A stretch of DNA of 52,960 bases from positions 1 to 52,960 of IMG/VR virus record IMGVR_UViG_3300016656_000176; one strand, written 5' to 3'. This DNA is from a virus. Taxonomy: Duplodnaviria; Caudoviricetes. The translations under genes and the position numbers were made by a program. Under the pieces are notes generated by a model. It searched no databases. It was not told the DNA's origin and worked only from the letters and a program-made list of their open reading frames with translations. Of the stretch, positions 1 through 52,960 are shown piece by piece (the first letter of the stretch is position 1; each line of letters begins with the position of its first letter).

Positions 1-129
1 AGCGCTGCAGAACTCTTTCTGCCCCATCGGGTGCTCGATGGGCAACTTCAGGTATTCATTCCAAGCCTCTCCCAGCATCTGAGCAACCTTGGCTTCTTGA
101 TCAGTCAACTCAGCAGCTGCGGTGGCCAT
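1..129 (-). CDS. Phage hypothetical protein (truncated by window edge)
   Basis: ATG at 129 after GAGGA SD; MATAAAELTDQEAKVAQMLGEAWNEYL, open to the window edge. Confidence 0.6.
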   Translation of the reverse strand, partial: MATAAAELTDQEAKVAQMLGEAWNEYLKLPIEHPMGQKEFCSA

Positions 130-131
130 TT

Positions 132-1427
132 TTAATCCTCACCTATGGTTGTTTTCTGAATAGCGCTGCAAGCCACGCCGTTAGTGGCTTCCAGCGTATT
201 ACCGGATTCTCCGAATCTAACGCCTGTCTGCCCGTGGATCAGGCTGAAACCCTTCTGGTCTAGATGGGCGTGCCACTTTTCCAGCGCGTCACGCTTGCGG
301 CCCATCACGTCCGACTGGATGTACACCTTCACGTTGTGACCCATCGCGTGATTGATCAGCAGTTCACCTATCAGGTGGTCGATGCCGAGGTCTGCCCAGC
401 CGGTACGGGCCACCTTGCGCAGGTCGTGACTGGTCCACTCGCCCTTCCCCAGCCGGGTGAACACAGCACTGGCCTGCCCTTCGCTCAAGGCCTTTCCGTT
501 GCGTGCCGGGAACAGGTACTGGCCGTCATAGCCACGGGCGGTTTGTATTTCGCGGTACTGGATCAACAGGCTGCGCACCTGGTCGGTCAATGGCAGGTGA
601 TGCTCCACGCCGGTCTTGGTGTGCTCCGCTGGAATGAACCACTCGCGTTCGGCCAGGCTGATATGCGGCCAGCGCGCTTGCCGGGTCTCCCCGATCCGGG
701 TGCCATGGCACAACATCATCAACGCAAGCATGGCGTCAGCCGGATCGCTCGTCATGGCCCGGCCCAGTTCGCCCAGCAGATCCTGCAACTGCACACCGCG
801 CAGGCGCGACGGCTTGATCCCTACCTTGGCCTTGGAGAAGTCACTGAACTTGATGCCCGCCATTGGATTGGACGTGATCAGACCCAGCTTCAACGCCTGA
901 CGAAATGCCAGAGCCAGCAACTGGAACGCCAGGCGCACGTAATCGATTGAGAGGGATTCCTGCAGCGGCCACATGAACAGGGTATCGAGCGTGGCCTTGT
1001 TGACCTCAACCAGCGGCAAGTCACCCAGGCGCGGCAGCAGGTGGCACTTCATGGCCGAAGCACCGGTGTTCTTGCGCTTGGCCGACAAGCTGCGGTCGCG
1101 GGCCATGCGATCGGCATACCAGGTGAGCAGCTCACCAGTGGTGGCCCACTGGGAAATGGTCGAGCCCGCATCAGCAGATACACGCAGGCGCACGGCTGGC
1201 AGCTCGGCCAGAACCTGCTTGGCGCTCAAGTCCGGAAAGGCTCCAATGCGGTGCCAGCGGCGCTTGCTGAGCAAGTACCAGGAGCCACGGGTGCGATTCT
1301 TGGAGAAGCGAAAGTGCAACGCCGGGTGACCGGCATCCCGCAGGTCGCGCACATGCTCAAGCTTCGCATTGCGCCCAATCTCCGCGTCGGACAGCTTCAC
1401 GGTCAGGGTTTTGATTTTGGTGTTCAA
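132..1427 (-). CDS. Tyrosine recombinase (second integrase-like gene, in the replication operon)
   Basis: 431 aa; HGTRIGET (R), HTKT (K), SHDLRK (HxxR), INH, VYIQ (Y); N-terminal arm-binding-like domain. Confidence 0.9.
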   Translation of the reverse strand: MNTKIKTLTVKLSDAEIGRNAKLEHVRDLRDAGHPALHFRFSKNRTRGSWYLLSKRRWHRIGAFPDLSAKQVLAELPAVRLRVSADAGSTISQWATTGELLTWYADRMARDRSLSAKRKNTGASAMKCHLLPRLGDLPLVEVNKATLDTLFMWPLQESLSIDYVRLAFQLLALAFRQALKLGLITSNPMAGIKFSDFSKAKVGIKPSRLRGVQLQDLLGELGRAMTSDPADAMLALMMLCHGTRIGETRQARWPHISLAEREWFIPAEHTKTGVEHHLPLTDQVRSLLIQYREIQTARGYDGQYLFPARNGKALSEGQASAVFTRLGKGEWTSHDLRKVARTGWADLGIDHLIGELLINHAMGHNVKVYIQSDVMGRKRDALEKWHAHLDQKGFSLIHGQTGVRFGESGNTLEATNGVACSAIQKTTIGED

Positions 1428-1633
1428 CGGTCACCTTCCTGCTGGGGTTGCCGGTCGACAACCTCGTAAGTGGTTGGCCACATCAGGCGACCAAACGTGT
1501 GTGCCGCACTTTCATGCTCAAACAGGGCCACGGCCCGGTCGGGTTTGTGGCTCAAGTCGAGCTTGTACGAGCAGCAGTGAACGGCCCAGCGATAGGCACT
1601 CAGTTCAACCGGGGCCAGATGAGGGTTAGGCAT
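1424..1633 (-). CDS. Phage hypothetical protein
   Basis: MPNPHLAPVEL...; overlaps the P stop and the recombinase start. Confidence 0.65.
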   Translation of the reverse strand: MPNPHLAPVELSAYRWAVHCCSYKLDLSHKPDRAVALFEHESAAHTFGRLMWPTTYEVVDRQPQQEGDR

Positions 1634-2321
1634 GCGCTGCACCTCCCGAACGCATGGCCCGCAGCGCCGCCAGAGCCTTATTGCCCACTTCGGGCGCGCT
1701 GCGCTCAATGGCCCGTGGCGGCAAAGCTAATGGCATTTTCTGCAACGGCAAACCCGCCAGAATGCGGCGCACCGTGATCGTGTAATTGCGCTCAAACAGC
1801 TTGATGCTCAGGTCGTGGGACAGCCGGTTGAGGTTTTCAAATCCGCACTCTTTGGCCGTGTGCCACACCGCATCGTGAGACCACTTGGCCTGGCCAGCCA
1901 TCGACGGATGAGCGTTACGGCAAGCCTCATGGTGAGCCGCTGCCAACCTCGGCAGGCCCAGCATTTCCGCTGTGGGGGTGCACCATTCGATGAACGTACC
2001 AACGTGCGGCACAAAGTCTTTTTTCGCTTGGCGAGCACGCATCAGACCAAAACGAAGTTGCTCTGTACTGCAGATCGCAGCCTCAAGAAACCCTTGCATC
2101 CACTGTTGTTTGGCCGCTTTGTAGGTCGCCATGTCGGGCCACGCTTGCTTCCACGCTGGGAAGATCGAGCGAAGCTCACGGAACAGACCGTTGATGACTT
2201 TGGCCGTGGCCTGGGACAGCTCGGCGGCGGGCTGGATATGTTCGCTTTCACCGGCAGCGATGAACTGGCCGGTTTGAACCTTGGCCCACAGGCCGGTGGC
2301 GATTACTGAAACTTGATTCAT
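1626..2321 (-). CDS. Replication protein P-like (helicase loader)
   Basis: LRSIFPAWKQAW...AKQQW motif; follows the initiator; near-identical copy at 42026-42721. Confidence 0.8.
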   Translation of the reverse strand: MNQVSVIATGLWAKVQTGQFIAAGESEHIQPAAELSQATAKVINGLFRELRSIFPAWKQAWPDMATYKAAKQQWMQGFLEAAICSTEQLRFGLMRARQAKKDFVPHVGTFIEWCTPTAEMLGLPRLAAAHHEACRNAHPSMAGQAKWSHDAVWHTAKECGFENLNRLSHDLSIKLFERNYTITVRRILAGLPLQKMPLALPPRAIERSAPEVGNKALAALRAMRSGGAAHA

Positions 2322-3091
2322 TGGGTGGCCTCCTGATGCAGCCAGTCGGTGTTTTCATCGTCAAAGGGCTCGTCAGAACGGGGCTTGCCCGGGAAGCGGC
2401 TGACGTTGGTTCCGGCGGTCTTGACCTGATCACGCTGCACCCACTTGACCAGCATGCTCACCCACTCGGCCTGGGTGTTGATCACACCCTTCGGCTCGTA
2501 GTGGCAGGTGAACAGGGCAATCACCGCTGGAGTGAACAGAGCGCCAGACAGGCCAACGTGAACGGCATAGGTTTTTAGGGTTTCTGGATCGGGCAACCAG
2601 TCCAGGGTCATGGCGACCATTTCGCGTGGATCGAACGGCTCGTGCGCGTTGGGTGGGTTTTCTCCCTTATATTCCCCTTCCCTTCCGGGGGTGAGGGCTC
2701 GTCTAGGCTCTGGCGGTTCCTCGGCGAGGGCTCGTCGAGCACTCTCCGAATTAGCGTCGATAGTCAGTCGATATGCAGGGTGTTTAATCGTCGGCCGATC
2801 GATCTTTTGATGCTTCCAGCCGTTGACGTGCAGGTACTCTTTACACGACACCTCGTAGAGGTCGATCAGCCCGTTCATTGACAGCTCGGCGAGCAGTTCA
2901 GCGACTTTCGCCGAGGTGATGTCATCGCCTGGGAACACCAGAGCCTTCAGGGTCTTGGCCGACATGGGGTGGTTGCCTGCGTCGTCGCAGAAATTCCACA
3001 CGCCGATAAACAACAGGCGTGCCAAAGGGCTGCATTCCATGACCTGTTCACTGGTCCAGAACTCGGGTTTGATCGTGCGGATGCGGGCCAT
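2318..3091 (-). CDS. Phage replication initiator with C-terminal DnaT-like domain
   Basis: MARIRTIKPEFWTSEQV...LLFIGVWNFCDDAG N-terminus; O-gene position; internal repeats. Confidence 0.8.
   Translation of the reverse strand: MARIRTIKPEFWTSEQVMECSPLARLLFIGVWNFCDDAGNHPMSAKTLKALVFPGDDITSAKVAELLAELSMNGLIDLYEVSCKEYLHVNGWKHQKIDRPTIKHPAYRLTIDANSESARRALAEEPPEPRRALTPGREGEYKGENPPNAHEPFDPREMVAMTLDWLPDPETLKTYAVHVGLSGALFTPAVIALFTCHYEPKGVINTQAEWVSMLVKWVQRDQVKTAGTNVSRFPGKPRSDEPFDDENTDWLHQEATQ
2693..2769. repeat. Putative origin iterons (seven degenerate tandem 11-mers)
   Basis: GAGGGCTCGTC exact at 2693 and 2726 within an 11-bp periodic tract inside rep. Confidence 0.55.
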
Positions 3092-3180
3092 TACACGGCC
3101 TCCTGTGCGGCGGACGTGTGGAAGCGGAGAAGCCGAGCTGTAGGGTTAGAGGTATTGCTTGATGATCGACCTGTGCTCAT
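3091..3180 (-). CDS. 29-aa leader peptide coupled to rep
   Basis: GGGAG SD; MSTGRSSSNTS...AV*; TAATG overlap with rep; counterpart at 43512-43574. Confidence 0.5.
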   Translation of the reverse strand: MSTGRSSSNTSNPTARLLRFHTSAAQEAV

Positions 3181-3183
3181 ACT
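3155..3183 (+). promoter_or_regulatory. Antisense sigma70 promoter (pOOP-like)
   Basis: TTGCTT-N17-CATACT; prophage B has TTGCTT-N17-CATAAT. Confidence 0.65.
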
Positions 3184-3189
3184 GACTCC

Positions 3190-3234
3190 CGTAAATGTTG
3201 TTTTGAGGCCGACCTGATCCGTCGGCCTTTTTTT
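3190..3234 (+). ncRNA. ~45-nt OOP-like antisense RNA
   Basis: Between the promoter and terminator AGGCCGAC-7-GTCGGCCT-T6. Confidence 0.55.
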
Positions 3235-3250
3235 GCCTGCGATTTGACAA

Positions 3251-3266
3251 CTGGATGAATTAACAG
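3251..3266. promoter_or_regulatory. LexA (SOS) box
   Basis: CTGGATGAATTAACAG = CTG-N10-CAG; conserved at 43645-43660. Confidence 0.65.
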
Positions 3267-3344
3267 CTAATCCCAGGCGCTACCGCTTAATTGCAAGCAA
3301 GGTGATAATTCACGTCCCAGATAGCTCCGTGCTGCGATGCTGGG

Positions 3345-3554
3345 TTAGGCGGCGGATATCTTGGCTTCGTGCGACGGATCATCAGAGCGACACGCGATGA
3401 GCTGTCCTCTCGACTCTTTCTCCAGTACGCACTGCATTGGATAGGAGAAACCACCTGCTGCGCGGCATTGCGAAACACGCCCCCCACTCACGCCAAGGGC
3501 TTCTCCGATGGATCGGCCTGAGCCGAAAAACTTCAGGGCTTGGTCGTAGGTCAT
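3345..3554 (-). CDS. cro: Cro-like HTH repressor (all-alpha type)
   Basis: 69 aa, divergent from cI; GSGRSIGEALGVSGGRVSQ HTH. Confidence 0.8.
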   Translation of the reverse strand: MTYDQALKFFGSGRSIGEALGVSGGRVSQCRAAGGFSYPMQCVLEKESRGQLIACRSDDPSHEAKISAA

Positions 3555-3579
3555 TAATCAACTCTCCTGTCTTACCGGG

Positions 3580-3643
3580 AGTTTAGAAAAATTAACAACT
3601 AAAGGCAAGTTATCTAAACAGCGCAATGTTTAGAATTCTAAAT
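3580..3643. promoter_or_regulatory. OR region: PR and three operators
   Basis: 17-bp sites at 3581, 3603, 3627 resembling TGTTAAGTTTTCTAAAT; PR on minus strand TTGCCT-N17-TAAACT; TAGAAT 7 nt before ATG 3644 suggests leaderless cI. Confidence 0.7.
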
Positions 3644-4321
3644 ATGGAATTTAAAGATCGGCTGAAAACGCGGATGGATACCTTGGGTATTCGTGCCACG
3701 GACATAAGTGAACGCCTGAAGGTTTCCAGGGCTACTGTTTCGTTCTGGATGAACGGGACGAATGGCGCGAAAGGGAAAAACTTACTGGCATTGGCAGAGA
3801 TGCTTGAGTGCCTGCCTAACTGGCTTGAGACCGGCAAGGGACCAATGTCCAGAGGCGCTCCAGACCAGCCAAACGGATCTCCTAGCGGTAAGGATTACGC
3901 CCTCATCCCACAATTCAGCGCAAAGGCTGACTGTGGCGCTGGATACCTGAATGAGCACGTCGAGTTAACCGAAGGCCTTGCATTCAAGCGGGACTGGCTC
4001 AAGCGCATTAATGCCAAGCCGGAAAACTTGTATGTCATCTATGCTAGCGGCGACAGCATGGAGCCTTACATCTTCGAGGGCGATGTAGTGCTGTTCGATA
4101 CGTCGCAAACAGAGCCAAAAGACAAGCAGGTGTACGTCATACGGCGTCCTGACGGCGGCAACAGCATCAAGCGTTTGACGCAGCAGTTGTCTGGGGTTTG
4201 GGTAATTAGAAGCGACAATCCTGACAAAAATGCCAACCCAGACGAACTTGCTTCCGAAGAATCAATTCACGACATGCCAATTTTGGGTCGTGTCATATGG
4301 CGCGGCGGCGGCGTAGGGTAA
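3644..4321 (+). CDS. cI: CI repressor (HTH + S24 autopeptidase)
   Basis: N-terminal HTH; GDSMEP catalytic Ser, IKRL Lys; start at 3644 or 3626. Confidence 0.9.
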
Positions 4322-4372
4322 ACACCTGTCGCGGCTGCAGTATTGAAAACTTATTCCCGGAAACGGTACTCC

Positions 4373-4684
4373 ATGCGAAAACTCATAGTTGCCGGCCTGA
4401 TTGCCATCATCGCAATTGCCGTCTACACGCAAATCACTATATTTGTGGTTCCGCCGATCGGCGCAGTACCGGAAGGCCGCACCGTGATAATGCTTCGGCT
4501 GAATAAGACCAACTTCATCGACAGCGCCGACGCAATTTGTGAGCGCATCCAAGGCAACGTGAATCTTCTTTGCCGGGGAATGACTATGGCCGGGGTCGTT
4601 AACAACACAAAAATTATTGCTCGCCTTCCCTACTCCGAATGGCTTTACCTGATTTCAACGGGCGGCAAGCGGTACGACCACTAG
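4373..4684 (+). CDS. Small membrane-anchored protein in the immunity region
   Basis: MRKLIVAGLIAIIAIAVY hydrophobic N-terminus. Confidence 0.7.
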   Translation: MRKLIVAGLIAIIAIAVYTQITIFVVPPIGAVPEGRTVIMLRLNKTNFIDSADAICERIQGNVNLLCRGMTMAGVVNNTKIIARLPYSEWLYLISTGGKRYDH

Positions 4685-4861
4685 ATCAGCTCAGGGCTTT
4701 CAAGATTCTCTCAAGCCTCTCGATGCTAGCCCGCCTGCCCTCCACAGGCAGGATTTTTTGTGACTACTACTTTATCGGCCAACCGATACGCCTACCCCGC
4801 CCAATGGTGGCCGTGCGCCATTAATGATAGAGTCCAGGCTAAATTTTAGGAGGTCTCCATC

Positions 4862-5479
4862 TTGAAAATTGCCATGCATTCCATCGCTCTTGCGGCTGCC
4901 TTTGCACTATCCACTAATGCCAATGCCGAGGTTGCTGAGAAAGAAGTGATTCAATGCGCCGCGGTAGAGAATAGCGTTGAGAGGCTTTCTTGCTATGACG
5001 CTCTAGCAGATGGGAAGGGCTTATCGAAGCAAACTGTATCCACGCAATCTGTTGGCAAAGGGAAGTGGAGCACCTCTACCAAAACAGACCCTCTAACCGA
5101 TCAATCGATCTACATTGCAATGCTCGACGCCGAAAGCGGGTCAGGCAGGTACGGTGGGCGCGTAGGCATGGTAGTGCGCTGCTCGAAGAACACTACTGAG
5201 TGGTATGTAAACTGGAATTCATTTCTAGGGATTGATGAGACAACTATTACGCACCGCGTAGGTAAATCAAAAGCTCAGCGGCACTCATGGGTCGTTTCGA
5301 CGGACCATAAATCCTCCTTCTATCCTAGTTCTCCGGTCCCAATTCTGAAAGAGATGATGAAGAGCGATTCCCTTGTGGCCAATGTCACGCCCTACGGCGA
5401 AAACCCTTTAACTGCTTCGTTCAACATCTCGGGCGCCGAAGCCGCACTAGCTGACATTCGTAAAGGGTGCGGCTGGTAG
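4862..5479 (+). CDS. Exported protein resembling the T6SS-associated TagO/VasI family
   Basis: Signal peptide; CAAVENSVERLSCYD and VVRC motifs; AGGAGG SD before TTG. Confidence 0.6.
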   Translation: MKIAMHSIALAAAFALSTNANAEVAEKEVIQCAAVENSVERLSCYDALADGKGLSKQTVSTQSVGKGKWSTSTKTDPLTDQSIYIAMLDAESGSGRYGGRVGMVVRCSKNTTEWYVNWNSFLGIDETTITHRVGKSKAQRHSWVVSTDHKSSFYPSSPVPILKEMMKSDSLVANVTPYGENPLTASFNISGAEAALADIRKGCGW

Positions 5480-5498
5480 ACATTCTCTCTCATCACAC

Positions 5499-5523
5499 AG
5501 CCCGCCATTGAGCGGGCTTTTTT
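5499..5523 (+). terminator. Rho-independent terminator
   Basis: AGCCCGC-CATTGA-GCGGGCT followed by a T run. Confidence 0.8.
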
Positions 5524-5552
5524 ATGGATCCGAAATCTCTCAACAATTTATT

Positions 5553-5605
5553 TGTTAAGTTTTCTTAATTACCCTCTTGACGAAATCTGTTAAGTTTTCT
5601 AAATT
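5553..5605 (+). promoter_or_regulatory. PL-equivalent promoter with two operators
   Basis: TTGACG-N17-TAAATT; TGTTAAGTTTTCT(T/A)AAT at 5553 and 5588. Confidence 0.8.
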
Positions 5606-5636
5606 ACATCCATCACAGCAACACACTGCAGCGACC

Positions 5637-5648
5637 CGCTCTTTAACA
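5637..5648 (+). promoter_or_regulatory. boxA antitermination element
   Basis: CGCTCTTTAACA; identical at 46628. Confidence 0.8.
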
Positions 5649-5764
5649 ACCTGCATACGCACCCTGACGCCATACGGCATTTGAGTTCAGGGAACAGCAC
5701 TCAATACAGCCTGCTTCCGTGACCGGTAACTCGGCGCACAAGGTTTGCTGGCAACACCGGACAC

Positions 5765-5810
5765 TTTCACTGCTGCACCTGGCTTGCCGGGTGTATCGGG
5801 AAAACAACCG
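5765..5810 (+). repeat. 46-bp hairpin element (copy 1 of 3)
   Basis: TTTCRCTG-N24 hairpin-CGGGAAARCAACCG; also at 46756 and 47128. Confidence 0.7.
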
Positions 5811-5820
5811 AGTAGACATC

Positions 5821-6204
5821 ATGGAATCGACAATCGTAGACGGTGCATGGAAGGGCCACCTCGGCCGAGGCCTTGCGCCACGGGAACTGCAGTTCGTGCT
5901 CTCAGTTGCCCAGGGACTTACCGCCAAAGAGATCGCCAGAGCCTTCGACATTGCGCCGGGCACCGTGGTCAAGCGATTGGCCTGCGCCATGTACAAGCTT
6001 GGCGTGCACCGCCAGGGCGCGATGGTCGCCGAAGCGATGCGCCGACAGATCATCACCCCTCTCTGCTTGCTGCTGGTCGCAGTGATGACGATGCAAGGTC
6101 TTGATGACAGCGGGATGGCTAGACGTGATCGCCGCCCAACTGAGCGACGAGGCGGCGAATTGAGAATGACACGCCGCGCGGATTCTTTTGATCTGGTCGG
6201 GTAA
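5821..6204 (+). CDS. LuxR/GerE-type HTH protein with hydrophobic segment and Arg-rich tail
   Basis: LAPRELQFVLSVAQGLTAKEIARAFDIAPGTV...KLGV; homolog at 47184. Confidence 0.8.
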   Translation: MESTIVDGAWKGHLGRGLAPRELQFVLSVAQGLTAKEIARAFDIAPGTVVKRLACAMYKLGVHRQGAMVAEAMRRQIITPLCLLLVAVMTMQGLDDSGMARRDRRPTERRGGELRMTRRADSFDLVG

Positions 6205-6274
6205 ACCGAATCAACCAGCGCCACGACAGCCTGTCGCTAACTGCCCGAGCACCTGGTACTCCCCAGCACCAGGA

Positions 6275-6477
6275 CGCATCGGAGTGTGATCTGAATGCGC
6301 AGGCTGATGCGCAGGATCTTGGGTAATCCTGCTGTGATGGCAGGGACATTGGGTAGAGGTCAGTGGCTGGCATCGCGAAAGCGGTGAAATCAATTCCAGA
6401 GCAACCGCAGGCAGACATCTACAGCCGACCGACCAAAATGCCGGGAATCAGTGCCGGTCAGATCACACCCCGATACG
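6275..6477 (+). ncRNA. Candidate tRNA-shaped structured RNA
   Basis: 18/20 closing stem, two small arms with complementary loops, GAAA tetraloop hairpin; no convincing ORF. Confidence 0.6.
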
Positions 6478-6550
6478 GACGCCAACCCAGCAGACGCTGG
6501 ACACCTGCATCACCCCTTCCCTGCTGACGATCAAAACGGAGGATTCAGCC

Positions 6551-6562
6551 ATGCACAAGTAA
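6551..6562 (+). other. Minigene ATG CAC AAG TAA
   Basis: GGAGG SD; equivalent minigene at 48157. Confidence 0.5.
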
Positions 6563-6626
6563 CCAGTGATGGGCACGCCCATACAGCCTTGCTCTTACAT
6601 ACGGCGGCGTTTTAAGAGTGCAACAC

Positions 6627-6650
6627 AGCCCGGTTTCGACTGGGCTTTTT
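6627..6650 (+). terminator. tL1-like terminator
   Basis: AGCCCGGT-TTCG-ACTGGGCT-T run; identical at 48233. Confidence 0.8.
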
Positions 6651-6734
6651 CATGCCTGCAGTTATTCGTCAGCCCTCCCTTGTCGCAAGGCTTGAGCGCT
6701 GACGAATACCCGTAACCCAAGTCGAGGATCGACC

Positions 6735-7082
6735 ATGCACCCATCAATCGCCCAGCGCATCACCGTTCTCGACGGGTTGCGCGCACGTGCTCACCAGGCC
6801 ACGGCCGAGTTCTACCAAAAGCCCGGCGTACAACCGCCACCGCTGGCCCCGCTGATCATCGTGCGGCCGAGCGGTAACAACACCTTTTCGCTGATCAATC
6901 GCGCTACTGGCGTGGTCGTAGCCGAGCGCTTCGGCCACAACAATGCCACTGCTCATGCTCGTGAGCTGGAGGCAAAAGAAGCGCAGTTCAACGTTAAGCA
7001 GTTCGGAAAATTCCTGAGCAGCTGGGCTTTGCGCTTTGGTATCACACTGACCGTGTTCGCCTTCTTCGGCAGTCACATGTGA
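6735..7082 (+). CDS. Phage protein with C-terminal hydrophobic helix
   Basis: GAGGA SD; homolog at 48341. Confidence 0.8.
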   Translation: MHPSIAQRITVLDGLRARAHQATAEFYQKPGVQPPPLAPLIIVRPSGNNTFSLINRATGVVVAERFGHNNATAHARELEAKEAQFNVKQFGKFLSSWALRFGITLTVFAFFGSHM

Positions 7083-7163
7083 AGCGCGTCAACGCATCCG
7101 CACAGCGACGCCTTCGCCAAACCCAACATCAATTGCCACCCAGCGGACTTGAAGAGGCAAGCC

Positions 7164-7412
7164 ATGGCCAAATCTGCAACCGAACGGAAGCGCGATCAAC
7201 GCGACCGCGACAAGCTGAGTGCGAAAGAAAAAGAAGCACTCCTGCTGTCACGAAAGATTGTCACAGCTCTTTATCACAACGATGACGCCGCGCTGAAACG
7301 AACCATGGCGCGCACCGGAATCGATGAGGAACAGGATCTGATATCGCGCTTCATTCGCGGCGCCGACCGCATGACTGATCAGCAATTGGCGGACTTTATC
7401 CGCCTTCTGTGA
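7164..7412 (+). CDS. Small basic phage protein
   Basis: MAKSATERKRDQRDRDK; GAGG SD. Confidence 0.7.
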   Translation: MAKSATERKRDQRDRDKLSAKEKEALLLSRKIVTALYHNDDAALKRTMARTGIDEEQDLISRFIRGADRMTDQQLADFIRLL

Positions 7413-7493
7413 CTGTCACGCCTGCATGTCACTAACGAGAAATAACCTCGCTGCATCCGGTCACGGAGGGCGGCGCCATCCCGAGGTAATACC

Positions 7494-8498
7494 ATGCCCA
7501 TCCGCCACAGCATCATCCATCAGATCGACAAGAAGCCAGACGGCACTCCAGCCGTGCTGCACGTCAGCAAAACCGAGCTGGCCGAATCTCAGGTCACCGA
7601 AAACCTGCTGCACGACCTGAACGTCGCCTACAACGCCAAGACCGGCAAGGCGTGGGGTTTCTTTCACGCCCAGTCCGGCGCCTTCCCTTTCAGCGGCTGG
7701 TTGCAGACCTATATCGACGGCGGCGAATTTATCGAGTTCAGCCACACCGCAGTCGAGCACCTACAAAAACTAATGGAAGAATCAAACCTGAGTGTTGGTG
7801 GGCATGTGTTGCTGACCCACTACCAGCAAGGCCTGACCGACTACCTGATAGTTGCCCTGCTCCAGCACAGTGAAGCGGTCACTGTGAATGCTGACCTCAG
7901 CGTCACCCCTTCCAAGCATCTGGACTTTGGCAGCGTCACCCTGGCAGCACGGATCAATATCTCGGAATGGCGCAGCCACCCGAAGTCGCGACAGTACATT
8001 TCATACCTGAAAGGTTCGAAGGGTCGCAAAACAAACGACTACTTCCGTGACTTCATCGGTTGTCAGGAAGGTGTTGATGGCCCGGGCGAAACACGCACGT
8101 TGCTCAAGGCCTTCAGCGACTTTGTCACCGCCGAGGATCTGCACGAAGACAGTGCCCGCGAGAAAACCAACACCTTGGTTAGTTACTCAATGGCCCAGGC
8201 CAAGATTGGCGAGCCGATGAGTCTCAACGAACTGTCGGGACTGATTGATGAAGACCGGCCAGCAGCCTTCTATGACTTCATCCGCAACAAGGACTACGGC
8301 CTGTCGTCAGAGATTCCTGCCGACAGGCGCACCCTGAACCAGTTCCGGCGTTTTACCGGGCGCGCTGAAGGGCTATCAATCAGCTTTGAGGCTCACATGC
8401 TCGGTTCAAAAATCGAGTATGACGAAGAGGCAGGTAGCCTGTTATTGCGCGGCCTACCCGCCCGGCTCACTGATCAGCTTAAGCGCGCAATTGCCTGA
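7494..8498 (+). CDS. yejK: Nucleoid-associated protein, NdpA/YejK family
   Basis: [17 protein letters not shown]...YFRDFIGC...LNQFRRFTG. Confidence 0.85.
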
Positions 8499-8541
8499 CA
8501 TGAGCTTTCCGCTACTTTCCCATGAGAGAGCGGCAAACCGA

Positions 8542-8802
8542 TTAGCGATTTTTCCAAGCGTCAGAACACGCAATCCGAAGACGATCAATGACCTGAGAGT
8601 CAGTCGGGTCCGGGACTTCGATTAAGAGTTGGTGGTGCTCATCCACAACTCCTGGGGTATTTGATGAGCTGAACCCTGGGAGCATCCTTGCACGCCAGAC
8701 CTCGATACCTTGCGTGTGGTCACCTGGCAATACAGCAAGAACATCGTTGTATCTCCATACATCAACACTGCCTAGCTCACTTTCAATGATTACTGTTTTC
8801 AC
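8542..8802 (-). CDS. Antisense moron, hypothetical protein
   Basis: AAGGAG SD before GTG 8802; opposite to the operon. Confidence 0.6.
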   Translation of the reverse strand: MKTVIIESELGSVDVWRYNDVLAVLPGDHTQGIEVWRARMLPGFSSSNTPGVVDEHHQLLIEVPDPTDSQVIDRLRIACSDAWKNR

Positions 8803-8901
8803 TTTTCGCTCCTTGATCCGGTTCCTACCGGTCACCCGTGATACTCCACTTCAACGAATCATGCCAGCTCAGACCGTATCGACGACTGGCCGGAGAATCC
8901 C

Positions 8902-9290
8902 ATGAGTACATTTGCCGTATTTGGAATGACCCGCGATGTTGCGCTGGCCGAGGCCAAAAAGCGCACCAAAGGCACCCGCAAGAACGTGAAGGCACCAGGC
9001 GGTGTCGAGCCTATCCCCCTTGCGGAATGGCTAGAGCTTGTCGAGAAGAAGACCGAGCAGATTATGGGGGGGGTACGGCTCGCCAATTGTCGCCTCTATT
9101 CGATGCTCCGCAGTACGCCGAACAGTTCATAGAGTTGGCCCGAAAAACCATTCAATGCCGGGATCTGCGCATCAGGGCAAAGTGCGTAATGACTGACGCC
9201 GAAGGCAAGCCAATCATCAACCCGAAGACGAAAGCACAGCGGGTTGGGTTTTGTGAGTGGCAGCCAGAAAATCGAATACAGACTGCCTGA
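8902..9290 (+). pseudogene. Phage protein frameshifted at a G8 tract
   Basis: MSTFAVFGMT frame and ...RQLSPLFDAPQY frame join if G8 (9066-9073) becomes G9; C-terminal homolog at ~50020-50239. Confidence 0.7.
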
Positions 9291-9302
9291 TCAAATAGTG
9301 CA

Positions 9303-9521
9303 TTACACCGAGTGAGCGCACAGATCTACCGCTTCAAGTTGATAACCCCTCAGAGCCTTCATCAGTTGGAAGTCATAGAAACTGGCTTCTGCGGCTGACT
9401 TCGTCTCGAATAGCTCCGCTTGGTCTGAAGTCTTACAGCGATACCGGCAACCATCACGATCTATCGCCTCACCATAAAAGGAGTCCCCTGCGGGACTTGT
9501 AAGCATCACGACCCAAGCCAT
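9303..9521 (-). CDS. Antisense moron, hypothetical protein
   Basis: GGAGG SD; 72 aa. Confidence 0.6.
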   Translation of the reverse strand: MAWVVMLTSPAGDSFYGEAIDRDGCRYRCKTSDQAELFETKSAAEASFYDFQLMKALRGYQLEAVDLCAHSV

Positions 9522-9605
9522 ACCGAACCTCCATCCGGATCGGATGCCCGGTGCTTAACCAGTACTCCACTTTTGTTAGTAACGCCACCTTGGCGAGGAT
9601 CCCCT

Positions 9606-11552
9606 ATGTCCGCACAACAGAAAAAATACCCCTTCGATTTCAAAACCCAGTACGGCCTTGGCTTCAACCAGCAGGACGATGAGATCGTCGTGGACTTCTT
9701 CTGCGGCGGTGGCGGCGCCGGTACCGGGCTGGAAATGGGCCTTGGTCGCGCTGTCACCGTCGCCAAAAACCACAGCCCCGCCGCGATCAGCATGCACACA
9801 GTCAACCACCCACATGCGAAGCACTACACCACTGACGTGTTCGAGGGTGACCCTGACACTGAATGTGGTGGCCGGGCGGTTGGCTGGTTCCATATGTCGC
9901 CGGACTGCACCCATCACAGCCAGGCAGCCGGTGGGCAGCCCCGCAAGCGTGAGATTCGTAACCTGTCGTGGATAGGCCTCAAGTGGGCAGGCATGAAGCA
10001 ACCCCGGGTGATCAGCCTCGAAAACGTGAAGCAGATCCTGCAATGGGGCCGGTTGATAGCCAAGCGCGACAAAGCCACGGGCCGCGTGGTGAAACTCGGC
10101 GGTGACGTGGCAGCACCTGGTGAAGTTGTGCCCGTGGGCCAGCAGTTCCTGATCCCCGACCCGAAGCAGCGGGGCCGCACCTGGCGCCGCTTCGTTGCCT
10201 TGCTGGAAGGCATGGGCTATGTCGTTGAGTGGAAGGTGATCAAAGCCTGCGACTTTGGCGCCCCCACCAGCCGGGAACGCCTGTTCATGATTGCCCGTTG
10301 CGATGGCCAGCCCATCGTGTGGCCCGAACCAACACACGCCAAGAGCCCCGCCAAAGGTCAGCAGAAGTGGCGCACCGCCGCCGAGTGCATTGACTGGACC
10401 ATCCCCAGCCAAAGCATCTTTGGTCGTAAAAAGGATCTGGCCCCGGCCACCCTGCGCCGCGTTGCCAAGGGCATGCGCAAGTTCGTACTGGATGCCGCCA
10501 GTCCTTTTATTGTGCCGATCGCGAATTGGTCCGGGGAAAGCGTGCAGTCTGCGGACGAGCCACTGCGCACCGTGACCTCCTATCCCAAGGGCGGCGCCTT
10601 CTCGATAGTCAGCCCAACACTCGTTCAAACCGGTTACGGGGAGAGAGCTGGCCAAGCACCGCGTGTACCTGGTCTGGATCAGCCCTTGGGTACGGTTGTA
10701 GCAGGCGGGGTTAAGCATGCGATCGCAGCGGCGCATCTGGTGAAGTTCAGGTTTGCCGACGAAGGCAAAGCACTGGGAGAGCCATTACCCACCATCACCA
10801 GCGGCGGTAACTACAAGCGGCCTGCCGGTGCCGCGCATGCAATGGGAATCTCGACTGTGTTCATGGCCCAGATGAATGGCGGCTTCAACACAACAGCAGC
10901 CAAAAGCATCGAAGACCCCATGACCACCGTGACCAACACCGGAAGCCAGCAACAACTGGTCACCGCCAACCTGGTGCACTTACGCGGTAACTGCGATGCA
11001 CGGGACTTGAACGACCCGCTACACACCATCAGCGCAGGCGGCACCCATCACGGGCTGATGACGGCATTCCTTGAGCGTCAGTTCGGCGCCAGTGTCGGCC
11101 AGGGCCTGAACGAACCGGCACCCACCATCACAGCGGGCGGCGGCGGCAAAAGTTCGCTGGTCGAGCTGAAGCTGTCGCCAGAGGTTGAAGCAGGAGCGCT
11201 GCGGGTCGCGGCCTTCCTGATCAGCTACTACGGCACCGAGAATGTGAGTGACGCCAACGAGCCGGCACCGACCATTACCACCCGCGACCGCCTGGCACTG
11301 GTCACCGTGACCATCAAAGGCACGCCGTATGTAATCGTCGATATCTGCCTGCGGATGCTGCAACCCGCTGAGCTCTACAAGGCCCAGGGCTTCCCCGGCG
11401 ACTACATCATCAGCCACGGCGCCGACGGTAAACCTTTCACAAAAACCCAGCAAGTGCACATGTGCGGGAACAGCGTCAGCCCGCCTCCGATGGCAGCACT
11501 GGCTCGCGCAAATGACCCGTGGCGTGTCGCAGAGCTCCGGGCAGCAGCTTAA
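9606..11552 (+). CDS. DNA (cytosine-5) methyltransferase, orphan
   Basis: DFFCGGGG motif I, SPDC, ENV, RERLF, GNSV motifs. Confidence 0.9.
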   Translation: MSAQQKKYPFDFKTQYGLGFNQQDDEIVVDFFCGGGGAGTGLEMGLGRAVTVAKNHSPAAISMHTVNHPHAKHYTTDVFEGDPDTECGGRAVGWFHMSPDCTHHSQAAGGQPRKREIRNLSWIGLKWAGMKQPRVISLENVKQILQWGRLIAKRDKATGRVVKLGGDVAAPGEVVPVGQQFLIPDPKQRGRTWRRFVALLEGMGYVVEWKVIKACDFGAPTSRERLFMIARCDGQPIVWPEPTHAKSPAKGQQKWRTAAECIDWTIPSQSIFGRKKDLAPATLRRVAKGMRKFVLDAASPFIVPIANWSGESVQSADEPLRTVTSYPKGGAFSIVSPTLVQTGYGERAGQAPRVPGLDQPLGTVVAGGVKHAIAAAHLVKFRFADEGKALGEPLPTITSGGNYKRPAGAAHAMGISTVFMAQMNGGFNTTAAKSIEDPMTTVTNTGSQQQLVTANLVHLRGNCDARDLNDPLHTISAGGTHHGLMTAFLERQFGASVGQGLNEPAPTITAGGGGKSSLVELKLSPEVEAGALRVAAFLISYYGTENVSDANEPAPTITTRDRLALVTVTIKGTPYVIVDICLRMLQPAELYKAQGFPGDYIISHGADGKPFTKTQQVHMCGNSVSPPPMAALARANDPWRVAELRAAA

Positions 11553-11800
11553 AACCACACTCTTGCGACATTCAATCGGCTTTGTGGCAAGGCCAATCAT
11601 AACTGGTATGAGTGATGCCAGAGCTACAAACAACTCCAGAATAGTCGTTGCATGTTCCATTAGATTTAACCCCCGTAATGCAGAGAACCATTTCTCTGCC
11701 TTATAGGAAGCCAATTAAATTTTAAGTCGCGATCCCCTTCCTCTTGGGCTTTTTCCACCGCCCACTCCACCGCCCGGGCATGACCCGGATAGGACGCCCC

Positions 11801-12589
11801 ATGCCCACAGAAAACAAACAGGCACCCACGTTCATCGTGCTGAGCCTGAAGCACACCCATCGCCGCCATAAAGCAATCACGCTTTGGCGGTCAGATGACA
11901 GTGGTTACTGCTGGAAGCTGTCCTGCGCCGGTGCTTATGACGAAGCCCGCGTACTGGAGCGTCTTGGCTACTACAACAGCGGCTGCTCAAATCTTGCAGT
12001 GCCTGCAGATCTTGTGGAACGGCTTTCCTCTGAGGTTGAGTACGACACCAAGGAGTTTGGGATTTGCCTCCCGAATAACGCCGACACTTGGGCACAGCTA
12101 CTGGCCTGCGTGATCCGCCCCACCGATTACGAACCGAAACCGGAGTATCGCGGCTGCCGCTATTCTGAAAACAGCATGTGGATGAAGCGTAAACGCTGCG
12201 AGCAAGTCAACCAGGTTATCCGAATCATCGCCGACCATGGCCGCAGGTTCTTCTACAGCCAGACCGTGAACCGCTACGCCAGCATGGAAGTCGATCACCG
12301 CGGCAAGGTCTGGTTCATCGATGACTACAGCGGGAAGCGCGTCTTCACGCATGAAACGGTGTGGGGTGGCCGGTGGCGCGGGTTCAGTCACGGCGGCACG
12401 CTGCGCGATCTGGTCAAATAGTTCCGGGATTACATCTCTACCGGTGAACCGCTGCACCCTGGCTATCTCGGACCTGAACGGTTCGATGACAGCAACATCT
12501 GGGGTTACGACGAGGCGGGTGTGAAGTCTGTGCGTGAGCAGGCCGGCGGCCTTCCCGTGTTCCGCCAGCCAGTTGCGGAGCCTGCATGA
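11801..12589 (+). pseudogene. Phage protein interrupted by in-frame TAG (12419-12421)
   Basis: Frame stays open for 55 codons after the TAG, to a TGA overlapping the next ATG. Confidence 0.6.
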
Positions 12590-12657
12590 AGCGAATCTAC
12601 CTCAGCGGTCCAATGGCCGGCCTGCCCGATCTCATCTTCCCGGCTTTCGCGGAATAA
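12586..12657 (+). pseudogene. Truncated DUF4406-like gene
   Basis: MKRIYLSGPMAGLPD N-terminus stops at the edge of the AT-rich moron. Confidence 0.6.
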
Positions 12658-12679
12658 CATCAGAGGAGTGAAATACAAC

Positions 12680-13930
12680 TCAAGGAGGCGTTATAAAAGA
12701 AATTACCTTATCTATCAAATCCCTTTGCCTCCCCAACTCCACTATAGAATCAGAAGAGTCAAGAAACTTATTGGACTCTTGAAGACCTTTGAAATTATCT
12801 ACTTCCCGCAAATGAAATATAAGAGCCTGCCTGAAAAATTTTTGTATTTGGTAGCAGTGAGGTGAAGGATCTTCAATAGCATGCCCCAAATGAACATTTC
12901 GATTTCTATACTCTTTCACATGTTCTAGCACCTGCCGATAATATTCACGCTCCGCATACAAAAAAGAACAACGACCCACGATCAAATCAGTATTATTTTC
13001 ACCTGGAGCCATCATGGATTCCAGAGCAGCCCAAGCCCTTTGAACTGTAGAGTTCTTATCAACCTCATCGAACGCTCTTACATAACGCACAATAGCGTCT
13101 TTTATTATGTGGGCATCCTTGTGACGACTTAGCGCACCAATAACGAACTCAAAAAATCGTACAGCTTGAGCATTTTTCTCATCAGTCAACTCAAGCGATT
13201 TTCTCTCGCTATAATTTGGATCGTACCAAAAAACATTCTTATCTTGTAACTTCCCACTTTTCTGATGCAGAGAGTGCATCCCACCCAATGTTAGCTTATT
13301 AATTGGGGCACGTTTAGACGTCTGCATAGCGAGCGAAATAGAAAATGCCGAATTGACATCGAGTGAAAAAATACCGCGAACAAAGTCAAGTTCGTAAAGA
13401 GCATGTTCAACACCATCCATGGGATTTTTAGATTTAAATCTAACTAAAACCGGGCAATAGCTATCAGGCAAATGTGGCGATGAAGATTTCCAGCGCTTAT
13501 CATGATAAGTTCGAGTTTCGTATTTTTTCGGAAGGCCTCCTGGGCAACTTTCAATAACGCCACCCTCTAGCTTAATTTTCCTCAATGGAAATCCAGCCAC
13601 AGCGGAAATAGATGTAACAAGCACAAAATCCTCGGGCACCTGCTTGTTGTACACAAGAACTTCAGCCTTCAGAGACTCAAGAAACCTATCAGCTGTAGTT
13701 CCTTCCGATGCCACCCATGCGCTTAAGCCTCTCGAATAAATCTGCTGAGCAGTGTGATAGCTGAATGTCTTATGGAATTCGATCATCGTAAAAAGAACTG
13801 AATCCAACTCAAACTTATCAAACCCATTAAATGACACGCGACCATCTTGCCCAACAGAAGAACACTTCCGCAAACGATCTAAAATTACTTGAGGCTTAAG
13901 TTTCTTATTAGTCTTCCATGAAACCTTCAC
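12680..13930 (-). CDS. HEPN-domain (ApeA-like) protein, candidate defence moron
   Basis: C-terminal RNRNVH (RxxxxH) and WAALES; AT-rich; GGAGG SD before GTG 13930. Confidence 0.7.
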   Translation of the reverse strand: MKVSWKTNKKLKPQVILDRLRKCSSVGQDGRVSFNGFDKFELDSVLFTMIEFHKTFSYHTAQQIYSRGLSAWVASEGTTADRFLESLKAEVLVYNKQVPEDFVLVTSISAVAGFPLRKIKLEGGVIESCPGGLPKKYETRTYHDKRWKSSSPHLPDSYCPVLVRFKSKNPMDGVEHALYELDFVRGIFSLDVNSAFSISLAMQTSKRAPINKLTLGGMHSLHQKSGKLQDKNVFWYDPNYSERKSLELTDEKNAQAVRFFEFVIGALSRHKDAHIIKDAIVRYVRAFDEVDKNSTVQRAWAALESMMAPGENNTDLIVGRCSFLYAEREYYRQVLEHVKEYRNRNVHLGHAIEDPSPHCYQIQKFFRQALIFHLREVDNFKGLQESNKFLDSSDSIVELGRQRDLIDKVISFITPP

Positions 13931-14194
13931 TTGCAACCTCCACAAAACTTATCAACACGACTTGATAGTTATATCAAAGCTCTATATCAAAAGATATGAA
14001 AACAGCATCTCCTCCTCCGACAACAAATAGCCTGCTGGTAAACGGCGGGCGAGGAATTCCTGTGCTCAAACAAATCGGAAGACTCATTACTGAACCGCTA
14101 CGAAAGGTCGAAAAAAGCCGGCCAGGCGGCTGGAACAAGATCGCCAACCCCTAACCCACCTTCTGCCGCCCAGCGCGGCGGCATGGAGTCAGCT

Positions 14195-14599
14195 ATGTCA
14201 AATCGAAGTGCCGCACAGGTCGCGCCTACCCCTCCAAGGTTCCTCCGCGCCATGGATGCACCAAGCTATCTCGGTATGTGCCGGGATGAGTTCAACAAAA
14301 CAGTTCGCCCGAATGTGAGCGAATTCCCGATCGGAAAACAAGGCGTTGGCTTTGATCGAATAGAGCTCGATGCATGGGCTGATGCTTACGTTGAGCGCAA
14401 GTCGATTGAAAAAGCGGCCAATCAGGACAACAATCGGCCTCGCAGCGAGCGCCTACAAGGATTAGATCCATGGCGCGAAAAACAATCACCGGCATCTACA
14501 AAAAAGGCGGCATCTGGCAAATCGATAAGGTCTTCCGGGGCCAGCGATTTCGCGAAAGCACTGAAACTGGTGACAGGGAAGAAGCCGAGCAGTACCTGA
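14195..14599 (+). CDS. Excisionase/AlpA-like DNA-binding protein overlapping int
   Basis: PRFLRAMDAPSYLGM...FDRIELDAW; homolog at 51513. Confidence 0.65.
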   Translation: MSNRSAAQVAPTPPRFLRAMDAPSYLGMCRDEFNKTVRPNVSEFPIGKQGVGFDRIELDAWADAYVERKSIEKAANQDNNRPRSERLQGLDPWREKQSPASTKKAASGKSIRSSGASDFAKALKLVTGKKPSST

Positions 14600-15648
14600 T
14601 CCACAGGCTAGAGCAGCTGCGACAGGAAAAAGTATATGGCGTTAGACAAGTCAGAACCTTTTCCCATGCAGCGGCACGCTTTCTCACAGAGTTTCAAGAT
14701 CAGCCCTCTATCAAGTTGTCAGCGCATCACCTGTCTCAACTGATCGAGTTCATTGGAGAAGTACCGCTCACCCACATTGATGATCAGGCGCTTGCACCCT
14801 TCATCAAGGATCGGCTTGCAACGAAAAAGCTGGACGATGGAACAGTGAAGAAAGGGGTTGCAAATAGAACGGTCAACATCTCAATAGAGCGCGTGGTAAG
14901 GGTTTTAACGCTTTGTGCGCGCAAGTGGCGAGATGACGAGATGAGGCCATGGCTTGATAGCGTGCCAATGCTCACAAAGCTGGAAGAGAAGAAGTCGAGC
15001 CGTAAGCCCTACCCCATGTCATGGGAAGAGCAGTCGATTCTTTTTGGAGAGTTGCCTGCCCACTTGCAGGCGATGGCCTTGTTCAAGGTGAACACAGGTT
15101 GTCGCGAGCAAGAGGTCTGCAAGCTGAAGTGGGATTGGGAGATTGCGGTACCGGAACTGGGCGCCAGTGTATTTCTGATACCCGCCGATTTTGGCGGGCG
15201 AAATGAACGCTCGGGCGTGAAGAACGGCGATGAGCGCTTAGTGGTGCTCAACAACGTGGCCAAGTCGATCATTGATAAGCAGCGCGGCATCAGCAAGGAA
15301 TGGGTATTTCCTTACAACGGTACCGCGATGCACCGAATGAACGACTCAGCCTGGAAGAAAGCGCGAGTGAGAGCGGCGAAACTCTGGCAGGAGAAAAACC
15401 TTCGCCCCGCTCACCCTGGCTACTTGTCTATCCGGATTCACGATTTGAAGCACACGTTTGGTCGACGGCTACGAGCAGCAGGTGTAACCGAGGAAGACCG
15501 CAAAGCATTGCTCGGACACAAGAACGGAAGCATCACCAGTCACTACTCCGGCGCCGAGCTTGGGCAACTGATTGAGGCTGCAAATATGGTATCAGCAACC
15601 GACTCACGAGGTCCGGTTCTGACAATTTTGAAGAGGAGGCAGGGATGA
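14470..15648 (+). CDS. int: Phage integrase (tyrosine recombinase)
   Basis: TGCR, K, HDLKH, LGH, SHY; adjacent to att core. Confidence 0.92.
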   Translation: MARKTITGIYKKGGIWQIDKVFRGQRFRESTETGDREEAEQYLIHRLEQLRQEKVYGVRQVRTFSHAAARFLTEFQDQPSIKLSAHHLSQLIEFIGEVPLTHIDDQALAPFIKDRLATKKLDDGTVKKGVANRTVNISIERVVRVLTLCARKWRDDEMRPWLDSVPMLTKLEEKKSSRKPYPMSWEEQSILFGELPAHLQAMALFKVNTGCREQEVCKLKWDWEIAVPELGASVFLIPADFGGRNERSGVKNGDERLVVLNNVAKSIIDKQRGISKEWVFPYNGTAMHRMNDSAWKKARVRAAKLWQEKNLRPAHPGYLSIRIHDLKHTFGRRLRAAGVTEEDRKALLGHKNGSITSHYSGAELGQLIEAANMVSATDSRGPVLTILKRRQG

Positions 15649-15660
15649 AAAGCGGAAAAG

Positions 15661-15723
15661 CCCCGAAAATCTCCCGAAAATGAAAAAGGCCAATGTCGGG
15701 GACATTGGCCTAAGTCATTGAAT
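15661..15723. promoter_or_regulatory. att arm: CCCGAAAAT repeats, minus-strand terminator, IHF-like site
   Basis: CCCGAAAAT x2; AGGCCAATGTC/GACATTGGCCT 15687-15711; TAAGTCATTGAAT resembles the IHF consensus. Confidence 0.6.
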
Positions 15724-15727
15724 AATA

Positions 15728-15774
15728 TGGTCGGGACGGAGTGATTCGAACACTCGACCCCTAGCACCCCATGC
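15728..15774 (-). other. att core = 3' half of tRNA-Pro(GGG), no 5' half
   Basis: Minus strand GCATGGGGTGCTAGGGGTCGAGTGTTCGAATCACTCCGTCCCGACCA (anticodon loop, T arm, CCA). Confidence 0.85.
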
Positions 15775-16010
15775 GGGCTAAGGCCAAAGAACCCCTTACA
15801 TAACAAGTGTTTACGTGGGCACCCACTGCAATCGATGCCCAACGATGCGCAGCTTTGTTTTACAGATCCCCGCAAAATTCCCTGAGGCGTTTTCAGTTCC
15901 TCCCTAATGAGCAGAAAGCCCACTCAGAGGCGGGCCATTAGCATGATCAGTCAGAATTACGGGAGCGTCGAAGGGACGGTGTAGGTGTCGCCGTAGAAGT
16001 GGGAGCGCTA

Positions 16011-16733
16011 TCAGATAGCGATCGCTCGGCGGGCGCAGTACGCTTTAAGCCAGGCATAGAGCGTCGCCAGTTCGGCGTCTGAAATCTTACGACTGAAACC
16101 CAAGGCAGCGTATATCTCCGTTTTTCCATCCCAGCCGCCGGTGTTGTACGCCCCACCTATTCGAATAGGCCCCCCAAGAGAAGGCACCCCGAGATTTGAC
16201 TTGGTGGCCACTTCGCCAAGGGTCAAGTTATGAGCGTAAATATGTGGGTTTCCAATATTGTCAGTCCTCATGGCAATACATACCGGGACTCCCATCGCCA
16301 ATGGTGTGGGCGTCTCCGCGCCGTTCCCATCGATGTCTGTCCCCCGGAAGGCAGTAAAGACTCCAGTGAGGCCGAGAGCCATAGCCACTTTTCGACCGCT
16401 CCCAGATCCAGGAGAAATAAAATTACCGGCCACCATGGTGCTAGTTAGCTCTATCGGTTTGAAAGCAACAATCAATGTCAACTCATCTCCATCGGGCATG
16501 GCCGTGTTAATAAAGTTGACACGTCCTTGAAGAGACACACTATCCGCTTTAACAGTAGGCACCCCAGTTGGGGTGGAATTGTCCTTTCCGTAGGAGAAAT
16601 TGCGTAGCGAACTTTCAAGAGAGCCGCCGAAAAAATGAGCAAACTCTAAGCCGGCTGTAGAAATCGGGGAACCCGCCCAGCCCAACGCCTTGTCACGGAA
16701 CGAGCCAGTGTTATCTTTAATTACTACCGTCAT
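16011..16733 (-). CDS. Tailspike-associated hypothetical protein (beta-rich)
   Basis: 240 aa, directly after the tailspike. Confidence 0.7.
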   Translation of the reverse strand: MTVVIKDNTGSFRDKALGWAGSPISTAGLEFAHFFGGSLESSLRNFSYGKDNSTPTGVPTVKADSVSLQGRVNFINTAMPDGDELTLIVAFKPIELTSTMVAGNFISPGSGSGRKVAMALGLTGVFTAFRGTDIDGNGAETPTPLAMGVPVCIAMRTDNIGNPHIYAHNLTLGEVATKSNLGVPSLGGPIRIGGAYNTGGWDGKTEIYAALGFSRKISDAELATLYAWLKAYCARRAIAI

Positions 16734-16745
16734 CGGTGTTACTCC

Positions 16746-18506
16746 CTAAGCCTGCTCTAAGCAGTCAATGATATTTTTAAACTTTTGCAAGTGACCGGCA
16801 TTATTTGGATGCAAACCATCCGCCAGGAACACTTCACCCGTTAGTTTTTGTTTAAGTGTGGCGCGGTAGTTATCGATATAACCACAACTAAAGTTAGATG
16901 CGACCTGGGCAATCATTCGCGCCACATCGGCTTGTGAATATTTAGCCGTAACCATTGATGGGTAATCTAAGTCGGCATAGTTTGCGGCCATTAACACCAA
17001 ACTTTTGCCGCGCGCGTTAATGATGTAATCGGCAATTGCCGCCAAGTTTCGCTTAGTCCTAACGGGGTCATTCGGCTCCGTGGTTAAGGCGCGGTCATTG
17101 GTCCCGAGCTGGACAATCACATGGGTATCGTCATTCGCCACCGAGGCCGACAGCCGGCCGGCAGTCGGTAGCCACTCCAGGGTATTGGTCCCGATCAGGC
17201 CGTCATTGGCGACGCGGATTTTTCGGGTGCGCTGGATCGCTTCAAACGCAACCGCTCCCGTGCAGCGCAGCTCCACCGCGTGACGACCAAAGGGCAGCGC
17301 GATAGTGACGGTTTTGCCATAGGTGGTGGCGGCGTTGGTGGCAATGACCGTGCGGTTAACCACCCCATCCACCAGCACCGTGAAGCTGCCGGCGGCTGGA
17401 GACTCGCGGTACACCAGGGTAAAGCCGGTGCCCACCGTTTCGAAACACAGCGCGTAGGCATCTGGCACCACACACAACGCCTTCAAGGCCGCGCTAGCAT
17501 CGGCACTGACGGCCTTTCCGGCGACCTCACGCGTGGCGACGTTGATCACTGACACTTTCATCGATGTGGTCACATCAATGGCGTGCACCGCTTCATACAA
17601 CGCCACACCGGGCGCCGGACTGCTCATGACCCCGGATGAATAACGGGCGCCGAGGTACTGGTGCAGCAGGTTCGCCCAGCTTGGCGAGGTGAGGTTATTG
17701 CGGGTATCGGTCAGCGCATGGTTTCGGGGATCTAAAGGTCCGCCACCAATAACGGTCATGCCCCAGGTGATCGAGTCACCGACCAAACGGATCAAGACAT
17801 CTTCCAGTTCATTGGACAGTGACGCGCGCAACCCCGCCAGAACCGACACGCTTTTGGTCTGGGCCACCGCCTGCGCCACAGGGTCGAGCGAATAGTGGAA
17901 GCCGTCCGCATCCATAACGCTAAAACCTGAACTGACATGAGGCAGAGTTAGGTTTTGAACCGAGAGCAATTCGGTTTGAAGGCCCGATTTGCCAATCTCA
18001 AACGCCCCGGTTTTCAGAAAGCCATCAGTGTGTACATGGAGTAGTTCAAAGCCGTCCGCGTCCGCCACTGATGCGCCAATGTCGGGCGCGCTGCTGGAAG
18101 GCGAAATAAGCCCCAGCACATCGTTGACCGCCGTTGCATTGGGATAGGTATCTTGATAATCCGCCACACCCCCCGTGTTCCGCCATAAAATTAAATACCC
18201 TTTCGACGCTGGGCTGGGAGTACTGAAGTAACCACCATCTACCGTTTTCAATAGCCCCAGCTCAGTCGTGTCGTAGGTCGCGGCCCCTGCTAGCTGTGAG
18301 GCAACTTCGGTCAGCACGGCAGTAACCTTTTCTTGGCCCTGCACCACTTGTTTGGCCAGCGACGGCACCAGGCCGGACTCGGTGAGCACATCCGTCGTGG
18401 CGCTACCGTGGATGTATTCGTGCTGCTTCCCAGCCGCAGCCGTGGACATCACCGCCGCCTCCGCGACCTGACCAGCCCAGGCTTCCAGCGCTGAAATATC
18501 TGTCAT
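16746..18506 (-). CDS. Tailspike with SGNH/GDSL esterase domain
   Basis: VGDSITWG, NDGLIG, QLGTND, DGLHPN blocks. Confidence 0.8.
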   Translation of the reverse strand: MTDISALEAWAGQVAEAAVMSTAAAGKQHEYIHGSATTDVLTESGLVPSLAKQVVQGQEKVTAVLTEVASQLAGAATYDTTELGLLKTVDGGYFSTPSPASKGYLILWRNTGGVADYQDTYPNATAVNDVLGLISPSSSAPDIGASVADADGFELLHVHTDGFLKTGAFEIGKSGLQTELLSVQNLTLPHVSSGFSVMDADGFHYSLDPVAQAVAQTKSVSVLAGLRASLSNELEDVLIRLVGDSITWGMTVIGGGPLDPRNHALTDTRNNLTSPSWANLLHQYLGARYSSGVMSSPAPGVALYEAVHAIDVTTSMKVSVINVATREVAGKAVSADASAALKALCVVPDAYALCFETVGTGFTLVYRESPAAGSFTVLVDGVVNRTVIATNAATTYGKTVTIALPFGRHAVELRCTGAVAFEAIQRTRKIRVANDGLIGTNTLEWLPTAGRLSASVANDDTHVIVQLGTNDRALTTEPNDPVRTKRNLAAIADYIINARGKSLVLMAANYADLDYPSMVTAKYSQADVARMIAQVASNFSCGYIDNYRATLKQKLTGEVFLADGLHPNNAGHLQKFKNIIDCLEQA

Positions 18507-18589
18507 GCATGTTTCTCCAGGCGTAAAAAAACCCGCAGGGCGGGTTGGGTGTTCTTTGAAGTAGTGACAGCTTTGTGGGCCGCCTGTGG

Positions 18590-19318
18590 TTAATACCCAG
18601 GGGCTCGGCCAAGTGCGCGCCAGTGGACGGTGACCCCTATGAGATTCGTATCGTTGAACAGCTGATACCGCGTCGCGTCGGTGGCGAACGCTCCAGCGGC
18701 GTTGCCGTCAGCGTCCACCGAGCTGGTATTGATCTTGTTACCGAAGCAGTTGTAAACCTCGGCAAAGGGCGTAGGGAAGTTGATCGGCGCGGTCGTGGTA
18801 TCGGGCGCGCAATAGCCACTACCCCACTGCTCCAGCAACCCGGTCGCTTTGTCCAGCCGCCAACCATTGGCGGCCATCAGCGCGGTGTTCTTGTCTTGCT
18901 TGGTCGCTGCCAGGTTATCTATCTCGGCTTGCTTGGCGGCCAGCGCAGCGTCGATAACAACCTTGGTGTAGGCATCGCCAATGCTATAGCCAGCTAAGGT
19001 GCTCGCATTGTTGGCCTTCTTCGACAGCAGCCAATCCGTCTCAGGCTTCGTATACGCATCGAGAATGCCGTAACCGGCCAATGTAGTGGCCTTTAACGGA
19101 TAAGCCGCGCCAAAGGCCTGTATGGCCTTGAGCAACTGCGTGTTGTCGTTGGCATCAAGCTCGGGCAGGTAAGCCAGGATAAAGTTGGCCAACTCTTCCT
19201 GAACCATGTTCAACCACTCGGCTTTGAGCGGCGTGGGCGCCACGCCACCGGTCACGGTGCCGTAACGAAACAGCCCCAACGCCGCGACCAGTTCGGTCCA
19301 GCTGGAAATTCTTTGCAT
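18590..19318 (-). CDS. Short tail fibre protein
   Basis: AEWLNMVQEEL N-terminus; TLAGYxIxDAYTK repeats; QWG...FPTPF C-terminus. Confidence 0.8.
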   Translation of the reverse strand: MQRISSWTELVAALGLFRYGTVTGGVAPTPLKAEWLNMVQEELANFILAYLPELDANDNTQLLKAIQAFGAAYPLKATTLAGYGILDAYTKPETDWLLSKKANNASTLAGYSIGDAYTKVVIDAALAAKQAEIDNLAATKQDKNTALMAANGWRLDKATGLLEQWGSGYCAPDTTTAPINFPTPFAEVYNCFGNKINTSSVDADGNAAGAFATDATRYQLFNDTNLIGVTVHWRALGRAPGY

Positions 19319-19319
19319 G

Positions 19320-19970
19320 CTACAAGTCCTCGATGCCAGCTACGGCCGCCGGCACCACGTAATGAATGGCGTTGAACAGTTGATCAACCTGCAGCGCAAT
19401 GCTCGCGACCACCTCTTGGCCAAAGCCCAGCACCACATCGGTGTATTCCGGGGCATCCCTCTGCAGTCGGCAGTCCAACGTCGCCGCCGCCTCAGTCCCG
19501 TAAGCCTCTACAGGCGCCGACGCAATCCAGCTCCAGGGCCAGGCAGCGCCATAGAGGAAGTCGCCCACGCTGGTCGAGCCAACCCGGGCCGGGCGGAATT
19601 CATCAATCTGGATCGGGATACCACTCTGCCCCCCAAGCTTGCGGTAGTAGCTCAACTGGGGCGCGCCGGTGGCTGTCAGCTTGTCGATCACCGCCGCGCG
19701 GCGCTCTTCAAGGGTCTGAGAACCCGGCACCACACACACGTCCGGCAGGCCTAAGTAGCCCTCCCATACCGGCAATAGCACAGTCGCGGTAGCCGGGTTC
19801 AACTCCAGCAACAGCGCCTCGCCATTGCCATCTGCCCGGGCCAGCTCAGGGGCCAGCGCTGCCATCGTCTGCGCTACATCTGGCTGCAGCTCCAGATCGA
19901 ACGCAGGCCCCGGCGGTAAAAGCTGCTGCAGCTGCTGCAAGTAGCTCGCCTCGGTGTCGATCAAGCCCAT
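19320..19970 (-). CDS. Baseplate protein YmfQ/DUF2313 (Mu gp48-like)
   Basis: LQQLLPPGPA...WEGYLGLPD. Confidence 0.8.
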   Translation of the reverse strand: MGLIDTEASYLQQLQQLLPPGPAFDLELQPDVAQTMAALAPELARADGNGEALLLELNPATATVLLPVWEGYLGLPDVCVVPGSQTLEERRAAVIDKLTATGAPQLSYYRKLGGQSGIPIQIDEFRPARVGSTSVGDFLYGAAWPWSWIASAPVEAYGTEAAATLDCRLQRDAPEYTDVVLGFGQEVVASIALQVDQLFNAIHYVVPAAVAGIEDL

Positions 19971-21004
19971 GTGAACACCCCCGGCACTGCCACTTGGTTA
20001 GGCCCCATCACCACGTCAGCCGCTGGCTCAATCAGCACATGGTCAGTTTCTCCCGGGGTATTGCTGATCGCCGAGCCCACATGCGTTTTCAGCAGCGTTT
20101 CACCCGGCCCGCCTTCGTCATCAATCAGAACGCGCAGCGACTGCTCAACAGCGGCGCGCAACGCCGTGCTGTCAGGCGTGAGCCGTAGAGTGAAATTCAG
20201 GGGGCGAGCTTCTGCAGCCAGGGCATAGACCTCTGACGTAACCGGGCGTTTCTTGTCTAGATAAGCCTGTACCACGGCCACTTGGGCAGCGGTGGGAATG
20301 ATCTCGGGATCGCCGTCACGCACGAATGCCAGCCCAAAGGTGCCCGGCCCCATCCACCGTGGTAACGCCCACGCCCGGGTGACGCCCGGCACCTGCAAGG
20401 CCCACTCCACAAAGTCCTCACCGTTGCCGACTTTACTGGGGTTTTTAAACGCGGCTTTGACCCGCGCACGCAGCGCCTCGATGCTTTCCTTTTCCGCACC
20501 ACCCACGATGCCATCCGGCCCTATCACTGCCTCGGGGTTAACACCCAGCACAGGGGTGGCCGCCGTCAGGGTTCCGGCCTCGATGTTGCCCAGCGTTCCA
20601 ACGTCCTCTGCCACCACCTTTAAAGTGGCCCCTCCAGCCACCAGCGTGACCGCCTCGGCGACCACATATTGCCGGCCATCTTTGGACTGATAGCGCTGGC
20701 CAGCGTCCACCAGGGCGCCACTCGATCCCACTACAGTCGCAAACCCTGCAGCAGCAACGGCCGGGGTTGGGCCATCATCCAGGCGCCAATCGGCCCAACT
20801 CAGCAACATGGCTTCGTCGCAGGTCGCCGGGTTGGACTGGCGGGCAATCCAGTCCTGATAGCCATACAGCTCATACACAGCACCACTCAGCGCGCGGGCG
20901 GCCACCTTGGCATCAGCCCGACGCAGCGCGTCCGGGGCGTTGCGTTCAAAGTCAGCCTCCGTCCGCTTGATCAGCGCCGGCAGCGTCGGAATCTCATACC
21001 GCAT
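19961..21004 (-). CDS. Baseplate J / Mu gp47
   Basis: GGAEKES...WALQVPGVTRAW. Confidence 0.88.
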   Translation of the reverse strand: MRYEIPTLPALIKRTEADFERNAPDALRRADAKVAARALSGAVYELYGYQDWIARQSNPATCDEAMLLSWADWRLDDGPTPAVAAAGFATVVGSSGALVDAGQRYQSKDGRQYVVAEAVTLVAGGATLKVVAEDVGTLGNIEAGTLTAATPVLGVNPEAVIGPDGIVGGAEKESIEALRARVKAAFKNPSKVGNGEDFVEWALQVPGVTRAWALPRWMGPGTFGLAFVRDGDPEIIPTAAQVAVVQAYLDKKRPVTSEVYALAAEARPLNFTLRLTPDSTALRAAVEQSLRVLIDDEGGPGETLLKTHVGSAISNTPGETDHVLIEPAADVVMGPNQVAVPGVFTWA

Positions 21005-21380
21005 TGATCAGCCCCCATGTGTCTTCAAAATTCAATTCCAGCGTCTCGCCGTTCTGCTCGGTCAGCATGACGCGCAGATTCATCCGGTCATTCCCTTGAC
21101 GCTCAGCCGTTACGGTAACGCTCGTCACCACTTCGTCATCCACCAACCAGGCCAGCGCTTCCTCGGCGTAGGACTGGGCATCCTTGAGCGTGTCCGCTAC
21201 CAGTGTCCGGCGCTGCAGCAGCCACAGCCGCGAACCAATTTTGTCGCCGGCAACGGATGGCACGCAGTCCGCCCACCAGCCTTTACGGTCGCTATCATCC
21301 ACGGCGTCATCCGGCCCTGCGCGGCGCCAGGTGAACAGACTGATCGTCACAGAGCGGCGCAATAAACCCTCTCGCGTCAT
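20994..21380 (-). CDS. Mu gp46-like baseplate protein
   Basis: ISLFTWRRA...GWWAD...GSRLWLL. Confidence 0.85.
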   Translation of the reverse strand: MTREGLLRRSVTISLFTWRRAGPDDAVDDSDRKGWWADCVPSVAGDKIGSRLWLLQRRTLVADTLKDAQSYAEEALAWLVDDEVVTSVTVTAERQGNDRMNLRVMLTEQNGETLELNFEDTWGLINAV

Positions 21381-21892
21381 CCCTCACCCCCGACCGGCGG
21401 CCCGCTCTGCTTGTCGCCCTTTTCAACACCGTCATGCAGGTGCTCCATCTGACTGATCCCACCGGCAACCTGATCACCAGCGGACTCAATCCGGCCGCTG
21501 GCTCTGATCACCGGCGTCTCAAAGTTCACCGAGTCCGACGCCTTGACGTTCAGCGTCACGGTCTCCAGATCGATGATCCGTCCACGCTTGAAGTGGAGTT
21601 TGTCGCCTTCGTCGGTGTACAGCGCCACCTCGCCCGGCTTGAGCCCCTGCAGCCGAAAACGCCGGTCGGCCACCACGATCACCACGCCATGACTACGATC
21701 CCCCCCAATAAACCCAGCCAGCGCCTCGGCGCCCGCCAAGGGGCACGCCGTGAACCCGTAAGGCTCCAGGTGCTCCATGTTGTCTTTGACCTCGCCAGCC
21801 AACAGCCGCAGCTGCAGGCTTTGCAGCTTGCTCGCCGAGTTACCCAAGGCCACCACCCCACGCGCCAGAATGTTCGCTAAGCCGTTTCTCAT
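21377..21892 (-). CDS. Baseplate spike (gpV / Mu gp45)
   Basis: EHLEPYGF; C-terminal HLH metal motif. Confidence 0.85.
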   Translation of the reverse strand: MRNGLANILARGVVALGNSASKLQSLQLRLLAGEVKDNMEHLEPYGFTACPLAGAEALAGFIGGDRSHGVVIVVADRRFRLQGLKPGEVALYTDEGDKLHFKRGRIIDLETVTLNVKASDSVNFETPVIRASGRIESAGDQVAGGISQMEHLHDGVEKGDKQSGPPVGGEG

Positions 21893-23001
21893 GGTGTGTA
21901 GTCCGCTGGAATGAGGTATTCGAAGTTGTCAGTCTTCTTGCCCTTCTTGAGCTTGCGCTTTTCGTAAGCGTCGTTCGGCTCAGGCAGGAAGGTTTCAGGC
22001 GGCGCCACGCTGATTTTTGCCGTGGTACCGCCCGACTCGCTCAGCTCGTAACTGATTTCACTGATCAACACGTCACGATCTAAACCGATCAGGGGATCGA
22101 TCAGCCGCGCGATCATGTTGTGCCGCCACAGCTCACCGCTGCTTTGCCGCCAACCTTGAAGCACGTATTCGACCGTCAAGGCCTTGCCGACCGCATTGGC
22201 CCGCTCCCACTCGACCCGGCCGCGCGCAATGGCGTCGGTCGTCTGCCCTGATTGCTTGATGACTTTTACGCGACGGCGGCTGACCCGTTCGTCAAGAATC
22301 CGCGCTTCAACCTCAGTGGCCTCGGTCCCAAAGCTGTCATCGGTGCCGCTGCGCTGGCCCTTGCTGACATACTCGGAAAACACATTGGAGAAGTCCAGGT
22401 TGGCATTGCCGCTCAGGATGTTCTTACCCAGCTCCAGGGTGTCAGTGGCACGCCCTGCACTGCCCGGGCTGGCAATGACCAACCGTCCCTGTCCATCGTC
22501 CGTGCTGAACAACCGTGAAATAGTCAGCAGTCGGTCGATGCTTTCAAACGCGGTTTCCCCGGGCTCAATCGTGTGGTCTTCAATGTTTAGCGTCGCCGTG
22601 GCGTCATTGATCACGGGAATTTTGTACTCCCCGGCAATGGCGGCAACGATCTTTTGCACGCTTTGATTGCGCCACTGGCCGGGCGTGTTGATCGCCGCAC
22701 AGTCCACCAGATCCGCCGTGCGCGAACGCCCGGTAATACTCAGGGTGATGGACTCACTGTCGTAGCGAATAGGCGAACCGAACACATAGCCCGTCAACAA
22801 CAGATCCTGACCGATGCGCACCTCAACCTCTTCGCCATGCTGAATCCTGACCGGGACTGGGCCACCGCCCGGCCATTGCCAAGTGATACCCAAGGTGAAT
22901 TCCCGGGCCTGTCTTTCAAGGCCGGCACTGATACTGACGGCTTTCCAACCGCCGTAGTCGTGCCCGCCAACGCTCAGGGTGACGGCATTGGAATCATTCA
23001 T
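21889..23001 (-). CDS. Baseplate hub (Mu gp44/P)
   Basis: GWKAVSI...GRSRTADLVDC. Confidence 0.85.
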   Translation of the reverse strand: MNDSNAVTLSVGGHDYGGWKAVSISAGLERQAREFTLGITWQWPGGGPVPVRIQHGEEVEVRIGQDLLLTGYVFGSPIRYDSESITLSITGRSRTADLVDCAAINTPGQWRNQSVQKIVAAIAGEYKIPVINDATATLNIEDHTIEPGETAFESIDRLLTISRLFSTDDGQGRLVIASPGSAGRATDTLELGKNILSGNANLDFSNVFSEYVSKGQRSGTDDSFGTEATEVEARILDERVSRRRVKVIKQSGQTTDAIARGRVEWERANAVGKALTVEYVLQGWRQSSGELWRHNMIARLIDPLIGLDRDVLISEISYELSESGGTTAKISVAPPETFLPEPNDAYEKRKLKKGKKTDNFEYLIPADYTP

Positions 23002-23003
23002 AA

Positions 23004-24263
23004 TTAGGTTTTCGCTACTTGAAGTTCTGTCGCCGGTACAAAGCCCGGGTGACGCACACGGTTACGCGAAACGATCTCGCCACTGCGCAGCGCATCGCCA
23101 TACAACGCATGGGCCAGAACCAGCGACGAAACGGTTTCAGCCGGCGCATAAGCGCGCAGGCCTATCCCACTGCGTGCCACTTCGGTCAGGTGGCGATCAA
23201 GGGCAAGCCGCGCCCCGCTCAGCGCGCCAAAGTGTTCTGGCTGGCTGTCACTGGCAACAGACCACAGCGCGTCACTGATGGCGTCCCGCACCTCTAAAAC
23301 ATCGTCTGCAATCGGCACATTCGTCACGGTCGAGCTACCCGCTTCAACCGTGGCGCCTTGCTGCGCCAGTTGCACATCGAGGTCGGCCGGATCGTTGACA
23401 CCTTCAGCGACCGCTATCGGGACTTGGGCCATATCCAGCAACAAATCCAACAGCGCCGCATCCTGAACCAGTCCGATCACCGCCGCCTGAACCGCCGCCA
23501 CATCTGCGTTATCCGTAACGGGCGCCGATGCTTGCAAAGACGACACCGCCGAAGCCTTGGAGCTGCTGCCTGTAAACGAGCCATCGGCGCCGTAGCCGCT
23601 GAACGTGCGCTCAAGGCTGGAAATATCACTCAACAGGCTGGCCGAGAACGCCCCCGGGGCGTTAACGATCGAATACACAAACGAATCCAGATCGCCCGCC
23701 AAAGTGGTAAATGGCTTAAGGAAGCCAATACCAAAGGCGTGCGCACTGGATACCGCTGAACGCACGGCGTTGACACGCTGCCGCGCCAAATCAACGGTGC
23801 CCATTGCCGCGTTGAAACGGGCTTTCATTGACTCCAGCAGAGTCGGCGCCTGCTCAGCCAGCAAGCGCCGGGTATTAGGCGACTGCACCGGAAAGGACAG
23901 CATCCCGTCAATAAACATCAAGCTAAAGCGCACCATGCCCAGCTCGTTACGAGCATGGGACACTTCGCAATCACCCGGCGTTACCGTCATGCGCCCAAAC
24001 CACGGGTGGACCAACTCACCGGGCCCGGGCGTATCCAGAGCCGTCAGCAGCTTATCGCGCTGCGAAAGGCAGTCATCCCCCGCCACAAAGCCGCTGAACT
24101 TGTATTCCCGCGTGCGTCGCCCAAGGTCTTCGACAAAGGGCTGATCACGCTGGGGGAACTCATGCACTTGCGTGCGCCGGCCCACGTTTGCGCTGTCAGT
24201 ATCCAGCAAGAATGGCACCCCCCGAAAGGAGGCGCCTTGCCTTCTATCACGCCATTCACTCAT
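23004..24263 (-). CDS. DNA circularization protein (Mu N-like)
   Basis: ASFRGVPF...HEFPQRD...EDLGR. Confidence 0.88.
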   Translation of the reverse strand: MSEWRDRRQGASFRGVPFLLDTDSANVGRRTQVHEFPQRDQPFVEDLGRRTREYKFSGFVAGDDCLSQRDKLLTALDTPGPGELVHPWFGRMTVTPGDCEVSHARNELGMVRFSLMFIDGMLSFPVQSPNTRRLLAEQAPTLLESMKARFNAAMGTVDLARQRVNAVRSAVSSAHAFGIGFLKPFTTLAGDLDSFVYSIVNAPGAFSASLLSDISSLERTFSGYGADGSFTGSSSKASAVSSLQASAPVTDNADVAAVQAAVIGLVQDAALLDLLLDMAQVPIAVAEGVNDPADLDVQLAQQGATVEAGSSTVTNVPIADDVLEVRDAISDALWSVASDSQPEHFGALSGARLALDRHLTEVARSGIGLRAYAPAETVSSLVLAHALYGDALRSGEIVSRNRVRHPGFVPATELQVAKT

Positions 24264-26104
24264 TGCGGGTTGCTCCCTGACAGCGAGCGGTAGCCCACCC
24301 GTGGTGTGATAGAAAGTCCTGGCTGGTTACTGGTGCCAGGGTCAGCCCGGAAACCTTGTGGCGCATTCTCAAAACGCAACACCATGCCGCCCTCCAGCTG
24401 CGTCTTGGCGTTGGCCGAGGCTTGCGCAAGCAATGACTGGCCGGGAGACTGCCCAACAGAAGACACCAGCGGGCTCGGGGCCATCGCTGAACCACCGGAA
24501 TTAACCAGTGGCCCACGCGCCCCCGAACCACTCCCGCCCGTCGACACGATCCCCAGCTTGCCGCCGACCCACTCTCCCATCTGCATCAGCGGCTCAAGAT
24601 AAGGCTTGATCCGCTCATACATGCCCTTGAACCACGCGACAATCGGGTCCCAGTTAGCAATGATCATTGCCATAGGGGTGTAGGAAAACACGCCTTTAAA
24701 CAGCTCCCACAAACTGGTCAGTGGCCCGCCAATCCTCGCCCAAATCGCCTCAAAGTACGGCGCAACGGTCGACCAGTTGGCAATCATCAGGCCAGCCGCT
24801 AGTGCAATGACGCGAACCAGCATGCCCACCGGGCTCATGCCCACTACAGCACCAAACACTTTGGTAGCCACCGTCGCCGCCATGACCGCCAGGCGCAGCA
24901 CGCTGAATCCGATAGCCGCCCCTAACAAGCCCTTAACCAACCCCGGATTGGCGCCGGCCAGATCGCCCACCATGCTGATCATCGGCCCAATGGTTGCGAT
25001 GGCCTCATTGAGAGGCGGCAAAAAGATGTTGCCAATCGTGATGCCCGCACTGGTCAGGCGGTTGGTAAGCAGTTGAATAGCGTTGGCCGTAGTGGCCGAG
25101 CGGGACGTGTATTCAGCCTGCATCGAGCCGGTGTATTGCGCTTCGTCACCGGCGTTCCTGAAGTTCCTTTTCAGCAGATCGAGGTTGGTCAGCATTGGTG
25201 CAATCGCACCTACAGACTCAGTGCCGAACAACTGCGTCAGAAGCCCGGCCTGCTTGGTTTTATCGACCTTTGATATACGGTCGAGCACATCCAGCATCGT
25301 GCCCTGTGCGTCCTTCTGCATGCCCTCGGCCAGCTTTTTGGTGTCAATCCGCAGAGCCTTAAAGGACTGCATCTGCGACTTGGTGGCCGACGACCCTTTG
25401 GTCAGGGCCAGCATGAAGTTTTTCATGCCTGTAGCCGCCACCTCACTTGGCACACCAACCCCCGCCAACGTCGCACCCATTGCCGCAATCTGGCCAGAAG
25501 CCAAACCGGCAATTTCCCCCAAGGGGCCGATGCGCGTCACGATGTCGGAAATTTGCTGCGCGCTCGCCGGGCCGGTGTTGCTCAAGTAGTTGATCTTGTC
25601 GGCCAACGCGACCACTTCCGGCTGCGTCAACTTAAACGAGGTTCGCCACTTGGCCATCATTTCGCCCGACTGATCGGCCGTCTGATCGAAGGCAATGCCC
25701 ATCTTTACCGCATCTTGTGCAAACGCCTGCAGTTCGGCCCGAGGGATAGATGCTTGGCCACCCGCCGCGACAATCTTGGCAATCCCCTCGGCGCTCATCG
25801 GCAGCGCCTCAGACAGGTTGAGCACGTCCTCGCTCATCTGCTTGAATTGCTCCGGCGTGTCGAAGTTAACCACCTTCTTCACGTCAGCCATGGCCGATTC
25901 AAACTTGATCGCCTCGCTCACCCCTGCGATGAAAGGGGCAGCAAAAGCACCACCCTTCGCAATGTCAGCAAAGCCGATGTTGCCCAGGCCTGAGCTGTCC
26001 ATTTGCCTACGGAACCCGGCCACCCGCCGGCGAATGCCAGCAAGCGCAGGCGATAGCCTGTCGACGCCGGTAATCAGCGCCTTAAGCTGGAATCTCTCTG
26101 CCAT
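24260..26104 (-). CDS. Tail tape measure protein
   Basis: 614 aa, Ala-rich; FESAMADVKKV. Confidence 0.9.
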   Translation of the reverse strand: MAERFQLKALITGVDRLSPALAGIRRRVAGFRRQMDSSGLGNIGFADIAKGGAFAAPFIAGVSEAIKFESAMADVKKVVNFDTPEQFKQMSEDVLNLSEALPMSAEGIAKIVAAGGQASIPRAELQAFAQDAVKMGIAFDQTADQSGEMMAKWRTSFKLTQPEVVALADKINYLSNTGPASAQQISDIVTRIGPLGEIAGLASGQIAAMGATLAGVGVPSEVAATGMKNFMLALTKGSSATKSQMQSFKALRIDTKKLAEGMQKDAQGTMLDVLDRISKVDKTKQAGLLTQLFGTESVGAIAPMLTNLDLLKRNFRNAGDEAQYTGSMQAEYTSRSATTANAIQLLTNRLTSAGITIGNIFLPPLNEAIATIGPMISMVGDLAGANPGLVKGLLGAAIGFSVLRLAVMAATVATKVFGAVVGMSPVGMLVRVIALAAGLMIANWSTVAPYFEAIWARIGGPLTSLWELFKGVFSYTPMAMIIANWDPIVAWFKGMYERIKPYLEPLMQMGEWVGGKLGIVSTGGSGSGARGPLVNSGGSAMAPSPLVSSVGQSPGQSLLAQASANAKTQLEGGMVLRFENAPQGFRADPGTSNQPGLSITPRVGYRSLSGSNPQ

Positions 26105-26106
26105 GT

Positions 26107-26298
26107 CTACCCCGTCGCGCCGGCTTCGCTGATGCGCTGCGCGTGCTGCAAGTTCTCTTGCAGCACATCAAGCGGGCGATTCATCATGTTTTCAGGATCG
26201 ACCTTCCAGAACCAAGCAAGGTCGTACACGGTTCCCACCAACTGATTTAGCTCGGCGCCGTCTCCGCCGGCGGCGCTGAAGCCGGCGTCAAGAAAAAA
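26107..26298 (-). CDS. Tail chaperone -1 frameshift extension (gpGT-like)
   Basis: T TTT TTC slippery site at 26292-26298; -1 frame open up to the tape measure start. Confidence 0.6.
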   Translation of the reverse strand, partial: FFLDAGFSAAGGDGAELNQLVGTVYDLAWFWKVDPENMMNRPLDVLQENLQHAQRISEAGATG

Positions 26299-26552
26299 CC
26301 AGCAACCGCCCACGCCAGATTGTTCAGATCGGCCAGGTCCAGCTGGTTGACCGAGGGGGCGGGGATAGCGCCACAGACCGCGATGTACTTGGCCGCCACA
26401 TCCAGGTTCAGCGAAACCTCTTCATCCTTGCCGATGGCGTAAGGAAGCGTCTTAATGGCTCGACACTCGGCAACGGTCGGGCGACGCAGCGTGATACTGG
26501 TGACTTCTTCACCGTGCGCCTGAATCGGCGTGCTCAGCTTGTGTTCACTCAT
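26247..26552 (-). CDS. Tail assembly chaperone
   Basis: Between tube and tape measure. Confidence 0.8.
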   Translation of the reverse strand: MSEHKLSTPIQAHGEEVTSITLRRPTVAECRAIKTLPYAIGKDEEVSLNLDVAAKYIAVCGAIPAPSVNQLDLADLNNLAWAVAGFFLTPASAPPAETAPS

Positions 26553-26896
26553 TGCCATGCTCCTTTGATGCCGTGCCATTCGAATTCAATCGTGCCGTCG
26601 TCGCCCTTGGAAGACGGCTCGCCAACCACGTATGCACCCGAAAGGACGTAGACCCGGCCGTTGGCCAGCTCGGCGGTGATGGTCGAGTTAGTCGACGCCA
26701 TGATTTGCTTGATCGGCAAATCAGGGTCGTCAACAGCAGTCACTTTCACATAGGGCGGTAAGTCCTCTTCCTTGAAGAAACCCGGCGCCACTGTTTCGCG
26801 CTTCTTGTCACTCAGCGGACATTCAACGCCTCCGGTGACGGTCAACTGCCCGCCGTCTACCTTGACGTAGACGGTGCCGGCTACTTTCTTGCCCAT
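26549..26896 (-). CDS. Tail tube protein
   Basis: VAGTVYVKVDG...ITAELANG. Confidence 0.85.
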   Translation of the reverse strand: MGKKVAGTVYVKVDGGQLTVTGGVECPLSDKKRETVAPGFFKEEDLPPYVKVTAVDDPDLPIKQIMASTNSTITAELANGRVYVLSGAYVVGEPSSKGDDGTIEFEWHGIKGAWQ

Positions 26897-26949
26897 TGCG
26901 TTCTCCCACAAAAAAGCCCGCACTTGGCGGGCTATGGACGTTCGTTAAA

Positions 26950-28434
26950 TCAGACTGCGTACTGCAGTCGGAATTGATACTGCAGCGCAAAAACCCGCAA
27001 CTGATTCACAAGGTCAGGCGGGAACAGCACATTCAACCGGTTCGGGTTGGTGGCAGAACGCTCGACCACCAGGTACGCGTCGAAGGCCTCGGCGTTTTCG
27101 ACAATACCCAGGCGCTCCAGCGCGTAATACGCGGCGCTCAGTTCACCGCGGATCACGTTCGGCGTCACGATGGCCTGCCCTGCACCAAAGCGCGTGCCGT
27201 CATTGGCCAGCTTGTGACGGCCGTATTTGCTGGTCACGACCGACTTTAGGTAGCTGATCACATACGCAGACTGGTGCAACGTCTCGCTGTCCAGGTAGGA
27301 ATCATCGGGCTGATCAAACGCATTACGCTGATAGCTGGTGATCCCGCGCTCGATGCGCTGCGCGCCACCACCGTAGAACGCCGTTGCAACACCGTGGGTC
27401 AGCAGTGATTGGCGCTCCGTCAGAGTGAAACGCTCACCGGCCGGGGCCGGTGTAATCCCGGTCATCTCGCCAGTCTGGGTCGGTCGGGCCGGATCAGCGG
27501 AAATAAACACCGCCGTCCGGGCCGCGTAGGCCGCTGCCACACGCCAAAATGGATCAGGGCAGCCCACCTCAAAGCCATGAATGGTGGCATGCTGATCGTT
27601 ACGCGTAACGCCGAAAGCCACCAGTTGCCCAAGCGTCCCGCGCTTGGCGGTGTACAGATGGCCATACAGTTGCTTGGCCCAGCTCCAGCGCCCAGTGGAG
27701 TCGTCCATGAACGATTTCCAGGCATCGAGCGACGCGGCATCAGTCCACGGCGCACAGATGAATTCAAAGGGCTCATCGCCCAGCGTGGCCAGTGCCTCAG
27801 CCACTTCCGGGGAGCCGGCACCCTGCGCCATAGCTGCCAGCGTCACGGTCAAGCCTGCCGGTGTAGCCTCGCCGTTATTGCGGCCGAGGCGGTTGAGCTG
27901 CAGCGCAATATCATTGCCGCTCTCGCCTGACCACTTGCACGTCAGCGTCACGACACCCAATGCATTGGTCGCCACCACCGGAAGGCCGGCCGCATTAACC
28001 GCCGCTACCACAGCTGCAGCCACCTCGGTTGGTGTCGCCCCGTTGACCACCACAGCGCGCACCCGGGCTCCCGCCACATACAGATTCAACACGCCCGCTT
28101 CGGTGGCTGCGCCGGCGATGGTCACAGTTCCCTTGGCCTTGGCGCCCTCACCCTTTACCGGCAGACACCAGACTTCTCCTGCAGGATCGATACGGCGCCA
28201 TGTGTCGTACATCTGCGCAAGCATCGAGCCCGAACCGCCAATGTTGACCGCCAGGCTGACGCTAGATACCAGCGTCAGCTTGCCCACTTCATCAGCGGTT
28301 GAATCATCGTTCACCTGAGCCACGATCAGGCGCGGCATGCTCGACGTGGCACTGTTCGCTTGGCTGTTATCAACCTCGGCATAAAACAGCGGCACCCGAA
28401 TATCACCGGGGATATTGTTAAAGCTCACGCTCAT
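26950..28434 (-). CDS. Tail sheath protein (Mu gpL-like)
   Basis: VPLFYAEVDNS...PDLVNQLRVFA. Confidence 0.92.
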   Translation of the reverse strand: MSVSFNNIPGDIRVPLFYAEVDNSQANSATSSMPRLIVAQVNDDSTADEVGKLTLVSSVSLAVNIGGSGSMLAQMYDTWRRIDPAGEVWCLPVKGEGAKAKGTVTIAGAATEAGVLNLYVAGARVRAVVVNGATPTEVAAAVVAAVNAAGLPVVATNALGVVTLTCKWSGESGNDIALQLNRLGRNNGEATPAGLTVTLAAMAQGAGSPEVAEALATLGDEPFEFICAPWTDAASLDAWKSFMDDSTGRWSWAKQLYGHLYTAKRGTLGQLVAFGVTRNDQHATIHGFEVGCPDPFWRVAAAYAARTAVFISADPARPTQTGEMTGITPAPAGERFTLTERQSLLTHGVATAFYGGGAQRIERGITSYQRNAFDQPDDSYLDSETLHQSAYVISYLKSVVTSKYGRHKLANDGTRFGAGQAIVTPNVIRGELSAAYYALERLGIVENAEAFDAYLVVERSATNPNRLNVLFPPDLVNQLRVFALQYQFRLQYAV

Positions 28435-28649
28435 CAGGTCTTACTCCCCTTAACGGCCTTGGGTACGACCAGTTCCGCCGCCGGTGCTTCTTCCGGCGCT
28501 TCGGGCTTGATCACGTCTTGATCCTTCAACCGACGCTGCCAGTAGGCATTGTTCGGCACCAACCCGCCTTCCTTGGGCAACAACTGGTAGCCCTTCTCCG
28601 GGTCAGGAACGGCCCGGCCCTCGACCGGCTTCACATAGATTCGCGTCAC
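28434..28649 (-). CDS. DUF2635 (Mu gp38-like) protein
   Basis: VKPVEGRAVPDP...YWQRRLKDQDV. Confidence 0.8.
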   Translation of the reverse strand: MTRIYVKPVEGRAVPDPEKGYQLLPKEGGLVPNNAYWQRRLKDQDVIKPEAPEEAPAAELVVPKAVKGSKT

Positions 28650-29248
28650 TGGGGTAAATCCTCGCGCGTTTGAAATTCGACACGACCGTCAGGGCGGCCG
28701 CTCTTGGAAAGGTTTTTATCGTTTAAGGGGTCGATAAAGTCGTAATCGATGTTCAGCCCCTCCAGCGGCGGCAAGCCATCCGCTTCGCGCTCCTGCCAAG
28801 TCTCTGCAGGATCAGTAGCGCGGTTACGGCCCAACTGAAAAGCCGTCACAAACGAGAACCGATAGACCGCCTTGTCTCGGCTGTTAAGCAGCATTTCCCG
28901 GCCGGTGTATTCAATCGGGTCGTAGTCAGGATCAGGCGAGAACCCCACCAGAGCGCGGCACAACTCTTTGCGCACGGCGTCCACCAGATCCCCAACCGCC
29001 AATCCGCGCTCGTCGCCAGAGCGCTGCGGAAACACCACGCATACGTCAAACTCTTCGCTAACGTCCTGTACAACTTTGTTTTGCGCTTCTGAAGGGTCGG
29101 CGTGTTCGTCAGTCAGCACCAAATAAGCCGCGAGGCCTTTCAGGTTTGAACTGCGCTCGATGCTTTCCCAATCAATTCCACCGGAAACACCATTGGTGAA
29201 ACTGGGGCAGTTCGCTCGTAAGTGCATGACTAGGGGCGTTACTTGCAT
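28646..29248 (-). CDS. Tail terminator/completion protein
   Basis: Position and size. Confidence 0.65.
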   Translation of the reverse strand: MQVTPLVMHLRANCPSFTNGVSGGIDWESIERSSNLKGLAAYLVLTDEHADPSEAQNKVVQDVSEEFDVCVVFPQRSGDERGLAVGDLVDAVRKELCRALVGFSPDPDYDPIEYTGREMLLNSRDKAVYRFSFVTAFQLGRNRATDPAETWQEREADGLPPLEGLNIDYDFIDPLNDKNLSKSGRPDGRVEFQTREDLPQ

Positions 29249-29290
29249 AAAATCACCCGCAACAAAAAACCCGCACGGGGCGGGCTTTTA

Positions 29291-29764
29291 TTAATTAAGA
29301 CTGCTGGCAAAAGCACTCTGCAAGATGGCGACAATCCGGTCATTGCTCTTTTGCAGCGCGTCTTCCATGAAGTTTTTACGGGGCGCAATCCGCCAGCCGC
29401 GCCCGCGATCCGCTTGCCGGCGATGGCCTCGCGTGCGCGTGGCTCCGTTCCTGACGCCATAGTGCAAGTAAGCCGGGTAGTACGCTTTCATGCCGGCAGT
29501 CTTGTCCGGCATGATCCGTACCAGGAACCCCGACTTACTGACCCTCGGTTTAATCGACTTGGTAAGTTGACCGGTTCGCTGCGCGGGATAACCGTCCTCA
29601 GAGCTGCGCGTCTTGGCCTTGCCCGTGAGCTTGCGCGCCTCCTTTTGCACCAACCGCCCGACCTTGTTGAAACCCTTGCGGATCTCCCGCTTGTCGAAGT
29701 CCAGCCGCGAAAACGAGTCAGCCCCTTCAAAGTGCAAGTAGGCCGATAGACGTGGTTCTGTCAT
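29291..29764 (-). CDS. Neck protein (HK97 gp10-like)
   Basis: RTGQLTKSI...YLHYG. Confidence 0.65.
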   Translation of the reverse strand: MTEPRLSAYLHFEGADSFSRLDFDKREIRKGFNKVGRLVQKEARKLTGKAKTRSSEDGYPAQRTGQLTKSIKPRVSKSGFLVRIMPDKTAGMKAYYPAYLHYGVRNGATRTRGHRRQADRGRGWRIAPRKNFMEDALQKSNDRIVAILQSAFASSLN

Positions 29765-30099
29765 AACTCTTCTACCTCCAGCACCGTAAAGCGACGCTTG
29801 CCGTTGAGGTGCGAGCTACGCCGAACCCGGTAAACCGTGGCGCTCTCGCCGTCCCCCACTACCACCTCCCAATCTCGGGTGATGCCGTTACGGTAACGAA
29901 TGGTGATTCGATGGGTCAGGATGCTGTCAGCCTGAACACTGCCCGAGTACAGCGCGCTGCCTACGGGCTCGAGCTTGGCCCACGTCTGTTTCTGGACAGG
30001 AAAGCTCGACTCCAGATCAGCATTGGCCATGTTCGGCTGGTCGTCCCGATGCCGCAGCGTGACCCGTGTATCCAGCTCGCCAATGGCAGGTTCATTCAT
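29761..30099 (-). CDS. Head closure / head-tail adaptor
   Basis: IGELDTRVTL...THRITIRYR. Confidence 0.8.
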   Translation of the reverse strand: MNEPAIGELDTRVTLRHRDDQPNMANADLESSFPVQKQTWAKLEPVGSALYSGSVQADSILTHRITIRYRNGITRDWEVVVGDGESATVYRVRRSSHLNGKRRFTVLEVEEL

Positions 30100-30419
30100 A
30101 ACGTGAACCAACGGTGAGGCCCCAACAGCGCATCCACGGCCAGAGGAAGCACCTTCATCCCGGCCACCTCACTGGCGGCCTCTCGATGCTCGTACCAGTG
30201 CGCAACCAACAACAGCATGGCCAAACGCACGTCATCATCCAGCAGCAGGACGTTTTCGGCGGCGCCTTCTGGCAACTCATCCGCCTCAACAAACAGGCGC
30301 CCGGTTTTGTTTTGAGCCAGCTTCCAGGCCGCATTCCCGTAGGCCTGCAGCAGGGTGTCTTCGCCGGTATGGTCGTCATCAAGGCGCAGATGCACCTTGA
30401 TCAAAGAAAGATCCAGCAT
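30096..30419 (-). CDS. Head-tail connector (gp6-like)
   Basis: IKVHLRLD...LLLVAHWYEHRE. Confidence 0.88.
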   Translation of the reverse strand: MLDLSLIKVHLRLDDDHTGEDTLLQAYGNAAWKLAQNKTGRLFVEADELPEGAAENVLLLDDDVRLAMLLLVAHWYEHREAASEVAGMKVLPLAVDALLGPHRWFTL

Positions 30420-30457
30420 CAGCGCACAGGGGCCGCTTGCGCGGCCCCGCCTCATGG

Positions 30458-31684
30458 TTAGGCCGACTTACCTTCCAGAGCCTTGATGGCCGCCGAATCC
30501 TGCAGCACGCAGCCAAAGCGGTGGAAGGCCAGAAAGCCGGTCTGGTCAAATTCAGAGAAACGCTCAACCAGTCGCTTCAAGGCCATGTAACGCACGCGGC
30601 GCACAATGAACTGCGAGAAGTCACCGCCAAACATGAATTTTTTGCCCGCACCGATGCTGGCAATCGCCTGATCAATGACGTAGCTCTGCTTGAGGATGGT
30701 GGCCGGGCGAGCAGCATCAATGCCGGGCAGCCACAGCGGACGGTTATTGCCATCGACCATTTCTTCAATGGTTTGCAAAGTGCTGTCATTGAAGGCCAGA
30801 CGGAACTGCGGCGCACTGCGGTAGGCCGGGTCAATGCTGTGGATCAGTCCGTTGATTTCCTGCCAGCTCAACTTGTCGGCTGCTGCTGTCACTTTGCCGA
30901 CGCCCACAGACGCCTCCAGACCCAACGGTTGCTGAGGGTTGCCAGCGCCGGTTCCCTTGACCAGGTACACCGATTCACCACGCCCCAGGCGCGAAGCGAT
31001 ACGGTTGGACAGGAAGGCTTCCATGTCGATACCCGAATCCGCCAACAGCTCATTGGGCACGCGGATAATTTTCGACGACAGCTTGTGAGCACCGAGGGTG
31101 CCGGTACCGAACTCGACATCACCTTCACTGGTGGCCGTGTTCTCGCCCAGCAGCTCACCGATTTCCTCGGTGCCGTCGCTGGTCGCCCATTCGATGGGGT
31201 TGCCCGCATCAGTGGTCAGCAGCTGCGCCACCGAGGCAATACCGCCATAGGCTTTCATGCGTTCGAAAACCTGATTAAGCAGGGTGGTCGGTACGGTATA
31301 GCCGCCCTTGTCACCCTGCGCAGAAGACTGGGCGCGCATTTCCTGCAGCACCTGCCGCTCTTCCACGCTTAGTTCACCCAGGCCGCGACGCACAAAGGCG
31401 TCAAACGCTGCAGCGCGCTGCTCATCGACAGACAGCTCACCGTTTTCGCGGCGCTGCTGGTCGGTCAGATCATTCTGGCGACCCTCGACAAACGACTGAT
31501 CGTTAGAGCGCAACTGTTCCTGACGCTCGATTTGCTCCAGGAGCAGCTTGTGCCCGCTGCGCATTTCGTTCCACTTGGAACGCTGCTCGCCGGTCATCAT
31601 TTCCCCTTCGGGAATGCTGTCATTTAGGTTGCGCATTTCGAGCGCCAGGGCAGCGGCTTTTTGTTGCAGTTCAAGCAAAGTCAT
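30458..31684 (-). CDS. Major capsid protein, HK97 fold
   Basis: Coiled-coil delta domain; GGYTVP. Confidence 0.92.
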   Translation of the reverse strand: MTLLELQQKAAALALEMRNLNDSIPEGEMMTGEQRSKWNEMRSGHKLLLEQIERQEQLRSNDQSFVEGRQNDLTDQQRRENGELSVDEQRAAAFDAFVRRGLGELSVEERQVLQEMRAQSSAQGDKGGYTVPTTLLNQVFERMKAYGGIASVAQLLTTDAGNPIEWATSDGTEEIGELLGENTATSEGDVEFGTGTLGAHKLSSKIIRVPNELLADSGIDMEAFLSNRIASRLGRGESVYLVKGTGAGNPQQPLGLEASVGVGKVTAAADKLSWQEINGLIHSIDPAYRSAPQFRLAFNDSTLQTIEEMVDGNNRPLWLPGIDAARPATILKQSYVIDQAIASIGAGKKFMFGGDFSQFIVRRVRYMALKRLVERFSEFDQTGFLAFHRFGCVLQDSAAIKALEGKSA

Positions 31685-31701
31685 ACAGTGTCTCTCCGCG
31701 C

Positions 31702-32313
31702 TCAAGCGCCTAAGATTTCGAGTTCACGCAAACGGGCGTCGCGTTCGTTGATCGCGCGGCCGGGCTTGGCCTCGTCGCGCTGCTGCTTCCAGGCGTCCAT
31801 CGAGCGCTGGCCGGCTGTTGCATCTGGATAAGCGGGAAAGGCCACCGGCCCCACGTCCCGCAGTTCGGAGATGCGGCGAATCGTTCTCACGATCACGTCG
31901 CCCTCTTGGCGCCATTCGTCTTCCGCAACGAGCATGGTGAAACTGCTGCCGGTCATGTCACCGCGCATCAGCGGGGTCATCACCAAATCACGCACGGTCT
32001 GCGTGTCCGGCAGATCGATCTCGTAGTGCAAACCACGACTATCCAGCGACAGCTTCAACGTGCCGCTTTTAGTCCGGCCCAGCAGGTAGTTCGGGTTATG
32101 GTTGAACAACGCCCGAACGTCCTGCGTCATCACGCCGTCAAAGGCGCCCGGGGCGATTTCTTCAATAAACGAGCCGCCCAACAGATCGCTGCGCATGTTG
32201 AATACAGCGGCGTAGCCACCGATCTTTGGCGGGCCACTTTCACCCTCGGCGGGCTGAATAGCGCGCAGCTCGCATTGCTGCGCAAGCAAAGTGCGCAGTT
32301 CAAATTGGCTCAT
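31702..32313 (-). CDS. Prohead protease, HK97 family
   Basis: GYAAVFN...ALFNH...PAYPD. Confidence 0.92.
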   Translation of the reverse strand: MSQFELRTLLAQQCELRAIQPAEGESGPPKIGGYAAVFNMRSDLLGGSFIEEIAPGAFDGVMTQDVRALFNHNPNYLLGRTKSGTLKLSLDSRGLHYEIDLPDTQTVRDLVMTPLMRGDMTGSSFTMLVAEDEWRQEGDVIVRTIRRISELRDVGPVAFPAYPDATAGQRSMDAWKQQRDEAKPGRAINERDARLRELEILGA

Positions 32314-32317
32314 TGGG

Positions 32318-33541
32318 TTATTCCTTCGTTACGGGTAACGGATAGCCGTCAGGCCCAAGCAATCGGGAGTTGACGTTGATCAACATGGTGTCGAGCCCTG
32401 GAATCGGATTCAGGTCTTCAAAGACGCGCACTTCATTGCGGTGCATCCAGCCGTCTTGAATAGCGATGTGGTAGAAATCGGCCCGCTCTTTCGGCGTGCC
32501 GCGCAACAGTCCGGCCAGATTGAACTTGATGTAGTAACCGGCTTTGCGCTCTGCCCGGGTAAACACCCGGCGGTTGAGTTCCTGCTCCCAGTTCTGCACC
32601 CAGGGCATCATGGTGTGCACAACAAACTGAATGGACTGCTCGCTGATGTTGGAGAAGGTCGCCTTCTCCAAGTCGTTGATCATGTGTGCTGGCACGTTGA
32701 ATAACCCGGCAATCTCCGAGCGGGTCATCTTGCGGGTGTCCAGAAACTGGGCATCCTCCGGGGCAATGGTCAGCGCCTTGTAATCCAGGTCGGCCGGCAA
32801 CAGCAGCGTCTTGTTTTCAGACTGCCGCAAGCGTGAAACCGCTGTCGCCCAAGCACTTTTCAGACGCGCCCAACTGGTATCGGTCAGCGCCGTCTTGGCC
32901 GTCACAAGACCAGTTGGCCGGCCGCCACCTTCGAAGAACTCACGGCCGTAGTTCACGGCGGCTAGCCCCAGGCCGATGGTGTCCGCGTGCTGACGGATAA
33001 TGCTGACGCCCGTCTTGCCGTTGGAGCCAAGAGCCCGCACATGGGCCATATCCTCAATGGCCACCGCCAACGGATAGCCGTCATCGTCTTGCGTCGCGTA
33101 CAGCCAGCGGTTTCCGTTCTGTACCAATGAGGTGCGTTGCGGAAGGTGCGTTTCAATACTGACCAGCTCACCGCGCTTACTGCGCACCATACGGCTGTAA
33201 CCGTTGCCCCAGCCCAGCACATGGTGTTGCTTGGTTTCCCGCCACTTGTAGGAGGTCTGCCAGCGGTTGGGCTCATCGTGCAACAGGTAGTAAGCGGCAT
33301 GATCGGAACCCGCCTCAATCCGGTCACCGACTTTGCGCATCACCACCAACGGCAACTGCGCCAAGGAACTGGACAGGACATAGACACACGAATAAACCGC
33401 CGCCAGTTTCAGGGCCGTTTCAGGATTGACCAGAACCCCCTGACGCTCCCCCATCCATTCAGACAGTTCCTCACCACTCAACGGCCGGGATGGGTTTTCC
33501 ATACTGCGCGACTCCCGGGCGCCCAATACATCAAAGATCAT
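32318..33541 (-). CDS. Portal protein, HK97 family
   Basis: AVYSCV...DAQFLDTR...FSNISEQ. Confidence 0.92.
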   Translation of the reverse strand: MIFDVLGARESRSMENPSRPLSGEELSEWMGERQGVLVNPETALKLAAVYSCVYVLSSSLAQLPLVVMRKVGDRIEAGSDHAAYYLLHDEPNRWQTSYKWRETKQHHVLGWGNGYSRMVRSKRGELVSIETHLPQRTSLVQNGNRWLYATQDDDGYPLAVAIEDMAHVRALGSNGKTGVSIIRQHADTIGLGLAAVNYGREFFEGGGRPTGLVTAKTALTDTSWARLKSAWATAVSRLRQSENKTLLLPADLDYKALTIAPEDAQFLDTRKMTRSEIAGLFNVPAHMINDLEKATFSNISEQSIQFVVHTMMPWVQNWEQELNRRVFTRAERKAGYYIKFNLAGLLRGTPKERADFYHIAIQDGWMHRNEVRVFEDLNPIPGLDTMLINVNSRLLGPDGYPLPVTKE

Positions 33542-33702
33542 GGGCCACCAGCCTTCAGGCGCATGCCTGCCAGAAAACCACCCACCATCAGCAGCACTCC
33601 ACCAACGGCAAGGGCCACGCCCGGGCCATACAGCAAGAGCAGCCCGCTAACGAGCAGGCAAAGCCCTGCCGTCCCGAGCAAATCAGGAAGCATCTTTTTC
33701 AT
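33538..33702 (-). CDS. Small membrane protein between terL and portal
   Basis: 54 aa, MKKMLPDLLGTAGLCLLVSG; overlaps the portal start. Confidence 0.6.
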   Translation of the reverse strand: MKKMLPDLLGTAGLCLLVSGLLLLYGPGVALAVGGVLLMVGGFLAGMRLKAGGP

Positions 33703-33706
33703 AGGT

Positions 33707-35410
33707 TTATCCGACTAAGAGGTCATCGTCCTCAAGGGTGTCGAGCACGGAAGGTGCTACACCATCCGCCAACAGGGCGCGGCTCATGGCCATAAGAATG
33801 GCCACCATGCCGTCAATTTTTTTAGAGCTGCTTTCCTTGGTCGGAGTAATGCAGCCCTTGAACTCATGGGCCACCACGTTGCTGGCCATCCAGGCCAGCA
33901 CCGGGTCGCCGTTATGCCGAACACGCCCCGAGACCAAAGCGGCCTCCAATTCGCGCATAGCCAAGTTCATCGTCTGGATACCGCCGCCAACCTCAACCAC
34001 TTCGGCGCCATCTTTCATCAACTGGTGCGCAAGCTGCGTAGCCCGCCACTTGTCGTAGGCGATTTCTTCAACCTGATGATCGACGCCGATGGCCTTGGCA
34101 TCCTCGCGGATAACGTCAAAGTCCAACTCCTCACCATCGGTCGTGATCAAGTGCCCCTCATTCACCCAGCGCTCATAAGCGTCCTGATTGGGGCCATCAC
34201 CCTGCACCGCCCCTTCGGGCAGATAGTGCCGGTTGAATAACGTCCACAGGTCGCGGCCGGCGGCATCCTTCTCGCGGAACACCAGGGCAATGTCGGCAAT
34301 GTCGCACTTGCTGGCCAAGTCAACGCCGAGGTAGCAGCGCTTGCCGAGCATGTCATCCAGACTCAGATTGCTATCCGTCGCCTGATCCCAATGCAACTGG
34401 TTAAGCCAAGCCCTCTTCGCGTTCACCCACAAGTTGCAATGCTTGGTCTTGAATGCGTTCTGCCGTGACGGGTAACGGATGGCATCCGCCAAACTTCGCT
34501 GCAAGTTCTCCGGAAAAATGGACACCCCATAGTTAGGGTTGGCCTTCTTCAACACCTGCAGCTCGCGCCAGTCGTCTTGCTCGTCCAGCGTGTAGATCAG
34601 TCCGAACAGCTCATCATTGGCCACGCTGTTTTCCAGCATCGCGCATATCTGCTTGCGCTTCTCGTAGCACGGCCCGGCGATGTTCGACCCAGCGGTGGTG
34701 ATGGTAAAAATCAGCGGCTGCTCTCGGGCGCCCATGCCGGTCAACATGGTTTCGTAGAGGGCATCGCTCTCATGTTCGTGGTACTCATCCACCAGCGAGC
34801 AACTGGGCGATGAGCCGTCGCCAGGGTCGCCAATGATCGGCTCTAGGCGGCTACCATCGTCAGGTAGGGCCAAGCTGCGGGCATGAATTTCGACACCGGC
34901 GGCCTCGACCAGATCCGGCGTTTTAAGCATCATCAAACGCGCCGGCCTGAACACTTCCCACGCTTGTTTCTCCGTGGTCGCTCCGCAATACACCTCGGCG
35001 CCATACTCTCCATCGGCGCATAGCATATAGAGCCCAATACCTGCAGCGACGACGCTCTTGCCGTTCTTGCGAGGAATCTCGCAATACACCTCACGGAAAC
35101 GACGTAGGCCGTTTTTCTTGCTGACCCAGCCAAAGACAGAGCAGAAGATGAACAACTGCCAGGGCTCCAGCTTGATCAGGCGTCGCTCCCGAGCCCACTT
35201 GCCTTTGGTGTGCGGCAGCAACTGGACAAAGGCGCAGACCCGTTCAGCTTGGGCCTTGTCGAACTTCCATTTGAAGCTCCGGGCCTTGCTGGCCTCCAAG
35301 TCGTCCAAGTGTCGTTTACAAGCCAACCGAACCCACTTGCATGCATCGATCTTGCCGGCCACCACGTTGCGGGCGTACCTGTTCGCCGCGTTGACGCTGA
35401 CATTGGCCAT
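33707..35410 (-). CDS. terL: Terminase large subunit
   Basis: PRKNGKS Walker A, VDEYH Walker B, KIDGMVA. Confidence 0.95.
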   Translation of the reverse strand: MANVSVNAANRYARNVVAGKIDACKWVRLACKRHLDDLEASKARSFKWKFDKAQAERVCAFVQLLPHTKGKWARERRLIKLEPWQLFIFCSVFGWVSKKNGLRRFREVYCEIPRKNGKSVVAAGIGLYMLCADGEYGAEVYCGATTEKQAWEVFRPARLMMLKTPDLVEAAGVEIHARSLALPDDGSRLEPIIGDPGDGSSPSCSLVDEYHEHESDALYETMLTGMGAREQPLIFTITTAGSNIAGPCYEKRKQICAMLENSVANDELFGLIYTLDEQDDWRELQVLKKANPNYGVSIFPENLQRSLADAIRYPSRQNAFKTKHCNLWVNAKRAWLNQLHWDQATDSNLSLDDMLGKRCYLGVDLASKCDIADIALVFREKDAAGRDLWTLFNRHYLPEGAVQGDGPNQDAYERWVNEGHLITTDGEELDFDVIREDAKAIGVDHQVEEIAYDKWRATQLAHQLMKDGAEVVEVGGGIQTMNLAMRELEAALVSGRVRHNGDPVLAWMASNVVAHEFKGCITPTKESSSKKIDGMVAILMAMSRALLADGVAPSVLDTLEDDDLLVG

Positions 35411-35413
35411 GGA

Positions 35414-35902
35414 TCAATTCCCGCGCTTGCCCCCGAGGATCGCGGAAAAGGCATTTGATTTTTTGGACTTGGGCACGACCAACCGCGCCCGGCTTGCAGG
35501 GTCCAGTCCCAGGGCTGCGCCGTAGCTGGTCATTTGCCGCATGGCCTCGTTGGCCACCGTGCAGGCGGGGTTCTTCACTCGACCCATGGCTGTGCGGATG
35601 GTGATGCCGTTTTGCATAACGTCCTTCTCCGCTTCACGCCACCGGCTGTAAGCCAGGCAGAACCCTTCCAACACATGCAGGTCGGTCAAGGTCAGCACCT
35701 TGGCGTCGATCAGTTCAGGGGCTAGCTTGTCCCACATGACACCGGCGTAGTCGCTCATCCAGTCCGGCGCGGGCGGCGCGATCAGCAGCGTCGAGTAGTC
35801 CGGTTCGGCGTCGTTGAGCTTTCGTTTTCCCGGATTACCGGCCGCACGCTTTTGGGCGGTCGGCTTGGGTTTCCGGCCTCCACCAGGGGCACGCGTTGCC
35901 AT
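35414..35902 (-). CDS. terS: Terminase small subunit, P27 family
   Basis: GRKPKPT...NPA...GLDPASR. Confidence 0.9.
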   Translation of the reverse strand: MATRAPGGGRKPKPTAQKRAAGNPGKRKLNDAEPDYSTLLIAPPAPDWMSDYAGVMWDKLAPELIDAKVLTLTDLHVLEGFCLAYSRWREAEKDVMQNGITIRTAMGRVKNPACTVANEAMRQMTSYGAALGLDPASRARLVVPKSKKSNAFSAILGGKRGN

Positions 35903-35939
35903 GAATTTTTCCGTTTTGGTTGGCGGGCCACCCCGATTT

Positions 35940-36050
35940 CCGGGCGTACCCTGATTTTTTTATTTCGCGGTCGCGTGAAAGAGGCTGGGCGAGCGGTGGA
36001 GACGGGGTAAGCCTCCAGAGATTTACCCCGCCCCCCCTTTTCGGGGCAGA
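35940..36050. other. Putative cos region
   Basis: Between HNH and terS; candidate cosN GGGCGAGCGG at 35987-35996 (inferred from position only). Confidence 0.45.
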
Positions 36051-36170
36051 AATTTTCAAAAACACAAGAAATTTTTGAATTTTTTTCAAGTTTTTTTGCA
36101 GATTTTTGGAGAAATTTCAAGATTTTTAACGAAAATACAAGAAGTTTTTGAGGATTTATCGCCATTTTCT
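36050..36170. repeat. Helically phased T/A tracts (bent DNA)
   Basis: T runs at ~10-bp spacing. Confidence 0.7.
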
Positions 36171-36182
36171 TGGCGCATTTCT

Positions 36183-36545
36183 TCAGCGCCGAGCCGCCGC
36201 AGACTCTCTTTGCGTTTTTAGCTTGTGACAATCGCTGTTTATGGCCATCAAATTCGAATAATCATCAGTTCCGCCCAGCGATTTAGGTGTTATGTGATCA
36301 ACTTCTGATGCTGGGTAGCGATAACCCTTACATCCATCGCACTGACAAAGGTAACGAGCGCGCTTAAGAACCACCGAGCGCTTCTTGCGCCACTCCCAGT
36401 CATAACCGCGCTGCTCAGCAGTGCCCCGATCAGGACTGGTCCAGCCCGTGGAAAGGTGCGCGTGGTCATCACAATAGCCGTGCTTACTCTGCGTCTTGCC
36501 CGGGCACATCGGTGCGCGGCACGGACGCTTGGCCTTTGGCGGCAT
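36183..36545 (-). CDS. HNH endonuclease (packaging cofactor)
   Basis: EVDHITP...GG...NL...CH. Confidence 0.88.
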   Translation of the reverse strand: MPPKAKRPCRAPMCPGKTQSKHGYCDDHAHLSTGWTSPDRGTAEQRGYDWEWRKKRSVVLKRARYLCQCDGCKGYRYPASEVDHITPKSLGGTDDYSNLMAINSDCHKLKTQRESAAARR

Positions 36546-36807
36546 TGGTCATTACTCCTTGCTTTCCGATGCACGCTTGCACTTGCGCGGCACAACTGGT
36601 GAGCGCGGCCTCTGTCTCATCCAAGGCCAGCACCCAATCCTCGTTAACGATCAGAGCCGGCCGACCCGGAAGTAGGCACAAGGTCAGCTCGCACACCGGC
36701 GGCGCCGGCTCGATACTCAACAGGGTCGGTTGTTTCGGTTCGGGCGTAGCGCAAGCCGAGAGCACCAGGCACAGGGCTGGCCAGATAAGCCGTGATTTGT
36801 TCATCAC
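36484..36807 (-). CDS. Outer-membrane spanin lipoprotein (Rz1/LysC-like)
   Basis: Lipobox LSAC; overlaps the i-spanin. Confidence 0.75.
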   Translation of the reverse strand: MMNKSRLIWPALCLVLSACATPEPKQPTLLSIEPAPPVCELTLCLLPGRPALIVNEDWVLALDETEAALTSCAAQVQACIGKQGVMTNAAKGQASVPRTDVPGQDAE

Positions 36808-37099
36808 TTCGTTTCAACTCCGCAAGGCTTCGGTTTATATGAGCAGTCTGTCCAGCCAGCGTGGACTGGGCTTGATTAAGCCGCGTGTTCATCTCGCTCA
36901 AGACCGTCCTGATCGCTGACTGATCGCGCAAGGCGATGGCCAGTCCAGCGACGTGAGCCCTCTGCACTTCAAGCTCATCGGCAAGGCTCGCGCTCTCCTG
37001 CTGCGCCTGCTTCTTGACCTGAACAGAGTGATCGGCAACCCACAGCGACAGCACGACAACAAGGCCGCCAACGGCAGCCACCAACGGGTTAAGGGACAT
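36644..37099 (-). CDS. Inner-membrane spanin (Rz/LysB-like)
   Basis: N-terminal TM plus coiled coil. Confidence 0.75.
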   Translation of the reverse strand: MSLNPLVAAVGGLVVVLSLWVADHSVQVKKQAQQESASLADELEVQRAHVAGLAIALRDQSAIRTVLSEMNTRLNQAQSTLAGQTAHINRSLAELKRSDEQITAYLASPVPGALGLRYARTETTDPVEYRAGAAGVRADLVPTSGSAGSDR

Positions 37100-37241
37100 G
37101 AACAGCCTCCAGCACAAAGCCAGGACGAAAGTAGGCAGATAGCCACGCAATAAAGTCTGCCGGGGAATCACCATTCATATCCAGAACGGTGGCCGTGCGA
37201 CCATCGGCAAAGCGGACCAAATAACGCTGAACCCCACTCAC
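37089..37241 (-). CDS. 50-aa hypothetical protein in the lysis cassette
   Basis: GTGA overlap with the endolysin stop. Confidence 0.5.
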   Translation of the reverse strand: MSGVQRYLVRFADGRTATVLDMNGDSPADFIAWLSAYFRPGFVLEAVHVP

Positions 37242-37726
37242 GGGGCGGCCAAACACAGTTCGCGCCTGACCTGTTGCCGAGTGACAACACCAGCGCAGTT
37301 TGATGCAGCAAGGCGGCAATCTTTACCGCCAACGTAAACCCACCGCAAAAACTCATTAGGAGCGCCGTTGCGGTCGCCTGCATTGGACCGAGCCAATAAC
37401 GTCGAGCCGCGATACTTGGTCTCTCCCATCTGAAACACAAAGTCCGCATGGGCAACACGACACAGCCAGCCAACATCGGCCTTTAGATGCTTATCAACGG
37501 CCCCGATTGAGTTCTGCAGATCCTCACGCAGCCAAGCCACACACTGAGTCATGGTGGCCACGTCGCCGCGCTTCACTCCAGCCGTATGCCCGTAGCAGAT
37601 AGTCCAGACACTGGCGCCGTCTTGGTAAGCCTTGAGGCTGACGCCTTCGAAGAACATCACCAGGGCGAGCAGAACCGGCATAAACCCCGCTGCCAGCGGC
37701 AGCACCAGACCGCGCGGCAGCTTCAC
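37238..37726 (-). CDS. GH24 lysozyme, probable SAR endolysin
   Basis: E-x8-D-x5-T triad (FEG...YQD...WT), YGHT; hydrophobic N-terminus. Confidence 0.88.
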   Translation of the reverse strand: MKLPRGLVLPLAAGFMPVLLALVMFFEGVSLKAYQDGASVWTICYGHTAGVKRGDVATMTQCVAWLREDLQNSIGAVDKHLKADVGWLCRVAHADFVFQMGETKYRGSTLLARSNAGDRNGAPNEFLRWVYVGGKDCRLAASNCAGVVTRQQVRRELCLAAP

Positions 37727-37977
37727 TCAGTCACCTCGGGCTTTTTAGCGAGCCATTTAGACTTGATGTGCCAGCCAAGCATCGAGAGCGCATAAAGGAA
37801 CATCAGCCATTGCGTTGCGCTCGTTACCGGCACGCCAAAGAAGGTCGCACCGGCATAAGTCACTGGCGGAACCATCAAGGCTTTCTCAATGGTCTCGGCC
37901 TTGGCCCGCCGGCAGCCGGCAGCGACCAGAACCAGCAGGGCGACCGTTGCGAGCTTCACCCGTTTGATTCTGTTCAT
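37723..37977 (-). CDS. Putative holin
   Basis: Hydrophobic, basic C-terminus, first gene of the lysis cassette. Confidence 0.6.
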   Translation of the reverse strand: MNRIKRVKLATVALLVLVAAGCRRAKAETIEKALMVPPVTYAGATFFGVPVTSATQWLMFLYALSMLGWHIKSKWLAKKPEVTE

Positions 37978-37995
37978 TTGCAGGCTCCAGACAGC

Positions 37996-38108
37996 AAAAA
38001 GCCCCGGCAGGTGACTGCCAGGGCTTCGTATTAGATTGATTGTTAGGGCCGTGAACGCAAACACGCCACGATAGGTGAAACGGTACGGAACTGGGCCAAA
38101 CAAGTCGA
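37996..38108 (-). promoter_or_regulatory. Late promoter pR'-like with tR'-like terminator
   Basis: TCGACT-N17-TACCGT; downstream -10-like TATCGT; hairpin 38001-38024 plus U5. Confidence 0.6.
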
Positions 38109-38152
38109 GCCAACCGGCGTCCAACCGAATCTGACCGCCTCGACGTTACCCG

Positions 38153-38614
38153 TCACACATCCACCGTTGGAATGCGCAACCTCCAAGCGGCCGGGGTATG
38201 CAGGCAAGCCAGCTCCCCCTTAAAGGCACCGCCACAGCCAGCGGGCAAGGTCTTGCCGCACTGGTTGCATGGATAGCGCTGTGCATCCGCTATTTGCCCC
38301 TTGAGCCGGGCCGCATCCTCGCGCACCAGGGCAGCTATGTACTCTTCAACATCGTAGGGGCCATCAATGCCGCCTCTGATTGTTCGCGACTCATCAAGCA
38401 TGGCCCGCTCGACCGGCCCGAGCTTGGCCGTCACCTCTTTAATGTCCTGATCTTTAAGTCGTTCCCGGCGGCGCTGCTGTCGCTTGGTTCCGGCCTTCTT
38501 TTCTTTGGCGTTACCCGTCACACCTTGAACTAACGGCGGGGCCGGTGGTGGCTTCACTGGTCGCCGATGCCCCGCCGGGGCTTCGCTGATATTGACCCCC
38601 TCATGACGGCTCAC
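38153..38614 (-). CDS. Basic protein with C-terminal Cys cluster
   Basis: RQQRRRERLK; CNQC...C...C. Confidence 0.65.
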   Translation of the reverse strand: MSRHEGVNISEAPAGHRRPVKPPPAPPLVQGVTGNAKEKKAGTKRQQRRRERLKDQDIKEVTAKLGPVERAMLDESRTIRGGIDGPYDVEEYIAALVREDAARLKGQIADAQRYPCNQCGKTLPAGCGGAFKGELACLHTPAAWRLRIPTVDV

Positions 38615-38901
38615 TGCTCCAGCCTCCCGGTGATGCGTTCTCGCCACGTCAGGCGGCGGGGCTTCACCACTTTGGCGTTGGCCAAGCTACAAAGCACATA
38701 GCGCAGCCTTGGATAGAAGTCCTTGCGAACTTTGGTACCGAGGTGCGCGATGATCACCTCACGGACTTCTCCTCGCTCTGTATCTTTCAACAGATCGCGA
38801 GCCCATAAGATTGCGGTGTCTTGCTCCAAGTCGTACCAGCGATCACGCCATAGCGTCACTTGGGCACCTTCCGGGCATAGCTTACTCGTCTCATTTGCCA
38901 T
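38611..38901 (-). CDS. Phage hypothetical protein
   Basis: AGGAGGA SD; 96 aa. Confidence 0.7.
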   Translation of the reverse strand: MANETSKLCPEGAQVTLWRDRWYDLEQDTAILWARDLLKDTERGEVREVIIAHLGTKVRKDFYPRLRYVLCSLANAKVVKPRRLTWRERITGRLEQ

Positions 38902-38942
38902 GTACTAAAATCCTCCTTTGCAATGGATTGGTAAAAGAGGCT

Positions 38943-40223
38943 CTAGGCCTTGTCGTTATTGGCTTGCGGGCTGGTCGCTGATGCAAGCGGTCTCGGTGTT
39001 GTCTCGGTGGCACAAAAAAAAGCCAGCCCTTTGGATTCCAGCCACAGGTGCCAGCGTTCCAGGGCGTCGCGCTTGAGGGTTTCGGCGTGAGTGTGGATGT
39101 AGGCGGTCTGCAGATCGTCCATCGCGTGGTTGAGCAGCATTTCCCCGATGAAGTACTCAACGCCCAAATCCAGCCACATGCTTCGGGCGATCTTGCGCAG
39201 GTCGTGGCTGGTCCATTCCCCGGCGGTTAGGGAGGCGATCTTTTCTTGGGCTTGGGTTTCGGTCAGCGGATCACCATCACCACGCGGAAACAGATAGGCA
39301 CCGGTGTAGCCGGTTTGCTTTTGACGGGTTCGATAGGCCTTGAGCAACGCTATGGTGTGCCGGGTTAGGGGTAGCCGATGGTCGCTATCGGTCTTGGTGT
39401 CGTCGGCCGGAATGAACCACTCCCCCTCCCCTTCAAGGGTGACGTTTTGCCACTTGGCCAAGCGCGTTTCGCTGATCCGGGTGCCATGACACAACATCAT
39501 CAACGGCAGCAGGCACACGGCGGTCAGCTGGGAACTGTCTGCAGACAAGCGCTTCACCAGGTCGGGTAGTTGGTGCGGTCGCAGGGCGCAGGGCTTAGGT
39601 CGAATGGGTGTATCAATGAAGTCAGAAAACACCACCTCGGCCAGCGGGTTAACGCTCAGCATTTTTAGCTTGGTCGCCCGTTTGAAGGCCGTTTTCAGCA
39701 GGCCGAACGCTTGTCGGGTATAGGGAAGGCTATGGACTTCCTGCATCGGCCAGATCAGGCGCTTATCCAAGGCGTCATGCTCGACCTGCTGCAGGTTGAG
39801 CGAGCCCACACGCGGTACCAACTGACAAGCCACCAATGAACGCACGGTGCCCTTCCATTTGACTGACAGCTGACGGGTACGCTCGATGCGATCGGCATAC
39901 CAGCGCAACAGATCCTCGACCCGCTCCCAAGAAGTAACCGTCACTAGCGTGGTCGGATCTACAGACAGGTCGGCCAGCTTCTTGGGCAGCAGCTCCAGCG
40001 CGGTCTTGGCGGGAATGTCGGGCCAGTTGCCGAGTTTTCGGCTCGGGCTTTTGCCGTCGATATGACGGACCACATGCCAAGAGCCCCGACCTCGGTTTTT
40101 GCCGAAGCGGAACAACAGGGACGGGTGTCGGTGGTCGCGGACGTTACGGATAACGGATTGTTCAGCCAGGCGCTTTAACTCGGCGTCGGTGAACTTAATG
40201 TGATGGGTTTTGCTTGGGGTCAT
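38943..40223 (-). CDS. Tyrosine recombinase (second integrase-like gene)
   Basis: HGTRISET, DTKT, SHDLRK, LNH, AYIH; homolog of 132-1427. Confidence 0.9.
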   Translation of the reverse strand: MTPSKTHHIKFTDAELKRLAEQSVIRNVRDHRHPSLLFRFGKNRGRGSWHVVRHIDGKSPSRKLGNWPDIPAKTALELLPKKLADLSVDPTTLVTVTSWERVEDLLRWYADRIERTRQLSVKWKGTVRSLVACQLVPRVGSLNLQQVEHDALDKRLIWPMQEVHSLPYTRQAFGLLKTAFKRATKLKMLSVNPLAEVVFSDFIDTPIRPKPCALRPHQLPDLVKRLSADSSQLTAVCLLPLMMLCHGTRISETRLAKWQNVTLEGEGEWFIPADDTKTDSDHRLPLTRHTIALLKAYRTRQKQTGYTGAYLFPRGDGDPLTETQAQEKIASLTAGEWTSHDLRKIARSMWLDLGVEYFIGEMLLNHAMDDLQTAYIHTHAETLKRDALERWHLWLESKGLAFFCATETTPRPLASATSPQANNDKA

Positions 40224-40359
40224 ATCTGACTGCCGATCAAGGCGGCCAGATGATGATTAAGGCATCAGGCCGCGTTTTGAACGTGGCCACCCCCTACCCA
40301 TGAAAAAGACGGGCATACAGCAGGCGCGGGGATGGTTGAAGGGTGCATCAGGGCTGATA

Positions 40360-40881
40360 TCAGTCAGCAGGGCTCTCGGCACGGTCGAGACGCTCAATCT
40401 CGGCCAGCAATAGCGCGGCGGCCTTCACCAGGTTGGCGCGGCGCTCGGTTGGCTTGAACGCGGGAGCCGGAAACGGCCAGTACAGCGTCGCTCGATGGGA
40501 AGGCAAACCGGCGGCCTTGATCGCGTAGCAAATGGCCGCTCGGGGCAACTGATAGTCTGTATAGCCATCGTCGCTCTCAGGTTCGTAACCCTCTTCTTCT
40601 ACTTGCCGGCAACGCTCTTTCAGTACGTCCACAGCAGCTTCACAACGCCGAGCGTAAAAACTCCAGATCGGCGGCTGAGCCTCTCCCGCCTCAACTCCAC
40701 TAACAAGGCTTAACGGCACGATGAACGGTATTTCACCCAAAGGTGCATCACCAGCAGCCACAGGGGTGACTAGATCAACACCGGGCGCAACATCCGCCGG
40801 GGCACCCGAGACAAGATCGGTCGTAGCAGTGTCAGTTTCGGCCTTTACAGCCTTCGGGGTTTTGCTTTTTGGATCGGCCAT
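40360..40881 (-). CDS. Conserved phage protein
   Basis: ERCRQVEEEG...LVKAAALLLAEIERLDR domain. Confidence 0.7.
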   Translation of the reverse strand: MADPKSKTPKAVKAETDTATTDLVSGAPADVAPGVDLVTPVAAGDAPLGEIPFIVPLSLVSGVEAGEAQPPIWSFYARRCEAAVDVLKERCRQVEEEGYEPESDDGYTDYQLPRAAICYAIKAAGLPSHRATLYWPFPAPAFKPTERRANLVKAAALLLAEIERLDRAESPAD

Positions 40882-40914
40882 AACCGGCCCTCCTTGCTCT
40901 GCGTTAATGGGTAT

Positions 40915-41136
40915 TTAGGTCAGCGCAGTGAGCGCCTTGGCACGGTGGACAATCTGGTAATGCTCTGCGGTCTTTTCAGGACTTCCCGGGCTTACGTGGT
41001 GCTTGACCAGATCCCCAACGAATGTCTGTAGGTTTTGCGTGTGCAGCAGTACGTCAATGGCTCGCAGGCAGACGGAACAGCCCGGATTGGTCTTCAACAA
41101 GTGGCTGGCCAGCTCTGCAATTTCAGCGTTTTTCAT
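40915..41136 (-). CDS. Hypothetical protein (CxxC)
   Basis: 73 aa, overlaps the Q-like gene end. Confidence 0.55.
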   Translation of the reverse strand: MKNAEIAELASHLLKTNPGCSVCLRAIDVLLHTQNLQTFVGDLVKHHVSPGSPEKTAEHYQIVHRAKALTALT

Positions 41137-41551
41137 TCACAGTTAACCTCTCGATGATCATTTCTCGCGCTGCAGCCAAACGGCGCTTGTACGTCCTCCA
41201 GCTCAAGCCCAGCACACGCGCTCGGTCCAACTGCGTGGACTCGGAGGGGTCGTAGTCTTGGATCTTCCAGCGCTCACAGACCTGCCACCAACCGGCGGCG
41301 TACTCCAGGCGCAACACATCGGCTTGCTCCAGGCTTTTGGTCGCCATTTCCATGACCACTGATTCAATGCGCAGCTCAATGCCGTCAGCGGGGCCGCTAG
41401 AGCCAGATGGGCCATCGAAATAGATTTCCCCTTTCTTGTCGATCAACTGGGCCAGCATGCTGCTGCCTGACCCAATCCCCCCCAAGCCCCCCGCACACCA
41501 CGCAGCCCAGCCATGCAGCAGCTTGTCTAATGCCGACTCAGGGGCTGCCAT
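41123..41551 (-). CDS. Q-like late antiterminator
   Basis: LLHGWAAW N-terminus, VLRLEY, C-terminal HTH LGLSWRTYKRRL. Confidence 0.6.
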   Translation of the reverse strand: MAAPESALDKLLHGWAAWCAGGLGGIGSGSSMLAQLIDKKGEIYFDGPSGSSGPADGIELRIESVVMEMATKSLEQADVLRLEYAAGWWQVCERWKIQDYDPSESTQLDRARVLGLSWRTYKRRLAAAREMIIERLTVNEKR

Positions 41552-41943
41552 CAGAGGGCCGCAATGCTCAAGCGGTGCTCATAAAAAGCGTCGAGCACGT
41601 CAAGAAAGTGCCTGCAGCCGCCTTGCATGTGCGTGACCTTAGGGTCGTTACGCTCCATGGGCACTGACTCAGAAGGCGTACCCATGACGTGCCAGATCAC
41701 CCCGCCACGGCGGCGAATCTCTTGCGCTTCTTCCAGGGTCATCACGTTGCACGCCACGATGCCGCCCAAAGCTTTATTGGCGTTGGCGTCATTCAAGGCG
41801 ATCACTAGGTCCCGCAACCGTGCAGTACGTCGCGCATCGGTACCGGCCCACGTCTTCAAACGGCTCTCACCGGAACGCTCCAGGCGCTCGGCGATTTCTT
41901 TGCGTTGTTCTGGCTTGCCGCCCGTCAATCCAATCAAAATCAT
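41551..41943 (-). CDS. dNMP-kinase-like protein with degenerate P-loop
   Basis: MILIGLTGG...EAQEIRRRGGVIWHV. Confidence 0.55.
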   Translation of the reverse strand: MILIGLTGGKPEQRKEIAERLERSGESRLKTWAGTDARRTARLRDLVIALNDANANKALGGIVACNVMTLEEAQEIRRRGGVIWHVMGTPSESVPMERNDPKVTHMQGGCRHFLDVLDAFYEHRLSIAAL

Positions 41944-42025
41944 GTTGTTGGTATCTCTCTTCAAAACGGTAAACCGGCAATGCCGGGCATGGCTGAAACT
42001 TGGATCATTCGATACCCGCCGCAAG

Positions 42026-42721
42026 CTAGGCATATGCAGAACCTCTCGATCGCAGGGCACGGAGCGCCGCCAAGGCTTTGTTACCGACCTCTGGACTGCT
42101 GCGCTCGATAGCGCGCGCTGGCAAAGCAAGCGGCATTTTTTGCAGCGGTAGGCCTGCAAGAACACGGCGCACTGTGATCGTGTAATTGCGTTCAAAAAGC
42201 TTAATGCTCAGGTCGTGGGGCAACCGGTTAAGGTGTTCAAATCCACACTCTTTGGCTGTGTGCCACACCGCGTCATGAGACCATTTCGCCTGATCAGCCA
42301 TCGACGGATGCGAGTTGAGGCAAGCCTCCCGGTGAGCGGCAGCCAACCTTGGCAGGCCCAGCATTTCCGGCGTAGGCGTGCACCAACCGATGAAAACACC
42401 CACGTTTGGCACAAAGTCCTTGGCTGCTTGGCGGGCTTGCATCAAGCCGAAGCGCAGCTGCTCGGTGCTGCAAATCCCAGCCTCAAGAAAACCGAGCATC
42501 CACTGCTGCTTGGCGGCTTTGTAGGTCGTCATATCCGGCCAAGCCTGCTTCCAAGCAGGAAATATTGAGCGCAGCTCACGAAACAACCCATTGATGACCT
42601 TGGCGGTTGCGTCCGATAGCTCGGCTGCGGGCTGGATGTTTTCACTTTCACCGGCAGCGATGAATTGGCCTGTCTGGACTTTGGCCCAAAGACCAGTGGC
42701 TATCACTGAAACTTGATTCAT
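42026..42721 (-). CDS. Replication protein P-like
   Basis: Near-identical to 1626-2321. Confidence 0.8.
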   Translation of the reverse strand: MNQVSVIATGLWAKVQTGQFIAAGESENIQPAAELSDATAKVINGLFRELRSIFPAWKQAWPDMTTYKAAKQQWMLGFLEAGICSTEQLRFGLMQARQAAKDFVPNVGVFIGWCTPTPEMLGLPRLAAAHREACLNSHPSMADQAKWSHDAVWHTAKECGFEHLNRLPHDLSIKLFERNYTITVRRVLAGLPLQKMPLALPARAIERSSPEVGNKALAALRALRSRGSAYA

Positions 42722-43515
42722 GCATCAACTCCATTGATCCAGCTGGTGTCGTCATCGTCGAACCCTGGCGCACTGGCATGCGCCCCCACCCCAAGGCTCT
42801 TCACACGTTCGCGCTTGATCCAGGTTGCCAGCCGGAAACACCACCCCGCGGCACTATCCACGGTTGATGGTTTGGCAACATGAAACCCCTTGAAACCTGA
42901 AATCACTTCATCGTTCAGCGAGTCAGATGGCAGGCCAGCGATAGCCATCTGATCTGCCATCGCCTTAGCCGCAGGCTCCCATTGAGCGAACATGGCAAAA
43001 CGTTGGCGGTCATCGGCGACGAGCGCTTGCTGATCCTGCTCGGCAATCACACCGGACAGTTCGCGCTGCAGCTGCTCTTCGGTTAATTGATGGTTAAGTG
43101 ATGTATTGGGTGCAGCTGCTGCACCCCGTTCTGCTTTTTCCTGCACCCCGTTCTGCTGTGAGCTGCACCCCGTGCCGTTATCTGCACCTCGTTCTTGACG
43201 GGGTGCAGCATTTGCACCCCGTTTAATTTGAAGGTCATAGACCACTGGCCGACGGTCGCGACGGTCGATGTAGGCCGCTGCGATTGCCTGATTCCCACGG
43301 ACGATGAAGCCCGACTTCTCCAACTCATCCAGCTTCAGGCGAACCGTCCGCTCACCAAGGCCCGTATCATCAGACAGGGTCTTGGCAGACGGGAACGCAC
43401 CGCGCCCGTCACTACCGGCATAGTTGGCCAAACAGAGAAGGACGTGGCGCGCAGAGGGATTTTCTAGGGCTTGTTTAGGAAGGGAGAGAGCCCAGGACAT
43501 GGCTTGAACGCTCAC
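42718..43515 (-). CDS. Replication initiator (HTH + DnaT-like)
   Basis: MSVQAMSWAL...LLCLANYA...AFPS; internal iterons. Confidence 0.8.
   Translation of the reverse strand: MSVQAMSWALSLPKQALENPSARHVLLCLANYAGSDGRGAFPSAKTLSDDTGLGERTVRLKLDELEKSGFIVRGNQAIAAAYIDRRDRRPVVYDLQIKRGANAAPRQERGADNGTGCSSQQNGVQEKAERGAAAAPNTSLNHQLTEEQLQRELSGVIAEQDQQALVADDRQRFAMFAQWEPAAKAMADQMAIAGLPSDSLNDEVISGFKGFHVAKPSTVDSAAGWCFRLATWIKRERVKSLGVGAHASAPGFDDDDTSWINGVDA
43082..43222. repeat. Origin iterons TGCACCCCGT with adjacent AT-rich tract
   Basis: Copies at 43120, 43142, 43164, 43183 (1 mismatch), 43213 and inverted at 43198. Confidence 0.75.
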
Positions 43516-43574
43516 TGAATGACTCCAAATGTCTTTTTAGGCGAGACATTGCTTGATGCTGAAATGATGCTCAT
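43512..43574 (-). CDS. 20-aa leader peptide coupled to rep
   Basis: MSIISASSNVSPKKTFGVIQ*; GTGA overlap with rep. Confidence 0.5.
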   Translation of the reverse strand: MSIISASSNVSPKKTFGVIQ

Positions 43575-43628
43575 AATGGCCCCGCTTAAAGTTGTACTGA
43601 AGCCGGTCTAAGCCACCGGCTTTTTTTT
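43549..43628 (+). ncRNA. Antisense promoter and ~45-nt OOP-like RNA
   Basis: TTGCTT-N17-CATAAT; AGCCGGT-7-ACCGGCT-T7. Confidence 0.6.
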
Positions 43629-43644
43629 GCCTGCGATTTGGCAA

Positions 43645-43660
43645 CTGGATGGATTAACAG
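43645..43660. promoter_or_regulatory. LexA (SOS) box
   Basis: CTGGATGGATTAACAG. Confidence 0.65.
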
Positions 43661-43738
43661 CTAATCCGAAGCACTATTGCCCGACAGGAAACGAGCGGAC
43701 AATTCACTCTCCAGCTAACTCGATATCATTTCGTTGGG

Positions 43739-43945
43739 TTAGGCGGCGGATTTTTGAGCTGCCTTCTGAGAAGGAAACGGACGAAGCTCTTCGGCGGCGA
43801 AAACACCGCTTTCGATCTCGGTGACATAAATATGCCTGCCGGAACGAAGGGCTTTATTGAGTGAGCCCTGGGAAAGTCCTAGAAGGTTTGCGGCTCTAGT
43901 CTGCCCGTGCAATCGGGCAAACTCCTGAAGAGTTGTGCGGCTCAT
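43739..43945 (-). CDS. cro: Lambda-type Cro
   Basis: TLQEFARLHGQTRAANLLG...AEELRPFPS aligns by eye with lambda Cro. Confidence 0.9.
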   Translation of the reverse strand: MSRTTLQEFARLHGQTRAANLLGLSQGSLNKALRSGRHIYVTEIESGVFAAEELRPFPSQKAAQKSAA

Positions 43946-43974
43946 TAGTCGACCTCCAATGCTGTCTGGCAACA

Positions 43975-44049
43975 AGTATCGCCGCCGGAAATTATTTAAT
44001 CAAGCCCGGCGGCGATTGATAAAATATTGCCGCAAGGAATAATCAGCGC
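43975..44049. promoter_or_regulatory. OR1-3 with PR and PRM
   Basis: 17-bp sites at 43977, 44001, 44025; PR on minus strand TTGATT-N17-GATACT; TTGATA-N16-AATAAT ends 6 nt before the cI ATG. Confidence 0.8.
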
Positions 44050-44793
44050 ATGAAAAAGCGCGAACTCGAAGATTGGGAAAAAGCTGAGTGCCTAGCGCTC
44101 AAGGCGGCTATCGATGCATTCAATGCAGGCAAGCCTCGTCGAGACATCCTTACACAAGGCAAAATTGCAGATGCTCTTGGGATTAATCAGGGATCTGTTA
44201 GCTCATACTTGAATGGCTACAACGCTTTAAACATAAAGGTCGCCAGTATTATTTCTGGCCTGATATCTCAGCCTGTAGAGACATTCAGTCCAAGGCTCGC
44301 GGATGAAATATCAAAGCTGGCAAAGGCCGCTGCTTCAACTTCGTCAGCTTCAGCCGGGTCAAACGTCGAGCAAGGCCCTCAAATCACCAGTGCGCCCCGG
44401 AAGATCAATATCGTAGGTACAGCTCAAATGGGTTCTGATGGTTACTGGAGCGGCCTAGATGGGAATGAGGGCTGGGTGGAAACCTATTCCAGGGACGAGG
44501 ATGCCTATGCACTTCGCCTGAAAGGAGATTCCATGGCGCCAGCGATACGCAACGGATGGATCGCTGTGTGCGAGCCCAACCATCGCCTTGTGCCTGGAGA
44601 GTACGTTATGGTCACAACGACTGACGGCCAGAGCATGGTCAAAGAACTGCTCTTTGAAAATGAAGAGTCTGTGAGCCTCATGTCTGTCAATGCAGCATAT
44701 GGGGAGCGCCGCACTATAGCCTGGGTCGACATTGAGAAGATCCATTATGTGGGGAATATCTTGGCGCCTAGCAAGGTGCTTGGGAATCTCTGA
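44050..44793 (+). CDS. cI: Lambda-like CI repressor
   Basis: NGYNALN...ETFSPRLADEI; GDSMAP S24 Ser; VKEL Lys. Confidence 0.92.
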   Translation: MKKRELEDWEKAECLALKAAIDAFNAGKPRRDILTQGKIADALGINQGSVSSYLNGYNALNIKVASIISGLISQPVETFSPRLADEISKLAKAAASTSSASAGSNVEQGPQITSAPRKINIVGTAQMGSDGYWSGLDGNEGWVETYSRDEDAYALRLKGDSMAPAIRNGWIAVCEPNHRLVPGEYVMVTTTDGQSMVKELLFENEESVSLMSVNAAYGERRTIAWVDIEKIHYVGNILAPSKVLGNL

Positions 44794-45016
44794 CCTCAGA
44801 AGGTGCACCCAGATAGCGATCTCTATAGCAACATCTATATTCCTCAGATTCGGATTGCTCAACTGCTGAGCAAAGATGAAGCTGATGAGATCGAGATAGA
44901 GTATCTTCTTGGCAAACTCCAGTGCTTCTACAATCCCAGAACGCCTGACTCTTGACATAATTCACACGGCATTGTGCTCAAAACTATTATTTATGCTGCT
45001 TGAGAACAGACTCAAC

Positions 45017-45409
45017 ATGACTGAAAACACTCCAGACAAAAGCATTAAAAACGATCGTTTTAGAACAAAATCTGACGACTTCATTCGCTTCCTTGAAACT
45101 AATGCGCCCGAGTCCCCATGCCCTGTATGTAAACATCAAAGCTGGGCGGTTCTATGCGACCCAGGTGAAGATGGAGTCTCGTACAGGGTCACCTCCCCCA
45201 TCAAGAATGCAGGTAGACCGGGTGTAGTTTCGGAATTTTTGGTGCACTGCTCGAATTGCGGCCACACGCGCCGTTTTATGTCGCGAGTGGTTCATCACTG
45301 GGTTGAAAACAACCCTCTTCCTGAAGAGATCGAAGAAATTAGCGCTTCAGAAGAACCAGAGGAACTCGGCCAAGAACCAGACAGCGAGCCGTCACGAGAT
45401 GAAACGTGA
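45017..45409 (+). CDS. Zn-ribbon protein in the immunity region
   Basis: CPVC...CSNC; acidic tail. Confidence 0.65.
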   Translation: MTENTPDKSIKNDRFRTKSDDFIRFLETNAPESPCPVCKHQSWAVLCDPGEDGVSYRVTSPIKNAGRPGVVSEFLVHCSNCGHTRRFMSRVVHHWVENNPLPEEIEEISASEEPEELGQEPDSEPSRDET

Positions 45410-45980
45410 TACGTACACCACTGGGTGTGATGAGATGCGCGAGCGGTTTAAGTCCTACACGGATAGTGCTTATGTAGCTTCCGATGCTGGTGAATTAGAG
45501 GTGCCCGCCGCGCTGGGGGCGGAAGCGCTTTTGTCCGGCTATAGAAGAATGTCGAATGCCGATGACAAACCACCATTGCAAGGCCATACTCAGATAATGA
45601 GCGAAATAAGCAGAGAAGAATTCAACGCAAAACTCGAGACCATTGAAGTAAAAATGGATGCTCGAGTGGAAGCTGTTTCCGCAAAAATCGACGCGTTCGT
45701 GGCAATTCAAGCTGAGCGCGACAAAAGAATGGAAACCGCTCTTAACCAAATCTCTGCCAGTCATGGGGAGATAAAATCGAGCATCGGGTCAATGAAAACC
45801 ACGATGATCGTGACAGCGATCTCCACAGTGCTGGCTATAGTCATAGGTATTGCTGGCTTCAACGCAATGCTTACTTCAAATATGGTTGCATCCTTCCAAA
45901 TGGGAAGAAGTGAGCGGGCGCAAGAACTGCAATCAGCCACAAAGGTTGAACCTGCGCCCCCCCAAACCCAGCAGAAATAG
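45399..45980 (+). CDS. Coiled-coil membrane protein in the immunity region
   Basis: TM segment TAISTVLAIVIGIAGF; start uncertain (45399 or 45597). Confidence 0.6.
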   Translation: MKRDTYTTGCDEMRERFKSYTDSAYVASDAGELEVPAALGAEALLSGYRRMSNADDKPPLQGHTQIMSEISREEFNAKLETIEVKMDARVEAVSAKIDAFVAIQAERDKRMETALNQISASHGEIKSSIGSMKTTMIVTAISTVLAIVIGIAGFNAMLTSNMVASFQMGRSERAQELQSATKVEPAPPQTQQK

Positions 45981-46118
45981 AATAAAGCCCAGCGCTGGGC
46001 TCATTACCCCACCTGCAATCCCCCACCAAGACTCCAAACCTCTCGACACCGTCCCGCCTGCTCCCGCAGGCGTTTTTTTGTGTCACCCACGCTTTCCTCA
46101 TCAACCTGAGGAAGCACC

Positions 46119-46330
46119 CTGAACGACCTTCATGACGATCCTGCCCCCGCCATATTCATCCGCTTGAATCAAAACATTCACGTCTTGGACGCCGCTATCG
46201 AAGAAATAGAAATCTGGATCGATAAATGAGGCTCCACGGAGACTTATCTTCGAGTCAGCGAGCACCTTGAGACGCTACCAGACAAAAGTGACGCCATTGC
46301 TGAGTCACTGGTGGACCTGATAGCTAGATG
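46119..46330 (+). pseudogene. Decayed small gene
   Basis: GAGGA SD before CTG; in-frame TGA at 46227 within a coding-like frame. Confidence 0.35.
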
Positions 46331-46551
46331 GGTGCTGCGTCTGAGGCAGGCCCGGAAGACTAACGCACCTTCTATCACAAACGATTTTGCGCCTCTTACA
46401 CCTAATCAACACTCCAAGCGTAACCGGCAAAGCCAAGGGGATTTGGCCCCGTTTTTGAATGCCAGAGCGGTAACGAAATTTGATTCAGGCAAGCACGCTT
46501 ACGAGCAGCTTTAAACGCGCCCACGAGTAGTTTTTTACCCTCCGAAATATA

Positions 46552-46639
46552 TATCTCCGGCGGCATTGACTTAAAATATCTCCGGCGGCATTATCTATAT
46601 GCGTAGCCGCAGTACGCTGCAGTGACCCGCTCTTTAACA
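46552..46639 (+). promoter_or_regulatory. PL with two operators and boxA
   Basis: TATCTCCGGCGGCATT x2 (46552, 46577); TTGACT-N17-CATTAT; CGCTCTTTAACA at 46628. Confidence 0.82.
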
Positions 46640-46755
46640 ACTTGCAGACGCGCCCTGACGCCATACGGCACTTGAGCTCAGGGAACAGCAAGCAACACAG
46701 CCTGCTTCCGTGACCGATAACTCGACACGCAAGGTTTGCTGGCAACAACGGACAC

Positions 46756-46801
46756 TTTCACTGCTACACCTGGCTTGCCGGGTGCACCGGGAAAGCAACC
46801 G
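46756..46801 (+). repeat. 46-bp hairpin element (copy 2)
   Basis: TTTCACTG-N24-CGGGAAAGCAACCG. Confidence 0.7.
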
Positions 46802-46824
46802 GCCAACAACATAGAGATCAAATC

Positions 46825-47127
46825 ATGAACAAAGAACAGGCTTACGACAGCTTGATAAGTCCTCTCATACTGCAAATCATCAGCATCTGCAAGGATCAAG
46901 GCATTGCAATGATGGCCAGCTTTGACATTGCACACGACGGCGAAGGCCCTAATGGCGAGGACTGTTCCGGACTGATATGCACCAGCCTGCTACCAGATGG
47001 CGACGGCGTGCCTAACCACGATTTTAAGCAGGCTAATGCGCTCATTCGTCGAGGCCACCGACCTTCCCCAATGATGATCACCACCGATCATAGCGATGGG
47101 TCAAAGACTATGACGGCGATCATCTGA
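46825..47127 (+). CDS. Hypothetical protein inserted between hairpin elements
   Basis: 100 aa; absent from the same position in prophage A. Confidence 0.75.
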   Translation: MNKEQAYDSLISPLILQIISICKDQGIAMMASFDIAHDGEGPNGEDCSGLICTSLLPDGDGVPNHDFKQANALIRRGHRPSPMMITTDHSDGSKTMTAII

Positions 47128-47173
47128 TTTCGCTGGCTGGCCTTGGGAACAGGGCCAGACGGGAAAACAACCG
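47128..47173 (+). repeat. 46-bp hairpin element (copy 3)
   Basis: TTTCGCTG-N24-CGGGAAAACAACCG, immediately after the stop codon. Confidence 0.7.
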
Positions 47174-47183
47174 GGTGAACATC

Positions 47184-47567
47184 ATGGAATCGACAATCGT
47201 AGACGGTGCATGGAAAGGCCACCTCGGCCGAGGCCTTGCGCCGCGGGAACTGCAATTTCTTCTTGCCGTGGCACAAGGCATGACCGCAAAGGAAATCGCC
47301 AGAGCGTTCGGCATTGCGCCGGGCACCGTGGTCAAGCGACTGGCCTGCGCCATGTACAAGCTCGGCGTTAACCGCCAGGGCGCTATGATCGCCGAAGCGA
47401 TGCGCCGACAGATCATCACCCCGCTCTGCTTGCTACTGGTCGCTGTGATGACCATGCAAGGCCTGGACGACAGCGGGATGACTCGCCGTGATCGCCGCCC
47501 AACTGAGCGACGAGGGGCTGAAGTGAGATTGGCCCGGCGGGCTAATCTATTAGAACTGGCTGCCTAG
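47184..47567 (+). CDS. LuxR-type HTH protein with Arg-rich tail
   Basis: Homolog of 5821-6204. Confidence 0.8.
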   Translation: MESTIVDGAWKGHLGRGLAPRELQFLLAVAQGMTAKEIARAFGIAPGTVVKRLACAMYKLGVNRQGAMIAEAMRRQIITPLCLLLVAVMTMQGLDDSGMTRRDRRPTERRGAEVRLARRANLLELAA

Positions 47568-47621
47568 CGAAACACCGCAAACACACCCACCGCTCTCAGT
47601 TGAGTGAGAAGGAGAACGCGC

Positions 47622-47936
47622 ATGCAAGACACCTCAGAATTGCCGAAAGTCCCGCCCCCCTCTTTAGCTGCTCGAGTCGAAGCAGCTCTAATGACGCTCG
47701 CCCAGCAAGGCGATCCGGGGCTTCGAACAAAACTGTCACTCATGTATCCGAGCACAGAGATCGATAAGGCCAGCCTCTTGAAGTTCGCAACTATCGTTCT
47801 AGCTCGGACAATAGTTGCTTCATTACAAGCTTTGCCTCACTCGGACTCTGAGACGATTTCGAAAGGGTTAATTCAATATCTTCAGGCAAGATACGAATGT
47901 CCATTACCCCATACCAAAACCCATCAGTTAGATTGA
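47622..47936 (+). CDS. Hypothetical protein
   Basis: AAGGAG SD; overlaps a convergent ORF. Confidence 0.45.
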   Translation: MQDTSELPKVPPPSLAARVEAALMTLAQQGDPGLRTKLSLMYPSTEIDKASLLKFATIVLARTIVASLQALPHSDSETISKGLIQYLQARYECPLPHTKTHQLD

Positions 47937-48030
47937 CCGCATCTCCAATCTTGATTGCCTGATCGGTCTCTAAATACTCAGGATTCATATCGTCGTCATC
48001 GTACTTGAATTCCAATTTGAGTTTACGCAT
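47791..48030 (-). CDS. Antisense moron, acidic hypothetical protein
   Basis: GAGGG SD; 79 aa. Confidence 0.6.
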   Translation of the reverse strand: MRKLKLEFKYDDDDMNPEYLETDQAIKIGDAVNLTDGFWYGVMDIRILPEDIELTLSKSSQSPSEAKLVMKQLLSELER

Positions 48031-48156
48031 ACGCTGATAATCCCTCTTTGCTGGCTGTTATGTGTGAGAGCTACCAGCCTAGCGCAAAGCCCCTCACTTG
48101 GGCAGTGGTGAGGTGGTCGCTGACCCAATGTTCAAAATACAACGGAGAGTAAAATC

Positions 48157-48168
48157 ATGAAAACTTAA
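48157..48168 (+). other. Minigene ATG AAA ACT TAA
   Basis: GGAG SD; same position as 6551. Confidence 0.5.
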
Positions 48169-48232
48169 ACAATGACGGGCATGCCCGCACAGCCAGGCTC
48201 TTACATACGGTGGAGTTTTAAGAGTGCAACAC

Positions 48233-48256
48233 AGCCCGGTTTCGACTGGGCTTTTT
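48233..48256 (+). terminator. tL1-like terminator
   Basis: Identical to 6627-6650. Confidence 0.8.
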
Positions 48257-48340
48257 CATGCCTGCAGTTATTCGTCAGCCCTCCCTTTACGCAAGGCCTG
48301 AGCGCTGACGAATACCCGTTACCCAAGTCGAGGATCGACC

Positions 48341-48688
48341 ATGCATCCATCAATCGTCCAGCGCATCACCGTTCTCGACGGGTTGCGCGCACGTGCTCAC
48401 CAGGCCACGGCCGAGTTCTACCAAAAGCCCGGCGTAATGCCGCCGCCATTGGCGCCACTCTTTATCGTCAAGCCGATAGGCAACAATGCCTTTGAAGTCG
48501 TTGAGCGGGCCACAGACAGGGTCATCACAACGCGCACTGGTATCAGCTCCGCAGTAAGTCATTCCTATGAGCTGGAAGCGAAAGCGCGGAAGTTCAACGT
48601 TAAGCAGTTCGGAAAACTTCTGAGCAGCTGGACTATGCGCATCGGCGTCACGCTGACCGTGTTCGCCTTCTTCGGCAGCCATCTGTGA
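48341..48688 (+). CDS. Phage protein with C-terminal hydrophobic helix
   Basis: Homolog of 6735-7082. Confidence 0.8.
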   Translation: MHPSIVQRITVLDGLRARAHQATAEFYQKPGVMPPPLAPLFIVKPIGNNAFEVVERATDRVITTRTGISSAVSHSYELEAKARKFNVKQFGKLLSSWTMRIGVTLTVFAFFGSHL

Positions 48689-48769
48689 GCCGCACCAAAA
48701 CCTCAGTGCTGCGCCGCCTTCGCCAAGCACAGCATCACCTGCCACCCAGCGGAATTGAAGAGGTAGGCC

Positions 48770-49099
48770 ATGACAGCAACACAGAAAGAGCGCTCGGCCA
48801 AGTCAGCCAAGAAGCGCTTATCGGTGAGCGAGGAAGAGCTGAGGTTCCGAGTTCGCCCGGGCACTCGCCAAGCATTGGCCGACCTGATGGAGTGGTCAGG
48901 CATTACTTAGCAAGGCGAGGCGATGACCTTGATGATTCATCACCTTCACGCTCTTGGCTCTGCCCGCTGCCAACCTCTAATGAGTCCGCCGCGCCACGTT
49001 TTCGAGCCTTCCGAAAAGGTGGCGCGGGAGTTTCGCAATAAAAGCCTTCTTGCCATCCAGAACGATCCCGGCGACGAGATAATCGAGCCGCAATGCTAG
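48770..49099 (+). pseudogene. Phage protein with in-frame TAG at 48908
   Basis: MTATQKERSAK...GIT*QGEAM...; frame continues to 49099. Confidence 0.6.
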
Positions 49100-49923
49100 C
49101 TTTCTGCAGTTGATGAAGTACCAATCACATCTCTATCTGCAATGAGTGACTTAGCAAAGTGTAGAAGTTGATGTCTAAAGGAAGGCATTAAATTTGATCC
49201 ATATAACTTATGTTTAATCTCATCAAGTTCAGCGCCATTATTCACAAGCTGCAACACTTGATTTTTACTATTAATCCTGCCAACCGCAGTATTTTCCAGA
49301 AGTCTGCCATCTGCCTTGGAATCATAGACAGCAGTGTCTTTTTCAAGCATTGATACCCTCCGACCCAATGCGCGAGTATTCTCCAGTATCTCCGTTAATA
49401 TATCTTTTTCTTTTCGCGGAGCGACTACCTCATTCTGAGGATTATCATCTAGCGCCCTAGTGAAATCCTCGAGGAAACTAGGCCAATAAACATCAAAAAT
49501 CTTCTCAAGAACTCGCTCTTCCAGTGCATGCTCGCCCATGCACACATTCAAAGTTTTAACTAGCTCCCTCACACTCTGCTCATTTGGCTGAGTGTGATTA
49601 AACTGTGCGAGAGGATCTATCAAATCTGAGGAGTTCAAATCAACTAGAAAAGTACAAACTCTGTTTCCAGTGAGCCCTTTAGCTAACGCCCCAGCTTCGA
49701 ACAGAATCCAAGGTTTATCTTTATTTTCCTGCGTTAAACATACGATTCCAACCGAAACATCTCTCAGCTTTTCATTGATCTCCGAGAACCAAAGCGACCC
49801 TCGCTCGATATGTCGTGTTGAAATCCATGGCTGAGATGATTGAAGCACGCATTTAATCCAATCGCTCATAATTTCGGCGACGGCAAGACTTCGCTTGCCT
49901 GACCAACTGATAAATATCTTCAA
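49096..49923 (-). CDS. TIR-domain protein, candidate defence moron
   Basis: KIFISWSG...GIVCLT...PWILFEAGAL (catalytic Glu position); AT-rich. Confidence 0.85.
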   Translation of the reverse strand: MKIFISWSGKRSLAVAEIMSDWIKCVLQSSQPWISTRHIERGSLWFSEINEKLRDVSVGIVCLTQENKDKPWILFEAGALAKGLTGNRVCTFLVDLNSSDLIDPLAQFNHTQPNEQSVRELVKTLNVCMGEHALEERVLEKIFDVYWPSFLEDFTRALDDNPQNEVVAPRKEKDILTEILENTRALGRRVSMLEKDTAVYDSKADGRLLENTAVGRINSKNQVLQLVNNGAELDEIKHKLYGSNLMPSFRHQLLHFAKSLIADRDVIGTSSTAES

Positions 49924-50019
49924 CGTAATACCCTTTCAACTTGAACCGATTCGTATCCCACGTAATACCCTATCCAAAACCAAATTGCCACCATGCCAAA
50001 TCCAGAAACGGAGGGCAGC

Positions 50020-50239
50020 ACTTACGGTCCGACAGCTCTCGCCGCTATTCGATGCCCCGCAGTACGCCGAGCAGTTCATTACGCTGGCTCGCAAGACCAT
50101 TCAATGTCGAGACCTTCGCATCAGAGCAAAGCGCGTAATGACTGATGCAGACAACAAGCCAATCATCAACCCAAAAACCAAAGCGCCAAAAGTTGGGTTC
50201 TGTGAGTGGCAGCCTGACGCACGAACTCAAGCGGCTTAA
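50020..50239 (+). pseudogene. 3' remnant of the MSTFAVFGMT-family gene
   Basis: RQLSPLFDAPQYAEQF matches 9080-9290; 5' half missing next to the TIR moron. Confidence 0.65.
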
Positions 50240-50286
50240 CCCTTCCTCTACTCAAAGCCAGCCGCTATAGCGGCAAGGACGAAGTC

Positions 50287-51027
50287 ATGCCTAAACATAA
50301 GCCAGAACTGGCAGCTATCTACCGCGTGTTCGGCCTCAGCTCCAATCATGAGTTGTCGACACTCTTGATCAATATCGAAACCGCCAAACGTTTTTCCGAC
50401 CTACTGCATGCCGTCGAGCGCGAATTCTTCATGATCCCGGGTGAGCCTTCGGAAGAGCCCGAAGACGCTGGCCAGCCGGTCGATGACAGATGCTCAGTGA
50501 ACTGCTGGGGATCGACACCGGCTGAATACCTCAAACAGTTAAAAGCCGCATTACCAATAGCTGCCGCGAACGCTGTACCTGCCTACGAGGCGCTCATAGC
50601 CGGTGAAAAGTGGTCGCTGGATGGTGAAAACGGCTCTTGGGATTACGACAGCCTCGACGAACTACTAAAAGACAACTACGGCCACGACAGCGATGGTGAC
50701 GGGCACCCAGCCAGCTACAGGCCTGGCCTATACGAAGGCGGCACGGTCTATCGCGGGATTGTGTGCAAGGACGACCCGGCTCGCTTCCTGCCGGACGCCG
50801 ACGATGTGACCGAGCGAATGTACGAAAACGCCTGTGATAGCGATGCTGGCGAATGGGTTGACGCCTATCCAGACCTAAGCAAAGCGGCAGAAGCAGAGCT
50901 GCAGATCGTGCTAGCCCCGCTAAAGGCATGGGCGCGTAAGCATTGCCAGCCTGACTTCTTCACGATCAAGGGCATCACGCCACACACCGTCACTGCTGAG
51001 GATGTCAGTCGGAGCAGGAAGTCATGA
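50287..51027 (+). CDS. Acidic phage hypothetical protein
   Basis: 246 aa; AAGGA SD. Confidence 0.75.
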   Translation: MPKHKPELAAIYRVFGLSSNHELSTLLINIETAKRFSDLLHAVEREFFMIPGEPSEEPEDAGQPVDDRCSVNCWGSTPAEYLKQLKAALPIAAANAVPAYEALIAGEKWSLDGENGSWDYDSLDELLKDNYGHDSDGDGHPASYRPGLYEGGTVYRGIVCKDDPARFLPDADDVTERMYENACDSDAGEWVDAYPDLSKAAEAELQIVLAPLKAWARKHCQPDFFTIKGITPHTVTAEDVSRSRKS

Positions 51028-51263
51028 CCGGCAAGCCAAATCCAACCGATGCCGAAATCAAAGAACAGATCGTGTATTGGGGATCGCAACAAATGACCTA
51101 TGTCATTCGTAACGGCCTGAGCATGGCTGGACACAAGGGCCTAAAAACCGACTGGGTACGCCGCCAACTTGAACGCATGGAGCGCGCCGGTGAGGTAAAG
51201 CGAGTGCCTTCAGTCTACGCCCGGCAGATCTGCTGGGCTTTAGCTGATCCGGTACCGACATGA
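51024..51263 (+). CDS. Small winged-helix-like phage protein
   Basis: ATGA overlaps at both ends. Confidence 0.65.
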   Translation: MTGKPNPTDAEIKEQIVYWGSQQMTYVIRNGLSMAGHKGLKTDWVRRQLERMERAGEVKRVPSVYARQICWALADPVPT

Positions 51264-51409
51264 CCCACCAACCCAAAGGCGGCATGTGCTGCGCCTGCAA
51301 GCACGCTCGCCGCGACTGCAGCGCACTTCCCTTCAAGACTATGCCGCCGGTTCAGCGTGATGCTAGGACGATCATCGTGCGGTGCACTGAATTCAAACGG
51401 CAGCCATAA
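51260..51409 (+). CDS. 49-aa Cys-rich phage protein
   Basis: MTHQPKGGMCCACKH...C...RCTEF. Confidence 0.6.
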   Translation: MTHQPKGGMCCACKHARRDCSALPFKTMPPVQRDARTIIVRCTEFKRQP

Positions 51410-51512
51410 CCCCCACTTCAACTATCAGCCTGCCGGTGATCGGCGGGCGAGGATTCGCTATGCCAGCAAATTGCGAATACAGCATGTCCCCCAGCCAGCG
51501 TCGAGGTAGTTA

Positions 51513-51911
51513 ATGGCAAACGCAGAAGTTAGAGCCGAGCAATACCCGCCACGAATCCTGCGCGCTGGCAAAGCCCCTGCGTACCTAGGCATGTCGCGAG
51601 GCGCATTCGCCGAAATGGTGCGCCCTTACGTCCAAGAAATTCGCATAGGAATACAAGGCGTTGGGTTCGATAGATACGAGCTCGACCAGTGGACAGATAA
51701 CTACATCAAGACCAAATCGGTTGATAAAGCATCGCCGCAGGACAACAATCCGCCCTGCAGTGGGCGCCCGGGAGAGAAACAATGGCGCGAAAAACGATCT
51801 CCGGCCTCTACGAGAGGAACGGTATCTGGCACATCGACAAGGTCGTCAGAGGTACACGACTTCAAGAAAGCACTGGAACTAGCGAAAGGGAAGAAGCCGA
51901 GCAGTACCTGA
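51513..51911 (+). CDS. Excisionase/AlpA-like protein overlapping int
   Basis: Homolog of 14195-14599. Confidence 0.65.
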   Translation: MANAEVRAEQYPPRILRAGKAPAYLGMSRGAFAEMVRPYVQEIRIGIQGVGFDRYELDQWTDNYIKTKSVDKASPQDNNPPCSGRPGEKQWREKRSPASTRGTVSGTSTRSSEVHDFKKALELAKGKKPSST

Positions 51912-52960
51912 TTTTCCGGCTTGAGAAACTAAGACAGGAAAAGGTTTACGGCGTGCGACAGGTGCGAACTTGGCGCGAGGCGGCAACAAGGTTCTTGGTG
52001 GAGTTCCAGCATCAGCCATCAATTGCCCTGTCTGCCCTGCACATTGAACAGCTCGATCCTTACCTTGGTGATCTACCCATAACGCACATCGATGACGTGA
52101 CACTGGCGCAGTATATCAAGGACCGGCAAACGCCTGGGCTGACAAAGACAGGCAAGGTTAAACCCGGAGTATCAAATAGGACGGTCAATATCGCCCTGCA
52201 ACGAGTCGTCAGGATTTTGAACCTGTGCGCAAGAAAATGGCGAGACGCTGAACAAAGGCCTTGGCTTGAGTCTGTGCCGATGATCAGCATGCTGGACGAG
52301 AAGTCGGACTGCCGAAAGCCCTACCCCCTTTCATGGGAGGAGCAGTCAGTGTTGTTTGCTGAGTTGCCAGCCCACTTGCAGCGCATGGCCATGTTCAAGG
52401 TGAACACAGGGTGTCGCGAGCAAGAGGTCTGCAAGTTACGCTGGGATTGGGAGATTTACGTGCCCGAGCTGGATACCAGTGTGTTTCTGATTCCAGCAGG
52501 ATTTGGCGGGAGACGGGAAAACTCAGGCGTTAAAAACGGTGAGGATCGTCTGGTGGTGCTGAACGGAGTGGCCAAGTCAGTTATCGAGAAACAACGCGGC
52601 CTGAGTAAGGAATGGGTTTTCCCTTATGACGGTACCGGGATGCATCGGATGAACGATTCGGCCTGGAAGAAAGCGCGGGTACGCGCAGCGAAGATATGGC
52701 AGGAGAAATATCTGCGCCCTGCTTTGCCGGGTTTCGCATCGATCCGGGTTCACGACCTGAAGCACACCTTTGGCAGAAGGCTGCGCGCAGCAGGCGTGAC
52801 ACTGGAAGATCGAAAGGCATTGCTTGGGCATAAGAACGGAAGCATTACGAGCCACTATTCTACCGCAGAGCTTGGGCAACTGATCGAAGCGGCGAACAAA
52901 GCATCGTCAACTGATTCGCGGGGGCCCGCGTTGACGATCTTGAGGAGGAAAACTGGGTGA
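51782..52960 (+). CDS. int: Phage integrase
   Basis: 392 aa; close homolog of 14470-15648. Confidence 0.92.
   Translation: MARKTISGLYERNGIWHIDKVVRGTRLQESTGTSEREEAEQYLIFRLEKLRQEKVYGVRQVRTWREAATRFLVEFQHQPSIALSALHIEQLDPYLGDLPITHIDDVTLAQYIKDRQTPGLTKTGKVKPGVSNRTVNIALQRVVRILNLCARKWRDAEQRPWLESVPMISMLDEKSDCRKPYPLSWEEQSVLFAELPAHLQRMAMFKVNTGCREQEVCKLRWDWEIYVPELDTSVFLIPAGFGGRRENSGVKNGEDRLVVLNGVAKSVIEKQRGLSKEWVFPYDGTGMHRMNDSAWKKARVRAAKIWQEKYLRPALPGFASIRVHDLKHTFGRRLRAAGVTLEDRKALLGHKNGSITSHYSTAELGQLIEAANKASSTDSRGPALTILRRKTG

What the first reader, a model, noticed from the sequence alone, without database searches (positions are those of the whole stretch)
6215..6500. tRNA-shaped ~200-nt RNA with complementary arm loops and a large structured insert
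Seen: 6275-6294 pairs with 6458-6477 (18/20). Inside, a D-arm-like hairpin TGCGCA-GGCTGA-TGCGCA (6296-6313) and a T-arm-like GCCGG-GAATCAGTG-CCGGT (6440-6458) abut the stem, and their loops can pair (GCTGAT 6303-6308 with ATCAGT 6447-6452, one G-U). The 125-nt interior folds too: GTAGAGGTC/GACATCTAC and CATCGC-GAAA-GCGGTG. An upstream hairpin (6252-6273) displays CTCCCC. B has ORFs in this slot, so it behaves as exchangeable cargo. I recall similar arm sequences in enterobacterial prophage early operons (unverified). Inference: an RNase III-released scaffold RNA with a variable domain (tRNA mimic/decoy or guide-like).
Basis: partly seen in the sequence, partly recalled or inferred. Interest (0 to 1): 0.8.

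Follow-up and report, generated by a model that had tools for sequence, protein, structure and literature searches.

The report
Swappable tRNA-shaped RNA cassette in prophages
An untranslated stretch in the early operon of a Pseudomonas prophage folds into a conserved 20-base-pair stalk that holds a tRNA-shaped RNA, and related prophages keep the stalk but swap what it holds, which points to a so far undescribed way for phages to carry and exchange small RNAs.

Summary
It is one member of a large Pseudomonas prophage family. The leader motif hit at least 120 IMG/VR contigs and 88 of 401 Pseudomonas species genomes. Rfam 15 and ARAGORN give no match.

The architecture runs: stop codon of the upstream gene, two small covarying hairpins, a stalk of about 20 bp with strong covariation, an exchangeable cargo (69 sequence clusters, 4-179 nt), then often a trailer hairpin and a 1-3 codon mini-ORF.

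The window's cargo belongs to "class A" (78 distinct members). These have a 2-nt linker, a D-like hairpin, a hypervariable centre and a T-like hairpin stacked on the stalk. Their loops are complementary, but only 1 of 78 members shows a compensatory change.

The element lies on the + strand, downstream of a consensus BoxA in a PL-like operon.

Best reading (inferred, about 0.45): a leader-trailer processing stalk like that of pre-rRNA, probably cut by RNase III, which insulates or releases a passenger RNA. No transcript ends could be seen. No tRNA homology or guide target was found.

The parts
5499..5524 (+). Intrinsic-terminator-like hairpin plus T run. It ends the repressor-side (immunity) operon upstream of the early promoter.
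   Evidence: stem 5499-5518, 7 pairs, T run; sequence
5550..5607 (+). PL-like early promoter TTGACG-17-TAAATT (5577-5605), overlapped by two 23-nt direct repeats (5550-5572 and 5585-5607) that are operator-like.
5637..5649 (+). Consensus BoxA (CGCTCTTTAACAA) at the start of the early transcript.
   Evidence: BoxA also lies upstream on the same strand in 75 of 160 family loci, with 0 downstream and 0 on the opposite strand.
5822..6204 (+). First gene of the early operon: a LuxR/GerE-type HTH protein (phrog_3282). The ORF is listed as 5719-6204, with an ATG at 5822.
6215..6248 (+). Leader: CCAGCGCCA, hairpin 1 (CGACA-GCC-TGTCG, 6224-6236) and the invariant linker CTAACTGCCCGA (6237-6248).
   Evidence: The middle pair of hairpin 1 is A-U in 16, U-A in 16 and G-C in 3 of 36 sequences.
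6252..6273 (+). Hairpin 2 (CCTGGT-ACTCCCCAGC-ACCAGG), with a C-rich loop.
   Evidence: A hairpin of at least 4 bp forms in 93 of 96 distinct family segments, with 54 distinct stem sequences.
6275..6294 (+). 5' arm of the closing stalk.
6296..6313 (+). D-like hairpin TGCGCA-GGCTGA-TGCGCA, after the 2-nt linker AA.
   Evidence: 91.9% of cells paired in 78 class A members
6314..6439 (+). Hypervariable centre of the cargo. It is unique to this phage, and its own helices are untested.
6440..6458 (+). T-like hairpin GCCGG-GAATCAGTG-CCGGT, directly abutting the 3' arm. Its loop is complementary to the D-like loop.
6458..6477 (+). 3' arm of the closing stalk.
6487..6511 (+). Trailer: hairpin 3 (CCAGC-AGAC-GCTGG, 6487-6500) and the conserved CCTGCATC (6504-6511).
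   Evidence: hairpin 3 has different stems in relatives: GCGG/CCGC, CCGC/GCGG, CCAGC/GCTGG, CCGG/CCGG
6538..6562 (+). Shine-Dalgarno GGAGGA (6538-6543) and the mini-ORF ATG CAC AAG TAA (6551-6562).
   Evidence: 47 of 99 first SD-ATGs after the element open ORFs of 6 codons or fewer
6627..6651 (+). Intrinsic-terminator-like hairpin plus T run after the cassette.
6663..6708 (.). 15-nt inverted repeat ahead of the next gene (6735-7082). Its role is unknown.
   Evidence: pair I2

Best explanation
SHOWN. The region 6215-6511 is one member of a family of modular structured RNA cassettes found in Pseudomonas lambdoid prophages. It lies on the + strand, inside the early operon that starts at a repressor-controlled promoter (5577-5605) and a consensus BoxA (5637-5649). 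It begins 10 nt after the stop codon of the first gene. The parts are two small hairpins joined by an invariant linker, a stalk of about 20 bp made by the sequences flanking a cargo, the cargo, a trailer hairpin and a mini-ORF with a strong ribosome-binding site. Leader and stalk are kept while cargos are swapped between phages. The window's cargo is of 'class A', a cloverleaf-like, tRNA-shaped fold.

INFERRED. The stalk works like the leader-trailer helix that flanks rRNAs in BoxA-antiterminated rRNA operons. RNA polymerase modified at BoxA reads through several hundred untranslated, highly structured bases without Rho termination. The two arms then pair into a two-turn helix, which RNase III (perhaps with tRNA-processing enzymes acting on the T-like arm) cuts. 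This separates the upstream and downstream cistrons and leaves a compact, stable passenger RNA. The mini-ORF reloads ribosomes behind it.

UNKNOWN. What the passenger does. A decoy or mimic of tRNA for a host factor is my leading guess.
For: Family and structure:
- The leader motif occurs in at least 120 viral contigs and in 88 of 401 Pseudomonas species genomes, against 1 for the backwards control.
- Stalk covariation is strong: 95.6% paired against 78.0% in shuffles, score 0.428 against 0.117, 0 of 500 shuffles reach it, and slid controls give 20-38%.
- There are 62 different arm pairs.
- Stalk length peaks at 19-21 bp in 84 of 161 elements, while the cargo ranges from 4 to 179 nt in 69 clusters.

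Strand:
- GNRA/UNCG tetraloops number 13 on the + strand and 2 on the - strand among 95 distinct hairpins.
- BoxA lies upstream on the same strand in 75 of 160 loci, with 0 downstream and 0 on the opposite strand.
- All neighbouring genes are on the + strand.
- The T-like hairpin is forward in 20 leader-bearing stretches and inverted in 0.

tRNA-like traits:
- Class A has a 2-nt linker and a T-like hairpin abutting the 3' arm.
- Other cargo families end in canonical GGGTTCGAATCCC or GGGTTCGATTCCC next to the 3' arm.
- The cargo of L086 holds a nested tRNA at 37.2 bits, above the gathering score of 29 (ARAGORN).

Other points:
- Minimal members are plain long hairpins (L018, L063, L064, L081), so the stalk itself is the constant part.
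- Mini-ORFs follow the element: 46 of 99 first SD-ATGs open ORFs of 3 codons or fewer, against about 13 expected (the expectation is my own arithmetic).
- The analogy rests on passages of PMC10250234. They describe a leader-trailer helix flanking 16S rRNA that is cleaved by RNase III, in a BoxA antitermination unit, with tRNAs co-transcribed.
Against: - There is no transcript evidence. The only RNA libraries holding the region are kept as contigs, which show neither ends nor strand.
- RNase III cleavage cannot be predicted from sequence.
- In silico the - strand folds better (z -2.97 against -1.81).
- Two fixed stalk positions are A.C or C.A on the + strand, in 49 and 18 of 78 class A members. 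Both would be G.U on the - strand.
- Over 62 arm pairs there are 57 G.U and 29 A.C on the + strand, so wobble counts do not settle the strand.
- An exact BoxA was found within 3 kb in only 75 of 160 loci. Unlike in rRNA operons, it lies 250-2700 nt upstream with a coding gene in between.
- The loop-loop pairing has 1 compensatory case in 78 members.
- Nothing shows that the cargo acts in trans. There is no antisense target, and apart from the arms there is no likeness to host genomes.
Confidence: 0.45

Rival explanations
1. A purely cis-acting operon element. Leader, stalk and trailer act on the mRNA or on RNA polymerase, for example as a barrier to 3' exonucleases that stabilises the upstream cistron, as retroregulation like lambda sib, as a block to Rho loading, or as a second antitermination signal. 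The cargo is then a tolerated passenger without a function of its own.
For: - Minimal members have almost no cargo (4-30 nt).
- The most conserved parts are the leader and the base of the stalk.
- The stop codon of the upstream ORF ends 3-4 nt before the leader in 95 of 135 loci, across 39 upstream protein families.
- The trailer CCTGCATC can pair with the end of the 3' arm, which offers an alternative structure.
- Mini-ORFs follow the element.
Against: - Class A cargos keep the sequences of their two terminal hairpins and loops across 78 distinct centres.
- Several unrelated cargo families converge on a T-arm-like hairpin stacked on the stalk.
- A nested tRNA occurs in L086.

All of this points to selection on the cargo itself.
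Confidence: 0.3
2. A DNA-level feature. The inverted repeats would be the ends of a small mobile insertion (MITE-like), or a recombination hot spot at a module boundary, and the apparent 'structure' would be a by-product.
For: - Cargo swaps occur exactly at the conserved base GCATCGG / CCGATGC. Relatives with the window's flanks but a 34-nt insert are seen in L036, L063, L064 and L081 and, table 5c.
- A.C and G.U mismatches occur on both strands.
- Upstream neighbours are mosaic.
Against: - There is one copy per phage record.
- The element sits behind a leader of this kind in most cases: of 108 class A hits with enough upstream sequence, 19 have the strict leader motif and 32 more have the linker motif in the 110 nt before the stalk. 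Of the rest I saw 25 listed, most with variant leaders and five with none.
- Orientation is fixed: 20 forward, 0 inverted.
- There are at least 62 different arm pairs that keep complementarity.
- Small hairpins outside the repeats also covary.
- GNRA/UNCG loops are biased to one strand, 13 against 2.
Confidence: 0.1
3. An antisense (- strand) small RNA transcribed against the early operon, like lambda OOP or P22 sar.
For: - The - strand folds better (z -2.97).
- Both mismatches in the window's stalk, and the recurrent A.C positions, become G.U on the - strand.
Against: - No promoter-like site was found on either strand in 5600-7200.
- The tetraloop bias favours the + strand.
- BoxA and all flanking genes are on the + strand.
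Confidence: 0.05
4. A true but divergent tRNA, tmRNA or Y-RNA-like (YrlA) gene.
For: - The topology is cloverleaf-like.
- Relatives carry canonical T-loops.
- L086 holds a nested tRNA hit and a weak YrlA hit of 25.7 bits.
Against: - ARAGORN finds no tRNA or tmRNA in the window, nor in 10 loci with tRNA-like cargos. It of 126 element segments, L086, with an abnormal anticodon loop.
- Rfam gives nothing at gathering score and nothing up to E = 10.
- The T-like loop of class A has 9 nt and is not a T-loop.
- There is no anticodon arm, no CCA and no tag ORF.
Confidence: 0.02

Closest known systems
Leader-trailer helix (RNase III processing stalk) of pre-16S and pre-23S rRNA in BoxA-antiterminated rrn operons
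   Same: - A long helix is formed by the sequences that flank a structured, untranslated RNA.
- It lies in a transcription unit that begins with BoxA.
- The helix is kept by covariation while its sequence drifts.
- Small leader hairpins precede the 5' strand.
- tRNAs ride in the same transcript.

Source for the rRNA side: passages of PMC10250234 read. Source for this family.
   Different: - The stalk here is 14-28 bp (mode 19-21) against 25-40 bp.
- The cargo is 4-179 nt and differs from phage to phage.
- BoxA lies 250-2700 nt upstream with a protein gene in between, not 18-19 nt away.
- The element sits inside an mRNA operon of a phage.
- Cleavage by RNase III has not been tested.
Intercistronic RNase III sites of phage early mRNAs (T7 R sites, lambda N-leader and sib). 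Named from my own knowledge; no paper was read.
   Same: Hairpins of about two helical turns, with internal mismatches, lying between cistrons of an early phage operon. Position in the PL-like operon is also shared.
   Different: Those sites are plain hairpins. Here the hairpin is opened to hold exchangeable structured cargos, and it is preceded by a conserved two-hairpin leader.
tRNA and tRNA mimics (tmRNA tRNA-like domain; YrlA, Rfam RF02553)
   Same: - A closing stem with a 2-nt linker, a first hairpin, a central arm, and a last hairpin stacked on the closing stem.
- Loop-loop contact between the first and last hairpins.
- Canonical T-loops in some cargo families.
   Different: - No Rfam or ARAGORN match for the window.
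- The loops pair by 5-6 Watson-Crick pairs, not by a T-loop/D-loop elbow.
- The closing stem is 20 bp and continuous with the flanking mRNA.
- There is no anticodon loop and no CCA.
- YrlA is circularly permuted relative to tRNA (recalled).
DicF and other prophage small RNAs cut out of operon transcripts (recalled; only search listings were seen)
   Same: A small RNA embedded between genes of a prophage early or immunity-region operon and released by processing.
   Different: No sequence likeness. There is no match in the E. coli genomes. No Hfq-type terminator is present. Here there is a conserved scaffold with many cargos.
Lambda bar minigenes and start-stop mini-ORFs (recalled; search listing only)
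   Same: ORFs of 1-3 codons with a strong Shine-Dalgarno sequence inside the PL-side operon.
   Different: Here they sit at a fixed place behind a structured RNA cassette. No effect on peptidyl-tRNA is known.

Membership tests
tRNA (Rfam RF00005; ARAGORN) | Detected by tRNA covariance or heuristic models (cloverleaf with conserved D and T loops). | tested here: not met
   ARAGORN finds 0 genes in the window. Rfam finds 0 at gathering score and no tRNA up to E = 10 in 5900-6900.
tRNA (Rfam RF00005; ARAGORN) | Anticodon arm with a 7-nt loop, and a 7-nt T-loop (TTCRANY). | tested here: not met
   The T-like loop is the 9-nt GAATCAGTG. The centre is 126 nt with no anticodon arm.
tmRNA | tRNA-like domain plus a tag reading frame, as detected by ARAGORN or Rfam. 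| tested here: not met
   tRNA-like cargos of relatives also give no tmRNA hit at E up to 5.
YrlA / bacterial Y RNA (RF02553) | Match to the family model. | tested here: not met
   No hit in the window. The best hit in relatives is 25.7 bits against a gathering score of 69, on the nested tRNA of L086.
YrlA / bacterial Y RNA (RF02553) | Neighbouring rsr (Ro60) gene. | tested here: not met
   None of the flanking ORFs scanned (11 different ones in all) is Ro-like.
Lambda-type nut site | BoxA consensus followed by a boxB hairpin within the element. | tested here: not met
   Matches to BoxA with up to 1 mismatch lie only at 5638, 7266 and 46629, none inside 6205-6520. A true BoxA lies 577 nt upstream of the leader motif.
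RNase III leader-trailer processing stalk | A helix of about two turns or more, formed by sequences flanking a structured RNA and kept by covariation. | tested here: met
RNase III leader-trailer processing stalk | Lies in a BoxA antitermination transcription unit. | tested here: met
   Window. Family: 75 of 160 loci by exact pattern.
RNase III leader-trailer processing stalk | Staggered cleavage by RNase III in vivo. | not testable with these tools
   Only contigs of RNA libraries were available.
MITE-like mobile insertion | Many copies at unrelated sites with terminal inverted repeats. | tested here: not met
   There is one copy in the record. Of 108 class A hits, 19 have the strict leader motif and 32 the linker motif within 110 nt upstream; most others listed have variant leaders. 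Orientation is fixed.
Retron msr-msd RNA | Adjacent reverse transcriptase gene. | tested here: not met
   No RT family appears among the ORFs scanned from 132 to 11552. The rest of the window was not scanned.

The most novel reading that the evidence does not exclude
Pseudomonas temperate phages keep a plug-in slot for small RNAs. The slot is a BoxA-protected, untranslated stretch of the early operon in which a standard leader and a stalk of about 20 bp present, and RNase III releases, a fast-changing repertoire of tRNA-shaped RNAs (at least 69 cargo clusters). These would act as decoys in phage-host or phage-phage conflict, for example against defences or toxins that recognise the acceptor/T-arm face of tRNA. 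In effect this is an RNA counterpart of protein 'moron' or anti-defence loci, built on the design of an rRNA operon.
Probability: 0.15. Interest if true: 0.85.

Novelty: new variant of a known kind. Interest (0 to 1): 0.68.

Why it matters
If the model holds, it would be a new class of phage-encoded structured RNA. It has unusually clear comparative support and a modular, cassette-like evolution.

It would extend the logic of rRNA operons (BoxA antitermination plus a leader-trailer processing helix) to phage messenger operons.

It would also give a defined scaffold into which nature has already inserted dozens of different small RNAs. That is useful for asking what tRNA-shaped RNAs do during infection, and as a natural design for expressing structured RNAs from within operons.

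The family is common: 88 of 401 sampled Pseudomonas species genomes carry it (87 of 400 without the unpublished G102). Yet I found no Rfam family and no paper that describes it.

Tried and rejected
**Known RNA families.** Rfam at gathering score on the window gave nothing. Rfam up to E = 10 on 5900-6900 gave one spurious snoRNA hit at E = 3. On 10 relatives the only hit was an unrelated Proteo-phage-1 RNA elsewhere in L050. On 11 relatives at E up to 5, the only hits inside an element were the nested tRNA and a weak YrlA hit, both in L086; the other listed hits were weak and I did not place them.

**tRNA finders.** ARAGORN found none in the window or in 10 loci. It called 1 of 126 element segments.

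**Guide idea.** The longest antisense match of the centre anywhere in the window is 11 nt. Of 30 shuffles, 27 gave 11 nt or more.

**Host origin of tRNA-like cargos.** BLAST of two cargos against three Pseudomonas genomes matched the arms in resident prophage copies plus a few weak short matches (E at least 0.1, 17-30 nt) that I did not follow up.

**Expression.** Four runs were laid and all are contigs. They show the flanks joined to other cargos (34 letters between 6282 and 6470) and one identical 191-nt contig. They give no starts, ends or strand. The low cover over 6305-6438 reflects different cargos in relatives and says nothing about expression.

**Operator search.** No 11-mers are shared between the cro/cI intergenic region and the region downstream. 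A TTAACANCTAA scan did not link the element to the repressor.

**Analyses I do not rely on.**
- The clustering of downstream ORFs is unreliable, because the trailer itself was called as an ORF. I use only the upstream clustering.
- The stricter stalk scan (seed of 7 perfect pairs) misclassified many visible stalks, the window's among them. I do not use its counts.

**Enterobacterial likeness.** No match in E. coli complete genomes.

**BoxC.** The commonest 5' arm contains GUGUG, as does the rRNA boxC UCUGUGUGGG. Many arms lack it, so I do not claim a boxC.

**Literature.** Searches found no description of this element. Searches were for analogies only.
Full report
**1. Observation**

- Arms 6275-6294 and 6458-6477 are 18 of 20 complementary.
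- The D-like hairpin is at 6296-6313 and the T-like hairpin at 6440-6458.
- The loops are complementary: GCTGAT 6303-6308 with ATCAGT 6447-6452, six pairs including one G.U.
- Two inner helices (6353-6361 with 6414-6422, 8 of 9 pairs; 6371-6386 with a GAAA loop) and the upstream hairpin at 6252-6273 are also present.

On this sequence alone the fold is only modestly unusual. The z-score is -1.81 on the + strand and -2.97 on the - strand.

**2. Setting in the window**

The window is an IMG/VR provirus record of a Pseudomonas lambdoid phage.
- On the - strand lie replication genes: an O-like gene at 2318-3091 and a P-like gene at 1626-2321.
- On the + strand lie a CI-type repressor (3626-4321), two accessory genes, a terminator (5499-5518 plus a T run), and a promoter TTGACG-17-TAAATT (5577-5605) overlapped by two 23-nt direct repeats.
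- These are followed by a consensus BoxA CGCTCTTTAACAA (5637-5649) and a LuxR/GerE-type gene (5822-6204).

The finding occupies the untranslated gap after that first gene. Behind it come a Shine-Dalgarno sequence with a three-codon ORF (6538-6562), a terminator-like hairpin (6627-6646), a 15-nt inverted repeat, and the next genes. These include a nucleoid-associated protein (7494-8498) and a cytosine methylase (9573-11552). In lambda terms this is the PL side, with the element behind the gene in the position of N.

**3. A family, not a singleton**

BLAST found the first 80-110 nt of the region in 28 phage records, 27 of them Pseudomonas, and in 4 P. aeruginosa plasmid records. Every match was partial and unannotated. 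In phi2, phi1, MD8 and phiPSA1 the match begins at the stop codon of a gene and ends before the next one.

Aligning seven of them showed a conserved leader, a conserved 5' arm, a variable interior and a conserved 3' arm. The arms carry compensating differences between the window and phi2.
- A 20-specified-base leader pattern hit at least 120 IMG/VR contigs and at least 120 stretches of species-representative genomes.
- Among the 80 stretches with titles, those that carry the rest of the leader are all Pseudomonas. The non-Pseudomonas hits lack it and are chance matches.
- A second leader pattern occurs in 88 of 401 sampled genomes of the genus, against 1 hit for the backwards control. One matching genome, G102, is unpublished; without it the count is 87 of 400.
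- The E. coli complete genomes give no match.

**4. Structure is under selection**

On 36 diverse members (alignment A2), RNAalifold finds hairpin 1 and the stalk. The pair count gives:
- 95.6% standard pairs, against 78.0% in column shuffles and 20-38% when partners are slid;
- 150 cells changed on both sides, against 52 in shuffles;
- a covariation score of 0.428 against 0.117, with 0 of 500 shuffles as high.

Eleven of 16 stalk pairs show double changes. The middle pair of hairpin 1 is A-U in 16, U-A in 16 and G-C in 3 sequences. A script found 62 different arm pairs (1015 Watson-Crick, 57 G.U, 29 A.C, 29 other). Hairpin 2 forms in 93 of 96 distinct segments with 54 different stems. Stalk length clusters at 19-21 bp (84 of 161), with a range of 14-28. 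Cargo runs from 4 to 179 nt in 69 BLAST clusters.

**5. Strand**

The wobble evidence is mixed. The window's two mismatches, and two recurrent positions in the family, are A.C or C.A on the + strand (49 and 18 of 78 class A members). These would be G.U on the - strand.

Against that stand several points.
- Stable tetraloops (GNRA, UNCG) number 13 on the + strand and 2 on the - strand among 95 distinct 4-bp hairpins.
- An exact BoxA lies upstream on the same strand in 75 of 160 loci (median distance 884 nt), never downstream and never on the other strand.
- All flanking genes are on the + strand.
- The cargo orientation is fixed, 20 forward and 0 inverted.
- No promoter-like site was found on either strand in 5600-7200.

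I take the + strand RNA as established with about 0.85-0.9 confidence.

**6. The window's cargo type**

A pattern spanning the arm and the first hairpin found 108 contigs. Of these, 78 are distinct full members, with cargos of 74-180 nt. All have the same parts:
- the linker AA;
- a hairpin with loop GGCTGA;
- a centre that differs freely, and in L086 and L222 includes a nested tRNA-like unit;
- a hairpin GCCGG-(A)GATCAGCR-CCGGC that abuts the 3' arm.

Most of them are predicted to fold as a four-way, cloverleaf-like junction.

The loop-loop pairing is 6 bp in most members. It shrinks to a 4-bp GCUG:CAGC core in several. It is compensated in one type (GCCGA:UCGGC; L177 and L074) and broken in two (L035, L073). 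In the formal count the kissing helix is 89.9% paired, but only one cell is changed on both sides. Complementarity is therefore conserved while covariation is thin.

**7. How tRNA-like**

Topologically it is very tRNA-like. By homology it is not. ARAGORN and Rfam find nothing in the window. Other cargo families end with canonical T-arm sequences next to the 3' arm, yet are not called as tRNA or tmRNA. Their sequences match host genomes at the arms, plus only a few weak short hits that I did not follow up. Unrelated cargos thus converge on a hairpin stacked on the stalk, which suggests the shape is selected.

**8. Further parts seen in relatives**

- Many members have a trailer with a covarying hairpin 3 and the constant CCTGCATC. 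The same CCTGCAT follows BoxA at 5650-5656.
- Some have a second, tandem cassette closed by the 7-bp stem GCGGATG/CATCTGC.
- Some have an extra module of about 56 nt in the leader.
- Of 99 first SD-ATGs behind the element, 46 open ORFs of 3 codons or fewer, against about 13 expected by my arithmetic.
- The upstream ORF stops 3-4 nt before the leader in 95 of 135 loci, across 39 protein families.

**9. Mechanism**

The constant parts are a BoxA-headed operon, a leader, a two-turn helix made by the flanks of a structured RNA, and a device to restart translation behind it. This is the design of rRNA operons. Passages of PMC10250234 describe it: BoxA-dependent antitermination, leader helices, a leader-trailer helix kept by covariation and cleaved by RNase III, and co-transcribed tRNAs.

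I therefore read the stalk as a processing or insulating helix and the cargo as a passenger RNA. This is inference, because no ends could be seen.

The main rival is a purely cis-acting mRNA or polymerase element with a neutral cargo. DNA-level, antisense and true-tRNA readings are less likely, for the reasons given under the rivals.

**10. Novelty**

Rfam 15 has no family for it. Five full-text searches found no description. Subscription journals and supplementary files were not covered. It is a new variant of known kinds, namely processing stalks and tRNA-shaped RNAs, with an unusual cassette-like evolution.

Noticed in passing
window 6538-6562; relatives L009-L350: A strong Shine-Dalgarno sequence followed by a 1-3 codon mini-ORF sits behind the cassette. 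In the window it is ATG CAC AAG TAA. In 47 of 99 elements with an SD-ATG, the first one opens an ORF of 6 codons or fewer (bare start-stop, MK*, MD*, MHK* and others).
   Followed up: partly
window 46520-46830: There is a second PL-like unit. It has a promoter-like site with two ATATCTCCGGCGGCATT repeats (different from the repeats at 5550-5607), an exact BoxA at 46628-46640, and then about 190 nt roughly 90% identical to 5625-5812. No second stalk cassette follows within the window. The record may hold two related early regions.
   Followed up: partly
L023, L034, L042, L056, L068, L092, L114, L118, L125 (leader region): An extra module of about 56 nt is inserted in the leader between TTAACTGCCC and CCCGA. 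It is a hairpin whose stem differs between loci while its loop GGGTGGT is constant, and CCCACCC lies just downstream. It looks like a pseudoknot.
   Followed up: no
L012, L015, L090, L098 (just after the first cassette): A second class-A-like cassette follows in tandem. It is closed by the 7-bp stem GCGGATG/CATCTGC, which has a G.U at its third pair.
   Followed up: partly
L086:6785-6854 (-); L222 centre: tRNA-like units are nested inside class A centres. L086 scores 37.2 bits with Rfam tRNA, and ARAGORN calls it a tRNA with an abnormal anticodon loop. L222 shows D-arm-like and T-arm-like sequences in alignment A3.
   Followed up: partly
window 6283 with 6466, and 6280 with 6470; alignment A3 pairs 9/249 and 6/253: Two stalk positions are recurrently A.C or C.A on the + strand, in 49 and 18 of 78 class A members. 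In the window pair 9 is A.C, while pair 6 is a normal C-G. The window's second mismatch is C6277 with A6475, at pair 3.
   Followed up: partly
window 6504-6511 and 5650-5656: CCTGCAT(C) occurs both in the trailer and right after BoxA. In the trailer it can pair with GATGCGG at the end of the 3' arm, in competition with the base of the stalk.
   Followed up: no
L026, L103, L105, L128: In a few loci the leader is followed not by a stalk and cargo but by unrelated sequence, AT-rich in L103 and L026. The slot may hold other inserts.
   Followed up: no
about 74 distinct BoxA contexts in loci L010-L348: The 5' UTRs behind BoxA fall into a handful of conserved types that look structured. Several begin AACAACCAGCGCC, like the start of the cassette leader.
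   Followed up: no
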